NCBI GenBank assembly: GCA_964626665.1 | Contig: CAZVGK010000020.1 | Span: 1 to 58,133 of the forward strand | Length of the DNA stretch: 58,133 bases | Direction: 5' to 3' | From: an uncultured Gemmatimonadota bacterium | GTDB lineage: Bacteria; SM23-81; DAOVCL01 | Shown here: positions 1-58,133 of the stretch, piece by piece | Layout of the letters: every line of letters starts with the position of its first letter | How positions within the stretch are numbered: the first letter of the stretch is position 1 | Translations under genes and position numbers: made by a program | The notes under the pieces: model-generated | What the model was told of the DNA's origin: nothing | The model's database searches: none | Seen by the model: only the letters and a program-made list of their open reading frames with translations

Positions 1-12
1 AGCCTACCTTCT

Positions 13-126
13 GCAGTTTCGGGCTCTAGGCTTTAATATACAAGGGACAGGTCTTCAGACCTGTCCGTAGGGTCCCCTGGGCTAAAGCCTGGCAAAGGTT
101 ACCCCGGCTAAAGCCCGGTAGAAGAA
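13..126. repeat. Composite REP-like repeat, inverted copy of the window's last ~113 nt
   Basis: 13-55 is the exact reverse complement of 58091-58133. Similarity continues through the GGACAGGTCTTCAGACCTGTCC hairpin and TACCCCGGCTAAAGCCCGGTAG. Confidence 0.9.
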
Positions 127-320
127 GACTTCTTCCCAGCAGATAGATGTTCTCACCTGACGGCACTGGTGGCAACTTCTACTGCACCTTAAGTGCTGGT
201 TAGAACCTAAGGTTCCTGAGTGTGGGATACAGAGTGATTTTTTAAACTTTGGGGTCTGCGTTCATCTGCGACCTATAGCATCCGCCTGAAGGGTATTAAG
301 TTAGAAGGAGAGATCATTTT

Positions 321-2507
321 ATGTTTGGCATAACCCATTTGGGGCTTTTCCTACAGGGAGGGAGGATCTGGTTAGGATTGGGCATTTTCCTGTTGGCTGC
401 TGGCCTGGCCTACTATTCCTATCGCACCACCAATCCACCGGTATCCTCCGCCAAGAGGCACCTGCTTATGGGGCTACGCACCTTAGCCTTCTTTTTGCTT
501 ATTCTCGCTATCTCCGAGCCCGTCTTTTCCCTGGTGCGCCACCTCTCCAAGCCCCCGGTGGTGGCCCTCCTGGTGGACACATCGCAGAGTATGTCCATTT
601 TGGAGGAAGGAAAACGCAGGTTAGAGAGGGTGCAGGAGCTCCTTGATTCCGGATGGAGGAGAAAACTCACCTCGCGAGGGCGCCTTTTCCCCTATCGATT
701 TTCTTCCGGGATTTCCCCATTGGGTCCCGTGGATAGCTTGCAGGCCACAGGGAAGGGGACGGCCATCGGTGATGCGCTCTTGGGGACCAAGAAGGAGCTC
801 TCTGGGGAGAATGTGGTAGGAATGATCGTCTTCACCGATGGGGAGAACAATCTGGGCAGGGATCCCCTGCAGGTTGCCAAAGGACTGGAGGTTCCCCTGT
901 TCCCCGTGGGGGTGGGTAGCCCGCAACCTCCTAAGGATCTGGCCATCACCGGTTACCAGACAAATGAGGTGGCCTATGTAGGGGCCAAGCTTCCGGTGAA
1001 GGCCACCATCAGGGGGTCTGGTTTCTCTGGTCAGAAGGGGCTGCTCTACCTCAGGGAGAGGGGGATAACCTTGGATCGAAAGGAGTTTCCTCTCCCCAGT
1101 GAGGGAGGTGAGGTCGAGGTCTCCCTCAGCTTTGTCCCTCAGAAGGAGGGCCTGCATAAGTTCACTATCTTCCTCCCCCCTAAAAAGGGGGAGCTTACCG
1201 GGGAGAACAACCAGAGGCAGTTCTATGTTCAGGTCCTCAAAAGCAAGCTAAAGATCCTCCTCATCTCTGGTGGGCCATCCTGGGATTTCTCCTTTTTGCG
1301 GCGAGCCTTGGAGGAGGATGAAAATGTAGAGGCCAAATTTTATATAGGTAAGAGAGGTGGATTTTATGAGGGCAGACCTCCGGCCAAACCGAAGGAGCTA
1401 AAGGGATACGATCTGGTTATCCTGCAAAATTGCCCTCGGAGGTTGATCAAGGGGGAGATAGAGGATCTATTGGTGGACTATGTAAGGGAAGGGGGGGCGC
1501 TTTTGATGACCGGTGGGGTGGGGTCATTTGGCCGGGGGGGGTATGCCTCCTCACCATTGGCCAAGATCCTTCCCGTGGTCTTGTCCCCCCGGGAGGCAGT
1601 GATCACCGGCAGTTTCTCCCCCCTGCTTACCCTAAAGGGCAGGGCCCATCCGGTTACTGGGTTGGAGCCTGACCCCAATCTTAATGAGGCGGCCTGGGCC
1701 GATCTCCCGCCACTGCAGGCGGTAAATTTCGTGGTAGGGGTTGCTTCGGGGGCCCAGGTTTTGGCTATTCATCCTACTCTTAAACTGGGGAGAGAAACCC
1801 TGCCGATGATAGCGGTGGAGAGATATGGCCAGGGTAAGCTAATGGCTATTACCGGTTTCCCCCTCTGGAGGTGGGACTTCCTTGAATGGGGGTTTGGCAA
1901 AAGCAACAGCTACTATCTTAGATTTTGGTCCAATGCCATAAGATGGCTGGTTACCAGGGAGGAGGCCAAATTGGTGAGGGTAACCCCCTCCCATAAGGTT
2001 TATAAGGCTGGGGAGAGGGTAAGCTTCTCGGGGAAGGTCTTCGACGAGAACTATCAGCCCGTAAGTAATGCCCGGATTTCCCTGCAGGTGAGGCCAAAGA
2101 AGGGCAAGCCAATCCCCCTAACCCTGGCCCCAGGGGAGGAGAAGGGGGGATACCGTGGCACCCTGGGGATCCTGCCCCCAGGGGATTACCAATATCAGGC
2201 TCAGGCCAGCTTAGAGGGGGTCACCCTGGGCCAGGATAGGGGGGAATTTACGGTGAGCCAGTATAGCATTGAGTTTGAGGATACCAGGATGGAGCGGAGC
2301 TCCCTCTTGGAGTTGGCTCAGGCAAGCGGCGGTGAGTACTTTGACCTCAAAGATGCTTCGTCCCTACCCTCTCACATCCCCTTTGCCCAGAAGGAGATCC
2401 AGGTGTCCAAGGAGACGGAGGTCTGGGACAGTCCCCTTCTGCTAGTTCTCATAGTGATAGTTTTGGCGGCAGAATGGACGATAAGGAAGAGGAACAGGAT
2501 GCTTTGA
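321..2507 (+). CDS. Membrane protein with VWA domain and glutamine amidotransferase-like (DUF1355-type) domain
   Basis: N-terminal TM helices, VWA MIDAS motif DTSQSM plus FTDG, Ig/CARDB-like segment, GATase-like YVREGGALLMTGG, C-terminal TM ending EWTIRKR; RBS AGGAG. Confidence 0.8.
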   Translation: MFGITHLGLFLQGGRIWLGLGIFLLAAGLAYYSYRTTNPPVSSAKRHLLMGLRTLAFFLLILAISEPVFSLVRHLSKPPVVALLVDTSQSMSILEEGKRRLERVQELLDSGWRRKLTSRGRLFPYRFSSGISPLGPVDSLQATGKGTAIGDALLGTKKELSGENVVGMIVFTDGENNLGRDPLQVAKGLEVPLFPVGVGSPQPPKDLAITGYQTNEVAYVGAKLPVKATIRGSGFSGQKGLLYLRERGITLDRKEFPLPSEGGEVEVSLSFVPQKEGLHKFTIFLPPKKGELTGENNQRQFYVQVLKSKLKILLISGGPSWDFSFLRRALEEDENVEAKFYIGKRGGFYEGRPPAKPKELKGYDLVILQNCPRRLIKGEIEDLLVDYVREGGALLMTGGVGSFGRGGYASSPLAKILPVVLSPREAVITGSFSPLLTLKGRAHPVTGLEPDPNLNEAAWADLPPLQAVNFVVGVASGAQVLAIHPTLKLGRETLPMIAVERYGQGKLMAITGFPLWRWDFLEWGFGKSNSYYLRFWSNAIRWLVTREEAKLVRVTPSHKVYKAGERVSFSGKVFDENYQPVSNARISLQVRPKKGKPIPLTLAPGEEKGGYRGTLGILPPGDYQYQAQASLEGVTLGQDRGEFTVSQYSIEFEDTRMERSSLLELAQASGGEYFDLKDASSLPSHIPFAQKEIQVSKETEVWDSPLLLVLIVIVLAAEWTIRKRNRML

Positions 2508-2508
2508 G

Positions 2509-4221
2509 ATGTTTCGCTGGCTTCCCCTCGTATTGATGCTCATCTCCTCTGGGGCAAGGGCCCAGGGGTTGGTGATAAATGAGGTATTAGCCCATCCCAG
2601 TCAGGTACAGGCTGATTGTGAGTGGGTTGAGTTATTCAATCCCGGTTCTACGAGCGTTGATCTTCAGGGCTGGGAATTTGAGGGGAAACCCCTCTCCGAC
2701 GCCCCTTTTATCCTCCAAGGTGAGGGTTATCTCATCATGGCCAGGGAACTGGTGGACAATGACTCCAATGGGATAAGCTTCGAATCTGTATGGGGGGACA
2801 GTAGTGGGATCTGGGGAGATAATAGTCTTCTGGAGAATTACGCAGCTATCCAGTTGTCGATGGTGCTCAATGATGGCAGGGACTCGGTTTCCCTTGTCTC
2901 CCCTTTGGGGGACAGGCAGGTTTTCCATTGGGAAACAACCACAGAGGGCAGATCCTGGGAGAAGGTGAATCCCCTAAAAGGTGACAGACCGGAAAACTGG
3001 GAGATCTGCCGAGGATTGTCCACTCCTGGCAGGAGAAACAGTTGGACCCTTGCCCACTGGGATGCGGCCATTTTTGCTCGAAACATTTCCTTTTCTCCTC
3101 TCTTCCCCTCTACGAGAGATTCGGTCGAGGTCGAAGGATTTGTGCACAACAGCGGGGACCGGCAGCTCCCTGCCTCTATCCTCCAGGTCTATTTCTTCGA
3201 GGATTTTGACCTCGATTCGACAATTGATGAAGGGGAGAAGATAGCCCAGGTAGGAATAGAGGGAGCAATTGCGCCTGGCGATTCGGCAGAGGTCTCCTCT
3301 CCCGCGGGGCCTTTTAGCTCAGGAAGCCATCTTATCTGCCTCTTGGTCTGCTACCCCCAGGATGAGGATACGAGCAACAATCTGGCCGGGAGGTTCCTGG
3401 AAGTCCCCTTTGAAAAGGCCTCGGTGGTGGTAAACGAGATAATGTATGACCCCTGGGAGGGACCGGAGTGGGTGGAGATATTGAACATTGGGGGAACTGC
3501 AATAAGCTTGCAGGGGTGGATGGTGGGAGATGAGGTGGTTGTAAGTTCGCCGCTTACCTCCCCGGAGGCAACTCTGGAGGATGAGGGATATGCAGTGATT
3601 ACCTCGGACTCCTTGGGGTTTCGTGCGGCTTACCCTCAGGTGGGCTCTCCCATCTGGGAAGTGCAGGGTTTCCCCAGCCTGAACAATGATGCCGATATGG
3701 TGTTGATTTCCGATGCCAGCGGCCATTCAGTGGATAGCTTCCTCTACTCCCATAAGTGGGGAGGGGATAAGGGGATCTCCCTGGAAAGAATAAATCCTCA
3801 GCTCCCCTCTTCCGGTTCGGCCAACTGGTCATCCTGCGTTGCTCCCCAAGGAGCTACCCCCGGAGAGGAAAACAGCATCTATGCCCCGCTTCTCCCGCCC
3901 AAGGGGGAACTCTCCATCAATCCCAACCCTTTCTCCCCAGATGGGGATGGGAGGGATGATCGGACCCTTATCTCCTATAGGCTGCCAGTGGAGACGGCAT
4001 TAGTGACCATCAGGGTTTACGACCTTCAGGGGAGGGCATTGGCCACTATTGCCAACCAGGAACCTACGGGATACAAAGGAGAGAAGATCTGGGATGGACG
4101 GGATAGCCACGGGAAAAGGCTTAGTATGGGCCTCTATATCCTCTACTTAGAGGCGCTCAACTCCTCCCGCGGGGTGTTGGTTAACCTGAAGAAGCCGTTG
4201 GTGGTTGCGGGAAGGCTTTGA
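2509..4221 (+). CDS. Secreted protein with two lamin-tail domains, CARDB and C-terminal CHU_C/FlgD-Ig-type sorting domain
   Basis: Signal peptide; two INE..P...EWVE(L/I).N lamin-tail motifs; C-terminal NPNPFSPDGDGRDD...WDG...GLYILYL. Confidence 0.8.
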   Translation: MFRWLPLVLMLISSGARAQGLVINEVLAHPSQVQADCEWVELFNPGSTSVDLQGWEFEGKPLSDAPFILQGEGYLIMARELVDNDSNGISFESVWGDSSGIWGDNSLLENYAAIQLSMVLNDGRDSVSLVSPLGDRQVFHWETTTEGRSWEKVNPLKGDRPENWEICRGLSTPGRRNSWTLAHWDAAIFARNISFSPLFPSTRDSVEVEGFVHNSGDRQLPASILQVYFFEDFDLDSTIDEGEKIAQVGIEGAIAPGDSAEVSSPAGPFSSGSHLICLLVCYPQDEDTSNNLAGRFLEVPFEKASVVVNEIMYDPWEGPEWVEILNIGGTAISLQGWMVGDEVVVSSPLTSPEATLEDEGYAVITSDSLGFRAAYPQVGSPIWEVQGFPSLNNDADMVLISDASGHSVDSFLYSHKWGGDKGISLERINPQLPSSGSANWSSCVAPQGATPGEENSIYAPLLPPKGELSINPNPFSPDGDGRDDRTLISYRLPVETALVTIRVYDLQGRALATIANQEPTGYKGEKIWDGRDSHGKRLSMGLYILYLEALNSSRGVLVNLKKPLVVAGRL

Positions 4222-4463
4222 GAAAACCAGATTCTTACCACGGATCAGCACGGACCAACCCAGAAAAGGATTTGCCCTGGTCATGTTCCGTGAAATTCCG
4301 TGACGCTCCGTGGTAATCCGTGGTCTCCCACTGCCCTCTTGCCGGGGAGTTCTTAACAATTAGCAACAGAGGAGTACCTGCTAAAGCATCTTAAAACACT
4401 AAGGGAAAACAGAATCTAAAAACGCTTATCAATTGGGAATTCAGCATTGGGGGGACCTTAATT

Positions 4464-5708
4464 GTGGACAAAGAGATTGCTGAAAAAGTAGTGCATCAAA
4501 CTTTGAGTGTATCCGAAAATCAAGTAGTTGAAATCCGGGGTGATAAGAATGTGATTGACTTCATGGAAATATTGGCCGTTGAAGTTGAGGTGGCAGGTGG
4601 GCTCCCTTTTATTAATGTCTTTTCTGATGAATACATAGAAAACAAATGTAAATACGTGCCGGACAAATATCTAAAACGCCCCCCATATGTTTTAAAAGAA
4701 CTGACTGAAAGGAAGAACAAGATAATAAACATCATCAGTAGAGATCCTCAGAGAACATTTAAGGTTACATCTGGCAAATTGGAACTGTTTCAGGCAGCAT
4801 ATAGAGCCTTAGAAGAGGAAGAGGATAAAAAACGGATTCCGAATGTTCAGGTAGCCTATCCAACTAAAGAGAGGTCAGCATTCTACGGTATTGAATTTGG
4901 GAGATATAAGAAAATTCTTTTTGATGCATTAAACGTTGATTACTTGAATTTAAGGGCAAAAGGAGAAAAAATAGTAAAGCTTTTTAATAATGGCGATAAA
5001 CTCCAAGTAAAGACTGCAAATGGGACAGACATTACTATGAGTATTCAAGGAAGAGAAGCAAGACTTGTGGATGGAATTATTGACAATGAGGACATAAGTT
5101 CCGGCAACTATTTGGAAAGTCTGCCATCAGGGTGTATTTATATCTTACCTGTTGAGGGAAGTGCCAATGGGAAAATTGTCTTTGAAAAGACATACCTACG
5201 AGGACAATTACTTGAAAATCTTACATTTGAATTTTGTAACCCACATTCCGGAAAAAATTTAAGGTCAAATACGAACAACTACGGAAAAATCAACCAATTA
5301 GGTAGTTTTTTAATAACCGGCAATTGAAATGTAGTCCATAAAAATCTAGAAAATTTGTCTTTGAAAATCAATAAGTTACGAATCCAAAATTTGATTTTCC
5401 GGAATGTGGGTTGTAAGGGTAAGTTAATAAGATATTCTGCAGAACGGAACGGAGAAGTTTTTCAAAGAATTATGAATGGCGCAACAGGGGACAAAGACAA
5501 GGTTAGTCATATTGGATTTGGATTAAACCCTGCAATAACACAGCCTACAGGAGATCTATTACTGGATGAACATGTTATAGGGGCCTTTTTTTTAGCTCTC
5601 GGAGAGAACAGGTACTTGGGAGGCAAGAATCGGTCATCCCTTAATATAGATTTTGTTACTTTCAATACCGAAATATACCTGGATGATGAACGTATCATAG
5701 TTCAGTAG
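4464..5708 (+). pseudogene. M29-family (thermophilic metalloprotease-like) aminopeptidase interrupted by a MITE
   Basis: ORFs 4464-5327 and 5355-5708 are in one frame. Motifs GTDITMSI, LPSG, GFGLNP and DEH...ALGEN are present. Removing a 177-bp insertion restores a 355-aa ORF. Confidence 0.8.
5240..5410. mobile_element. 171-bp MITE with 16-bp terminal inverted repeats and 6-bp target-site duplication
   Basis: CCCACATTCCGGAAAA (5240-5255) and TTTTCCGGAATGTGGG (5395-5410), flanked by TTGTAA at 5234-5239 and 5411-5416. Confidence 0.9.
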
Positions 5709-5759
5709 ATGCCGCCAAGATGGGTGAAAAGGGCTAAAAACGACTACAAATAAAAAAGG

Positions 5760-6790
5760 ATATTTTACTAGCCCGAATTATTCTAAGTTCCTGCTCAGAT
5801 CCTCCGAGCCACCAATGATTGAGCGGTCAGATGCCTTCATCTGACCGTTATTGGCCAGCCATTAGGTACCCTTACCTGACGGCACGGGGGACGGTGGCAG
5901 AATCGGGGTTCTGCCACCTCAATTTTGCTGATGGGGTTATCCCCAACCCACAAGGTGACAGCAGATTACACAGCGCAGCAAAGCCGCAACCAAAAAATCG
6001 TTGGGTATCGTTACTCTTTGGGTCGTCGGGGCTCAAGCTCTTTCAGCGAATGTGGATAGAAGGCCCGCACAGAAGTGCAGCAGAGGTTAGAGATTGCTTC
6101 GGCTAGCCACTTCGCTGCCGCTCAGGGCAAGCCTCGCAATGACGGACAAATGGATGCGTTATTGCTCGCCCTGTTAGATATCAATAACATCTTGGCAAGA
6201 GCCAAAAATTATGGGACTTATCTAACAGGGTGAGGAGCAAACCTACGAAGCAATCTCATTCTACCCGGCTTTAGCCGGGGTAACCTCTCCTGGGCTTCAG
6301 CCCAGGAGCCCCTGCGGACAGGTCTTTAGACCTGTCCCAACAATGTTTTTCAATGGGGTTTTAGCCCCATAAAGGGACCTAAAGGCCCTGAACTAGCTGG
6401 CTTCATAAGGCAACTTCTTAAAATCTGTGTCAAGTTTTGCAGCCAGTAATTGCAGATTGAAAATTGAAAATATCAAAATGAAAGGTAAGATGTGGGCTTA
6501 ACACGGTGGAAGCAATAATGATTTTTACGTTTTGCATTCTTCAATTTGAAATTCGGAGCTTCGCTTGATTTGAGTCGCCATACCTTGACGGTTTGAGGCG
6601 AAGCTTCGCTAGCACTAAAGTGCGGTAGAAGTCTTTGTAGGGGCGCAAGGCCTTTCGCCCCTACAAAGGCAACTTAGTTGCCCAAAAAACAAGATCTTGC
6701 AAAATTGTAGTACAAAACCGTTGGAAATTTATGAATAGATCGAGTTAGCTCTGTCCGAAAGAAGCGGACAGACATAAATGTCTGTCCCTA
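5760..6790. repeat. Intergenic mosaic of REP-like palindromes and nested mini-elements
   Basis: Hairpins at 5823-5848, 5893-5918, CTACCCGGCTTTAGCCGGGGTA (~6261), GGACAGGTCTTTAGACCTGTCC (~6316) and GTAGGGGCGCAAGGCCTTTCGCCCCTAC (~6637); no credible ORF. Confidence 0.8.
6166..6233. mobile_element. Very small MITE-like element (CCCTGTTAGATA...TATCTAACAGGG) nested in another repeat
   Basis: Perfect 12-bp inverted ends at 6169-6180 and 6219-6230 split a TTATTGC|GAGGAGC...CGAAGCAATCTC repeat arm. Confidence 0.6.
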
Positions 6791-6812
6791 CATTGGAGGA
6801 TATGAGGAGGCT

Positions 6813-7958
6813 ATGAAAATCGAGGAGAGGCTTTATACCCCAGGTCCTACCCAAATCCCGCAGCGGATCCTGAGGGCGATCTCCCAACCACTTATCCATC
6901 ATAGGTCAGAGGAGTTTAAGAAGCTCTTTGAGGGGATTAGGGAGAGGTTAAAATATCCCTTTCAAACCAAAAATGAGGTTCTCATTCTCACCTCATCGGG
7001 GACAGGGGCAATGGAGGCGGTTATCTCCAACCTCTTCTCCCCGGGTGAGAGGGTGCTGGTGATCGAGGGGGGGAAGTTTGGCCACAGGTGGGCCGAGATC
7101 TCCCAGGCCTTTGACTTGGATGTGATGAAGCTGCAGGTTGAGTTGGGGGAGGCCGCAGATCCGGAAGAGGTGAAAGGGATTGTGGCCAAAGATAAGGGGA
7201 TATGCGCGGTTTTGGCCACTCTCTGTGAGACATCCACCGGGGTGGTGGAGGACATTCAGGGGATAGGTAGGGCATTACCGGGCTCCCCGACCCTCCTGAT
7301 TGTGGATGCCGTCAGCGGCTTGGCAGTTGACGAACTGCGGCCCGATGAGTGGGGGGTTGATGTGGTAGTCTCCGCCTCCCAGAAGGGATTGATGCTTCCC
7401 CCTGGCCTAAGCTTTCTCTCCCTTAGCCCCCGAGCTAAGGAGAGGGTAGAGAAGTCCTCCTCCCCCAGATACTACTGGGATCTGAGGGAATACGATGGTT
7501 TTGCCCAGAGGGGGTTTACCCCCTATACCCCATCCATTTCCCTTTTCTTCGGCCTTCAGGAGGCCCTCTCGATGTTTGAGGAGGAGGGGATGGAAGGGGT
7601 TTGGAGCAGACACAAAAGGCTTGCCCAGGCAACAAGGAGGGGGATAGAGGCCCTCGGGCTGCAGCCCTTCTCCCGCCGTCCCTCCAACGGGCTTACCGCG
7701 GTGAGGATCCCCCCTGATTTGGATGGTGAGAGGTTGCTGGAGGCCCTGAGGTCTGACTTTGGGGTCCTCCTTGCCCACGGTCAGGGTGAGCTCAAGGGGA
7801 GAATATTCCGGTTGGCCCATATGGGGTGGATAGCAGAAGGTGATATCCTCAGGGTAATTGGTGCCTTAGAGCTGGCCTTAAGGAAACTTGGTTTTAAGGT
7901 GGAAGTGGGCAAGGGAACGGGAGCAGCGATGGATCTGCTGATGGGGGTGAGTGAATGA
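6813..7958 (+). CDS. Class V PLP aminotransferase (AGAT/serine-pyruvate family; probable phosphoserine aminotransferase role)
   Basis: TPGPT, HHRS, SSGTGAME, VDAVS and SASQKGLMLPPGL (PLP lysine); overlaps the serA start. Confidence 0.9.
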   Translation: MKIEERLYTPGPTQIPQRILRAISQPLIHHRSEEFKKLFEGIRERLKYPFQTKNEVLILTSSGTGAMEAVISNLFSPGERVLVIEGGKFGHRWAEISQAFDLDVMKLQVELGEAADPEEVKGIVAKDKGICAVLATLCETSTGVVEDIQGIGRALPGSPTLLIVDAVSGLAVDELRPDEWGVDVVVSASQKGLMLPPGLSFLSLSPRAKERVEKSSSPRYYWDLREYDGFAQRGFTPYTPSISLFFGLQEALSMFEEEGMEGVWSRHKRLAQATRRGIEALGLQPFSRRPSNGLTAVRIPPDLDGERLLEALRSDFGVLLAHGQGELKGRIFRLAHMGWIAEGDILRVIGALELALRKLGFKVEVGKGTGAAMDLLMGVSE

Positions 7959-9532
7959 AGCTGTTGGTGGCGGAACCCATTTCCCAGGAAGGGTTGGGCA
8001 AGCTCCAGGCAGAGCTAAATACTGACACTATATATGACCTCTCCCGCCAGGAGCTTCTTGAGGTTATTAATGGCTATACTGGCCTTATAGTCAGGGGTCA
8101 CATTCGGGTGGACGAGGAGCTCCTCAGTAGAGGTGAGAAGTTAAAGGTGGTGGGAAGGGCGGGAACCGGGGTGGACAACATCGATATAGATGCGGCCACC
8201 AGGAGGGGGATACTGGTGGTGAATACACCGGAGAGCAACACCGTCTCCGCTGCCGAACACACCATGGCCCTCCTCTTGGGGCAGATGAGAAACCTTCCCC
8301 TGGCCACCGCCTTGGTGCGGGAGGGAAAGTGGGGGGAGGCCCGCATCCGGGGGGTAGAGGTCCTGGGGAAGACCCTGGGCATCATCGGGCTGGGGAGGAT
8401 TGGCTCCCTGGTCTCCCAGATGGCCCAGGGGATGGGGATGAGGGTGGTGGCCTATGACCCCTATATTCCCTTAGAGAGATTTGAGAGGTTTGGGGCAGAG
8501 CGGATGGCTAGCTTAGAGGAGCTTCTGCACTGTTCTGATTTTATCACCGTTCATACCCCCAAAAATGAGGAGACCTATGGGATGATTGGGGGAAAGGAAT
8601 TTGGGTTGATGAAGGATGGGGTAAGGGTGGTAAACTGTGCCCGCGGAGGGATAATCAACGAGCAAGCCCTCTACCTGACCCTCAAATCTGGGAAGGTGAA
8701 GAGCGCCGCTTTGGATGTCTTTGACCAGGAGCCCTGTCGAGAGAACCCCCTATTTGAGCTTGACTCCGTGGCCTTTACCCCCCATTTAGGGGCAATGACC
8801 GTGGAGGCACAGAGGAAGGTAGGGGAGGCCATTGCCGAGGAGATGGTCAGGGCAATGAAGGGAGAGCTGGTCAGGTATGCGGTAAACCTCCCGGCGATAA
8901 GGCCCAAAACCCTTCCTTACCTAAGCCCTTTCATCTCCCTGGCCGAGAGGATGGGCTCTCTCTATACTCAGCTCTTTCGGCCCCAGATGGGGGAGATCGA
9001 GATCCTTTATAGGGGAGAGATCGCCGATTACAACCTGCAATTGGTAACCACCAGCTTCTTGAAGGGGCTCTTGAGTCCCATCTTAGAGGAAGAGGTCAAC
9101 TTAGTCAATGCCGCCCTGGTGGCTGAGGAGAGGGGCTTGAGGGTGAGGGAGTCCAGGCTCAGGCAGGGCGCTGGTAACCCCAGTTTGCTCACCCTCCGGG
9201 GAAAGGAAGGGGAGGTCTCCGGGACGGTTTACGGCAAGGAAGATCTGCGGATTACCGATATTGATGGTTTCCAGGTGGATTTTGTCCCCTCTGGTTATAT
9301 CCTCATCGACTACCACAAACTTCCCCATACCACTACTCCTGGGGTCATCGGCCAGATAGGGACGCTCTTGGGCCGGATGGGGGTGAACATCAAGAAGATT
9401 CAGGTGGAAGGAGACCCCCAAAGGGGGATGGCCCTGATGGTGCTCAACATTGATAATCCACTTCCCTCTAAGGCGAAGGAGAAGCTACTAAAGGTAGAAG
9501 GCCTCTTGGAGGTGAGGCCAGTCAAACTTTAG
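7955..9532 (+). CDS. serA: D-3-phosphoglycerate dehydrogenase
   Basis: GRAGTGVDNID, GIIGLGRIG, NCARGG, TPHLGA.T.EAQ; ASB and ACT-like C-terminal domains; 525 aa. Confidence 0.95.
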   Translation: MKLLVAEPISQEGLGKLQAELNTDTIYDLSRQELLEVINGYTGLIVRGHIRVDEELLSRGEKLKVVGRAGTGVDNIDIDAATRRGILVVNTPESNTVSAAEHTMALLLGQMRNLPLATALVREGKWGEARIRGVEVLGKTLGIIGLGRIGSLVSQMAQGMGMRVVAYDPYIPLERFERFGAERMASLEELLHCSDFITVHTPKNEETYGMIGGKEFGLMKDGVRVVNCARGGIINEQALYLTLKSGKVKSAALDVFDQEPCRENPLFELDSVAFTPHLGAMTVEAQRKVGEAIAEEMVRAMKGELVRYAVNLPAIRPKTLPYLSPFISLAERMGSLYTQLFRPQMGEIEILYRGEIADYNLQLVTTSFLKGLLSPILEEEVNLVNAALVAEERGLRVRESRLRQGAGNPSLLTLRGKEGEVSGTVYGKEDLRITDIDGFQVDFVPSGYILIDYHKLPHTTTPGVIGQIGTLLGRMGVNIKKIQVEGDPQRGMALMVLNIDNPLPSKAKEKLLKVEGLLEVRPVKL

Positions 9533-9541
9533 ACAAATTGT

Positions 9542-9730
9542 GCTGTCAGGAGTTACCTCCTGACAGCCCTAGAGAGGTCTGGAGACCTCTCCCCCAAGTG
9601 GCAGGATCGGGGTTCTGCCACCTCATTTTGATTTTTGGACAGGATATACAGGATTGTCAGGATAAAAGGCATATAAAGAAATCATGTAAATCCTGGTCAT
9701 CCCGTCAAAAACGGCCTTGCTGTAAGCGGC
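9542..9730. repeat. REP-like palindrome cluster
   Basis: GCTGTCAGGAGTTACCTCCTGACAGC, GAGAGGTCTGGAGACCTCTC, GTGGCAGGATCGGGGTTCTGCCAC and ACAGGAT/ATCCTG arms. Confidence 0.75.
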
Positions 9731-9751
9731 TAAATTCACAAGGAGGTTTTT

Positions 9752-11110
9752 GTGGAAAGCAATAAGATATTTTTAGATGAAGGGGAGTTGCCCAAGAGCT
9801 GGTATAATATTCAGGCAGATCTACCTCAGCCTCTGGAACCGCCCTTAAACCCCAAGACGGGTAAGCCCATAGCCCCTGAGGATCTGGCGCCCATCTTCCC
9901 TCAGGAGCTTATCAAGCAGGAGGTCTCCACCGAAAGGTGGATTGAGATCCCGGAAACCGTCTTAGATGTGTACAGGCTTTGGCGGCCCACCCCCCTGCAC
10001 CGGGCCAGGAGGCTGGAGAAGGCCCTGGGGACGCCAGCCAGGATCTACTACAAGAATGAGTCGGTGAGCCCTCCAGGGTCTCACAAGCCCAACACCGCAG
10101 TGGCCCAGGCTTACTATAATATGAAGGAAGGGGTCAGGAGGTTAGTCACCGAGACTGGGGCCGGACAATGGGGTTCTGCTTTGGCCTTTGCCACCAATCT
10201 TTTTGGCCTGGAATGTCAGGTGTATATGGTAAAGATCAGCTATGAGCAGAAGCCTTATCGCAAATCCCTGATTCATGTCTGGGGGGCGGATGTAGTGGCC
10301 TCTCCCAGCTTGAGAACCCAGGCAGGGAGGAAGATACTGGAGAAGGATCCCAACTCCTTAGGCAGCTTGGGGATTGCCATCAGCGAGGCGGTGGAAGATG
10401 CGGCTACCCATGAGGATAGCAAATACTGCTTGGGCAGCGTCCTCAACCATGTCCTTCTCCATCAGACCATAGTTGGCTTAGAGACTAAACTACAGATGGA
10501 GAAGGTAGGTGACTATCCGGATCTGCTTATAGGCTGTGTGGGAGGGGGCAGCAACTTCTCCGGATTTGCCTTTCCCTTTGTTAGGGATAAGCTCACCGGG
10601 GGAAAGCCGGACTTAAGGGTTGTTGCCGTCGAGCCCACTGCCTGTCCTACCCTGACCAAGGGCCCTTACAGATACGATTTTGGGGATACGGCGGAGCTCA
10701 CCCCACTTTTGAAGATGTTCACCTTGGGCCATAGCTTCGTTCCCCCAGGCATCCATGCCGGAGGGCTGAGATACCATGGGGATGCCCCGCTGCTCTGCCT
10801 TTTGGTCGATCAGAAAGTGATCGAGGCCAGGGCCTATCCGCAGAATGCGGCCTTTGAATCCGCCCTCCTCTTTGCCCGCTCGGAGGGGATTGTCCCCGCC
10901 CCGGAGACGGCCCATGCCATCAAGGCCGTGGTGGATGAGGCCCGTAGATGTAAGGAAGAGGGGAAGGAAGAGGTTATAGTCTTTAACTATAGTGGCCATG
11001 GCCACTTTGACTTGGCCGCCTATGACGCCTACTTAGGGGGAGAGCTGCAGGACTTTGCCTACCCTAAGGAGGAGATAGAAAAGGCCCTCTCCACCCTGCC
11101 GGAGATGTGA
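9752..11110 (+). CDS. trpB2: TrpB2-type tryptophan synthase beta chain (TrpB-like PLP enzyme)
   Basis: [16 protein letters not shown] (PLP Lys), [32 protein letters not shown]; no trpA adjacent. Confidence 0.93.
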
Positions 11111-11388
11111 GGATACCTTGTGCGGTCAGAGTCCTGCCCCAAAAAGATTGGAAAATTGAAATCCCCGAGCCGTCAGAACCCTGATTCTGACGGCTAAAGG
11201 GATAACATTTGCAAGGAGCAGGGGTTGTGTAGCTTTGTGGGAGAGGTCTCCAGAGACCTCGATTATTGACATCGGGAGATGTCTCCCACATCCCAGCTTC
11301 TTGTGGGTTGAGATTGGGACAGCGGTCATAGCCGAGATAATCAAGCAGACTGGCCTAACAGGTTGGAAAAGATCAGACAACGAACGAC

Positions 11389-12561
11389 ATGCGGGAGATA
11401 AAGACAAAAAAGCTATTTTTAAAAGTAGTAATTTCTATTTGTGCCTTAGCCATATTATTATTGGTAACTATGATGGCTGTCAACCTCGTCTTCCATCCTC
11501 AACAGACTGGCTCTGTAAAAAAATTGGAAGTGTCCTTCAAGGGCATTGGGATGGAATTCTATCACCCTCAGGATCACTTTGATGGACTCCCAGGCTCTTC
11601 TAACCTGAGGGTGAAAGAAGCCTTTGAAAAAGGGGTAAATCTCAAAGAGAAGTTTGAGTTCTCAGCGGCAATCAAGGAATTTGAGAAGGCTCTTACTTTC
11701 CAACCAACAGATGAAGAGAAGGGGGCATTGTTTATCCTCATCGGTAATTGCCTCTGTAGCCAGAGTAAATTCGATGAAGCTAATGACTATTATCAAAAAG
11801 GTATGGTTTTAACCAGGAAGATAGGTGACTGGGCAGGCCTAGCCACCATTTATAACGGTATTGGATTGATTCACGATGCCAAGGGCGACTACCCGAGCGC
11901 ACTGAAGTGGTATGAGAAGAGCCTGAAGATAACAGAAGAGACAGGCGACCAAGCAGCTATTGCCACCACTTACAAGGGCATTGGGAATGTTTACTATACC
12001 AAGGGCGACTACCCGAGGGCACTGAGATGGTATGAGAAGAGCCTGAAGATAACAGAAGAGATAGGCGACCAAGCTGGGTTGGCGGCCGCTTATGGCAATA
12101 TTGGGTTGATTCACGTTGCCAAGGGCGACTACTCGGAGGCACTCAAGTGGCATGAGAAGAGCCTGAAGATAGAGGAAGAAATAGGCGACCGAGCAGGCCT
12201 GGCCAGCAGTTACAACAACATAGGTAGGATTCACGGTGCCCAGGGGAACTATCAGGAAGCACTCAAGTGGTTTCAAAAGAGCCTAATGATCACAGAGGAG
12301 ATAGGCTATCAACATTGGATGGCCATCACTTACAACGGCATTGGGAATGTTCACTATGCCCAAGGCAACTACTCAGAGGCACTTGAGTGGTACAAAAAGA
12401 GTCTCAAGATCCTTAGGCAGACAGGCAATAAATATGAACTGGCATGGGTTCTTAAAAACATCAGCCCTCTCTACAAAAAAATGGGTGAACAAGAAAAAGC
12501 AAAAAAGAGTCTTCAAGAGAGCCAAAGGCTTTTTAAAGAACTGGGGTTGGAGAAAGAGTAA
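11389..12561 (+). CDS. Membrane-anchored tetratricopeptide repeat protein (40-aa repeats)
   Basis: N-terminal hydrophobic helix; repeats A..YNNIG.IH.AKGDY..ALKWYEKSLKI.EEIGD with a 120-nt period. Confidence 0.9.
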   Translation: MREIKTKKLFLKVVISICALAILLLVTMMAVNLVFHPQQTGSVKKLEVSFKGIGMEFYHPQDHFDGLPGSSNLRVKEAFEKGVNLKEKFEFSAAIKEFEKALTFQPTDEEKGALFILIGNCLCSQSKFDEANDYYQKGMVLTRKIGDWAGLATIYNGIGLIHDAKGDYPSALKWYEKSLKITEETGDQAAIATTYKGIGNVYYTKGDYPRALRWYEKSLKITEEIGDQAGLAAAYGNIGLIHVAKGDYSEALKWHEKSLKIEEEIGDRAGLASSYNNIGRIHGAQGNYQEALKWFQKSLMITEEIGYQHWMAITYNGIGNVHYAQGNYSEALEWYKKSLKILRQTGNKYELAWVLKNISPLYKKMGEQEKAKKSLQESQRLFKELGLEKE

Positions 12562-12676
12562 CAGTAATCAGTTGTCGGTTGCCAGTTGTCAGGGAGTTAC
12601 TCTGACCCCCTTGAATTGTTGAATGTGCTATCAGGGCTCTGCCCTAATGGAAAAGAGCTTGATAGTAGTTTATGAA

Positions 12677-12929
12677 CCCCAATTATGCATTACGGTAGGC
12701 AATCCATTACTTCAAATTTGCAAGTTTTGTAAAAACTCCTGGATAAACTTGGATTGGAAGAGTTCATATACACCAAGAGTGAGAGTATGTAGGGGTCGCA
12801 TTTATGCGACCCGAACCTTGCGGGCTTGATAAATCAAGCCCCTACAAGGGACAAAAAGATATTGTTGCATCGAACTGGCGGAAACCAGGATTATCATAGT
12901 GATCTTCGGTGTTTAATGCATAATCTGGG
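12677..12929. mobile_element. 253-bp MITE with CCC-starting inverted ends and 5-bp TSD, carrying an internal GTAG-type REP doublet
   Basis: Left end CCCCAATTATGCATTA; right end reverse complement CCCAGATTATGCATTA; ATGAA at 12672-12676 and 12930-12934; internal GTAGGGGTCGCATTTATGCGACCC...GGGCTTGATAAATCAAGCCCCTAC. Confidence 0.75.
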
Positions 12930-12979
12930 ATGAATAGATTGGTTTAAAGTAAGTTTGCTCTAAGTGCTGGAAGAGATAA

Positions 12980-14293
<1,314 letters not shown>

Positions 14294-14485
14294 AATGCCT
14301 TTCTGGACGCAGATAGACGCAGATTGTCCAGGATAATTTTTGTAAATCCTTTAAGACTGAAAATGGTAATTTAAACCTCCCGCAGGTTCCAACCTGTGGG
14401 AGGTTACAGGGCCCAAAATCTTGAAGTCTGCGTTAATCTGCGTCCCATAGAGCGTTAAGTTCAACAGAGGGGGATAGAGCCTTTT

Positions 14486-14821
14486 ATGGGTTCCAAAGCA
14501 AAGGAGAATTATCTCAGGGGGAGGAGACCTCCCCTCTTCTTCCCCAGGAGGCTGAAGTTCCTCTTGTTTCTCCTGGGGATTTCCCTTCTTTCTTACATCT
14601 ACATAGGGGGCGACTATGGATTTCTGCAGATTTTCTCCCTCCGTTCACAGGTGCAAACCTTGCAGAGGGGGATCAAAAGGAATGTGGTGAGGGAGGCAGA
14701 TCTATCCAGGAAGATAGAGCTGATGAGCCAGGATAGCGCCTTTATGAGGAGGTATATCCGGGAGGAGATGGGAATGACCAAGAAAAGGGAGAGGCTCTAT
14801 TGGTTTAAGGAGGCCAGGTGA
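14486..14821 (+). CDS. ftsB: Septum formation initiator (FtsB/DivIC family)
   Basis: TM helix, GDYG, coiled coil, REEMGM motif; conserved position after eno. Confidence 0.75.
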   Translation: MGSKAKENYLRGRRPPLFFPRRLKFLLFLLGISLLSYIYIGGDYGFLQIFSLRSQVQTLQRGIKRNVVREADLSRKIELMSQDSAFMRRYIREEMGMTKKRERLYWFKEAR

Positions 14822-15453
14822 GTTCTAAGGATCACAAATTTTGGAAGAGGCTGAGAAATCGCTTCATAGCTGGATTGGTAATCCTTACCCCAGTGGTGGT
14901 GACCGTCTATGTTTTCATCATCCTCTTCCTCAAGGTAGATAGCCTCTTGGCCCCCCTTATCTACAGGTTTGTTGGATGGGAGATCCCGGGGATGGGTTTT
15001 CTGGCCATTCTTCTCTTAATTTTTCTCACAGGTCTGATTGCCAGAAACTACCTGGGCCGCAAGCTGATCGGCATTGGAGAGAAGATAATGACCAAGATTC
15101 CCCTTATTAATCGCATCTATGTGGCTCTGCAGCAGATTAGCCAGACATTTCTGGCCCAAAAGAGGTCCATCTTCAAGGAGGCAGTTTTAATAGAATACCC
15201 CCGGAAAGGGCTTTATGCTATCGGCTTTGTCACCTCTTATATGGAGGAGGGACGGATGTTGGGCATCTTCATCCCCACTACCCCTAATCCCACCTCAGGT
15301 TTTCTCCTGTTTCTCCCGCGGGAGGAGGCCATCCCCCTGCGGATGAAGGTGGAAGATGCCCTTAAACTGGTCATATCCGGGGGGGCTGTCGCCCCCGAGG
15401 GAAAGCTATGGGATTTGCGGGGGGGAGGTGTCCCCCCAGGAGCCAAGGAGTGA
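14818..15453 (+). CDS. DUF502 family membrane protein
   Basis: Two TM helices, KIPLINRIY, VLIEYPRKG, FIPTTPNPTSGF. Confidence 0.92.
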   Translation: MSSKDHKFWKRLRNRFIAGLVILTPVVVTVYVFIILFLKVDSLLAPLIYRFVGWEIPGMGFLAILLLIFLTGLIARNYLGRKLIGIGEKIMTKIPLINRIYVALQQISQTFLAQKRSIFKEAVLIEYPRKGLYAIGFVTSYMEEGRMLGIFIPTTPNPTSGFLLFLPREEAIPLRMKVEDALKLVISGGAVAPEGKLWDLRGGGVPPGAKE

Positions 15454-16790
15454 ATCGGACGGCGGAGGATATAGAGAAAAGGGTGGCCAAGGGGGATAAG
15501 AGGTGGCTGACTAAGTTTTTCTCCAGCAGCCATCCGGCGGATATAGCCATTATTCTGGATCGCGCTGATGACCCCGATAAGGCTTGGCTATTCTCCCTGT
15601 TGAGCAGGGGAAAAGCTGCCGATGTCCTGGCTGAGATCGGGGAGGAGACCGCCAGAAAGATCCTCAAGGGGATTGAGGTGAAAAAGCTCTCTGGGATTGT
15701 CGCCGAGCTGGAGTCAGATGAGGCAGCGGATATCATCGGTGAGCTCTCCCTCGCCAAGAGGGAAAAGGTCCTCCGTAAGGTAAGCCCAGAACAGCGCGTG
15801 GAGATCAAACAGCTTCTCAGGTATGGGGAGGAGACAGCCGGGGGGATAATGGCCACAGAATATGTGGCCGTCAACGAACAGGTTACAGCAGACGAGGCCA
15901 TCGAGGAGATCAGGGCCCAGGCCGATGAGGTTGCGGAGATTTACAATGTTTATGTTATGGATAAAGATGGTAGTTTGGTAGGCCATTTCCCCCTAAAGAA
16001 ACTTTTCCTGAGCAGTGGCCAGACCAAGGTCTCCCAGATTATTGAGCCTGAAGTTGTCAAGATAACCACGGATATGGATCAAGAGAAGGTGGCCAACATA
16101 TTCTCCAAGTATGACTTAGTGGCTGTGCCTGTGGTGGATGAGAGAGGAAAGCTTGTGGGACGAATCACGGTGGATGATGTGCTCGATGTGATGGAGGAGG
16201 AGTTTACCGAGGATATGTACAAGATGGCCGGTTCAGATGGAGAGGAACTCCTGATGAGCTCACCCTTCAAGGTGGCCAGAATAAGGCTTCCCTGGTTGTC
16301 TATCTGCCTTTTTGGCGAGATGATCTCCGCTGGGGTAATTGGCTACTTCTCCGGCACCTTGAGGCAGGTTATTGCCCTGGCTGCCTTTATTCCGGTGATT
16401 ATGGCTATGGGAGGAAACATAGGCATTCAATCATCGACCATCACGGTGAGAGGGATTGCTACCGGGCGCCTTGATCTCTCTCATCGCAGGAAACTTCTGT
16501 TCCGGGAGATCCAAATAGGGGCCCTGATGGGAGTTACCTGTGGGGCAATTGTTGGATTATTGGCAGCACTTAGGTATACTGAATATACCCTGGCCTTGGT
16601 TGTGGGCACGGCGATGTTCTCTGCCATCACCGTTTCAGCGACCATTGGACTATTCATCCCCCTTGCTTTTAGGTACCTGAAAATCGATCCGGCGGTGGCC
16701 GCCGGCCCCTTTATCACCACTGTAAACGATATAGTGGGTTTGGGCATATACTTTTTCTTGGCCACCCTTATGTTGGGTTGGTTAACCTGA
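15450..16790 (+). CDS. mgtE: Magnesium transporter MgtE
   Basis: HPADIA, ETAGGIM, CBS pair, RLPWL, MGGNIG.Q, DPAVAAGPFITT.ND. Start placed at GTG 15450, overlapping the DUF502 stop. Confidence 0.95.
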   Translation: MNRTAEDIEKRVAKGDKRWLTKFFSSSHPADIAIILDRADDPDKAWLFSLLSRGKAADVLAEIGEETARKILKGIEVKKLSGIVAELESDEAADIIGELSLAKREKVLRKVSPEQRVEIKQLLRYGEETAGGIMATEYVAVNEQVTADEAIEEIRAQADEVAEIYNVYVMDKDGSLVGHFPLKKLFLSSGQTKVSQIIEPEVVKITTDMDQEKVANIFSKYDLVAVPVVDERGKLVGRITVDDVLDVMEEEFTEDMYKMAGSDGEELLMSSPFKVARIRLPWLSICLFGEMISAGVIGYFSGTLRQVIALAAFIPVIMAMGGNIGIQSSTITVRGIATGRLDLSHRRKLLFREIQIGALMGVTCGAIVGLLAALRYTEYTLALVVGTAMFSAITVSATIGLFIPLAFRYLKIDPAVAAGPFITTVNDIVGLGIYFFLATLMLGWLT

Positions 16791-16824
16791 GGGAAGAGCG
16801 AAATTGGAAAATTGAAACTCTCGA

Positions 16825-17180
16825 GCCGTCAGAACCCTGATTCTGACGGCCAAAGGAGGGAATGGCAGAATCGGGGTTCTGCCACCTACTTTTGACAGAT
16901 TACACCGATTGAACACGAATGACACAAATGGACGAATCTACACGAATAGATAGTTGTATAAACACACTCTTTACATTTCTACCCGGCTTGAGCCGGGGTA
17001 GATAGGGCTTTAGCCCTGTTCGTAAATGGCGGACAGACCTGAAGGTCTGTCCCTACAGAATGATGGGAAGCCCCCTGAATAGCGGATTCGTCATCAGTTT
17101 ATGAATAATTCGGAATAGATCCCCTGGTCTGACAGAGCAGAGCGGGGCCTGCCACAGGAGGAGCGTCAGACCTGGGGGCT
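16825..17180. repeat. REP doublet plus further palindromes
   Basis: GCCGTCAGAACCCTGATTCTGACGGC (16825-16850), TGGCAGAATCGGGGTTCTGCCA (16863-16884), TACCCGGCTTGAGCCGGGGTA, GGACAGACCTGAAGGTCTGTCC. Confidence 0.8.
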
Positions 17181-17264
17181 TGATACCTCTGCGAGTAGTT
17201 TGGAGGCGCTAAAATAAGACGCATCACCCAAAACTCATAACTCATAACTTTCTATTAACTTTCT

Positions 17265-18047
17265 ATGCCGCTCTCTAAGGCTGAGGGATTGGTTCTCGGC
17301 GGGATTAAGTTTGGAGAGACCAGTAAAATTATCACCCTATACACTAAGGAGTTGGGTAAGCTGACACTTATGGTCAAGGGGGCCAGAAATCCCCGCCGGC
17401 GATTGGCCTCAACTTTGCAGTTTCTCTCTCATATAGGGGTTGTCATCTACCTTAAGGAAGGTAGAGGGCTGCAGTTTCTCTCTCAGGCTCATCTCATCAA
17501 CCCATTTTGGGAGATAAAGGGTGATTTGGATCGGTTTTGCGCGGCCAGTGCCGGAGCGGAGTTTGTCTCTCGGCTGCAGATAGGCCAAGAGACACATCCC
17601 GATCTCTTTGTGCTTTTGATGGATTTTTTGAGATTGGTGGGAGAGGTCAACTATCAAGGCCTTAAACCTCTTCTTGTCTCCTTTCTGCTTCAGGCATCTC
17701 AGCTTTTGGGTTATGGCCCCTCCCTCTCTCGGTGTATCCACTGTAAAAGGAAGATTCTCGATGGGGAGGAAGGGGGCCTTCTCTTCAGCCCAGAGGGTGG
17801 GGGAGTGGTTTGCCGGAAGTGTGCTCAGAGGAATGGATATTATCTTAAACCATCTATGGATTTAGTCAAGACCTTAAAAGCCCTCTCCTCTGGCCTGGAG
17901 GAGGCCATGGAAGCCGCTAGCCACCAATTTGATTTTAATTCCGCCTATAAGCTCCTTAGCCCCTTCTGGGAATTCTATGCCCCCGGCTATCGGAGTTTGC
18001 AATCCTTAAAGGTCTGGCAGGAGCTGAAGGGAACTGAGGCAAGTTAA
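17265..18047 (+). CDS. recO: DNA repair protein RecO
   Basis: N-terminal OB fold (GETSKIITLYT..GK....KGAR); zinc motif CIHC...FSPEGGGVVCRKC. Confidence 0.93.
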   Translation: MPLSKAEGLVLGGIKFGETSKIITLYTKELGKLTLMVKGARNPRRRLASTLQFLSHIGVVIYLKEGRGLQFLSQAHLINPFWEIKGDLDRFCAASAGAEFVSRLQIGQETHPDLFVLLMDFLRLVGEVNYQGLKPLLVSFLLQASQLLGYGPSLSRCIHCKRKILDGEEGGLLFSPEGGGVVCRKCAQRNGYYLKPSMDLVKTLKALSSGLEEAMEAASHQFDFNSAYKLLSPFWEFYAPGYRSLQSLKVWQELKGTEAS

Positions 18048-18258
18048 AATTACCAATTAAAAAGCCATTACCTTTCATTTTTACTAGCCGTCAGAACCCC
18101 GATTCTGACGGCCAGGGGCGGTGGCAGAATTGGGATTCTACCACCTCGTTGCTGTGATCGGTAGTGAGCTTTGGCTTAGTGCTGGAACGAGGCGGTGGAC
18201 TTTTCATTTTAACTTGTTAATTGCTAATTGTTAATTGGTCATTACGAAAGGAGATGGT

Positions 18259-19551
18259 ATGCCCATAGATGATTTGATGGAAAAGCTTGTCTCCCTCTGC
18301 AAAAGGAGGGGTTTTATCTTTCAGTCCAGTGAAATATATGGAGGAATTAACAGTTGCTGGGACTATGGCCCCTTAGGGGTGGAGCTGAAGAGGAATATAA
18401 AGCAAGACTGGTGGAGGAGGATGGTGCAGTTGAGGGCGGATATAGAGGGAATCGACGCCAGTATCCTGATGCACCCAGATGTCTGGAGATCCTCCGGACA
18501 TGTAGAGAGCTTTACCGATCCGTTGGTGGACTGCAAGAAATGCAAGCGGAGGTTCAAGGCAGACGAGATAGAGGGGAATAAATGTCCGGTTTGTGGGGGG
18601 GAACTAACCCCGGTTCGCCAGTTTAACCTAATGTTTAAGACATTTATGGGCCCATTGGAGGAGGAGGCATCTGTCGTCTACCTGAGGCCGGAGACCGCGC
18701 AGGGGATATATGTAAATTTCTTAAATGTTCTCAACCCCTCCCGGCAGAAACTTCCCTTTGGCATTGCCCAGATAGGCAAGGCATTCAGGAATGAGATAAC
18801 CCCCAGCAATTTTATCTTCCGCACTCGGGAATTTGAGCAGATGGAGATGCAGTATTTTGTCCCGCCTCAGGAGGATGAGAAGTGGTTGGAGTATTGGAGG
18901 GAGCAAAGGATAAAGTGGTATGCAAGTATGGGAATAAAAGAGGAAAACCTCAGATTCCATCAGCATATCCCCGAGGAGCTTCCCCATTACGCCAAAAAGG
19001 CCTATGACATCCAGTACAATTTTCCCTTTGGCTGGAAGGAGTTGGAGGGAGTCCACGATCGCACAGATTATGATCTCTCTCGCCACAGCAAATATTCGGG
19101 TAAAAAGTTAAGCTATTATGATGAGGGAACGAAGAGCCATTACATCCCCTACATAATAGAGACCTCGGCCGGTGTGGACAGGACCCTCTTAACCATTCTC
19201 GTTGATGCCTATGATGAGGAACCGGAAAGGGTTGTCCTCCGACTCCATCCCCGGGTAGCACCCATTAAAGCAGCCATTTTCCCTCTGGTTAAAAGGGATG
19301 GGATGCCTGAAAAAGCCAGGAGTATCGAGGAAATGCTTCGTCCCCATTTCAATATCTTTTACGATGAAGCGGGAGCCATAGGAAGGAGATACCGTCGCCA
19401 GGATGAGGCCGGCACCCCCTTTGGGATTACCGTTGACTCCCAGACTATGGAAGATGATACAGTGACCCTCAGGGAGAGAGATAGTATGGAACAGGTGAGG
19501 GTAAAGATTGGTGATCTCGCATCGGAGATAAAAAGGAGAGTGGAGGTTTGA
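18259..19551 (+). CDS. glyQS: Glycine--tRNA ligase, alpha2 (GlyQS/eukaryote-archaea type)
   Basis: LCKRRGFIFQSSEIYGG, YLRPETAQG, FRNEITP, FRTREFEQME, IGRRYRRQDEAGTP. ATG 18259 follows AAGGAG. Confidence 0.97.
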   Translation: MPIDDLMEKLVSLCKRRGFIFQSSEIYGGINSCWDYGPLGVELKRNIKQDWWRRMVQLRADIEGIDASILMHPDVWRSSGHVESFTDPLVDCKKCKRRFKADEIEGNKCPVCGGELTPVRQFNLMFKTFMGPLEEEASVVYLRPETAQGIYVNFLNVLNPSRQKLPFGIAQIGKAFRNEITPSNFIFRTREFEQMEMQYFVPPQEDEKWLEYWREQRIKWYASMGIKEENLRFHQHIPEELPHYAKKAYDIQYNFPFGWKELEGVHDRTDYDLSRHSKYSGKKLSYYDEGTKSHYIPYIIETSAGVDRTLLTILVDAYDEEPERVVLRLHPRVAPIKAAIFPLVKRDGMPEKARSIEEMLRPHFNIFYDEAGAIGRRYRRQDEAGTPFGITVDSQTMEDDTVTLRERDSMEQVRVKIGDLASEIKRRVEV

Positions 19552-19715
19552 GGGGTTTTTCAAAGGGCCTCACCTGAGCCGTCAGAATCCCGATTCTGAC
19601 GGCAGTCTCTATCCTCTTTCCGTGCTACTCCGTGTGTATCCGTGGTGGGTCTTCTGTTTTAAACTTTGCGTCCTTTGCGACTCTGCGGTGAATTATTTTA
19701 TCTGAAAAAAAAACC

Positions 19716-19744
19716 TTGACAGGGTTAAAGAGATTTGTTAAAAT
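19716..19744 (+). promoter_or_regulatory. Sigma70-type promoter
   Basis: TTGACA-17 bp-TAAAAT preceded by an A9 tract. Confidence 0.65.
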
Positions 19745-19911
19745 TGGTTTAATTTTAAACCTAACAGAGTTTGTAAGGAAATTTTTTCCGCCATCAGGGG
19801 TGAAATGAGTGCAAAAATTCCCCCCAGATAAGGAGAAATAGGAAAGGCGATTGAGGACGCAACCTTAATAATAAAAAGGGATTAGGAGGATTATTTTCCA
19901 AATCATCTCCT

Positions 19912-19926
19912 TGGCATACAATTTGC
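19912..19926 (+). promoter_or_regulatory. Sigma54-type -24/-12 promoter
   Basis: TGGCATACAATTTGC matches TGGCAC-N5-TTGC with exact GG-N10-GC spacing. Confidence 0.55.
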
Positions 19927-19971
19927 CAATAGATGAATCACTGCAAGTAGGATAAAACTTTTAAAAAAAGC

Positions 19972-20001
19972 TTGACAGCCAAGCCTAATTAGTGCTATTC
20001 T
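19972..20001 (+). promoter_or_regulatory. Second sigma70-type promoter
   Basis: TTGACA-18 bp-TATTCT with an extended -10 TG and an upstream A tract. Confidence 0.5.
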
Positions 20002-20904
20002 CTGTTTTTGAAAAAAAGTTCTAAAGTTTAGTTACCATTCTGCCGAATAGAAGTTTGTTGAATTTAAGAAGAGAAAGGGCCATCAGCGACCTCCCTACCA
20101 AGAGACCGTCGCCGATAGCCCCCCTGCATACAAAAAGGTGCGGTCTTTTTGTAAGCATCCTAAATATAACCACAGACCCTGCAGAAGTCAAGGCATTTTT
20201 GGGATCAAGAAAAGGCCAATCTGTCCAAAAGTGGAACAGCTCTTTCAAATCAACCACAGATTACCACAGAGCGTCACGGAATTATAAAACAGCAATTATG
20301 AATTGAGAATTAAGAATCCACCGAACCGTCAGAACCTCGATTCTGACGGCAAAAGGAGGTGGTGGCAGGCCTGGCATTTTAACTTGCTAATTGATCATTG
20401 CTAATTGCTAATTTTCTTCTCCTTTTCTGTGCCAGTCCGTGGTGATCAGTGGTAAGGGCCCCTTGAAATTCTTGAGCCGTCAGATGCCCTAATTTGTGGG
20501 GGAGGTCTCCTGACCTCGATTTCTACCGCACTTTAGTGCAGGGTGCTATGTGGGTGTTCCTGTCCTGACGGATGGCGGTCTTTGACATCAAAGCCATAAA
20601 CCTCCCGCAGGTTCGGAACCTGCGGGAGGTTACGTCCCCTGATCTGACCGTAGCAGAATCGGGGTTCTGCCACCTCAGGTGAAAGGAACAAAGGAGGTGA
20701 GGACTGAGAGAAATTTGGACTTAATATCTTAATTTAAACCACAGACTTTTCTGCAATGCAAAAAGGAGGTGATAGCCAACCAAACCAAGCGGAGGCCCGT
20801 AGAGAGGGAAAGTTTTCAACCTTAATTTAAGGAGGAGAAAGATGATGCCCAAACTGTTTCATTATCAGGAGTTAAACCTTAACAACCCAGAAAGGGGGAA
20901 CAAG

Positions 20905-23900
20905 ATGAGAAGTAAACTTATTTTGGGGATGGTGTTGGCTTTAGCACTTGTATTTGGTGTGAATGGAAGAGCTATAGCCACAGCTACGGCAACGGTTGCC
21001 GACCTTACAGTCTCTGGTGAGACGATGGGGCCTGGCAATTCCGATCCTTACCTTAATCCGGTGCTCAGCGTAACCTTTGCAGATATTACAGCAGGTGAGA
21101 CGATTTCGAGCATGAAAATTCAGGCTGACCAGGTTACAGCGGCCACTTTTACTGCCGGGCTCGCAACTTCTACAGAGTTGCTCGATCTGACGGCAACAGG
21201 TGGAGGAATCCAGGTTTGGCAAGAGGATGGCACTACAACTGGTTTTCAGCCCGGGGAAGATGCCGAAGTCACCACTTCAGTAACCATATACACAGCTGCT
21301 CAGCCTGCTACTAATGCAGAATTTCTATTTTCGCCTACTAACAATAATAACCTGAGCACCTCTGCCATATATTATGTGGTTCTGAAATCGGATGGCTCGA
21401 ATATAACGGACGGAAATAGTTTCACTATTGGCATTGATGCTGTCGCTGGTGACATCACAACTTCTCTGGGTAATGTAACCCCTAATGCTGTTACCACTGA
21501 TACCATCACTATGGACGAGACTCTGCCCACGGTGTCCTCTGCTACCCAATACGATATGAATGGAAATGGCCAGGTGGACAAAGTGGTGGTGGAGTTCGAC
21601 GAGGTGGTCTGGTCAGCAAGTGGTTTTGCTGCTGCAGGTAGCGGGGTACGATTTAATAATGCCTCGGGTAGCCAAATTGATATCCTCAGTGCCAGCCCGA
21701 CAGACACCACTGGAACGGACAAGAAGGTCACCTTCTACCTGGATGAAAACGATTCGGACAACGATTACAACACAGCCTACGATGCTGCGGATCTGATTGT
21801 TACTGGCGGAGATATTTTAGACCTCTATGGCAATGATTTGGCTGATATTGCCAGTGGTGACCTCGCTGAGACAGATGCTATGGCTCCAGTGGTGGATCCT
21901 ACTTCGGGGATAGAGATTTATGATGCCTACGACGATTCCGCTTGCACCTCCGCAGGCCAGGATGGACGCATAGACAAGATTTCGCTGCACTTTACGGAAG
22001 ATATCAAAGGTACCAGTGTTCCTGATTATGACGGTTTTGCTGTCGCTGGATACTCTTTTCTTTCCTCTAAAAATCCCACTGTTACTAATGAAGTCGTCGA
22101 TTTGTATCTGGATAGAAGTGCAGATGTCAGGAATGGAACTGGATTCGATACCGGTGCGCTTCCTCAGGTAACCTACAGTAGTGCTATGGGAGATGTTACC
22201 GATGATGCTACCACACCGAACGATTTAGAGAACATCGGGATCAACAGCGCCGTGGAAGTTGACAAAGCCGTTCCTATCCTACTCTCTGCTACCACCCAGG
22301 ATGCCGATCTGGACGGAGTTATAGATGGCTATAAGTTGATCTTCAGCGAGCATGTGGATGTTACTTCTGGGAATTTAACGGATGGGTTTAGTTTTATCAC
22401 CGGTGGCTTCAGTTGGGCGTCTTCAGGCCACACCACGATTAGTGATACCGTTCTGCTAAAGATCAATGAGACTACGGTAAACAGCGGCATCATCCCTGCC
22501 TTCGGATACACACAAGCTGCAAATCAGTTGAATGATGGTGCAACTGATGCAACCGGAGCCCCCGATGTGAACTATTATGCTACTGAAAACCCCATCCCCG
22601 GCTCCAAGACACACGATGGTGTCTCACCTATTCTTATGTCGGTGAAAACCGGAGACAATGACAGGGATGGGAAACTCGACAGCATAGTGGTCACCTTTAG
22701 CGAGCCGATGAAGGATGCTATTGACTACTCGACCGGGGTTACTATTGCCGGGCACACCGTAACCAGAACTGTCCATAGCTCTGGTAGCGCGGTGGTAGGC
22801 TACATCATAAACGAGGGGAGTGGCTACGATACCGATGACACCCCTAACTGGTCCTACAACTCCGCAGGAGGAGCGATCGTCGACGCCAACGATTTCCCTC
22901 TGAGAACGATAGCTGTTGATGAATATACCACCGAGGATGCAGCACCTCCGATGGTAGTTTCAGCAGTTACCGGTGATACCCTGGAAGCTGGGGAGACACA
23001 CGGAGACGGTGAGATAGATCACTATGTTCTCACCTTTAGTGAGCCCATAACCGACTTTGCCATCCCGGCCGACTACGACAATAATTTCGCTATTGCTGGT
23101 CACACCATAAATGAAGCTCTAACTGAGAAGACTTCCGATGCCCTCACCTTCTATTTTAACGAATCCGGCTCTTACGACTCCGACGCCAAACCCCAGGCCA
23201 CCTACATCAAGGATGGAAGCGATGACATAAAGGATCTGGCCGATGTGCCGATGGAATCAATTGTCGATGCCGATCTGACCGAGACCGATGGGGCACCACC
23301 GATTATCGTGGGGACAGGAAGAACTGATGATGTCAACAATGACGGTTATATCGATGCTTTCACCCTTTACTTCAGCGAGCCGATTGCTGTTCCCATAAGC
23401 ACCCAGACCGGTATTGTGGTGGATCCTGCTGGAGGAAACACCGTTACCATTGACAGTGTGGCCAACATAGATGCTGCTAATGAGAAGGCTATCTTTTATG
23501 GGACAAATGATGGAGTGGGGACCGAAAATTGGGATACTGATGAGACTCCTGAGATCGATTTTGTGCCTACCCTTGGAACGATAAATGATACTCTCCTCCA
23601 CAATCCCAACTCTATGCTCTCCAGCACCGATAACGCCACCGCTGATTATGCGGCTCCTGCCCTGGTGAAAGCAGTTGGTGTAGTGGCCAGCACCCAGTTG
23701 ACCATCCGCTTCTCTGAGCCAGTAGATAATGGTTTGGGTGGAGATTTAGATGCTGCCGATTTTGTCTACATTAACCATTTTGATACTACCGCAGATAACG
23801 CTACCACCGTCTCGACAATTGATGGCGAAACGGGACTGAATGGTGCGGATGGGTTGTTAACTGGGGATGTAGACCATAATTTTCTGCCTCAGGATGTGGA

Positions 23901-26151
23901 GCAAGATAGCCTCTCCATAGCAGACAATGCTATTTACGATGTGAGCGTTCAGTCCAATAAGTGCATATTGGACACTGTGACTTTGAACGATGTTGTCGCT
24001 CCTTGGATTGTGGAGATGAGAACCATTGATTACGACGAAGATGGTTTGATTGACTACCTGAGGCTGGAAATGAGCGAGTCCATTGACGATGCCAGGCTAT
24101 ACGGTTATCTGCAGGCGGACACTCTTTCGGCTTACATCGGTGACAAATTCGATGTGGCTGGCTTCACGGGCGAGAAATGGAATCTCTATACCTCAGATCC
24201 TTCTTCTTATACCCAAAAAACACTTCCTAACGCGACTATAGTCAGATATAATAGTGCCCGTTCCCACATCCATTTCCTCGAAAACGGTGTCAATGACAAC
24301 ATCCTCTATGTGCAACTGGACGAGTCCCCTGCTCCTGTCAATCCCTACACTGGAATCGGAAATACGGATGCTACCCCTATCTGCACTATTGCCGATTCTG
24401 TCCTATCCGATATGAAGCCCAACTATATGGCGGCGACTACTGAGACTGCTATGGACAAGGTTGGCCCGGCGATTATGGAGGCGAAGACCCTCTCTACTAC
24501 CGTTGTTGAGGCCAAGATGAGCGAGGACCTTAGGGGCAACAGTGTAGATCAGTGGGATTTTGAACTCTACATGGGTAACCTTTCTAATCCCAAAGAATTC
24601 GATGAAGCTACCGAGAAGACACCAGGGGTGGTTATCCTCAGAGTTGCCCCCAAGGATGAGTGGGTCTACTACCAGGAGGGGACGGTTGCCTTTGATGGTA
24701 CAGTTTACGACGACATTCCTGGAACGGATAACAAAAACTATCAGTCTGCCTATATTGATGTCACCTTTGGTTTTGGTGTCATTGACCCGCCCCACGACCT
24801 GAACGCCTATGATACACCAGGCGATGCCAACAGCGTAACCTTGAGCTTCATCAAATCGGCCAATCATCCGGGGACTGATGTCTATACACCTATCTTGGGT
24901 TATATTGCCTTCCGCTCCCAGGACAGCACGGATACCAATCCAACAATGCTTCCCTATTTCTATCGCGCTTACCCACAGGATAACGATACAGTGGTGGTTG
25001 AGGTCACAGATGTTGACAACACCGGTTTTTATTACTGGGTAGCTGCCTATGCTGGACCTGATCTGCCACCTGGTTCAGGCAAGCTGGGCGATGGGGATGT
25101 CATCTGCTTGGATAAGGATCAGATGAATGCCATCATCGGCAAGTCTGAGGAGTTCATCGCCCTGTCTGGATTATCCAATTGTAACTATGCCATCTCCAAC
25201 AACGACCTCAATGTGGGCGATCTCAATTCCGACAATAGGGTGGGCATTGATGATTACTTTGCCCTGATTGATGTTTTTGGTTTCCAATGTGGGGATGATT
25301 TCTACGAGGGTTTCTACGATCTGAACCAGGAAGGCGGTAGTTACTGCAGGGTTGATCTGGATGATTACTTCAACCTGATTGATCTTTTTGGAACCCAATA
25401 CTCAGCTCTGGGCAAGGTGGCTTCAGTTAGCCACAAGGAAGTTGGTGTTAACAAAGAGGCTTCTATTGCCCTCAACCTGGATAAGTCTTCCACCAAAGAT
25501 TATATTCAGGTTGATGTTGTGGCAAAGGGCATTCAGGAACTATCCGCCTATGTCTTGACCATCACCTATGACAGGGACAAGCTGGAATTGATTGAGGTCA
25601 AGGATGCTGGCTTCCTGAACCGTAATGGTGGAGTTACTCCCATTGTTTATACCCATAAGGAAAATGGTGAGGTTACCATTGCCAATACCATCAGAAGGGC
25701 AACTGTGAAGACTGCTTCCAAGGGTGATGGTATCTTAGCCACCTTAAGGTTCAAGATGAGTAGTCTGAGAAACGATGGGGTTGAGGTTACAGAGGCAAGG
25801 TTGCTCGATATCTCCAGAGGGAATAACTACATCTCGGTGGCTAAGTTGGATGTTTCCTCTGCCTTTCTCCCCAAGGTCTATAATCTTGCTCAGAACTATC
25901 CCAATCCTTTCAACCCAGATACCAGAATCAATTATGATTTGCCCAAGGATGGGAAGGTGAACCTGGTTGTTTACAATACCTTGGGCCAGAAGGTGCGGAC
26001 TCTGGTGGATGGACAGGTGGAAGCTGGTTATCGCTATGTTGTTTGGGATGGGAGGGATGCCTTTGGTGTTAGTGTAGCCAGTGGTGTTTACTTCTACCGC
26101 CTGAAAGCGGGTGACTTTACGGCGGTGAAGAGAATGATGTTGCTGAAGTAA
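20905..26151 (+). CDS. Large secreted acidic Ig-like repeat protein with dockerin-like, cohesin-like and FlgD-Ig/T9SS-type C-terminal domains
   Basis: Signal peptide from ATG 20905 (alternative in-frame start 20842); about 7 D..DG.ID....FSE repeats; paired GDLNSDNRVGIDDY / DLNQ...RVDLDDY loops; cohesin-like ITYDRDKLEL...GDGILATLRFK; LAQNYPNPFNP...KRMMLLK. Confidence 0.8.
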   Translation: MRSKLILGMVLALALVFGVNGRAIATATATVADLTVSGETMGPGNSDPYLNPVLSVTFADITAGETISSMKIQADQVTAATFTAGLATSTELLDLTATGGGIQVWQEDGTTTGFQPGEDAEVTTSVTIYTAAQPATNAEFLFSPTNNNNLSTSAIYYVVLKSDGSNITDGNSFTIGIDAVAGDITTSLGNVTPNAVTTDTITMDETLPTVSSATQYDMNGNGQVDKVVVEFDEVVWSASGFAAAGSGVRFNNASGSQIDILSASPTDTTGTDKKVTFYLDENDSDNDYNTAYDAADLIVTGGDILDLYGNDLADIASGDLAETDAMAPVVDPTSGIEIYDAYDDSACTSAGQDGRIDKISLHFTEDIKGTSVPDYDGFAVAGYSFLSSKNPTVTNEVVDLYLDRSADVRNGTGFDTGALPQVTYSSAMGDVTDDATTPNDLENIGINSAVEVDKAVPILLSATTQDADLDGVIDGYKLIFSEHVDVTSGNLTDGFSFITGGFSWASSGHTTISDTVLLKINETTVNSGIIPAFGYTQAANQLNDGATDATGAPDVNYYATENPIPGSKTHDGVSPILMSVKTGDNDRDGKLDSIVVTFSEPMKDAIDYSTGVTIAGHTVTRTVHSSGSAVVGYIINEGSGYDTDDTPNWSYNSAGGAIVDANDFPLRTIAVDEYTTEDAAPPMVVSAVTGDTLEAGETHGDGEIDHYVLTFSEPITDFAIPADYDNNFAIAGHTINEALTEKTSDALTFYFNESGSYDSDAKPQATYIKDGSDDIKDLADVPMESIVDADLTETDGAPPIIVGTGRTDDVNNDGYIDAFTLYFSEPIAVPISTQTGIVVDPAGGNTVTIDSVANIDAANEKAIFYGTNDGVGTENWDTDETPEIDFVPTLGTINDTLLHNPNSMLSSTDNATADYAAPALVKAVGVVASTQLTIRFSEPVDNGLGGDLDAADFVYINHFDTTADNATTVSTIDGETGLNGADGLLTGDVDHNFLPQDVEQDSLSIADNAIYDVSVQSNKCILDTVTLNDVVAPWIVEMRTIDYDEDGLIDYLRLEMSESIDDARLYGYLQADTLSAYIGDKFDVAGFTGEKWNLYTSDPSSYTQKTLPNATIVRYNSARSHIHFLENGVNDNILYVQLDESPAPVNPYTGIGNTDATPICTIADSVLSDMKPNYMAATTETAMDKVGPAIMEAKTLSTTVVEAKMSEDLRGNSVDQWDFELYMGNLSNPKEFDEATEKTPGVVILRVAPKDEWVYYQEGTVAFDGTVYDDIPGTDNKNYQSAYIDVTFGFGVIDPPHDLNAYDTPGDANSVTLSFIKSANHPGTDVYTPILGYIAFRSQDSTDTNPTMLPYFYRAYPQDNDTVVVEVTDVDNTGFYYWVAAYAGPDLPPGSGKLGDGDVICLDKDQMNAIIGKSEEFIALSGLSNCNYAISNNDLNVGDLNSDNRVGIDDYFALIDVFGFQCGDDFYEGFYDLNQEGGSYCRVDLDDYFNLIDLFGTQYSALGKVASVSHKEVGVNKEASIALNLDKSSTKDYIQVDVVAKGIQELSAYVLTITYDRDKLELIEVKDAGFLNRNGGVTPIVYTHKENGEVTIANTIRRATVKTASKGDGILATLRFKMSSLRNDGVEVTEARLLDISRGNNYISVAKLDVSSAFLPKVYNLAQNYPNPFNPDTRINYDLPKDGKVNLVVYNTLGQKVRTLVDGQVEAGYRYVVWDGRDAFGVSVASGVYFYRLKAGDFTAVKRMMLLK

Positions 26152-26169
26152 AGGTTCTCCTGATTTCGT

Positions 26170-26208
26170 AGGCAGGGAAAGGATCATACATGGGTCCTTT
26201 CCTTGCCT
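26170..26208 (+). terminator. Strong hairpin after the large surface-protein gene (terminator or mRNA stabiliser)
   Basis: AGGCAGGGAAAGGATC...GGTCCTTTCCTTGCCT; no clear U tract. Confidence 0.5.
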
Positions 26209-26297
26209 CCATCAAAAAGGATAGGGGACCAAATTGATTATGCTAAATAAAATTGAGTTTCTGTGGTTTCTACAAGAATTTAACAGGGGGTAAGACG

Positions 26298-29036
26298 GTG
26301 AAATTAAAAAATGTAACTTTCGCTTTGGCTTTAGTTGCTTCACTGCTTTCCCTCATCTACACTAGGACTGCCCTTGCCCAGAAAGGTCCCAATGAAAATG
26401 CTACCTTTAGTATTGATTTTGACATATCCGCTGGGAATCAGGGGGAGGTTACTTACGACAGCGCACAAGTTGGGGATTGGGCGACTTTTGAGGTGAGAGT
26501 AGATGGGGTAGTGGAGTTGAAGCGATATAAGGTCAAGATAGAATTTGATACGGCCTTTGTGGAGTTAAATAAAGGCAATATCTTATTTGAGCATCCAGGT
26601 GTGGCTCCCAATCCTCCAATTGAGGTGAACATCCTGGAGAGCACAGGAGGTGAGGCACCAGCGCCCGGTGCAATTGACGACAGTTATGGCGCTGGAATTT
26701 ATGAGGCTGGATTTACCCTGGGCAATGTTGCTGACACTTTATCAGAGATGCCTCATGGTGAGGGGTTGCTGCTCTTCTGTTATCCCCAACTTAAGGGAAG
26801 CTTTACAGATAGCACGGCGACTGCTATTAAAATCTTGACGGCTGCCCTGGATGACAAAAACAATGTCAGGGATGGGTTTACCCTCAATCAATCCTACTGG
26901 ATTCTGGGTAAGAATGCTGTTCCTTCTGAGTTGGCCATCACTACTACCTCGTTATCCAGTGGAATAGTTGACTCAGCCTATTCTGACACTCTGAAAGCGG
27001 GCAACGGAACCCCCCCTTACATTTGGTCAATAGTTTCCGGAAGTTTGCCAAGTGGGTTGAGCCTGGAGGGCAGCACGGGGATAATTTCTGGGGTTCCCAC
27101 GGATACAGGCACTTCAGACTTTACCGTGATGGTCAAGGATGCTGTTCCCGATTCGGTCACCAAAGATTTGTCCATTACCATTATCGAATTGGCACCGGTA
27201 ATTGTCGTCACTCCCGATTCACTGGACTTTGACTCCGTCTATGTTGATTCAAGTGTATCTTTGGGGCTGATAGTCAAAAATGAAGGCACTGCCGATCTGA
27301 CTATTTCCGATATTCTCAGTGATAACTCCGTATTCACTACTGATTTCTCCGGGCCTGATACTTTGGCCCCAGATGATAGCCAGAGTGTTAATGTTACCTT
27401 TGCCCCAGATAGTGCCCAGGCTGAGATAGGCAATTTGACCATTAACAGCAACGCTGATACGGTGACAGTTTCCCTAACGGGGGTAGGAGTGCCCTGTGAA
27501 CCGGCAATTGTTGTTGCTCCAGGTTCGCTGGATTTTGACTCCATTTATGTTGATTCGAGTAAATCTCTACCCTTCATCATCACCAATGAGGGTTGTGCCG
27601 ATTTGGTAGTTTCCGATATTCTCAGTGATAACTCCGTATTCACCACTGATTTCTCCGGGCCTGATACTCTGGCCCCAGATGGGAGCCGGATCGTGAATGT
27701 TACCTTCACACCCGATATGGCCCAGGCCGAGACTGGAACCCTGACCATTTCCAACAATGACCATCAAGTTCTGGTGATACTTGCGGGAATCGGTTTGGCC
27801 ACAAGGCCTCAGATAAGGGTGGAGCCTGCCTCGCTTAACTTCGGGGAGGTAACTGTGGATAGCAGCTTCACCCAGCTCCTTACCATTTACAACGATGGTA
27901 ATGCCGACCTAGTGGTGGACAGCCTCACCTACCCCGAGGCATACTTGGGATCTGTTGATTCGGATACTATCTCCCCGGGGGAAAGCTTGGTTGATTCGGT
28001 CACCTTCACCCCTCCGGATACCTTTACTTATGAAGGACCGATAAGCATCTACAACAATGATGAGCTCAAGGCTGTGTATGTAAAAGGAACAGGTACTCCA
28101 GAACCAGTGCCCAAGATCGTGGTTGAGCCAACCTCTTTGGCCTTTGGTGATGTAGCGATAGGCAGTTCAGCGGATTTGACCTTCACAATCTCTAATGTCG
28201 GAAGTGCCACCTTAGTGGTAGATAGCATCATCACCCCCGATCCCTACACGGTGAGCGGTGTGACTACCCCGGATTCCATTGAACCCAACGACAGTGTGGT
28301 GGTGACTGTGACTTTCACTCCTTTGACTATGGGGGACTACGGAGGTCCAATCAAGATATTCAACAATGATGTAACAAAGATGGTTGATGTCTCAGGGCGG
28401 GGGGTAGTCTATGATGTTGGGGCGGAAGTCATCTCCTGTCCAGAGATTGTGTCCCGTGACCAGCCCGAGTCAGTCTTTGTCGATCTTATCAACTTCGGCA
28501 ATGTCACAGCGGGGGGGGTCAATGTTATCGGTACATTAATAAATGTAGATGCAGATACCTCAATTGGAGATACAACCTTGTCTGTTAGCCTGCCAGCAAG
28601 GGATACGCTGCACTTAGCGTTCGATCTGCCCTCTGACGATACGGCCTCTTACCACGTCAAGGCCCTTCTCTGCTTAATGTGGGCTGAGGATATGAACCCG
28701 GCGAACGATTGCGACTCATGCTCATACTTCTACAATGAGGTGCCGATTCGCCGGATGGGCCCGGAACTGCCTCAGGCATATTCTTTATCCCAGAACTATC
28801 CCAACCCCTTTAACCCCCTTACCCAGATCGAGTATTCCATCCCTCGTCCGGGCTGGGTGAGGCTTGAGGTATACAATATCTTAGGGGAGAAGGTGGCCAC
28901 CCTGGTGGACCGGGAGCAACAGCCCGGAAATTATAGGATTGGCTGGGATGCTAGGGACCTGAGAAGTGGGATTTATTTCTGCCGGATGCAGGCTGGTTCC
29001 TTCACCTTCACCCGCAGGATGGTCCTGCTTAAGTAG
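26298..29036 (+). CDS. Secreted protein: cohesin-like N-terminus, putative Ig (He_PIG) domain, four choice-of-anchor D/ASH-type Ig domains, T9SS-type CTD
   Basis: GTG start after AGGGGG; signal peptide; GTPPYIWSIVSGSLPSGLSL; four P.SL.F....V...N.G.ADL repeats; LSQNYPNPFNP...RRMVLLK. Confidence 0.8.
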   Translation: MKLKNVTFALALVASLLSLIYTRTALAQKGPNENATFSIDFDISAGNQGEVTYDSAQVGDWATFEVRVDGVVELKRYKVKIEFDTAFVELNKGNILFEHPGVAPNPPIEVNILESTGGEAPAPGAIDDSYGAGIYEAGFTLGNVADTLSEMPHGEGLLLFCYPQLKGSFTDSTATAIKILTAALDDKNNVRDGFTLNQSYWILGKNAVPSELAITTTSLSSGIVDSAYSDTLKAGNGTPPYIWSIVSGSLPSGLSLEGSTGIISGVPTDTGTSDFTVMVKDAVPDSVTKDLSITIIELAPVIVVTPDSLDFDSVYVDSSVSLGLIVKNEGTADLTISDILSDNSVFTTDFSGPDTLAPDDSQSVNVTFAPDSAQAEIGNLTINSNADTVTVSLTGVGVPCEPAIVVAPGSLDFDSIYVDSSKSLPFIITNEGCADLVVSDILSDNSVFTTDFSGPDTLAPDGSRIVNVTFTPDMAQAETGTLTISNNDHQVLVILAGIGLATRPQIRVEPASLNFGEVTVDSSFTQLLTIYNDGNADLVVDSLTYPEAYLGSVDSDTISPGESLVDSVTFTPPDTFTYEGPISIYNNDELKAVYVKGTGTPEPVPKIVVEPTSLAFGDVAIGSSADLTFTISNVGSATLVVDSIITPDPYTVSGVTTPDSIEPNDSVVVTVTFTPLTMGDYGGPIKIFNNDVTKMVDVSGRGVVYDVGAEVISCPEIVSRDQPESVFVDLINFGNVTAGGVNVIGTLINVDADTSIGDTTLSVSLPARDTLHLAFDLPSDDTASYHVKALLCLMWAEDMNPANDCDSCSYFYNEVPIRRMGPELPQAYSLSQNYPNPFNPLTQIEYSIPRPGWVRLEVYNILGEKVATLVDREQQPGNYRIGWDARDLRSGIYFCRMQAGSFTFTRRMVLLK

Positions 29037-29043
29037 AGCAATG

Positions 29044-29085
29044 GGGAAGGGGGGGGTCTTCTTCTCCCCCCTTCCCTCCTTGATT
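29044..29085 (+). terminator. Probable intrinsic terminator
   Basis: GGGAAGGGGGG...CCCCCCTTCCC stem just after the stop codon. Confidence 0.6.
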
Positions 29086-29660
29086 TAGGTTTTAACCTTC
29101 GATTTTTCAATCCTCAAGAGCTCTTTAACATTTCAGTGATAGTGCATCAGGTCTATCTTCGATTGACATCGGAAACTTCTGCGCGGTTTCCCGAAGCGGT
29201 AAATTTTCTCCCTGCTGTTTCGTCATAACTTGCAGTCGCCTCGATTCCATCAGAATGGCCTGGGTACTACCAACCGATTTTCACTCATCTGGTAGTTTAA
29301 TAATTCCGTAAAAATTTTGAATGACCAAGAATTACAGCTTCTGAGAACCTCGGTGTAACCAAAGGGAGCAGTGCTGTTTATCATAGTCTATTGCTTGGTT
29401 TACACAAGTTTATCGCTCCGTTGGTGAGATTTCTATTGCCAGTGTTGGGGAGATAAAGTGGGTGAGCCCCCTATGCTATAGAAATCTGACTCATCTCAAT
29501 TTAATCAAATTCGCCCCTAAAAGGATTTTCTGCCCTACCATTAACTATGTTATCCCCAAAATATCAAAAATATTATTGAAGGGTGTTGTTTTTGAGGCGC
29601 CAAAGGAAGGGTATTAAACTGTAATGGGGAAGAGTATCCCCTTAAAAAAGGAGGAAATCT

Positions 29661-29885
29661 ATGGAAGGGAAAGACCTAACGCAGATCAAAGGGGTAGGGA
29701 AGAAGACGGCGGAAAAACTCCAGGCAAGTGGATACGAGACTGTGGAGAAGATTGCCACGGCCAGGGAAGATGAACTGCGTAAAATAGGGTTGGCCCAGAA
29801 TGAGGTTAAGGGAATTATTACCTCCGCAAAGGGCCTTTATGGAGTTGCTAAGGAGAGGAAGGGAAGTTTCTGGAGTTTTGGATAA
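29661..29885 (+). CDS. Stand-alone helix-hairpin-helix protein (RadA N-terminal/NusA C-terminal-like HhH)
   Basis: DLTQIKGVGKKTAEKL..SGYETVEKIATA..DEL; strong RBS AAGGAGG. Confidence 0.85.
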   Translation: MEGKDLTQIKGVGKKTAEKLQASGYETVEKIATAREDELRKIGLAQNEVKGIITSAKGLYGVAKERKGSFWSFG

Positions 29886-29917
29886 ACAGTCAATTTTTGC
29901 CAAGGAGGTGATTCAAT

Positions 29918-30058
29918 TTGTACTCGCCCCCCCAGGAAGAGGGAACCGCAGGTAAGCATGAAGAGGTTCTAAAAGCCAAAGAAGCCACAGATATCAAGGG
30001 AAAATATAGGGTGATTTTGCAGTGTAGTTTTTCCCCTGAGATTGAGGAAGAGAGTTAA
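29918..30058 (+). CDS. 46-aa small protein absent from the ORF track; divergent relative of the two downstream small proteins
   Basis: AAGGAGGTGA RBS, TTG start. Translation MYSPPQEEGTAGKHEEVLKAKEATDIKGKYRVILQCSFSPEIEEES; GKYRVILQCSF resembles GEYRIVLQGTL. Confidence 0.65.
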   Translation: MYSPPQEEGTAGKHEEVLKAKEATDIKGKYRVILQCSFSPEIEEES

Positions 30059-30140
30059 TTTTGGGGGAAGGAGGCCGTGAGTGTTTCTGCTTGCTTCATT
30101 AAGTAGGATGAAGACATTACTTAGAGAGGAGGTGAGATAA

Positions 30141-30344
30141 ATGGCCAGGTTTAATGTGCACGACTTCGAGAACATAGAGAAGTCTCCGACTTCTCCTTAT
30201 TCCATAAGGAATAAGCTCAACTCAATGCTCAACTGCTCGACTTATGTGCGGGCTAAAGTCGATTCCGTTAATCCGGATACTGGGGAATACAGAATCGTCC
30301 TCCAGGGCACCCTGGAGAAGGAAGATACCAAGTGGGAGGAGTAG
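30141..30344 (+). CDS. Small hypothetical protein, paralog 1 (67 aa)
   Basis: GGAGGTGA RBS; 40 of 67 residues identical, ungapped, to the next ORF. Confidence 0.88.
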   Translation: MARFNVHDFENIEKSPTSPYSIRNKLNSMLNCSTYVRAKVDSVNPDTGEYRIVLQGTLEKEDTKWEE

Positions 30345-30412
30345 TAGAATAGGCAGAACCTCCCAATTGGCCTTCTTCCCTTTTTAAAATCAGTGGAAAG
30401 GAGGTGATAAGA

Positions 30413-30619
30413 ATGCCCAGGTTTCAGATGCATGATTTTAGGACAATGGAGAAATCCCCTACATCTCCGAAGACTCTCACCCATAAGGTTGGCCAGATGA
30501 TTGACTGTTCTACCGATGTCAAATGTTGGGCCGATTCCTACAACAAGGAGACCGGAGAATATCGGATTGTCCTCCAGGGAACCTTGGAGGCAGAGGATAC
30601 CAAGTGGGATTGGGGGTAG
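30413..30619 (+). CDS. Small hypothetical protein, paralog 2 (68 aa)
   Basis: AAGGAGGTGA RBS, ATG at 30413; shares HDF, EKSPTSP, CST, TGEYRIVLQGTLE.EDTKW. Confidence 0.88.
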   Translation: MPRFQMHDFRTMEKSPTSPKTLTHKVGQMIDCSTDVKCWADSYNKETGEYRIVLQGTLEAEDTKWDWG

Positions 30620-30642
30620 ATTAGACCTCAATTGAGGATAAT

Positions 30643-30675
30643 AGGGGGGCCTCTACTGGAGGCCCCCTTTTGTTT
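30643..30675 (+). terminator. Intrinsic terminator closing the small-protein operon
   Basis: GGGGGCCTC-TACTG-GAGGCCCCC followed by TTTTGTTT. Confidence 0.8.
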
Positions 30676-30824
30676 AGAGTGATACTTTTATGCAGAATTT
30701 TGCATACTGCCGGGGTAAGATTTTATGTGGACCACCAAAGAAGGTTGGGAAAGTACCACATCAAACCTTTATTTTTCGGGAAGGTAGGGGATCTTGCTCC
30801 GATTGTTTCTGTTGGATTTTCACT

Positions 30825-30840
30825 TGGCATAATCTTTGCA
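30825..30840 (+). promoter_or_regulatory. Sigma54-type -24/-12 promoter
   Basis: TGGCATAATCTTTGCA with exact GG-N10-GC spacing. Confidence 0.55.
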
Positions 30841-31164
30841 ATTTTGAGCGATAGATTGGTAAGACTACATTTCGGAAATGCTAACTTGACAGTATAGGAA
30901 ATTCCATTTTTAGACGGGGTTGACAGGATGATCAGGACAAATAAAACCCGTCCACCAATGTTACATCTAAGCGAGTTAGTGGGTGGGAGACATCCCCTGA
31001 TGTCGATCAAAAGGGTGTTGTCAGGAGTTACCTCTTCCGCCTGGAATCCCGTCGGAACGGGGCTGACAGCTCTTACAATCTTTAATAGAGGGGATGAATA
31101 AAAATCCGGTAAATCCTGTTATCCTGTCAAAAAAGCCCCTGTAGGCGGCTCAGTTCGAAACGAG

Positions 31165-31791
31165 GTGCAGATGAAGATAATAGAGATTGAGTGGGGGGAA
31201 TTTCCCCAGGTGGATCATTTGAACCCCAAATTCATACCGGGCTCAACAAGGTTGAAGGCTACCTTGGAAATTTCCTTCAATGATTTGGAGAGGGGAGAAC
31301 TTAAGAACCACATTCAGGAGCTTACTCAGCTTTTCCCCAGTTTTAGTAAGCATCGCTGCGCTAATGAGCATGGGTTATCCACATCTTTTCAACCCAAACC
31401 TGGCTTGCAGCAGGTGGATAAAGCCACAGATGTTGCTCATCTCATTGAGCATATGGTTATTGATCTACAGTGTTCATTGAGTCGGATGAGATCTTGCAGT
31501 GGTATCACCTGTGCTTATTGGAGTCCGGAGAATCGCTATGACCTCTTTGTGGAATGTGCCAGCCCCAAGGTAGGCATCTTTGCCCTGAGGTTTGCCAAGG
31601 AGATAGTTGAGGAAATCTTAGCAGAAGATAAGTTTGGCCCTAAGTATAAGAAAATTTTGCAATTAGCCAGGTTTATCCAAAAGAACACTCCAATTTCTAA
31701 TGATGTAGGAGAACTATCATCTTCCCTAAGGTGGAAGGATAGGGCAGTTAAATCCTATCTAAAAGAACTGATTCGTTTGGGATACCTATGA
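31165..31791 (+). CDS. Stand-alone cyanophycin synthetase N-domain-like protein (HxC...HxxEH) with possible C-terminal winged helix
   Basis: LFPSFSKHRC...ATDVAHLIEHMVIDLQ...SGIT parallels CphA LP.L.EH.C...GT..GH..EH.ALELQ...G.T; C-terminal ELSSSL.W....VKSYLKELIRLGYL. Start may be ATG 31171. Confidence 0.65.
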   Translation: MQMKIIEIEWGEFPQVDHLNPKFIPGSTRLKATLEISFNDLERGELKNHIQELTQLFPSFSKHRCANEHGLSTSFQPKPGLQQVDKATDVAHLIEHMVIDLQCSLSRMRSCSGITCAYWSPENRYDLFVECASPKVGIFALRFAKEIVEEILAEDKFGPKYKKILQLARFIQKNTPISNDVGELSSSLRWKDRAVKSYLKELIRLGYL

Positions 31792-32035
31792 CCTCATACG
31801 CTTTTGCCCTCCAAATTCCTAATGACTCCGTAAGCTTGGCTTTACAAATCAAGGGATGGCAGTAAGGGCATTTCTGGCGGGATTTTTTCGTAGGGAGAGC
31901 TACCTTTTTCGTAGCTCTCCCTTTTTTTTGTATGGTCTGAGGATTTGCTACCTTGAGAAAGGCATCGATTTCAGAATCAAAGGCTACATAGGCATAGTCT
32001 TTAGGTTGTCTAATTGGTTCTCTCTGTGAAGCCAT
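31748..32035 (-). CDS. Possible small basic hypothetical protein with CPYC motif
   Basis: ATG preceded by GGGGA, fills an otherwise empty gap, overlaps the convergent gene by 44 nt; no family recognised. Confidence 0.3.
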   Translation of the reverse strand: MASQREPIRQPKDYAYVAFDSEIDAFLKVANPQTIQKKGRATKKVALPTKKSRQKCPYCHPLICKAKLTESLGIWRAKAYEVIGIPNESVLLDRI

Positions 32036-32145
32036 CTATCCCAAGGTAAACTGAGTGAGAGTCCCTCGGTTTAATTCCTGTTCCCATAATTTTAGGTACC
32101 CTCCGAAGAAGATTAGTAAAAGTAGTAATTTTATGGAGCCATCAG

Positions 32146-32220
32146 CCCCCCCCCCCCCAAAAAAAAAATAAAAAAAAAATAAAAAAACCCCTTGACAGGT
32201 TAAGAACAAGGTATTAGTAT
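32146..32220 (+). promoter_or_regulatory. Sigma70 promoter of the TBDR operon with C13 run and phased A tracts
   Basis: C13-A10-T-A10-T-A7-C4, then TTGACA (32192)-17 bp-TAGTAT (32215). Confidence 0.7.
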
Positions 32221-32281
32221 TGTTTGTTCAAGGGAATTTTTTGAAGATTAAAGGAAAATCCTTTAGAAGGGAGGGATAAAA

Positions 32282-35245
32282 ATGAGGTCAAAATGGTTAG
32301 TTTTTTGGGCAGGTGTTCTTATCCTTTTTCTTTTCGCCACTTCTCTCTGGGCCGGCACAACGGGCAAGATAAAGGGGACGGTGAAGGATAAGGACACCGG
32401 TGCCCCATTACCCGGGGTGAATATTGTGATCAAAGGGACGACTATGGGAGCAGCCACTAACTTGAGGGGTGAATATTTCATCATCAATGTCCGGGCAGGC
32501 ACCTATACTTTAGTAGCTACAATGGTGGGGTATAAAGCAATAGAGGTAGCCAATGTGAAGGTATCGGCCGATCTAACCACTACCATGGATTTTGAGCTTG
32601 AACCTACTGTGCTAGAATTGGGGGAGGTAGTAGAGGTGATCTCCGAGCGTCCTATGATTCAGAGAGATGTTACCTCTACTAGCCGGTTAATAGGCAGTGA
32701 AGACATTGCTCAGATGCCCATTACGGATTTTGCCGATATAGTGGCCAATCAAGCGGGAGCAGTGGAGACAGGTGGGGATTACTCTGGAGGACTGCATATC
32801 AGGGGAGGACGTTCGGATGAAGTGGTTTATATTGTAGATGGGGTGAACACTAATGATCCAGTAGTTAACCGCCGAGGCATAACCTTAGATAAGAGCGCTA
32901 TTGAGGAGATGTCGGTAATCAGCGGAGGCTTTAATGCGGAATACGGAGAAGCTATGTCCGGTGTGGTCAATGTAGTGACGAAGGAAGGCAGAAAGGACTT
33001 TAGTGGGGGATTGGAATTGACCACGGATTATCCTTTCCAGGACAGCAGGTATGATTTTGGTTACAATAAAGCCAACTTAACAATAGGGGGCCCAATCCCC
33101 TTAGGTAAGAATCTGACTTACTTCCTGCAAGGTGCCTATTACGAGGCTGATGACAGAGATCCGGCCATTATTCGCAAAAGCCATAATGACATCAAGGAGC
33201 AGAGTACTGCGGGGAAGTTAGTGTGGAAGCCCATTAAACCACTTAAGGTTAGACTATCGGGGAACTGGGCTAAACAGGAATATCACACCTACAGCCATAG
33301 CAGATCTCGCGGTGACTGGGTAAACCAAGGTTACTTGGCAAAAAAGGGTAACTCTCAATTTGTTTTTAACCTTACCCATACCCTCAGCAGGAGGACATTT
33401 TATACCTTTAACCTGAGTGGGTTTAACACCTACACCAAGTACAGTGCACAGAATGGAAGGCATTATCATGACTTCAGGGCGATAGGTCCACGGCTTGCCT
33501 GGGTAGGTGCGGCCATAGATTCCGGGTGGTATGATCAGGAATGGGATAGGTGGGAGCCAGGCTTTGATCCAGATAGCGTTTGGTTGTGGTATTATACGCA
33601 AGAAGGTTGGTATCATCCCGCTACTGATACAGCGGAGGCCCATTGGGAGAGTATTATCCAGAAGCAGGAGGCTTACAATGACCACTGGTATGATACGGGG
33701 TGTTGGCATCTTAATGAGGATACCACAAACATTTATTATGAACCCTTCGACCTCGATGGATACCTCTGGGAAGTGGCCAATTCCCCTAAACATCAAAGCG
33801 ATAAATATGAGGGGGATATTGATAAATGGGCGTATCCCTATCCAAGAGATGAATTTAGCTACTTCGTCTACAATTTCTTCCCCAGGTGGCATGAGAGAAT
33901 TACCACCCACTACACGGCCAATTTCGACCTCACCAGCCAAGTAGACAAATATAACCAGGTTAAAGGAGGCTTGTATCTGCGGAAGAACTTTTTAGAGTAT
34001 ACGGATATCCAGTTCTCCAACGACAGGCCCTATTCTGACCACTATGAGCAGACGCCAATTAGCGCAGCAGTCTATCTGCAGGATAAGTTAGAATATGAGG
34101 ATATGACCATTAACGCAGGGGTTAGGGTTGACTACTTTGACCCTAAAGCTAAGCACCCCATCGACCTGGAGAATCTTGATCAAGGTATGGCCGAGACCGA
34201 CCCCAAGTATAAGGTGAGCCCGAGGTTCGGCGTTGCCTTTGCCGTCTCCGACAAGACGGTGATGTATGGTAACTACGGACGTTTTTTTCAGGTTATTCAA
34301 TTGGGTGAACTCTATATGAACCTGCAGACTGATCTACTCACCGGCTGGCCACTGGTGGGGAATCCCGATATACCACCTGAGGAGACGGTTGCTTATGAGG
34401 TTGGTCTTAAGCATGCCTTTACCCCTGACCTGGCTGGACAGGTGACGGCCTATTATAAGGATGTCCATAACCTTCTGGCTACCCGCGAGGTGAACACTCT
34501 TGTTGCGGGGAAGAGAGCCTCCTACACCATTTTTAAGGTTGAGGACTTCGCCACGGTGAAAGGTATAGACTTGACCCTTACCAAAAGGGCTTCCCGCTAT
34601 CTTTCCAGCTCGGTCGGCTACTCCTATCTGAATGCCAAGGGGTCTGGTTCCTCAGGTAGAGAGGCCTACTATATCTATATTTATACAGGATTTCCTGATG
34701 AACTCCCCAAACAGGAGTATCCTCTTGATTTTGATGTTACACATTCTCTTAAGGCTAATCTTAACCTCTATTTGCCACGGCGATATGGGCCTAAGCTCTT
34801 TGGTTTTCGGCCCCTTTCGGACCTCAACGCCAACCTCCTGTTTACCTTTTCCTCCGGCCCTCCATATACACCCGAGGCTACCAAAGGGGGGCAGCCTTTG
34901 GAGATGGGTTCCAAGAGGCTTCCTTCCACTCATCGCACTGATTTGCGTGTTGACAAGATGTTTTCTATCAGCAAGGATCTGGGTATAGGGTTCTTTGTGG
35001 ATGTGAGAAACCTCTTTGATGTTGAAAATGTGATTAATGTTTACCATAATACGGGCAAACCGGATGATGATGACAGTGCTCCCATTTGGGATCCATCTCA
35101 GTGGGGAAATTATGCGGAGGAGGGATACAGTAGTCGGCACGAAATGTATGAGGCAGCTTATGCGGATTGGTATAAGTATACTAAAAGTCCCTTTAATTAT
35201 GGTGCTCCTCGTCTGATCAAAGCAGGAGTGACCTTCCACTTCTAA
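32282..35245 (+). CDS. TonB-dependent receptor with N-terminal carboxypeptidase-regulatory-like domain
   Basis: AGTTGKIKGTVKDKDTGAPLPGVN, plug HIRGGRSDEV.YIVDG, SGGFNAEYG.AMSGVVN, NLFD..N, C-terminal PRLIKAGVTFHF. Confidence 0.93.
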   Translation: MRSKWLVFWAGVLILFLFATSLWAGTTGKIKGTVKDKDTGAPLPGVNIVIKGTTMGAATNLRGEYFIINVRAGTYTLVATMVGYKAIEVANVKVSADLTTTMDFELEPTVLELGEVVEVISERPMIQRDVTSTSRLIGSEDIAQMPITDFADIVANQAGAVETGGDYSGGLHIRGGRSDEVVYIVDGVNTNDPVVNRRGITLDKSAIEEMSVISGGFNAEYGEAMSGVVNVVTKEGRKDFSGGLELTTDYPFQDSRYDFGYNKANLTIGGPIPLGKNLTYFLQGAYYEADDRDPAIIRKSHNDIKEQSTAGKLVWKPIKPLKVRLSGNWAKQEYHTYSHSRSRGDWVNQGYLAKKGNSQFVFNLTHTLSRRTFYTFNLSGFNTYTKYSAQNGRHYHDFRAIGPRLAWVGAAIDSGWYDQEWDRWEPGFDPDSVWLWYYTQEGWYHPATDTAEAHWESIIQKQEAYNDHWYDTGCWHLNEDTTNIYYEPFDLDGYLWEVANSPKHQSDKYEGDIDKWAYPYPRDEFSYFVYNFFPRWHERITTHYTANFDLTSQVDKYNQVKGGLYLRKNFLEYTDIQFSNDRPYSDHYEQTPISAAVYLQDKLEYEDMTINAGVRVDYFDPKAKHPIDLENLDQGMAETDPKYKVSPRFGVAFAVSDKTVMYGNYGRFFQVIQLGELYMNLQTDLLTGWPLVGNPDIPPEETVAYEVGLKHAFTPDLAGQVTAYYKDVHNLLATREVNTLVAGKRASYTIFKVEDFATVKGIDLTLTKRASRYLSSSVGYSYLNAKGSGSSGREAYYIYIYTGFPDELPKQEYPLDFDVTHSLKANLNLYLPRRYGPKLFGFRPLSDLNANLLFTFSSGPPYTPEATKGGQPLEMGSKRLPSTHRTDLRVDKMFSISKDLGIGFFVDVRNLFDVENVINVYHNTGKPDDDDSAPIWDPSQWGNYAEEGYSSRHEMYEAAYADWYKYTKSPFNYGAPRLIKAGVTFHF

Positions 35246-35301
35246 GGGAGGGTGGAGAAGGAAGATTGTTTTATAGCAATTATTCTTTAAGGAGGGGAAA
35301 G

Positions 35302-38214
35302 ATGAGTTTTTTCAGAGGAATCACTGCTTTTGGAGGAAGGTTAAATTATCAGGTTTTGATAGTTGCCCTTTTGTTGGGTATAGTAATGGTGTGGGCCTCT
35401 TTAGCGACAGCGCGTACTAAGCCAATAGACGATTACCACAAATGGTGGCTATACGGGACTAGCCCTACCCCATTGGCTAAAGCCACCGATGAAGGGGATG
35501 AACCTACAGCCTGGATGATCTCCTGGATTGGGGCCGGGGATTTCAGGATATATACGGTCAGCAATTGCGGGCAGAGCGGTTATTTTGAGCCCCCCCCCAA
35601 TTGGCAGTATTATGATGGGACATTTCCCTCTGGCTTCGGCTACGGAAATGGATACTTGGGTGAATTCCCGGCCGGCTCCAGGCAGTTTTACAACTGGGCA
35701 GCAGGAATCTGGGTTGGCGCTCCCTATCCAAAAGTCATCGGGAATGATACCCTATGGCAGCCACGGGTTTCCACGGGGGCCTACTACTCTGATATAGGGG
35801 CTATGAGCCATTTGGAACAGAGCAATGAAAGGATTCCCCAGGGGTCAGAGGGGGAGGGAGACTATAGGTTTTGGCAGAGGGGTAAACCCCATCAATCATA
35901 TCAGGAGCCTTGGACTCATGCAGACACCGTCCTGAATGACTTGAGGGTGGCTGCTGGAGGTGCCCCCTTAGACCCTGCCAATGGCGATTATATCTCCCTG
36001 GAGGACACCTGGGCGGTAATGGGGGACTGGATTCCGGAGGACTCAGCCAGCACCATCTTTATTATGGGTTATGATGTTTATGGGTTAGGGGTTAGATTGG
36101 AGCAGAGGACCTACTCCTGGAATTACGCTTACAACGACAGATACATTTTCATAGATTACAGGATAAAGAATATGAACTCCTTCCCTTTGGATAGCGTCTA
36201 TGTGGGCTACTTTATGGATAACGATATAGGTCAGACAGGGTATGAGGATCCTGAGGGATCAAACGATGATCTGATCGGCTATAACAGGGCTTTGAATTTG
36301 GGCTATACTTACGATTCTAACGGTAGTGAGCTAGATTGGAAATACCCTGCAGGTTATATAGGTTCGGTCTTCTGTAGGACTCCCAAAGATATTGGTATGA
36401 CCGGCTTTCAGACCTGGACCAGGGAAGGGCAGGAGAATCAGGTAGACAATACCGGTATGGACCACCTCAAATATGCAGAGTTGGCGTGTAGTCCAGGTAA
36501 TCCTCCCCCCAATGACACCGATCCAGACCATCAGTTTGAGACCTTTCTCGTTCCCCGGGATGTAAGGCAGCTTATGGCCTCTGGACCGTTTAGATTAGAG
36601 GCCAGAGGGGATAGCCTGGGGAGGGACCAGGTGACGGTCGGTTTTGCCATAGTTGCTGGAGATGATCTGGAGGAGCTGGAGGCCAATGTAAAGATGGCCA
36701 TTGAGCAGTATAAAGCCGGTTATATGGGCCCGGAGGCACCCCCCTCCCCTGATTTGACGGTTACTCCTACCGATGGCAAAGTCTACCTTTCCTGGGACAA
36801 TTATCCTGAGAACACCGTTGATCCCCAGAGCGAAAAACAGGACTTCGAGGGTTATCGGGTTTATAAAAATGCTACAGGCTCACCTATGGATTGGAACCTC
36901 CTGGCCGATTATGATGCCATTGGGAGCAGAACGGAGGACAAGGTTTTGGTGGAGAAAAAGGCTGGTCCTTCCTCTGCTATAGTGGAATTTGAGGGGCTTG
37001 AACCCAATTGGAAAACACTCTTTGACTTGGGGCAAAGCTATCGGGTTGAATTTACCGGTGGCTCTGATTTTGAAGTGCGCAACTACACCACACAGCATGT
37101 CCTCCCATACAATAGTAAGGCCAGATCTGCTGAGCAGGCCGGTGGAGGGAAAGGTTTCTGTGTTTTAGGGTGGCGTGATAACCCCGACATGGCTTATCCT
37201 GCCTTTCCTGGCTATTCCGATTCCACCAGAGTTTACTTTGATGGTATGTATCTTATTATCCATAATGATACCATTCCCGGGGCCGGTCAACCCTCCCCTA
37301 TGAGTGAAGATCTATTTGCGGTTACTGCTTATCCCTCAGAGGCTGTAGGCTCACAATCGGGTCTGAGGTATTCCTACTTAGACGATGATGTTATTAATGG
37401 TATGACTTACTACTACTCTGTTACCTCTTATGATAAGGGGGACCCATCTGCGGGATTGGTATCGTTGGAGAGTGGGAAAACCTTTGAACATCCCGTTGTC
37501 CCCGGACCGTTGGCAGAGGATCAGGTCGGAGGCAGAGTTACGGATATCCTCCACATTGCTGGTGGCGGGCCTGAGCCTGATTCGGCTGTGATAGTAAATG
37601 TTGTCCAGCCCGTGGAGGTTATAGGTCACACCTATAGGGTTGAGTTCTTGGCTGCCGATACATCCTCGGATAGGGCGGGATACTGGCGACTCAGGGATGT
37701 GGATCTCAATCAGGTTCTTCTGGACAGTATGATCAGTATATGGGGCGATACTCTGGAAAATGGTGAACCAATTCCGGAAAAGCCTGTGGTTGATGGTCTT
37801 TGCCTGACCATCTCCGGATTGAGCGATACCACTGCGGCAGGCGCTCCCTTCTCCACCAGTGATATTTATGAATTTAGCACGCTGAAGCTAACAGCGAAAA
37901 AGGCTGACTATAGCCTGGATAGGATAAAAGTTGTCCCCAATCCTTATATTATTAGAGCCGAGTGGGACCGAAGTAAGCTCGATCAATGGCTGAATTTTAT
38001 TCATCTTCCTTCCCAGTGCACCATCAGGATATTTACCCCTTCAGGCCTTTTGATTAAAACACTCAAGCATAGTGCCACAGGGGCAAATTCGGGAATGGAA
38101 AGGTGGGATCTGCGCACAGAAGAGGGTCTAAACTGCGTAAGTGGGCTCTATCTCTATCAGATTGAATCGGAGGATGGGAAGACAAAAGTGGGTAAATTCG
38201 CCATAATTCGTTAA
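35302..38214 (+). CDS. Large secreted TBDR-associated protein with FN3-like region and PNPY-type C-terminal domain
   Basis: ATG 35302 after AAGGAGG; P.AP.SP.LTVT..DGKVYLSWD...DFEGYRVYK...YYYSVTSYD; IKVVPNPY...CTIRIFT.SG.LIKTL...WDL...KFAIIR. Confidence 0.8.
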   Translation: MSFFRGITAFGGRLNYQVLIVALLLGIVMVWASLATARTKPIDDYHKWWLYGTSPTPLAKATDEGDEPTAWMISWIGAGDFRIYTVSNCGQSGYFEPPPNWQYYDGTFPSGFGYGNGYLGEFPAGSRQFYNWAAGIWVGAPYPKVIGNDTLWQPRVSTGAYYSDIGAMSHLEQSNERIPQGSEGEGDYRFWQRGKPHQSYQEPWTHADTVLNDLRVAAGGAPLDPANGDYISLEDTWAVMGDWIPEDSASTIFIMGYDVYGLGVRLEQRTYSWNYAYNDRYIFIDYRIKNMNSFPLDSVYVGYFMDNDIGQTGYEDPEGSNDDLIGYNRALNLGYTYDSNGSELDWKYPAGYIGSVFCRTPKDIGMTGFQTWTREGQENQVDNTGMDHLKYAELACSPGNPPPNDTDPDHQFETFLVPRDVRQLMASGPFRLEARGDSLGRDQVTVGFAIVAGDDLEELEANVKMAIEQYKAGYMGPEAPPSPDLTVTPTDGKVYLSWDNYPENTVDPQSEKQDFEGYRVYKNATGSPMDWNLLADYDAIGSRTEDKVLVEKKAGPSSAIVEFEGLEPNWKTLFDLGQSYRVEFTGGSDFEVRNYTTQHVLPYNSKARSAEQAGGGKGFCVLGWRDNPDMAYPAFPGYSDSTRVYFDGMYLIIHNDTIPGAGQPSPMSEDLFAVTAYPSEAVGSQSGLRYSYLDDDVINGMTYYYSVTSYDKGDPSAGLVSLESGKTFEHPVVPGPLAEDQVGGRVTDILHIAGGGPEPDSAVIVNVVQPVEVIGHTYRVEFLAADTSSDRAGYWRLRDVDLNQVLLDSMISIWGDTLENGEPIPEKPVVDGLCLTISGLSDTTAAGAPFSTSDIYEFSTLKLTAKKADYSLDRIKVVPNPYIIRAEWDRSKLDQWLNFIHLPSQCTIRIFTPSGLLIKTLKHSATGANSGMERWDLRTEEGLNCVSGLYLYQIESEDGKTKVGKFAIIR

Positions 38215-38230
38215 AAAGGGAGGGATAAGG

Positions 38231-39226
38231 ATGAAAAAGTATGTTCTTGTTTTCTCGTCGATTTTGCTCTTATTTTATCTTTCTCCTTTGGCCCGGGCCG
38301 GTGGGTTGGGGAGAGCAGGAGCGCAGTTTTTGACGGTAGGATCGGGTAGTAGACCTCTGGCCTTGGGGGGAGCTTATGTTGCTTTGGCGGAGGGGGGAGA
38401 CGCTATCTATTGGAATCCTGCAGGAATGGCTACGGAAGAACGGACGGTCTTTTCCTTTTCTCATACTCAGCTCTTTGCTGGTCAGTTAAAAAAGGAAAAT
38501 GTAGCCTTTATACATCCTGGTTTGGGGGGGACAGTTGGGCTTAGCGCTATTGCCTTTCTTTCAGGTGACATAGATATTACTACGGTGGAGGAACCCGAGG
38601 GGACTGGAGAGGCATATACGGCCAATGGTTTCGCTGCTGGTATCTCCTATGCAAGGATGATGACTGATAAGTTTACAGCGGGGATTACACTGAAACTCAT
38701 TAACGAGAACATCTATAAGTGTTCATCATTTGGCTGGGCCTTTGACTTGGGGGGAATATACAATACGGGTCTACGGAATTTGCGGCTGGGGTTTGTTATC
38801 CAAAACTTTGGGCCCGATCTGAGATATGGCGGGGAGCTTTTGGAATTTTCTACCTCCACTACTGAGGTGATGAACGAGGATGTGTCTGCTCAGTATAAAT
38901 CCTCCCCCTATTCCCTGCCTTTATCATTCCAAGTGGGTGTAGCCTATGATCTGTTAACCAGTGGTAATAACAGGATAACCGCCGTCTTAGATGGGGTTCA
39001 TCCCATAGATCAGGATGAGACCTTTGCCGGCGGCTTAGAATATTGGTTGGGGGAGACTTATTCCATAAGGCTGGGATACACGGATCGCAATAACAAGGGG
39101 CTAAGTTTTGGCTTAGGGGCAAAGATTCCTTTAGGAAATGAGGTGAAAGCTGTTGTGGATTATGGCTATGTCATGCACGACTATCTCGATGCTACCCAAA
39201 ATTTCACCATTAGTTTTTCGTATTAG
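38231..39226 (+). CDS. PorV/PorQ-family (UPF0164/FadL-like) outer-membrane beta-barrel
   Basis: AGAQFL.VG.G.R.LALGGAYVA...AIYWNPAG; alternating beta strands; terminal aromatic residue. Confidence 0.85.
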   Translation: MKKYVLVFSSILLLFYLSPLARAGGLGRAGAQFLTVGSGSRPLALGGAYVALAEGGDAIYWNPAGMATEERTVFSFSHTQLFAGQLKKENVAFIHPGLGGTVGLSAIAFLSGDIDITTVEEPEGTGEAYTANGFAAGISYARMMTDKFTAGITLKLINENIYKCSSFGWAFDLGGIYNTGLRNLRLGFVIQNFGPDLRYGGELLEFSTSTTEVMNEDVSAQYKSSPYSLPLSFQVGVAYDLLTSGNNRITAVLDGVHPIDQDETFAGGLEYWLGETYSIRLGYTDRNNKGLSFGLGAKIPLGNEVKAVVDYGYVMHDYLDATQNFTISFSY

Positions 39227-39326
39227 GGATAAACTTTTCAAAACCGGAAGGAGGTGAAAAAAAGAGAGAAAAGAGCTTTTCCATTCTGGTAAGGGAGGTT
39301 TAATTAAGAAAAAAAAGGAGAGGGAA

Positions 39327-41504
39327 ATGTTCAGAATAATAAAGGGGTTGTTGTTTTCGTTGGTTATTGTATCCATAGGTGCTTTTTCCCTATATGCTTC
39401 GGATGATGGTGGACATAAATTGAGGCTGATTTCTATGGAGAAAGGGCAGGCTAAGCTTGTCGATGATTTAGGACTAAGTCATCATATAGGAGTGGTCAAG
39501 GGTTCCAAGGGAGTAGTGGCTATTGATACTATGACCTGGTGCAATGAAGTTCCCTTTGCCGATGTTAGCCAATATGTCGAACCTTATGACAGCATGCTAA
39601 ACTGGTTCAGGCCTGTTGCTAACTGTTCCCTGTATGAGGTTCATGGGATGTTCGCCAGTGGAGGGACAGCCAAACTGTTTGTCTGTCGGTATGGATACTT
39701 TTCCAGCGATTCCTCCCACCCCTGGCCAGTGATCGATAATGAGTTGCCCACCGATTTGAGCTGGAATGTCTCTGGTAGCGGTGGTTGGGAAGGGGTGAAT
39801 TTCACCTTGTATCCTCCAGCTGCAGGGTTTGTCCGGCAATTTCCGGGGGATAGCCTCTTTGGGGTAGGCTATAGGTCTGACCAGGAGGCGAAGCCCCATA
39901 TCTTTTACGATGATTATAGCCAGCATCGCGTGGTCTATTCCGAGGATCTTTATGATTTTGAGGCTTATGGCCATTGGAGGTTTACTTATGGGCATGATGG
40001 CCACTGGTATTTCATCTTCTATCATGATAGTGGTATGCCAATTGCTCATTGGTGTCCTGAGCTTGATATGAGGGCGGTTGTCAACTATTATGAGGGTGTT
40101 CCTCCCTTTGTGGAGTCCACTGAGCAGAAGAGTAATACCTGGTTAGAGGAAAATATCAAGGTGACCGCGGTGATGTCCGACCTCGATGGCTGGATTGAGG
40201 ATGCCACCCTTCATTATACCATAAGTGGCTCGGGGGATACAACAGAAGCGGCTATGAGTATTCCTGCGGCTAAGGGGAACAGATATACGGTCACCGGACA
40301 CTTCGCTGGGCCATTCTCCGTAGGTGACACTATAAGCTATTGGTGCACCTGTGTGGACAACGATGGTAAGCCCAGCAAGTGGACAGGGGGCACTGGGAGT
40401 GAGGTTAAATCCTTTGTCATTAAGGAGCCACAGAACCCCGGGGCACAGATACTTCTGGTAGGGGACGGTGTTAGCAAGCAGAGGGCAGGGTATTATGAGG
40501 ATTTGCTGGAGAGGCTGGGATACTCCTATGAGCCCACCTGGTATACCGAAAGGGGCCACGACGGGATAGACAGCTCGGTGGTCCTCCACACCTATGAGGG
40601 CAAGGCCTGGGAGGCCATAATCTGGTTTGGATGGGGATGCGGGAATATGCCTCGGCCGGACACCTTAGAGTCGGAGTCCGCATATCCGGTGATTAAATAC
40701 CTGAATGATGGGGGAAATCTCCTTCTGGCCGATCAGGACTATTTCTGGAAGAAGGGTATGGAGACTGGAATAGTAACCACTTTTGAGCCTGGGGATTTTG
40801 CCTATGACTATCTGGGGGTTGACACCTGTGTCAGCGATCCCAATATGCAGGATACCATCAGCTTAGGAGATACGACATTTTATGCGGTAGATGAAACAGA
40901 TCCGGTATCCGGGGACTTCTATTATGCCCCTGTGGAGCTCCATCCAGCCTGTGTGGGAGTGGCTAACTGGGCAGATTATACTGAGGCCACAACCCAGGGG
41001 GTGGATATCTTCCTGGGGGTAGAAAGTGGTTCTAACAGTGGCACCAGGTTTCAGAGTGCCAAGGGGTTTAAGACGGTCTTTCTGCCCTGGTGTTTTGAGG
41101 CCATTGTTGACTGTGCGGACACCAGCACTCTCACCTGGGTGGCCGATACCCTGATGTGGAACATCCTGCACGATTGGTTTGAAATTCCTCAAGGAGTGGA
41201 AAATATCCGGCCTGGGTTTGTGCCTCGTTCTTTCTCCTTGGCTCAGAACTACCCCAACCCCTTTAATCCTCTGACCAGCATAGAATATTCCTTAGCCAGG
41301 GATTCCCAGGTGAAGCTATCGGTCTACAATGTGGTTGGTGAGCGGGTGAGGGTATTGGTTGATGAGGAGCAGAGGGCAGGTATCTATCGGGCTACCTGGG
41401 ATGGGAAGGATACGGCAGACAATGAGGTGGCCAGCGGTGTCTATTTCTATCGATTGGTAGCTGGAGACCACACCTTCACTCGTAAGATGCTTCTTTTGAA
41501 GTAG
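39327..41504 (+). CDS. Secreted protein with FlgD-Ig/T9SS-type C-terminal domain
   Basis: Signal peptide; ILLV.D...YLNDGGNLLLADQD (GATase-like fold); LAQNYPNPFNP...RKMLLLK. Confidence 0.8.
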   Translation: MFRIIKGLLFSLVIVSIGAFSLYASDDGGHKLRLISMEKGQAKLVDDLGLSHHIGVVKGSKGVVAIDTMTWCNEVPFADVSQYVEPYDSMLNWFRPVANCSLYEVHGMFASGGTAKLFVCRYGYFSSDSSHPWPVIDNELPTDLSWNVSGSGGWEGVNFTLYPPAAGFVRQFPGDSLFGVGYRSDQEAKPHIFYDDYSQHRVVYSEDLYDFEAYGHWRFTYGHDGHWYFIFYHDSGMPIAHWCPELDMRAVVNYYEGVPPFVESTEQKSNTWLEENIKVTAVMSDLDGWIEDATLHYTISGSGDTTEAAMSIPAAKGNRYTVTGHFAGPFSVGDTISYWCTCVDNDGKPSKWTGGTGSEVKSFVIKEPQNPGAQILLVGDGVSKQRAGYYEDLLERLGYSYEPTWYTERGHDGIDSSVVLHTYEGKAWEAIIWFGWGCGNMPRPDTLESESAYPVIKYLNDGGNLLLADQDYFWKKGMETGIVTTFEPGDFAYDYLGVDTCVSDPNMQDTISLGDTTFYAVDETDPVSGDFYYAPVELHPACVGVANWADYTEATTQGVDIFLGVESGSNSGTRFQSAKGFKTVFLPWCFEAIVDCADTSTLTWVADTLMWNILHDWFEIPQGVENIRPGFVPRSFSLAQNYPNPFNPLTSIEYSLARDSQVKLSVYNVVGERVRVLVDEEQRAGIYRATWDGKDTADNEVASGVYFYRLVAGDHTFTRKMLLLK

Positions 41505-41545
41505 GAGCGAATCAAAAGGAGGAAGCATCTGTTGTGATGTGAATA

Positions 41546-41590
41546 GAGGAGCCGCTGAAAGATAACCATTTGGGCGGCTCCTCGTTTATA
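41546..41590 (+). terminator. Hairpin/terminator after the TBDR operon
   Basis: GAGGAGCCGC...GCGGCTCCTC followed by GTTTATAT. Confidence 0.6.
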
Positions 41591-41612
41591 TAAATGAAAA
41601 AGGAGCTAAAGG

Positions 41613-42074
41613 ATGAAAAGGATAACAATCGTTATAGTAGTGCTGTTTTCTCTCCTTTTCGGTTGTTCCAAGAAGGAGTCCACCTCTCCCAGCCAGAATT
41701 ATAAATTCGTAGTTGAGAGTTCCTCCCTGGAGATCACCTTTCGCGCGGATTCCCTTGGACCTCGATTATACCACAACCTATATGATAAGAGGCTGAAATA
41801 TCATTTTGCCAACTGTAATGGTAGATGCCAGATGAGGATTCTTCTTGAGGGTGAGAATCCTGAGAGTGAAACCAAGAATAGCGAGGCCGGAGAGTTGGAC
41901 AGCCTATCCCTTTTTTGGGATTATTATTCAAGCGATCCGGCCGATCTATACCCTCCCGATACCACTTTGGTGGTGGAGACTTTTGTGCAGGGTGTCTATT
42001 ATGAGGAGGATTTCGACACCTCTCAGGTTATCCCCTTTCAGACCACAGTCTATGATACGGTAAAGGTAAAATAA
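41613..42074 (+). CDS. Hypothetical lipoprotein
   Basis: MKR + hydrophobic stretch + lipobox LLFGC; RBS AAGGAG. Confidence 0.75.
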   Translation: MKRITIVIVVLFSLLFGCSKKESTSPSQNYKFVVESSSLEITFRADSLGPRLYHNLYDKRLKYHFANCNGRCQMRILLEGENPESETKNSEAGELDSLSLFWDYYSSDPADLYPPDTTLVVETFVQGVYYEEDFDTSQVIPFQTTVYDTVKVK

Positions 42075-42103
42075 GCCCACTTTGCAGAAGGAAGCTGGTC
42101 CCC

Positions 42104-43216
42104 TTAAACCTTCACCAGTTCGTATTTTCTTTTTCCTAACCCTAACTTATCCCCGTAAGCAAGTTGGACCTGGTAATCGATCTCCGGGTAGATGTTCTTT
42201 ATCTTGTCCTCTCCAGGGTTGAGACTTCCACTGAGGGCAGAGTTCTCCAGACCCTGGCTTTGGTTGAGGAGATCAACTGAGGCCTGATCAATGGCCACCG
42301 GATCCTGAGAGGCTAAGATGCCAATATCGGAGACTAAGGGAGCATCTGAGCGGTCAAAGCAGTCACAGTTAGGGGTTATGTTTAAGAGGAAGTTGATGTA
42401 TCCCATCCTCCCCTTTTTTTGCTTGGTTACCGCCAGGTGGTATTCCACCATCCTCTCCTGCAGGTCCTTAGCCGCTACATCCCATCTTACCTTCACCGCC
42501 CGAGTGGGACAGCTAGAGATGCACTCACCGCAGCCGGTGCACTTTTCCTCCATAATATATGCCTTCCCCTCTCTGATCTCTATGGCCTGAGGGAGGCAGT
42601 AATCAAGGCATCTTTCACAGCCGGTGCAGAGCTTTGCCTTTATCCTGGGCCTCACATTGGAGTGCTGGGCCAGCTTGCCGGCTATGCTGGCACAGCCCAT
42701 GCCGATGTTCTTTATCGCCCCGCCGATTCCTGTCCCTAAATGAAGCTTAAAGTGAGCCACCCCGATGAGGGAGTCGCAATGGGCTATGTCAGAGGCAATG
42801 TAAGCTTTTTTTATGTACTGGCCATCTATCTCTACTTCCTGAAAGGATTGACCGCGCAGACCATCGGCGATGAGCAGAGGAGCGCCAGTGACCGTGGGGG
42901 TGAAACCATGTTCTTCTGCCAGAAGGAGGTGGTCATAGGAGTTGGAGCGAGAGCCGGCATAGAGGGTGTTGGTATCCACCAAGAATGGCTTTCCTCCGGC
43001 CTCCTTTACCTTCTCCACAATGGGCCTGAGGAAAATCGGCCTGATAAATGCTGATCCCCCTCTCTCCCCAAAGTGGAGCTTGATGCCCGTCAAACCCCTC
43101 TCTTCAATTATCTCCCTAACCCCTGCCCGATCGCAGAGGTGACCAAGTTTCTGGAATAGGTTTGATCCCGACCTTGTCCTCAGATCGGTAAAATAGACCT
43201 TGCTTTTGGTTTCCAT
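42104..43216 (-). CDS. DUF362 family protein with 2x[4Fe-4S] ferredoxin insert
   Basis: IKLHFGE.G, DTNTLY.GSR, GGAIKNIGMGCAS, CTGCERC...C / CTGCGEC...CP, S.DPVAIDQAS. Confidence 0.9.
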   Translation of the reverse strand: METKSKVYFTDLRTRSGSNLFQKLGHLCDRAGVREIIEERGLTGIKLHFGERGGSAFIRPIFLRPIVEKVKEAGGKPFLVDTNTLYAGSRSNSYDHLLLAEEHGFTPTVTGAPLLIADGLRGQSFQEVEIDGQYIKKAYIASDIAHCDSLIGVAHFKLHLGTGIGGAIKNIGMGCASIAGKLAQHSNVRPRIKAKLCTGCERCLDYCLPQAIEIREGKAYIMEEKCTGCGECISSCPTRAVKVRWDVAAKDLQERMVEYHLAVTKQKKGRMGYINFLLNITPNCDCFDRSDAPLVSDIGILASQDPVAIDQASVDLLNQSQGLENSALSGSLNPGEDKIKNIYPEIDYQVQLAYGDKLGLGKRKYELVKV

Positions 43217-43222
43217 ACATTA

Positions 43223-43443
43223 TAACCTGAGCCGTCAGATGCCCTCATCTGACGGTGGTGGGTGGCAGAATCGGGGTTCTGCCACCTCATCTTGAGTTTC
43301 TTTCATTCTTAATTCTACATTCTTCATTTTACATTGGAGACTTTTAACCTGAGCCGTCAGATGCCCTCATCTGACGGCGGTGGGTGGCAGAATTGGGATT
43401 CTGCCACCTCATCTTGTAATTCTTAATTCTACATTTTACATTC
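43223..43443. repeat. Tandem duplication (122-bp period) of the REP doublet
   Basis: TAACCTGAGCCGTCAGATGCCCTCATCTGACGG...GTGGCAGAAT...TTCTGCCACCTCATCTTG starts at 43223 and 43345. Confidence 0.9.
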
Positions 43444-43452
43444 GGTTCTTTG

Positions 43453-44103
43453 CTAAGAGAATAGCCTGAACTTGGTCAATATCTTAGCCAATGAACCAAG
43501 TGTCTGTGCCTCCTGATCAGAACGTCCCTGCTGATTATGGATTTGGCGGATTGCGGACCAGAAATACACTATCATAGAGAGGAGGGTGAAGATCAGAACC
43601 CCCCAAGATCCTATTAGAAGCCAGCGCTGGGGGAAGGAGAAGAGGATGATGAAGAGGAGGATTAGTTGCACCCAGGTGGTAGCTTTGCCTAAGAGATTAG
43701 GGGTGGTGAGGGTATTCCGCATCCTCAAGAATGAGGAGAGGTTCTGGCCAGAGGCTCGCAGAGCGATAAACCAGAGCCCACCCAAGATGGTGAATCTGCC
43801 CAAGACCACAGTGGTTATCCACCAGGAAGGGTGGCCAAAGAGGATGCTGAAGCCAATGTAGGCTATGCCAATGCAGATTTTATCGGCCAGGGGGTCTAAA
43901 AAACGGCCCCAGGGATTCTCCTTCCCTGATGCTCTGGCCAGGATGCCATCCAAGAAATCGGAGATAGCCACCCAGGAGAAGATGAACCTGGCAAAAACAG
44001 GAGCCCAATACCAAACTTCCCAATAGGCAAGGCAGAGCAGGAAGGGGGGGATCAAAAACATACGACTTAAGGTCAACCAGTTGGCCACCCTTCGTAGATC
44101 CAT
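43453..44103 (-). CDS. CDP-alcohol phosphatidyltransferase (PgsA-like)
   Basis: ANWLTLSR; SDFLDGILAR...GRFLDPLADK signature. Confidence 0.9.
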   Translation of the reverse strand: MDLRRVANWLTLSRMFLIPPFLLCLAYWEVWYWAPVFARFIFSWVAISDFLDGILARASGKENPWGRFLDPLADKICIGIAYIGFSILFGHPSWWITTVVLGRFTILGGLWFIALRASGQNLSSFLRMRNTLTTPNLLGKATTWVQLILLFIILFSFPQRWLLIGSWGVLIFTLLSMIVYFWSAIRQIHNQQGRSDQEAQTLGSLAKILTKFRLFS

Positions 44104-45812
44104 TATGCCTTCTCCCCCTCATTGATGAGCTCCTGGGCCTGCTCAAGGGTAGTGGGGCTTATTCTCCTCCCGGCTAACATCCTGGCTATCTCCTCTACCC
44201 TCTCCTCCTTGGTGAGCTTATGGATCTTCGTCTCCGTCCTCTCCCCCTTGGTGGATTTCTCCACCTTGTAATGGTGCTGAGCCTGAGAGGCGATCTGCTG
44301 GAGATGGGTGATGCAGATTACCTGATGGGAAGAGGCCAATAGCTTCAGCCTTGTCCCCACCTGATGGGCAACTTTCCCTCCTATCCCCACATCTATCTCA
44401 TCGAAGACCAGGACCGGAATCTGATCAGCCTTGGCTAAGATGGCCTTGAGGGCAAGCATAATGCGGGATGCCTCCCCTAAAGAGGCAATCTTGGTGAGGG
44501 GTTTGAGTTCCTCTCCAGGGTTGGGGGAAATATAAAACTCCGCCCCCTCCATCCCTTTCTCTGTACCAGCATACCTCTTCCCGCCCACCTCTATTAGGCC
44601 ATCCGCAGCTTCCGATGGGATGAGCCTTACTTCAAATATGGCTTTCTCCATACCCAAAGGGGTAAATTCCCTCTCGATCCTCTTCTCCAACCCTTCTGCC
44701 GCCTTCTTCCTTTTCCGAGAAAGGAGGAGACAGAGAGAGGAGTAATCCTCCTTGAGTTGAGAGATCCTTTCCCTGTTTCCCTCTAAGGCTGATTCCAAAT
44801 CCTCGGCTGCTCCCAGGGCCTCCTGGAGCTTGGCTTTGTATGAGAGCACGGCCTCTATGCTCCCCCCGAACCTTTTCTGCAACCCCTTAAGGGTGAGGAG
44901 CCTCTCGCTCACCTCCTCCAACCTCTGGGGGTTGGATTCGATCCTTCCCAGGTAGGAGGTTAAGAAATGATAGTATTCATCGACCTGAATAGAGGTTTCC
45001 CGCAAATCCTCAATCAACTTCTCCAGTTTGTGATCTATCTTAGCGGCTTTTCCCATCTCCCTTTCCGCTTGCTGGATGTTCTCCAAGGCCGAACCACTTG
45101 CCTGATAGAGGAGGTCTATTGCCGCGGAGATGCTTCCCCGCAGGGTCTCTGCGTGTTCTAAGACCCGTCTCTCCTCCTCCAACCTCTCCACCTCCCCAGG
45201 CTGGGGGTTAACCCTCTCTATCTCCCTTAACTGGAAGGAGTAAAGCTCCCTTTTCTCCGCGGCATCCTCCGCGGCCTTGCTTAACCTCTTCCTCCGGTTT
45301 AACTCCTCTCTTAATGCCTTATAGGCTGCTTCTACCTTCTTTCTCAAAGGCCAGAGCCCACCGAAGCCATCTAAGAGGTCCAGGTGGGAATCCCTCTGTA
45401 GGAGAGATTGATGTTGATGGGGGCCATGGAGGTCCACTAATAAATCCCCTATTCTGCGGAGGGTGGCCAAGGTAACTAACCTTCCATTGGCAGAACAGTG
45501 GCCTGAGCCCTGGGGGAATATCTCCCTGCTTAAGATCAGCACCCCTTCCTCTGTCTCTACCCCCAACTGGTGGAGGAGCTCGTTGCTCCTTTCGCCTGTG
45601 GCCAATTCAAAGAAGCCTTCTACCCTGGCGGAGGGGGCGCCTGATCTGATCTGGGCTCTCTCCGCCCTCTCCCCTAAGAGGAGCCCTATTGCCCCCACTA
45701 TTATGGATTTGCCCGCGCCGGTGGAACCGGTAAGCACATTGAGTCCCTGACCAAATCGAATGGAGAGTTCCTCGATGAGGGCGTAGTCCTTAATCCGCAA
45801 TTCTCTGAGCAT
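44103..45812 (-). CDS. recN: DNA repair protein RecN
   Basis: LTGSTGAGKS Walker A, coiled coil, NPGE.LKPL.KIAS.GE.SR.MLA, FDEID.GIGG, ITHL.QIA. Confidence 0.97.
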   Translation of the reverse strand: MLRELRIKDYALIEELSIRFGQGLNVLTGSTGAGKSIIVGAIGLLLGERAERAQIRSGAPSARVEGFFELATGERSNELLHQLGVETEEGVLILSREIFPQGSGHCSANGRLVTLATLRRIGDLLVDLHGPHQHQSLLQRDSHLDLLDGFGGLWPLRKKVEAAYKALREELNRRKRLSKAAEDAAEKRELYSFQLREIERVNPQPGEVERLEEERRVLEHAETLRGSISAAIDLLYQASGSALENIQQAEREMGKAAKIDHKLEKLIEDLRETSIQVDEYYHFLTSYLGRIESNPQRLEEVSERLLTLKGLQKRFGGSIEAVLSYKAKLQEALGAAEDLESALEGNRERISQLKEDYSSLCLLLSRKRKKAAEGLEKRIEREFTPLGMEKAIFEVRLIPSEAADGLIEVGGKRYAGTEKGMEGAEFYISPNPGEELKPLTKIASLGEASRIMLALKAILAKADQIPVLVFDEIDVGIGGKVAHQVGTRLKLLASSHQVICITHLQQIASQAQHHYKVEKSTKGERTETKIHKLTKEERVEEIARMLAGRRISPTTLEQAQELINEGEKA

Positions 45813-45814
45813 TT

Positions 45815-46687
45815 CTACCCCTCAAACCCTGGTTCCAATCCCCATTTAAGCTTTTCCCGCAAGACCTGATAGAATGATTGGTCGGTAGAGTGGACGAGGG
45901 TTACCTTGTAATCTCCCTTTACTATCCTTACCCTGTCCCCGGAGGAGAGCTCATATCCCACCTGCCCATCTATGGTGAGCATTGCCGAGTTGTGGTCTGA
46001 GTAAACCGCAACCTCAAAGGTTTCCTCCTGGGAGATGACCATAGGTCGCACAGAGAGGCTGTGAGGACAGATGGGGGTGATGATGATGGCCTCCATTCGT
46101 GGGTTGATGATCGGCCCCCCGGCAGAGAGGGAATAGGCGGTGGACCCGGTGGGGGTAGAGATGATCAGGCCATCGGCAGAGAATGTGGAAAGGGACTCCC
46201 CATTGAGGAAGGTCTCCAGTTGGATCACCCGAGAGAAGCTCCCCTTGTCTATCACTAAGTCATTGAGAGCATAAAAGATGGGTGCCCCTGGTTTGGATGA
46301 GATGACAACCCGGAGCACCATTCTCTCCTCTAAGCTGTAGTTTCCTTGCCAGATCCTCTCCAGGGTGGGGAAGATCTCTTTAGGCTTTAGCTCGGTAAGG
46401 AAGCCAAGTCTGCCCAAATTTACGCCTAAAATAGGTGTCCCCCTATTTCCCACTGCCCGTGCCGCGGCGAGAAGCGTGCCATCTCCCCCTAAGGCGATGA
46501 TCATATCGGAGTGGGTAGGAACCTCCTCGCGGGGGTAGGCGAGCTCCTTTCTTCCCACTAAGGGGACAAGCCCCTCCTCCAGGGCAAATTTGGCCCTCTT
46601 GGCTTCTAACCACTCCACCAGGGAGGTCAAAACTTCCTTAGTCCCTGGCTTCTCTATATTGGCGATGATCCCAATTCTCTTCAGCAT
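45815..46687 (-). CDS. nadK: NAD(+) kinase
   Basis: LGGDGT, GVNLGRLGFL, ALND, DGLIISTPTGSTAYSLSAGGP. Confidence 0.97.
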   Translation of the reverse strand: MLKRIGIIANIEKPGTKEVLTSLVEWLEAKRAKFALEEGLVPLVGRKELAYPREEVPTHSDMIIALGGDGTLLAAARAVGNRGTPILGVNLGRLGFLTELKPKEIFPTLERIWQGNYSLEERMVLRVVISSKPGAPIFYALNDLVIDKGSFSRVIQLETFLNGESLSTFSADGLIISTPTGSTAYSLSAGGPIINPRMEAIIITPICPHSLSVRPMVISQEETFEVAVYSDHNSAMLTIDGQVGYELSSGDRVRIVKGDYKVTLVHSTDQSFYQVLREKLKWGLEPGFEG

Positions 46688-46788
46688 TGGAGAATTCTTC
46701 TACCCGACTTTAGTCGGGGTTGGTAGGGCTTTAGCCCCGATGTTTTCCCACCCCGTAGGGACAGACCTTCAGGTCTGTCCGCCCCACT

Positions 46789-47754
46789 TCAGGGCATAGC
46801 CCGGGCCTCTATCCCTAACTCCTCTCTGATCTGGCGGGCCAGGATTTGGGCATCCCCCACCCGGTAGTTGTCGGTGATCACCAGCTCGGGACCACATATT
46901 TGTACATACTCCATAAGCTCTTCGAAATCCGAATGGTCGCTTAGGGCCAGGATATAATCCCTTTGAGAGGTTTGCCTCCAGGGTTGGTCAAACTCCCATC
47001 CGGAGAGGGTTATCCTATAGGCCTTTCCTCTAATATATTTTTTGGCCCCCGTATGGTAGAGAGCAATATAGGTTCCTGACCTTGCCTTCTTCCCCTCCTG
47101 GCTGATTGAGGAGAGATAAGGGGGGAATGCCATTCCATACTTTTCACCAAGTTGGGCTAGGCGATAAGTGCGCTGCGGCAGGATAACGGGCACTCTCCCT
47201 GCCAATCTTTTCAGCATAGCCAGGGTTTCCAGCAACTTACCGTGATAGCCGAAAATATGAACGGGCCCTGATTTTAACAACTTCTCCAAGAGTTCCCCCA
47301 TTCTCTCTTCCAACTCCCCCTTGAATCTCCTTACTTTTGTGGGATGGCCATAGGTGGCCTCCATTACCAGGATGTTGGCGGGGATAACCTCAGCCCGCCG
47401 GAGATAGAAATCTCCGGTGTAGAGAATTCTCCTTCCGTTTTGCTTTTCTACCAGGACTTGGGCCGAACCCAATATGTGGCCTGCCCGAAATAGGGTAATC
47501 CTCTCCCCGGCAAATCTCCTGGTTTGCCCCAAAGGCAGAGGGGTAAGGCCAATAACCCCCCTCAGTATCTCCACCATCTCTTTGGTGGCGGGAGAGGAGA
47601 TAACCCCCTCACACTTTTCTAAGCTCTCCGCCAGGCCCCAGAGGTGGTCGGAATGGGCATGGGTTACAACCCGTAGCTGGCGATCCCAATGGGCATCACA
47701 GGTTACCGTATCCCCTAAGAGGATAGCCCCATTTAATGCTATGGAGGCTTCCAT
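46789..47754 (-). CDS. Metallo-beta-lactamase-fold exonuclease (beta-CASP-related)
   Basis: THAHSDH, AGHILGS, YTGD, EATYG, LSDHSDF. Confidence 0.85.
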   Translation of the reverse strand: MEASIALNGAILLGDTVTCDAHWDRQLRVVTHAHSDHLWGLAESLEKCEGVISSPATKEMVEILRGVIGLTPLPLGQTRRFAGERITLFRAGHILGSAQVLVEKQNGRRILYTGDFYLRRAEVIPANILVMEATYGHPTKVRRFKGELEERMGELLEKLLKSGPVHIFGYHGKLLETLAMLKRLAGRVPVILPQRTYRLAQLGEKYGMAFPPYLSSISQEGKKARSGTYIALYHTGAKKYIRGKAYRITLSGWEFDQPWRQTSQRDYILALSDHSDFEELMEYVQICGPELVITDNYRVGDAQILARQIREELGIEARAMP

Positions 47755-48299
47755 CCCAGGGAATTTAGCACAAATTCACCCCAGAGGCAAGGAGTTTTTC
47801 ACCACGGAATGACACGGAATTACAGAGGCATGAAAATAGAAATTAGAAAATGGAAAATTCTCAGCCCTCCGATGCCCTCCCCGAGCCGTCAGATGCCCTT
47901 GGCTGACGGCCAGGAGGAGGTGGCAGAATCGGGGTTCTGCCACCTCAACAAGAGAACCCATAGTGAATAAGTATGTTTTCTTATCCATTCGTGTAGATTC
48001 GTTTATTCGTGTCATCGTGTTCTATAGGTTCAGTGAAATCCGTGTAATCTGTGGCTATTGTTTATCCGTGAGGTTCCGTGGTAAACTTTGCGTTCCTTGC
48101 GACTTTGCGGTGAATTGTTTGGTTGCGGCTTTGCCGCGCTGGGTCAGTTCGTGGTTATCTGTGGTTTGCTTTGCCTTGTTTTTAATCTGATAGGGGTTTT
48201 TGTCGCTTAGACAGTGGAAGGGTCTTTTCCTCTGTCAGGGCAGAAGCCCTGACAGCACATCGAGGGATTGAAAACTGATGGGTTAGATAGAGGCAGGTT

Positions 48300-49523
48300 C
48301 TACTCGTATCTTAAGGCCACGATGGGGTCAAGTTTTGCCGCCTTGGAGGCAGGGTATATGCCGAAGAAGATGCCCACGGCTGCCGAGAAGGAGAAACCCA
48401 AGAGAACAGTCCAGATAGGGATTGTCGCCGGGAGGGGGGTTATAGCCCCCACAAGCTCACCTATTCCCACCCCTAAGCCAATGCCCAAAATTCCACCGAT
48501 CCCGCTAAGGGTTACCGCCTCGATGAGAAACTGATAGAGAATGTCCCCTCTTTTGGCTCCTATAGCCTTTCTGATCCCAATCTCTCTGGTGCGCTCGGTG
48601 ACCGAGACGAGCATTATGTTCATAATGCCAATCCCCCCCACCAAAAGGGAGAGCCCAGCCATCCCGACCATTGCTCCAAATATCGAGCCGGTTAACTTCT
48701 TATAGACATCCATGAGCATATCCAGGGTCATAATCTCAAAGTCGTTTGGCTTGTTATAGGGGACCCCTCTCCTTCTCCTTAATACCTGGGTGGCCTGGTC
48801 TATGGCCAGTTGCGTGGCCTCCACCCTCACCGGCTCGACAACAATGACCACCGACCTCCTCCTCTTCCCGTAGAACTTCATCAAGGTAGTAATAGGGATG
48901 AGCACGAGATCGTCCATAGTCTGTCCCAAAAAATTTCCCTTCGGCTCTATCGTGCCCACCACTCTGAACTTGTGCCCCTTGATGGAGACTTTCTGGCCAA
49001 TGGGGTCCAGGTGGGGGAATAGGTTCTCAGTGATGTCTGCCCCCAAGACGACGACCGATCTTTTGTGCTGGACATCGAAAGGGGTGAGGGATCTTCCCAT
49101 TTCTAAAGGATATTGGTTGACCTCGATAAATTCCGGTGTCCCTCCAATCAACGAGATGTAAGGCGTCTTCTCGCCTCTGAATTTGACCTTTGCCGGGAAT
49201 TCATAGTCATAGGGTGAGACTCTACTGATGGCCGGACAGAGCCTCTCCACTGCCTGGGCATCCTCTATGGTCAAATCCTTACGCTTGCGATACTTCTCCT
49301 CTAGCCTCCCCATCCTGATGGCGGGAAATTTCTGGATATAGAAGGTGTTGGACCCCAGTGATCTTATTTGGCCCTGAACCGATTTGTTCATTCCCTGAAT
49401 CAGGGAGAGCATAGTGATGACCGTGGTTACCCCAATGACAATCCCCAGGGTGGTAAGAAAAGACCTCAACTTGTGGGCTTTGAGGGCCCGCAGGGCCTGG
49501 AAGATGTTTTCCCTTATCTCCAT
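48300..49523 (-). CDS. MacB/FtsX-family ABC transporter permease
   Basis: [53 protein letters not shown]; start moved to ATG 49523. Confidence 0.95.
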   Translation of the reverse strand: MEIRENIFQALRALKAHKLRSFLTTLGIVIGVTTVITMLSLIQGMNKSVQGQIRSLGSNTFYIQKFPAIRMGRLEEKYRKRKDLTIEDAQAVERLCPAISRVSPYDYEFPAKVKFRGEKTPYISLIGGTPEFIEVNQYPLEMGRSLTPFDVQHKRSVVVLGADITENLFPHLDPIGQKVSIKGHKFRVVGTIEPKGNFLGQTMDDLVLIPITTLMKFYGKRRRSVVIVVEPVRVEATQLAIDQATQVLRRRRGVPYNKPNDFEIMTLDMLMDVYKKLTGSIFGAMVGMAGLSLLVGGIGIMNIMLVSVTERTREIGIRKAIGAKRGDILYQFLIEAVTLSGIGGILGIGLGVGIGELVGAITPLPATIPIWTVLLGFSFSAAVGIFFGIYPASKAAKLDPIVALRYE

Positions 49524-49527
49524 AGAT

Positions 49528-50748
49528 CTACTGGTATCTGAGGGCGGTGATAGGGTTGAGTTTTGCCGCCTTAGCTGCAGGCCAGATGCCGAAGATAAGG
49601 CCGACAAGGGTGGAGAATCCCAGGGCAAGGAAAATTGACCAGAGGGGGATGGCTGCCTTCAGGGGGGTCATGGTTGAGATCAACTTTCCTATTCCACCTC
49701 CTAAGCCTAAGCCGATTATCCCTCCTATCCCGCTGAGGATCAGGGCCTCGATGAGAAATTGGAGGAGGATGTCCTTCCTTTCCGCCCCAATGGCCTTTCT
49801 GATGCCTATCTCCCGGGTGCGCTCGGTGACCGAGACGAGCATTATGTTCATAATGCCAATCCCCCCCACCAAAAGGGAGATGGAACTGACTCCAATCATC
49901 ACCAAAAAGAGAATCCGGGTAAGGTTTTTGTAGACATTCATTATAGTGTCCTGGGTATTGATGGCAAAGTCGTTGGCTTTGTCAGGAGGGATGTGCCTCC
50001 GGCGACGCATAAGGGAGGTAACCTCATCTTTGGCGTGTTCAAAGAGGGCTGGCTTGACCTCAACCAGGATGGTTATTGAACGGTGGGTGCCGAAGAGTTT
50101 CCTGAAGGTGGTAATGGGGATAATGGCCACTGCATCCATATCGTCACCGAACATACTTCCCTTCTTCTCCTGAATCCCGATTACCAGAAACTTCCGCCCT
50201 CCTATGCGGATGTGGCTTCCTAAGGGATCCTCATCCTTAAATAGCCCCTTGACAATAGTTTGACCGATGATACAGACTGGGCGGCGGTGGTTTAGCTCGG
50301 TCTGGGTGAAGAACCTTCCCCTCTCCACGGTGGTATTTCTCACCTCCTGGTAGGAAGGTGTAGTGGCCCTGATACCTACCCTCTCAGTCGATCTGTCCTT
50401 ATATTTTATCACCTTCCCAGAACCCATTACCGAGGCCACCCTCTTCACCGAGGGGCAGAGGCGGGCGATGGCTTGGGCATCCTCAATGGTGAGGTTTTTT
50501 CTGTTCCTATACTCAAACCACTCCCGACCGCCAAACCAGGGGTATTTTTGTAGATAGAAGATATTAGCTCCCAGTCCGGCTACCTGTTGGGAGACGGCCC
50601 TGTTCAATCCCTGAATGAGAGAGATGATTGTTACCACTGTCATCACCCCGATGATCACTCCCAAGATGGTAAGCAGGGCACGCACCTTGTGCATCCTCAA
50701 GGAACCTGTGGCCATACGGATGCCCTCCCATAGTTCCCTCCAGTTCAT
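49528..50748 (-). CDS. MacB/FtsX-family ABC transporter permease (paralog)
   Basis: Same signatures; ends [10 protein letters not shown]. Confidence 0.95.
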
Positions 50749-51452
50749 CCCTTTCCCTCCAAAGAGGTGTCATCCTGCACCCTTCCATCCAAGAGCCTAA
50801 GCTTGCGCTGGGAGCACTGGGCGATGTATTCCTCGTGGGTGACCAAGACGATGGTATTTCCCTCCTGGTGAAGTCTCCTGAATATCTCCATAATCTCGGT
50901 CCCTGTCTTGCTGTCCAAGTTCCCCGTTGGTTCGTCAGCCAAGATGATGGATGGTTTATTCACCAGGGCTCTGGCCAAGGCCACCCTTTGCCTCTGTCCA
51001 CCGGAGAGTTCATTGGGGCGGTGGTTGAGCCGGTCCCCCAACCCCACGCTTTCTAAGGCCTGAGCCGCTTTCTTTTGTCGCTCCAAGGCAGGAGCTCCGC
51101 TATAGACCAGAGGAAGCTCCACATTGTGGAGGGCAGTGGCCCGGGGGAGGAGGTTAAAGGTTTGGAAAACGAAACCTATCCTTCTGTTCCTTATTTGAGC
51201 CAAATCATCGTCGGTGAGATTGGCCACCTCTTGGCCGGCAAAGATGTAGGAGCCTTTGGTAGGGGTATCCAAACAGCCCAGGATGTTCATCAGGGTGGAC
51301 TTACCCGAGCCAGAGGGGCCCATTATAGCCAGGTATTCGTTGGCCTCGATCTTTAAATCTATCCCCTGCAAGGCGGGGACCTCTACCTCCCCTACCTTAT
51401 ATATTTTCTCAACACCTTTAAGTTCGATCAGCATTTTATTACGATAGTTCAT
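50745..51452 (-). CDS. ABC transporter ATP-binding protein (MacB/LolD type)
   Basis: [32 protein letters not shown]. Confidence 0.97.
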
Positions 51453-51487
51453 CCCGGAGTATCATAAAAGCCGAAAATAGAAATTCC

Positions 51488-51750
51488 TGAGCTATCAGAT
51501 GCCCTCCCCGAGCCGTCAGAACTCCGATTCTGACGGCAAACGCAGCGGTGGTAGAATCGAGGTTCTACCACCGCTGTGAAAGTATCTCACCACGGAACAT
51601 CACGGAAGTTACACGGGTCAGCCCCATATCCTAATGGATTGAAAGTGGAAAATTGAAATTCTTGAGCCGTCAATTGCCCTCTCCGAGCCGTCAGAAACCC
51701 GATTCTGACGGCAAAGGTAGCGGTGGTAGAATCGGGGTTCTAGCACCTCT
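51488..51750. repeat. Two REP doublets inside the export operon
   Basis: A-type hairpins at 51512-51537 and 51687-51712; B-type at 51543-51576 and 51722-51747. Confidence 0.85.
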
Positions 51751-51806
51751 AAGAGGGTTTCTGCCCTGTGATGACAGTTTCTATCCCTTTGCCTTACTGT
51801 TACCTG

Positions 51807-52994
51807 CTACTTTTCCCTCTTCTCCAGAAGTGGTTTTTTCACTGTCTTGACCTTGTCTCCATCTTTGAGGTTGCGCAACTCCCGGTAACCTCCGGTAACT
51901 ACCTTATCTCCCTCTTTGAGACCATCCAATATCTCTATATTCGTCTCGCTGCTGATTCCAGTTTTTACCTGTTGTTGATGGGTTACTCCATCCTGGATGA
52001 CAAAGACAACCTCCACTGGCTTAGCCTTCTTTCTTGTTGATAAGGTATCCCCCTTCTCCTTCAGGGGCGACCTCATAACCACGGATTGGATGGGGACGGA
52101 AAGGACATTTGGATGGTGGGCCGTAATTATATCCACGGTGGCAGACATCCCGGGCCGCAGGGTAGGGAGAGGGTCAAGGGCCGAGACCTTAACCTTGAAG
52201 TTGGTTACCTCCTCCTGAGTTCCATATCCAGTAGTGGTAGCCGTGTTGGATGTCTCCTTAACCCGGCCATGAAGAACCGTATCCGGAAGGGCATCCACCT
52301 CGATCGTGGCCTTTTGACCTGGTTTCACATCCACAACATCGGTCTCATCGACGTCTACTTGAGCCTCAATCCTGGTTAGGTCGGCAACGACCATTATCAC
52401 ATCCTCCTGAAATTGGGCTCCCAAGACCATTTCCCCCTCCTCTTTGTTCAGCCTGGTGATCAGTCCGGAGATGGGAGAGGTGATGGTGCACTTGGAGAGG
52501 TCATCCTCGGCCTCCTTCAGGGAGGCCTTCCCCTGCTCAACCCCGCTTTTAGCTGCCGTATATTGAGAGCGGAGGAGTTCCATCTCTGACTCTGAGGTCA
52601 ACTCCTTTCCGTAGAGTTCCTTGGCCCTTTTATAGTCCCCTTCCACCTTCTTTAGGTTAGAGATTGCCGAGTTGAGGCTCGACCTGGCCCTTTCCACATT
52701 GGCCACATATCTTGTTTTGTCCAAGAGGACAAGCAGTTGGCCCTTCTCCACCCTCTGCCCCTCCTTCACCGGAAGGCCGATGATCCTGGCTGCTATGTTG
52801 GCACTTATCTTCACCATAGTCTCCGGTTGGATCTTTCCCGAGGCGGTGACCTTGGACTTGAGGTCCTTTCTCTTTACCGTTTCGGCTTGCACCTTCACGG
52901 CTGGTTGGCTTGACCTGGTTAGATTGAGGATGATTATAAGGGCCACCAGACAACCGCCAAGTATAATGAAAATCGTTCTTTTCTTTTTAGACAT
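51807..52994 (-). CDS. Efflux periplasmic adaptor subunit (MacA/YknX-like MFP)
   Basis: N-terminal TM, VKEGQRVEKGQLL, ITSPISG, VDETD, LRPGMSA, GLKEGDKVV. Confidence 0.93.
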   Translation of the reverse strand: MSKKKRTIFIILGGCLVALIIILNLTRSSQPAVKVQAETVKRKDLKSKVTASGKIQPETMVKISANIAARIIGLPVKEGQRVEKGQLLVLLDKTRYVANVERARSSLNSAISNLKKVEGDYKRAKELYGKELTSESEMELLRSQYTAAKSGVEQGKASLKEAEDDLSKCTITSPISGLITRLNKEEGEMVLGAQFQEDVIMVVADLTRIEAQVDVDETDVVDVKPGQKATIEVDALPDTVLHGRVKETSNTATTTGYGTQEEVTNFKVKVSALDPLPTLRPGMSATVDIITAHHPNVLSVPIQSVVMRSPLKEKGDTLSTRKKAKPVEVVFVIQDGVTHQQQVKTGISSETNIEILDGLKEGDKVVTGGYRELRNLKDGDKVKTVKKPLLEKREK

Positions 52995-53167
52995 ATGAAA
53001 ACTCCATTTCTTAGCCTGAATTATTCATAAATTTTAGCCACGAAGCCTCTAAGATCGCAGAGAAAATAAAAAGCAAAAGAGAGATGAAATCTACCGAGCC
53101 GTCAGAACCCCAATTCTGACGGCAATCTCTATTCTCTTTCCGTGTTTATCCGTGGTGAACCCCATTC

Positions 53168-54448
53168 TTAGTAGGAGGTCAAGCCCAGGGTCTTCTCCAT
53201 ATCTGCCTGGGCCAATCTGTAGGCATAGAGAATCTCTATCCAACCCGCCTGGGTGGAGGAGTAGCTGGCCTGGGCATCGAGCAATTCAAGCATAGTGACG
53301 GAGCCCAATTTATACTTCTCCTGGGCCAGCCTCAGATCTTCACGAGCAGCGGAGAGGCTCTCCTTGGTTATCTGCAAACTCTCTTTGGCCTTGGCCATTT
53401 CCAAGAGGGCCTCTTGGATGTCCAGCTTCACCTTTCTCTGGGTCTGGTTTAACTTCAAGCGGGCGTTGACCAAGCCCTCTTGGGCCTCCCTTATGTTAGC
53501 CTTGGTGGAGAGGCCATCAAATAGGGGGAGGGTAACGGTTCCCCCTATCGTCCAGGTGTAGTCCCGGTGCAGAAGGTTTTTGGCCTCTGAGGCCTTCTCA
53601 TTACTCCAGGAGTATCCCCCCGAAATGCTCAGCCTGGGCAACCTTCCCCCCTTGGCCATTGACAAGCTCCCCTCCGCCCTCTCCACCCCCGCCTTGGCCA
53701 TCTGGATCTCCGGATGACTCCTGAGGGCAGTAGCAATGATTTCCTTGTGATCAACCTCCTTCCCGATCTGTTCCAAGTCATCCACGATCTCTAAGGGAGA
53801 GTTAATAGGAAGTCCCAAACTATGATTCAACTCTGATCTGGCCTGTTTTAGCTGGTTTTGCGCATCTATCAGGGCCAGTTTATCCTTGCCCAACTGCACC
53901 TTGGCCTTGAGCACATCGGAGATGGTGACCGAACCAAGTCTATATAGGTTCTCTGCCTTCTTCAACTGTTCTTCGCTCCTTTTAACTGCACCGCCTCTCA
54001 CCTCGAGAATCCTTTTGGATTTCAGGAGGTTATAATATCTCTGTTTGATCTCCCAAACCAGGGATGCTTTGGTAAGGCTATAACCCTCCTCGTTCCATCT
54101 TCGGTTTGCCCGTTGATATTTAAGATGGGCGAGGTTGTAACCACCGTTATAGATGGATTGGTTTAAGGAGAGGTGCAGTGAATAAGATTTGGACTCTGGG
54201 GTGGACCAATGTTTGGATTTAGTATAACCCGCCTCCGAACTTAAGTGAGGAAGAAAAGCTGACCAGGCCCCCAGCAGTCCAGCCTTTGCCGAACGCAGGT
54301 TAGCTTGAGCACCCAATATGTCTTCATTCTTCTTTAAAGCTTGTTCGATGCATTCCTTTAGGGTCAAGGGATGGTTTAAAGGGGAGGCGAAAGCCATCAA
54401 GGGGATCAACAGGGCCAGGAGGAAAAGATGTAGAGTTTTCTTATGCAT
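53168..54448 (-). CDS. TolC-family outer membrane protein
   Basis: Signal peptide from ATG 54448; LTLKECIEQAL; two OEP repeats; KYKLG....LELLDAQ. Confidence 0.92.
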   Translation of the reverse strand: MHKKTLHLFLLALLIPLMAFASPLNHPLTLKECIEQALKKNEDILGAQANLRSAKAGLLGAWSAFLPHLSSEAGYTKSKHWSTPESKSYSLHLSLNQSIYNGGYNLAHLKYQRANRRWNEEGYSLTKASLVWEIKQRYYNLLKSKRILEVRGGAVKRSEEQLKKAENLYRLGSVTISDVLKAKVQLGKDKLALIDAQNQLKQARSELNHSLGLPINSPLEIVDDLEQIGKEVDHKEIIATALRSHPEIQMAKAGVERAEGSLSMAKGGRLPRLSISGGYSWSNEKASEAKNLLHRDYTWTIGGTVTLPLFDGLSTKANIREAQEGLVNARLKLNQTQRKVKLDIQEALLEMAKAKESLQITKESLSAAREDLRLAQEKYKLGSVTMLELLDAQASYSSTQAGWIEILYAYRLAQADMEKTLGLTSY

Positions 54449-54456
54449 TCTGCCTC

Positions 54457-55167
54457 CTAAAAGACTTTGATCAGGCTTCGCAGGGCCAGGCTGAGGATTA
54501 TCCAGAGGAGCCACCAACTGAAGACCATTCCGGCTGACTTCTTGAGGTTAAACCTATAGGTTGCGCTGATACCGATAGAGACTAAGATTAAAATCCAGAT
54601 CTGAAAGAAGTCAAAGTGGTCCAAAAACCTGTAGGGAAGGCTTTTGGCGGCCTCAGTAGGTAAGAGAAGGGCCAAACTTGTTTGGATATGGAGGTTGTTT
54701 TTGGCCAGAATGAGTGGTGCCTTGATTACCAGAGCGGGTATGGTTACAAAGTTGGCATAGCTACAGGCTGAAAACACCTGCCGAAAGGAGCCCTCCCCTC
54801 CCAAGAGAAGGCTGGCCCCAAAATAGAAGACGCCAGCCTGGACAGCAAGGGTAAGGAGAAAGCCTATGGGGACAAAGAGCATCTTCCAATTTGCCCCTTG
54901 ACCTTGTTCCATCTTCTGGATTATCTCCTCCTTCTTCTCCTGGGGGATCCTCTCACTCTGCATAATTCGCTTTTTCCCCTCCTCTATACTTAAAGGGGCA
55001 ACCCTCCAACTGAAGATAGTCAGAGCTATGGCCACAATTAAGAAGGGGAGAAGCCAGGTGGGGTTATCCCTCAGATAGGTGAAGGTATGGGTGGGGCTAC
55101 CGATTACCCCCCAGAGCCTGGCCAAAGTCCCCAACTGGGGCTTTTCTAAAGCAGTTTGCTCTTCCAT
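54457..55167 (-). CDS. Yip1-domain membrane protein (YknW-like)
   Basis: SP..TF..L...P.W..P, five TM segments, DFF.IW...L..IG. Confidence 0.85.
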   Translation of the reverse strand: MEEQTALEKPQLGTLARLWGVIGSPTHTFTYLRDNPTWLLPFLIVAIALTIFSWRVAPLSIEEGKKRIMQSERIPQEKKEEIIQKMEQGQGANWKMLFVPIGFLLTLAVQAGVFYFGASLLLGGEGSFRQVFSACSYANFVTIPALVIKAPLILAKNNLHIQTSLALLLPTEAAKSLPYRFLDHFDFFQIWILILVSIGISATYRFNLKKSAGMVFSWWLLWIILSLALRSLIKVF

Positions 55168-55566
55168 CCTCTCTCCTCTTTTAAGCTTAGCTCAAAGGCC
55201 TACAGCCGAATTTAACCCCGGACTATAGGCAACTGCAAGGTCATTATGTAATTTGCGCTGTCAGATCCCCTGATCTGACAGACAGCAGTGGTGGCAGAAC
55301 AGGGGTTCTGCCACCTCAGCGGGGACTCCTGGCCTAAAGCCCAGGAGAGGTTACCCCCCGCTTGTGCGGGGGTAGAAGGAGAACTCTTACCACGGAGCGA
55401 CACGGAAATTCACGGAACATGACTGCGTTAAATCCTTTTCTGTGTTGTTCCGTGTAAATCCGGGGTAAGTTTTTTCTACGGCACTTCAGCGGAGTAGAAT
55501 CTTTTTTCTACAAATCCGCACTTGCCTACTCATTGGGATTAACGAAACTTAGGGCCCTGCAGTTTC

Positions 55567-55607
55567 AAAAAAAGGGGGGACTATTATTATAAATGTCCCC
55601 CTTTTTT
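55567..55607. terminator. Bidirectional intrinsic terminator downstream of tonB
   Basis: A7-GGGGGGAC...GTCCCCC-T6. Confidence 0.8.
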
Positions 55608-55627
55608 GCTAGCCCTTCAAATCTGTC

Positions 55628-56260
55628 TCATTGCGTTTTGGCTTCTTTCAGGATAAACCTCACCGGATAGCTAACCCAGACCTTCACCGGTTTGTCCCTC
55701 TGCATAGCAGGTTTGAACTTGCACTGCATAGCAGCGGCAATGGCTGCTTCATCCAGTCCTGCCCCCAAGCCCTTAAGCACCTTAACATTAACCACATTTC
55801 CCTTCTCGTCAACCTGAATTTTGAGGATAACGGTTCCCTCCACGCCAGCCTTACGGGCAATCTCCGGATAGATGGGTTTGACCAATCTGGTCAACTGGGG
55901 AGCCTGATCATAGGCAACAAATTCAGTCTGCTCCGGAGCCGGCGGTGGAGGAGGGGGAGGAGGTTGAGTGAGGTCCAGGTCTGTCTCCCCTATGGTCACA
56001 TCCTCGGGAACCTCTTCCGATTCGGACTCTACTGGAATAGATGGCCTTGCGGGGGGAGGAGCTATCTTTTGCTGATGGGTCTCCGGGATGTTCTCCACCT
56101 CGATGATCTCCTGTTTCTTCATTCTCTCATAGGGGTTTACCTTTACCGATGGGTAGGCGAGAAAAAGCAGGAGAAAAAGGGCCAAGGCAGCGGTGACCGA
56201 CTTCTCCATTGCCCTTGAATATTGGGCCCTAAGATTGGCCTGAGGGTTTCTATACTTCAT
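55628..56260 (-). CDS. tonB: Energy transducer TonB
   Basis: TM helix, poly-Pro linker, YPEIARKAGVEGTV...FKPAMQ.DKPVKVW. Confidence 0.93.
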   Translation of the reverse strand: MKYRNPQANLRAQYSRAMEKSVTAALALFLLLFLAYPSVKVNPYERMKKQEIIEVENIPETHQQKIAPPPARPSIPVESESEEVPEDVTIGETDLDLTQPPPPPPPPAPEQTEFVAYDQAPQLTRLVKPIYPEIARKAGVEGTVILKIQVDEKGNVVNVKVLKGLGAGLDEAAIAAAMQCKFKPAMQRDKPVKVWVSYPVRFILKEAKTQ

Positions 56261-56262
56261 TG

Positions 56263-56679
56263 TTAACCACCCCCTTTCTCCTTCCTTGTGCCAAAGCTTA
56301 CTCTTAAAGCATCGGCCTTCCTGAGCTCCTCCATTAAATCGGAGACCACTCCATATCTGGCTCGCTTGTCTGCTTGCAGGGAAATTATGGTTTTGGGATC
56401 TTTCTGGAGCTTGTTCTTCATCACCTTTTCCACCAAAGGGAGCTTCACATCCATATCGTCTATTTTTATTCCGCCTGCAGGGGTCACCCAGATATGGGTT
56501 ATATGCCTCCTGGTCTCTATCTTCTGGGTTTTCTCCGCTTCGGGGAGGAGAACTCTCAGGCCGGTATACTGTTTAAAGACGGTGGAAACCATAAAGAAGA
56601 TGAGCAGAAGGAAGGCTATATCGGCCATGGAAGCTGTAGGTATCGTGCCCTCTACCTTTGATTTTCTGCTAAAAGTCAT
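56263..56679 (-). CDS. exbD: Biopolymer transport protein ExbD
   Basis: IPTASMADIAFLLLIFFMV; LQADK.A.YG.V. Confidence 0.92.
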   Translation of the reverse strand: MTFSRKSKVEGTIPTASMADIAFLLLIFFMVSTVFKQYTGLRVLLPEAEKTQKIETRRHITHIWVTPAGGIKIDDMDVKLPLVEKVMKNKLQKDPKTIISLQADKRARYGVVSDLMEELRKADALRVSFGTRKEKGGG

Positions 56680-56694
56680 TTTGATAGCCTCCTC

Positions 56695-57099
56695 TTAATC
56701 CGGGGCAGCTAAGGATATGCGCTTAGCCCTGGCTAGCTTGATCTCATCCAGGACATCAACCATCGCATTGTAGGGAGCCTGTTTATCAGTCTTCAAGGAG
56801 ACAATTAGCTTATCATTCTTTTCCAGTTTATCCTCCAAAATAGGTCTTATCTCCCCTAAGCTTACCGGCTTGCCATCCAGGGCTATCTTCTCCTGGGCAT
56901 TTATCCAGATGTTGCAGATATTCTTCTTCCGCACTTTTACTGTGGACTGGCCATAACCGGGGAGGGTGAGCCCTAAGCCTTGATCCCTCTTCATTGTGGT
57001 GCTTACCAAAAAGAAGATGATCATCAGAAAGGCGATGTCGGCCATCGAGGCGGTGGGAATGGCAGGGGGAACCCCCAATTTCTTTTTGATCTTCATCAC
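56695..57099 (-). CDS. exbD: Biopolymer transport protein ExbD (second copy)
   Basis: IPTASMADIAFLMIIFFLV; LKTDK.APY..MVDVLDE. Confidence 0.92.
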   Translation of the reverse strand: MMKIKKKLGVPPAIPTASMADIAFLMIIFFLVSTTMKRDQGLGLTLPGYGQSTVKVRKKNICNIWINAQEKIALDGKPVSLGEIRPILEDKLEKNDKLIVSLKTDKQAPYNAMVDVLDEIKLARAKRISLAAPD

Positions 57100-57106
57100 T
57101 TCTCCT

Positions 57107-57757
57107 CTAAGCTACCTTTTCCCCTACTTTGGATGGTTTGCCCTCTTTGGAAAGGCCTGCCTCGGTGAGGGTCTCCACCATATCGGTGGAGCTCTCCTCC
57201 ATATCAATGATTAGCCGATCGATCTTGGAGACGAAGTAGTTGTAAAAAGCTTGCACCGGGATGGCGATGGCCAACCCCGTTGCGGTGGTGAGCAAGGCCT
57301 CGGAGATACCTGTGGCCACGAGGGTAGGTTCCACCTCGCCTGCTTTAGCGATGGCCTCAAAGGCGTGGATCATCCCACTTACCGTCCCCAAGAAACCAAG
57401 CATAGGGGCGATGTTGGCCACAGTGGCCAACCAGACCATGCCCCTTTCCAGGAAGGACATCTCCAGTGTTGCCGCGTCTTCAATGGATTTCTCCACATAC
57501 TCAACTCCCCTCTTTGCCCGGGTAAGGCCCGCATGCAAGATGGCTGCCACTGGCCCTCTGGTGGATTCACAGAGTTCCACTGCACTATCTATACTTGCTG
57601 TGGTGAGGGATTCTTTCAATTTTTTCATAAATTTCTTAGTGTTTATGGAAGCCCGAAAAAGGGTCCAGAACTTGATGATGATGAGGACTACCCCCGCAAT
57701 CAGGGCCAAAAGAAGAGGCCACATAAAGATTCCGCCCTTGTTGAAAAAATCTACCAT
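57107..57757 (-). CDS. exbB: MotA/TolQ/ExbB proton channel
   Basis: GG.FMWPL, APMLGFLGTVSGMI.AF, GISEALLTTATGLAIAIP. Confidence 0.93.
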   Translation of the reverse strand: MVDFFNKGGIFMWPLLLALIAGVVLIIIKFWTLFRASINTKKFMKKLKESLTTASIDSAVELCESTRGPVAAILHAGLTRAKRGVEYVEKSIEDAATLEMSFLERGMVWLATVANIAPMLGFLGTVSGMIHAFEAIAKAGEVEPTLVATGISEALLTTATGLAIAIPVQAFYNYFVSKIDRLIIDMEESSTDMVETLTEAGLSKEGKPSKVGEKVA

Positions 57758-57808
57758 TTGGTCTTCCTCCTTAGATTAAAGGGTCTCAAAATATCGCTTC
57801 CAAACCTA

Positions 57809-57837
57809 AATATAATTTCTTTCTCCCCTCCTGTCAA
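57809..57837 (-). promoter_or_regulatory. Sigma70-type promoter of the exbB operon
   Basis: Minus strand TTGACA-17 bp-TATATT about 50 nt upstream of exbB. Confidence 0.7.
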
Positions 57838-58020
57838 CATTTTTTTTACCGCATTTTAGAAAAAGGAAACAGGAATTAGGGGGATAATTACCCCCTTTAC
57901 CGGTGAGAATCAGGGTTCGCACAGCAAAGTGCGGTAGAATGAACGCATATCCGTCAGGGCAGAGCCCTACCAGCACAACTTTGCTGACAACTGGCGACCG
58001 ACAACTGACAACCGCTTTTT

Positions 58021-58133
58021 TCTTCTACCCGACTTTAGTCGGGGTAACCTCTTTGGGGCTTTAGCCCAAGTTTCCCTGCGGACAGGTCTAAAGACCTGTC
58101 CCTTGTATATTAAAGCCTAGAGCCCGAAACTGC
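58021..58133. repeat. Composite REP-like repeat, inverted relative to the window start
   Basis: Reverse complement of 13-126; a related internal copy lies at ~6260-6340. Confidence 0.9.

Follow-up and report, generated by a model that had tools for sequence, protein, structure and literature searches.

The window, the whole stretch of DNA analysed (positions 1-58,133), carries four small ORFs on one strand, followed on the same strand by a longer gene for a putative zinc peptidase (Table 1). An earlier note on this DNA had described a compact, co-oriented run of four small genes closed by a terminator. The run is indeed there, between 29661 and 30619, and it ends in a hairpin with a 12-pair stem, 8 of the pairs being G-C, followed by the T run TTTTGTTT. 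This hairpin is also kept in the sister species. A second terminator-like hairpin, with a stem of 12 pairs (7 G-C) and then TTTTTTTG, lies downstream of the peptidase-like gene. All four small ORFs have GGAGG upstream, and three of them, the 46-aa ORF and the genes of small proteins A and B, display the longer upstream site GGAGGTGA. The "very strong" ribosome-binding sites ascribed to the run are present at each gene, but strong Shine-Dalgarno sites are commonplace here: GGAGG precedes 12 of the 33 long ORFs in the window. Rfam returned no credible match over 28900-32400, the best (E 0.042) being to an unrelated eukaryotic family. The source genome is 99.65% complete; the 24 sequencing runs listed for the stretch are all DNA, and 22 of them are salt-marsh metagenomes.

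Table 1. Genes and other features of the locus, with positions in the window.
Feature	Position	Strand	Remark
HhH protein gene	29661..29885	+	74 aa, Pfam HHH_5
46-aa ORF	29918..30058	+	TTG start; acidic variable N-terminal part, conserved C-terminal part
Small protein A gene	30141..30344	+	67 aa, unannotated family
Small protein B gene	30413..30619 (upstream alternative start 30404)	+	68 aa from ATG 30413; paralogue of A
Intrinsic-terminator-like hairpin	30643..30669	+	closes four-gene run
Sigma-54-type -24/-12 box	30825..30840	+	TGGCAT-N5-TTGCA
MITE-like repeat, ~275 bp	30882..31158 (approximate boundaries)	.	between box and peptidase-like gene
CphA1-N-domain-like putative zinc peptidase gene	31171..31791	+	206 aa, PF18921
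Terminator-like hairpin	31892..31922	+	downstream of peptidase-like gene

Small proteins A and B share 60% identity (E 1.5e-23 in an own-genome search), and B scores 98.7 bits against the profile of their family. None of the profiles of Pfam, NCBIfam, PHROGs, and PADLOC matches this family, and the ESM Atlas yielded no usable match for A. The family architecture comprises two helices and a long β-hairpin with TGEYRIVLQGTL at its end, followed by an acidic tail. Conservation extends along the entire sequence of the members, which model as a folded domain, the most variable part being a tail of 7-12 residues. Modules harbor one to four copies of ~65 aa each, usually two, and in the tree the first and second copies form separate clades inside each lineage; the two paralogues are therefore retained as distinct first and second copies. 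Tandem fusions, with two family domains in one chain, account for 3 of 138 family matches (P0071, P0084, and P0134). A P[TSAV]SP motif is found in 93 of 123 small proteins linked to the peptidase-like partner and in none of 20 partner-less ones, a correlation that rests essentially on one deep split of the tree; tails measure 10-12 residues in the former and ~7 in the latter. A word-indexed search with small protein A gave only 8 clusters and badly underestimates the size of the family. Searches of 72,556 plasmid records and 50,697 phage records matched neither the small protein nor the peptidase-like protein.

The two other small ORFs belong to this genus rather than to the module at large. 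The earlier note had counted three related small proteins, and the motif is literally present in three ORFs, once as GKYRVILQCS and twice as GEYRIVLQGT, each time followed by an acidic tail. The kinship of A and B stands, but the third, the 46-aa ORF, reaches only E 0.29 against the family profile, the best sub-threshold match in the window, and has no Pfam or NCBIfam match. Its open frame and motif are nevertheless preserved in two sister species (L010 5781-5915; L252 238-363), with a conserved C-terminal part, GKYR(V/I)(I/V)(L/F)(Q/R)C(S/G)FS, and diverged N-terminal halves. It is a real, conserved ORF, linked to the module within this genus only, and perhaps a degenerate relative of the family of A and B. 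The 74-aa HhH protein matches Pfam HHH_5 above cut-off (1.2e-9, 38.9 bits, cut-off 27), and its best NCBIfam match, the RadA N-terminal region, lies far under cut-off. Its gene occurs in all three species of the genus. It had been proposed as the nucleic-acid-binding partner of the module, a role that its distribution does not support: homologues adjoin the module at 7 of 160 loci, in near relatives only (tblastn), and the family supplies 1 of 143 nearest-neighbour ORFs (Pfam). It is a genus-specific neighbour outside the conserved core.

The longer gene encodes a free-standing protein homologous to the N domain of cyanophycin synthetase 1 (CphA1). It matches PF18921 over residues 38-152 (43.2 bits, 4.4e-11, cut-off 27), the sole such match in the genome. 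A PDB profile search retrieves the CphA1 chains 7wac (1.5e-6) and 7lg5 (1.3e-4) with motif residues aligned, and the top ten Foldseek matches of its AF2 model (pLDDT 88) are all CphA1 chains (best prob 1.00, TMq 0.58). It had been described as a 208-aa HxC...HLIEH protein; the motif holds, whereas a start at ATG 31171, giving 206 aa, is likelier than one at GTG 31165. The motif reads H61-x-C63 ... H90-x-x-E93-H94, and its form H-x-C...HxxEH is found in 62 of 63 family sequences. These five residues, invariant among 43 sequences, align with H57, C59, H79, E82, and H83 of the Synechocystis enzyme, which form a zinc peptidase site, as shown in the CphA1 study (PMC9262961). As aligned, the protein retains every residue of the CphA1 zinc site and its general base, which fits the earlier suggestion of a metal-dependent processing enzyme. 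S110, T113, P119, R122, and D124 are also invariant in the 43 sequences and C114 nearly so, and the spacer between the cysteine and the first histidine, 26 residues here, varies from 20 to 32 across the family. Although HxxEH is present, Peptidase_M16 and M16_C are absent among the Pfam matches at E<=1. The best match to TIGR02068 in this genome reaches 133.6 bits against a cut-off of 850, and the genome thus has no cyanophycin synthetase; the peptidase-like protein itself scores 45.6 bits. No longer fused relatives emerged from a word-indexed search, which is weak evidence on this point.

Two scans, one anchored on the small proteins and one on the peptidase-like protein (the latter with an 11-sequence alignment), give a measure of the linkage across genomes. 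The earlier note had left unproven the functional link across the terminator, and comparison argues for it. A peptidase-like gene lies within 5 kb of the small-protein genes and co-oriented with them at 62 of 80 small-protein-anchored species-genome loci from several phyla, and an adjoining small protein is found at 43 of 58 peptidase-anchored loci (3 of the 15 misses are at contig ends), counts that overstate the support because related genomes are not independent. In a sample of 121 genomes of the Zixibacteria phylum, 27 carry the small protein, 29 a full-length partner, and 26 both, with the two side by side on the same contig in 24 of the 26. The peptidase-like gene may come before or after the small-protein genes, always co-oriented and never divergent, and adjacency survives this change of gene order across phyla. 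Since the pairing recurs in uncultivated bacteria of several phyla, it represents a real gene module, whose two families stand side by side in one orientation and are inherited together in different phyla. What is conserved resembles a small operon, with small proteins and a peptidase-like protein of ~205-250 aa across the family, and its core, two paralogous small proteins plus the peptidase-like protein, is narrower than first proposed. No further gene cluster is common to more than 14 of the 80 loci, and the Pfam families of their 143 nearest-neighbour ORFs are heterogeneous. DNA-repair-type neighbours (RarA/MgsA, an MrfA-like helicase, and the HhH protein) are scattered. The partner is absent at 18 of the 80 small-protein loci, and 4 of 5 such genomes lack it anywhere, so the small proteins must have a function independent of the enzyme. 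Conversely, the peptidase occurs without the small protein in 2 of 5 genomes tested and in 3 full-length cases of the 121-genome sample.

Expression signals differ between the two parts of the module. Of 141 small-protein genes, 101 have a Shine-Dalgarno match of at least 6 nt upstream, a feature seen in just 1 of 57 partner genes and 3 of 53 neighbouring genes. The predicted ribosome-binding sites of the small-protein genes are accordingly much stronger than that of the partner gene, which is consistent with the abundant expression proposed earlier and suggests that the small-protein family is among the more strongly translated genes of Zixibacteria, Eisenbacteria, Acidobacteriota, and related uncultivated groups. 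The window has a single match to TGGCAY-N5-TTGCW, the sigma54-like box TGGCATAATCTTTGCA reported before the HxxEH gene; 0.11 are expected, and 10 of 100 shuffles contain at least one. In sister species L010, the box is conserved as TGGCAC-N5-TTGCG amid diverged flanks and ends 35 nt before the gene, and the present genome encodes sigma-54 (rpoN). Here the box stands ~330 nt before the gene because the ~275-bp repeat sits between them. The genome contains 49 matches to this repeat, the best four being 92-93% identical, and three other copies can be aligned with it. It is bounded by inverted repeats, TTGACAGGAT... and ...ATCCTGTCAA, and the sister species lacks it at the corresponding site. The idea that a sigma-54 promoter generally characterises the module was rejected, any box being found at only 3 of 80 loci and convincing only in the sister species.

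The reading that we favour, with a probability of about 0.4, is that of an abundant hetero-oligomeric pair of small proteins processed or turned over by a dedicated zinc peptidase of low abundance. The small proteins would be produced in large amounts and would form hetero-oligomers through their long β-hairpins. The scarce peptidase would bind them, possibly with the help of its three-helix tail in recognition, and cleave them, leading to their maturation or removal; cleavage would probably fall either in the E(K/R)xPTSP loop or in the C-terminal tail, which is acidic/aromatic. A sigma-54-type promoter of its own would serve the peptidase gene in this genus, so that cleavage would depend on a signal. 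That the enzyme binds or cleaves the small proteins is an inference. Several observations speak against this reading. In the present locus, the two parts are separated by a terminator-like hairpin and a putative promoter for the second part, and a repeat has entered the DNA ahead of the peptidase gene. In some genomes, either family is found alone. Finally, the substrate of the CphA1 N domain is an isopeptide-decorated polymer, slowly cleaved, according to PMC9262961.

The apparently separate transcription signals in this genus and the separate occurrence of the families also fit with an enzyme acting on another substrate, which could be a small molecule, a peptide, or a polymer of amino acids, the small proteins being co-regulated stress or structural proteins only indirectly linked to it. 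In LuxS, a metal site made of HxxEH plus Cys serves a non-peptidase reaction, and both LuxS (prob 0.15-0.18) and pitrilysin (prob 0.12) are among the weak Foldseek matches of the present protein. We nevertheless consider this explanation unlikely: adjacency outlasts gene-order change across phyla, co-occurrence is near-complete (26 of the 27 small-protein genomes in the 121-genome sample), a sequence feature of the small proteins (P[TSAV]SP) tracks the presence of the enzyme, and no cyanophycin synthetase is encoded here that could supply a polymer.

The tail of the peptidase-like protein, taken as HTH-like in the earlier note, raises the prospect of a one-component transcription regulator, in which the CphA-N-like domain would sense a metal or small ligand and a winged-helix tail would bind DNA and control the small-protein genes. 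The C-terminal 50-60 residues are modelled by AF2 as three helices with a winged-helix-like arrangement, and their matches to winged-helix regulators are consistent, although individually insignificant: TFE, the zinc-responsive AdcR, and MJ223 (MarR/TFE-type; E 0.23-0.7 in the PDB profile search), HTH_36 (0.072, Pfam), and Sul12a (0.15, NCBIfam). Regulators, moreover, often adjoin their targets. However, the general-base residue E93, unneeded for metal sensing alone, is invariant together with the metal ligands; conservation is lowest in the tail, where only L200 is nearly invariant; and the gene is never divergent from the small-protein genes. A regulator is thus an improbable answer. A RiPP-like system, in which the small proteins would be precursor peptides and the CphA-N-like protein a leader peptidase with its helical tail as recognition element, is very unlikely: the small genes are indeed paralogous and tandem, one to four beside a peptidase with an HTH-like domain, and M16-type HxxEH peptidases serve some RiPP pathways, but no conserved tailoring enzyme or transporter lies nearby (the 143 nearest-neighbour ORFs being heterogeneous and no further cluster exceeding 14/80 loci), the small proteins are conserved over their full length and model as a folded domain with variability concentrated in the 7-12-residue tail only, and the enzyme tail is devoid of the β-sheet that a PqqD-type recognition element contains.

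The favoured pairing of abundant small proteins with a dedicated peptidase can be sharpened into a protease-substrate switch, in which a minimal inverzincin would cleave, on a signal (sigma-54-dependent in this genus), an abundant cytoplasmic hetero-oligomer of two 65-aa paralogues whose fold has no known relative. This bolder version is rather doubtful. Were it true, the cut would set free or abolish an activity that the cell needs under stress, the peptidase would represent the free-living ancestor, or else an offshoot, of the N domain of cyanophycin synthetase, and the scattered neighbouring RarA/MgsA, MrfA-like helicase, and HhH protein, of DNA-repair type, would hint at a nucleic-acid-related role. 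More generally, a free-standing family with all catalytic residues intact, found in genomes devoid of cyanophycin synthetase and accompanied by a faithful small-protein partner, would indicate that the minimal C-H-H zinc peptidase fold has an independent biological role and another substrate. Both proteins are small and easily expressed, and the hypothesis is therefore cheap to test.

The closest known system is the CphA1 N domain (PF18921; PDB 7lg5, 7txv, and 7wac), which the present protein resembles by a Pfam match above cut-off and by its best PDB sequence and fold match. To our knowledge, the peptidase site of this domain went unrecognised until 2022 and was then described only within that large enzyme; a literature search found neither a description of the module nor a stand-alone cyanophycin N-terminal domain. 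According to PMC9262961, the H-x-C and HxxEH residues of CphA1 are metal ligands and the catalytic glutamate, and the domain is a cryptic zinc endo-cyanophycinase slowly cleaving its isopeptide-decorated polymer and not a folded protein. The active domain of primer-independent type carries the motif Cx19HxxEH. The spacer is thus of 19 residues in CphA1 and 26 in the present protein. CphA1 also carries ATP-grasp G and Mur-ligase M domains, whereas the present protein stops at 206 aa without them and displays instead a three-helix tail, the extra invariant residues, and the linkage to the small-protein family. The M16 inverzincins, such as pitrilysin and insulin-degrading enzyme, have in common with it an HxxEH on an active-site helix beside a β-sheet, and the CphA1 N domain is called their distant relative in PMC9262961. 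The present protein, however, is far smaller, and its candidate third ligand is an upstream Cys, where that of M16 is a downstream Glu. Minimal CphA-N-like proteins of Eggerthellaceae (e.g., L236 3914-4288, 124 aa) are likewise free-standing and carry HKC-x18-HLLEH, but match only profile positions 30-110 and have neither the helical tail nor an adjoining small-protein gene. Finally, ImmA/IrrE-type metalloprotease regulators, which cleave a small partner protein, offer a functional analogy only: the gene of a small metalloprotease bearing an HTH-like element adjoins that of the presumed small-protein target. They form an HExxH family unrelated in sequence, and their partners are HTH repressors, unlike the small proteins described here.

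Small proteins A and B encoded in the window form, together with a peptidase-like protein, a module that is real, conserved and undescribed. Literature searches did not retrieve a description of it. The peptidase-like protein is a stand-alone form resembling the N-terminal domain of cyanophycin synthetase 1 (CphA1). The co-oriented run of four small genes, with strong ribosome-binding sites and a closing terminator, is present as the earlier note had described, a GGAGG-type site preceding each ORF. The peptidase-like ORF proposed there also stands, although its GTG start (31165) probably gives way to the ATG 6 nt downstream, where the homologues begin.

Features of the module and its surroundings in the window
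Feature	Coordinates	Strand	Remarks
Small ORF, 74 aa (HhH gene)	29661-29885	+	closely spaced with the three further small ORFs
Small ORF, 46 aa	29918-30058	+	TTG start; same run of four
Small ORF, 67 aa (small protein A)	30141-30344	+	same run of four
Small ORF, 68 aa (small protein B)	30413-30619	+	same run of four
Terminator-like hairpin	30643-30669		closes the four-ORF run
Sigma-54-type box	30825-30840		
MITE-like repeat, ~275 bp	~30882-31158		separates the sigma-54-type box from the peptidase-like gene
Peptidase-like ORF, 206 aa	31171-31791	+	ATG 31171; preceded by a 550-nt gap
ORF, 95 aa, candidate gene	31748-32035	-	shares 44 nt with the end of the peptidase-like gene
Terminator-like hairpin	31892-31922	+	spanned by the 95-aa ORF

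A and B are paralogues (60% identical) without a match in Pfam, NCBIfam, PADLOC or PHROGs, and no Pfam family matched more than four of 69 family members scanned. Their family is underestimated by a word-indexed search (8 clusters); the full profile scan yields 138 representatives at E<=1e-3, and pattern scans pick it up in 82 species genomes and in 223 contigs from metagenomes. In the tree, first and second copies occupy separate clades within each lineage, and the pair is therefore old and retained. Three family matches (P0071, P0084 and P0134; chains of 114-183 aa) are tandem fusions of two small-protein domains, a classic sign that the two units would work together. A Shine-Dalgarno match of at least 6 nt precedes 101 of 141 small-protein genes, versus 1/57 partner genes and 3/53 large neighbouring genes. 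The small proteins are thus probably made in large excess, in line with the abundant expression suggested earlier. In a giant protein (P0044, 7432 aa), 34 stretches match the profile at the hairpin turn alone (positions 43-61), which probably reflects a recurrent beta-hairpin motif and not homology.

The peptidase-like protein scores 43.2 bits (cut-off 27) against PF18921, the N-terminal domain of cyanophycin synthetase. When the PDB is searched with a 43-homologue profile, CphA1 chains alone match significantly (7wac, 1.5e-6; 7lg5, 1.3e-4), H-x-C aligning on H-x-C and HLIEH on HVIEH. AF2 models the protein with confidence (pLDDT 88), and the model's ten best Foldseek matches are all CphA1 chains (best probability 1.00, TMq 0.58). 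H61, C63, H90, E93 and H94 are invariant across the 43 stand-alone sequences. The H-x-C...HxxEH of the CphA1 zinc peptidase site is kept in 62 of 63 sequences, which agrees with the metal-dependent processing enzyme first proposed. The exception looks frameshifted. At one Acidobacteriota locus (L061, 6329-7039), the peptidase-like gene aligns to the profile as two segments, with the H-x-C part missing from one frame, probably through a frameshift or assembly error. A profile search detected no cyanophycin synthetase in this genome (99.65% complete).

The peptidase-like gene lies within 5 kb of the small-protein gene, always on the same strand, in 62 of 80 genome loci (profile search), and tblastn detects it in 116 of 160 fetched loci. 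Conversely, a small-protein gene adjoins it in 43 of 58 full-length loci, 3 of the 15 misses being at contig ends. Among 121 genomes sampled from the Zixibacteria phylum, 27 encode the small protein, 29 the full-length partner and 26 both, as neighbours in 24; these linkage counts come from related genomes and are not independent. In Eisenbacteria, Acidobacteriota and this genus the small genes come first and the peptidase-like gene second; in Zixibacteria the order is reversed. The pairing withstands this change in gene order and extends across several phyla. The functional link suspected across the terminator is strengthened by this co-orientation and by co-occurrence in 26 of 27 genomes. 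The 18 loci without the partner (KSB1, Calditrichota, Zhuqueibacterota and others) carry a single or double small-protein gene, whose products branch together as a deep clade of their own (support 98/94); the partner is absent genome-wide in four of five such genomes tested.

The HhH protein (HHH_5, 38.9 bits), first taken for a module partner, loses this role, being beside the module in just 7 of the 160 loci (tblastn). The 46-aa ORF, found in 3, adjoins its gene in each of the three species searched in this genus (L010 5480-5915; L252 238-672), and the two are a genus-specific pair. The three related small proteins of the earlier note are reduced to A and B: the 46-aa ORF has only the GKYRVILQC stretch in common with them and reaches E 0.29 against the family profile. 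Since two sister species retain its frame and motif, the remainder having diverged, it is a real small gene, though not demonstrably a family member. The end of this acidic ORF is conserved as GKYRIVF.CGFS in the sister-species loci. No small protein A gene is seen in the third species (G001), whose contig ends 237 nt past the 46-aa ORF. Elsewhere, the nearest upstream gene encodes a RarA/MgsA-type AAA+ ATPase in eight Zixibacteria-type loci (L050, L053, L059, L063, L064, L066, L067, L068) and a MrfA-like DEAD/MZB helicase in four Acidobacteriota loci (L025, L033, L035, L037). Counting the HhH gene, three lineages each have a different DNA-transaction gene as neighbour, which could be plain synteny.

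The sigma-54-like box noticed earlier, TGGCATAATCTTTGCA, is the sole TGGCAY-N5-TTGCW match in the 58-kb window (0.11 expected), and the genome possesses rpoN. The box is kept in the sister species, ending there 35 nt before the peptidase-like gene. The MITE-like repeat, with inverted ends (TTGACAGGAT... and ...ATCCTGTCAA) and 49 matches in the 3.17-Mb genome (best four 92-93% identity), is absent from the corresponding place in the sister species and has been inserted in the window. Any such box occurs in only 3/80 genome loci; it is no feature of the module outside the genus.

Regarding function, we infer from sequence that the peptidase would process or turn over the small-protein pair, a tentative reading (probability roughly 0.4). 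It is favoured by the old pair, the fusions, the Shine-Dalgarno asymmetry and small-protein features that track the partner: P[TSAV]SP in the stretch joining the two helices occurs in 93/123 partner-linked proteins versus 0/20 of the partner-less clade, and the acidic or aromatic tails of the former span 10-12 residues, versus ~7 in the latter. Large excess is also more fitting for a substrate and its enzyme than for the partners of a stoichiometric complex. The peptidase-like protein might instead be a regulator, which is rather unlikely; residues 158-202 model as three helices (AF2) whose winged-helix matches are weak, though consistent. It is equally doubtful that the enzyme acts on an unrelated substrate, a reading to which the 18 partner-less loci lend weight; so do two of the five genomes examined with the partner but no adjacent small gene, since these two lack a small gene altogether (the other three carry one elsewhere). 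A RiPP-like system is very improbable, as the 143 nearest-neighbour ORFs belong to heterogeneous Pfam families and no gene cluster beyond the peptidase-like gene is common to more than 14/80 loci. The small-protein family that partners the enzyme is unannotated and probably abundant.

Sharon et al. 2022 (PMC9262961) show that the CphA1 N domain contains a cryptic Cx19HxxEH zinc peptidase site (H57, C59, H79, E82, H83), which cleaves cyanophycin to give primers. They describe the domain as remotely related to the M16 inverzincins and much smaller than these, its C-H-H triad being unusual. The module's enzyme is a new stand-alone variant of this recently recognised peptidase domain. Its spacer is of 20-32 residues (26 in the window protein) instead of 19, and its further invariant residues S110, T113, P119, R122 and D124, together with C114, which is nearly invariant, are without a counterpart in the paper's description. 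A minimal free-standing CphA-N-like protein (124 aa, HKC-x18-HLLEH; L236 3914-4288, also L231-L242) occurs in gut Eggerthellaceae and their relatives. Unlike the window protein, it has neither a helical tail nor a small-protein gene nearby, and represents a second kind of stand-alone CphA-N form.
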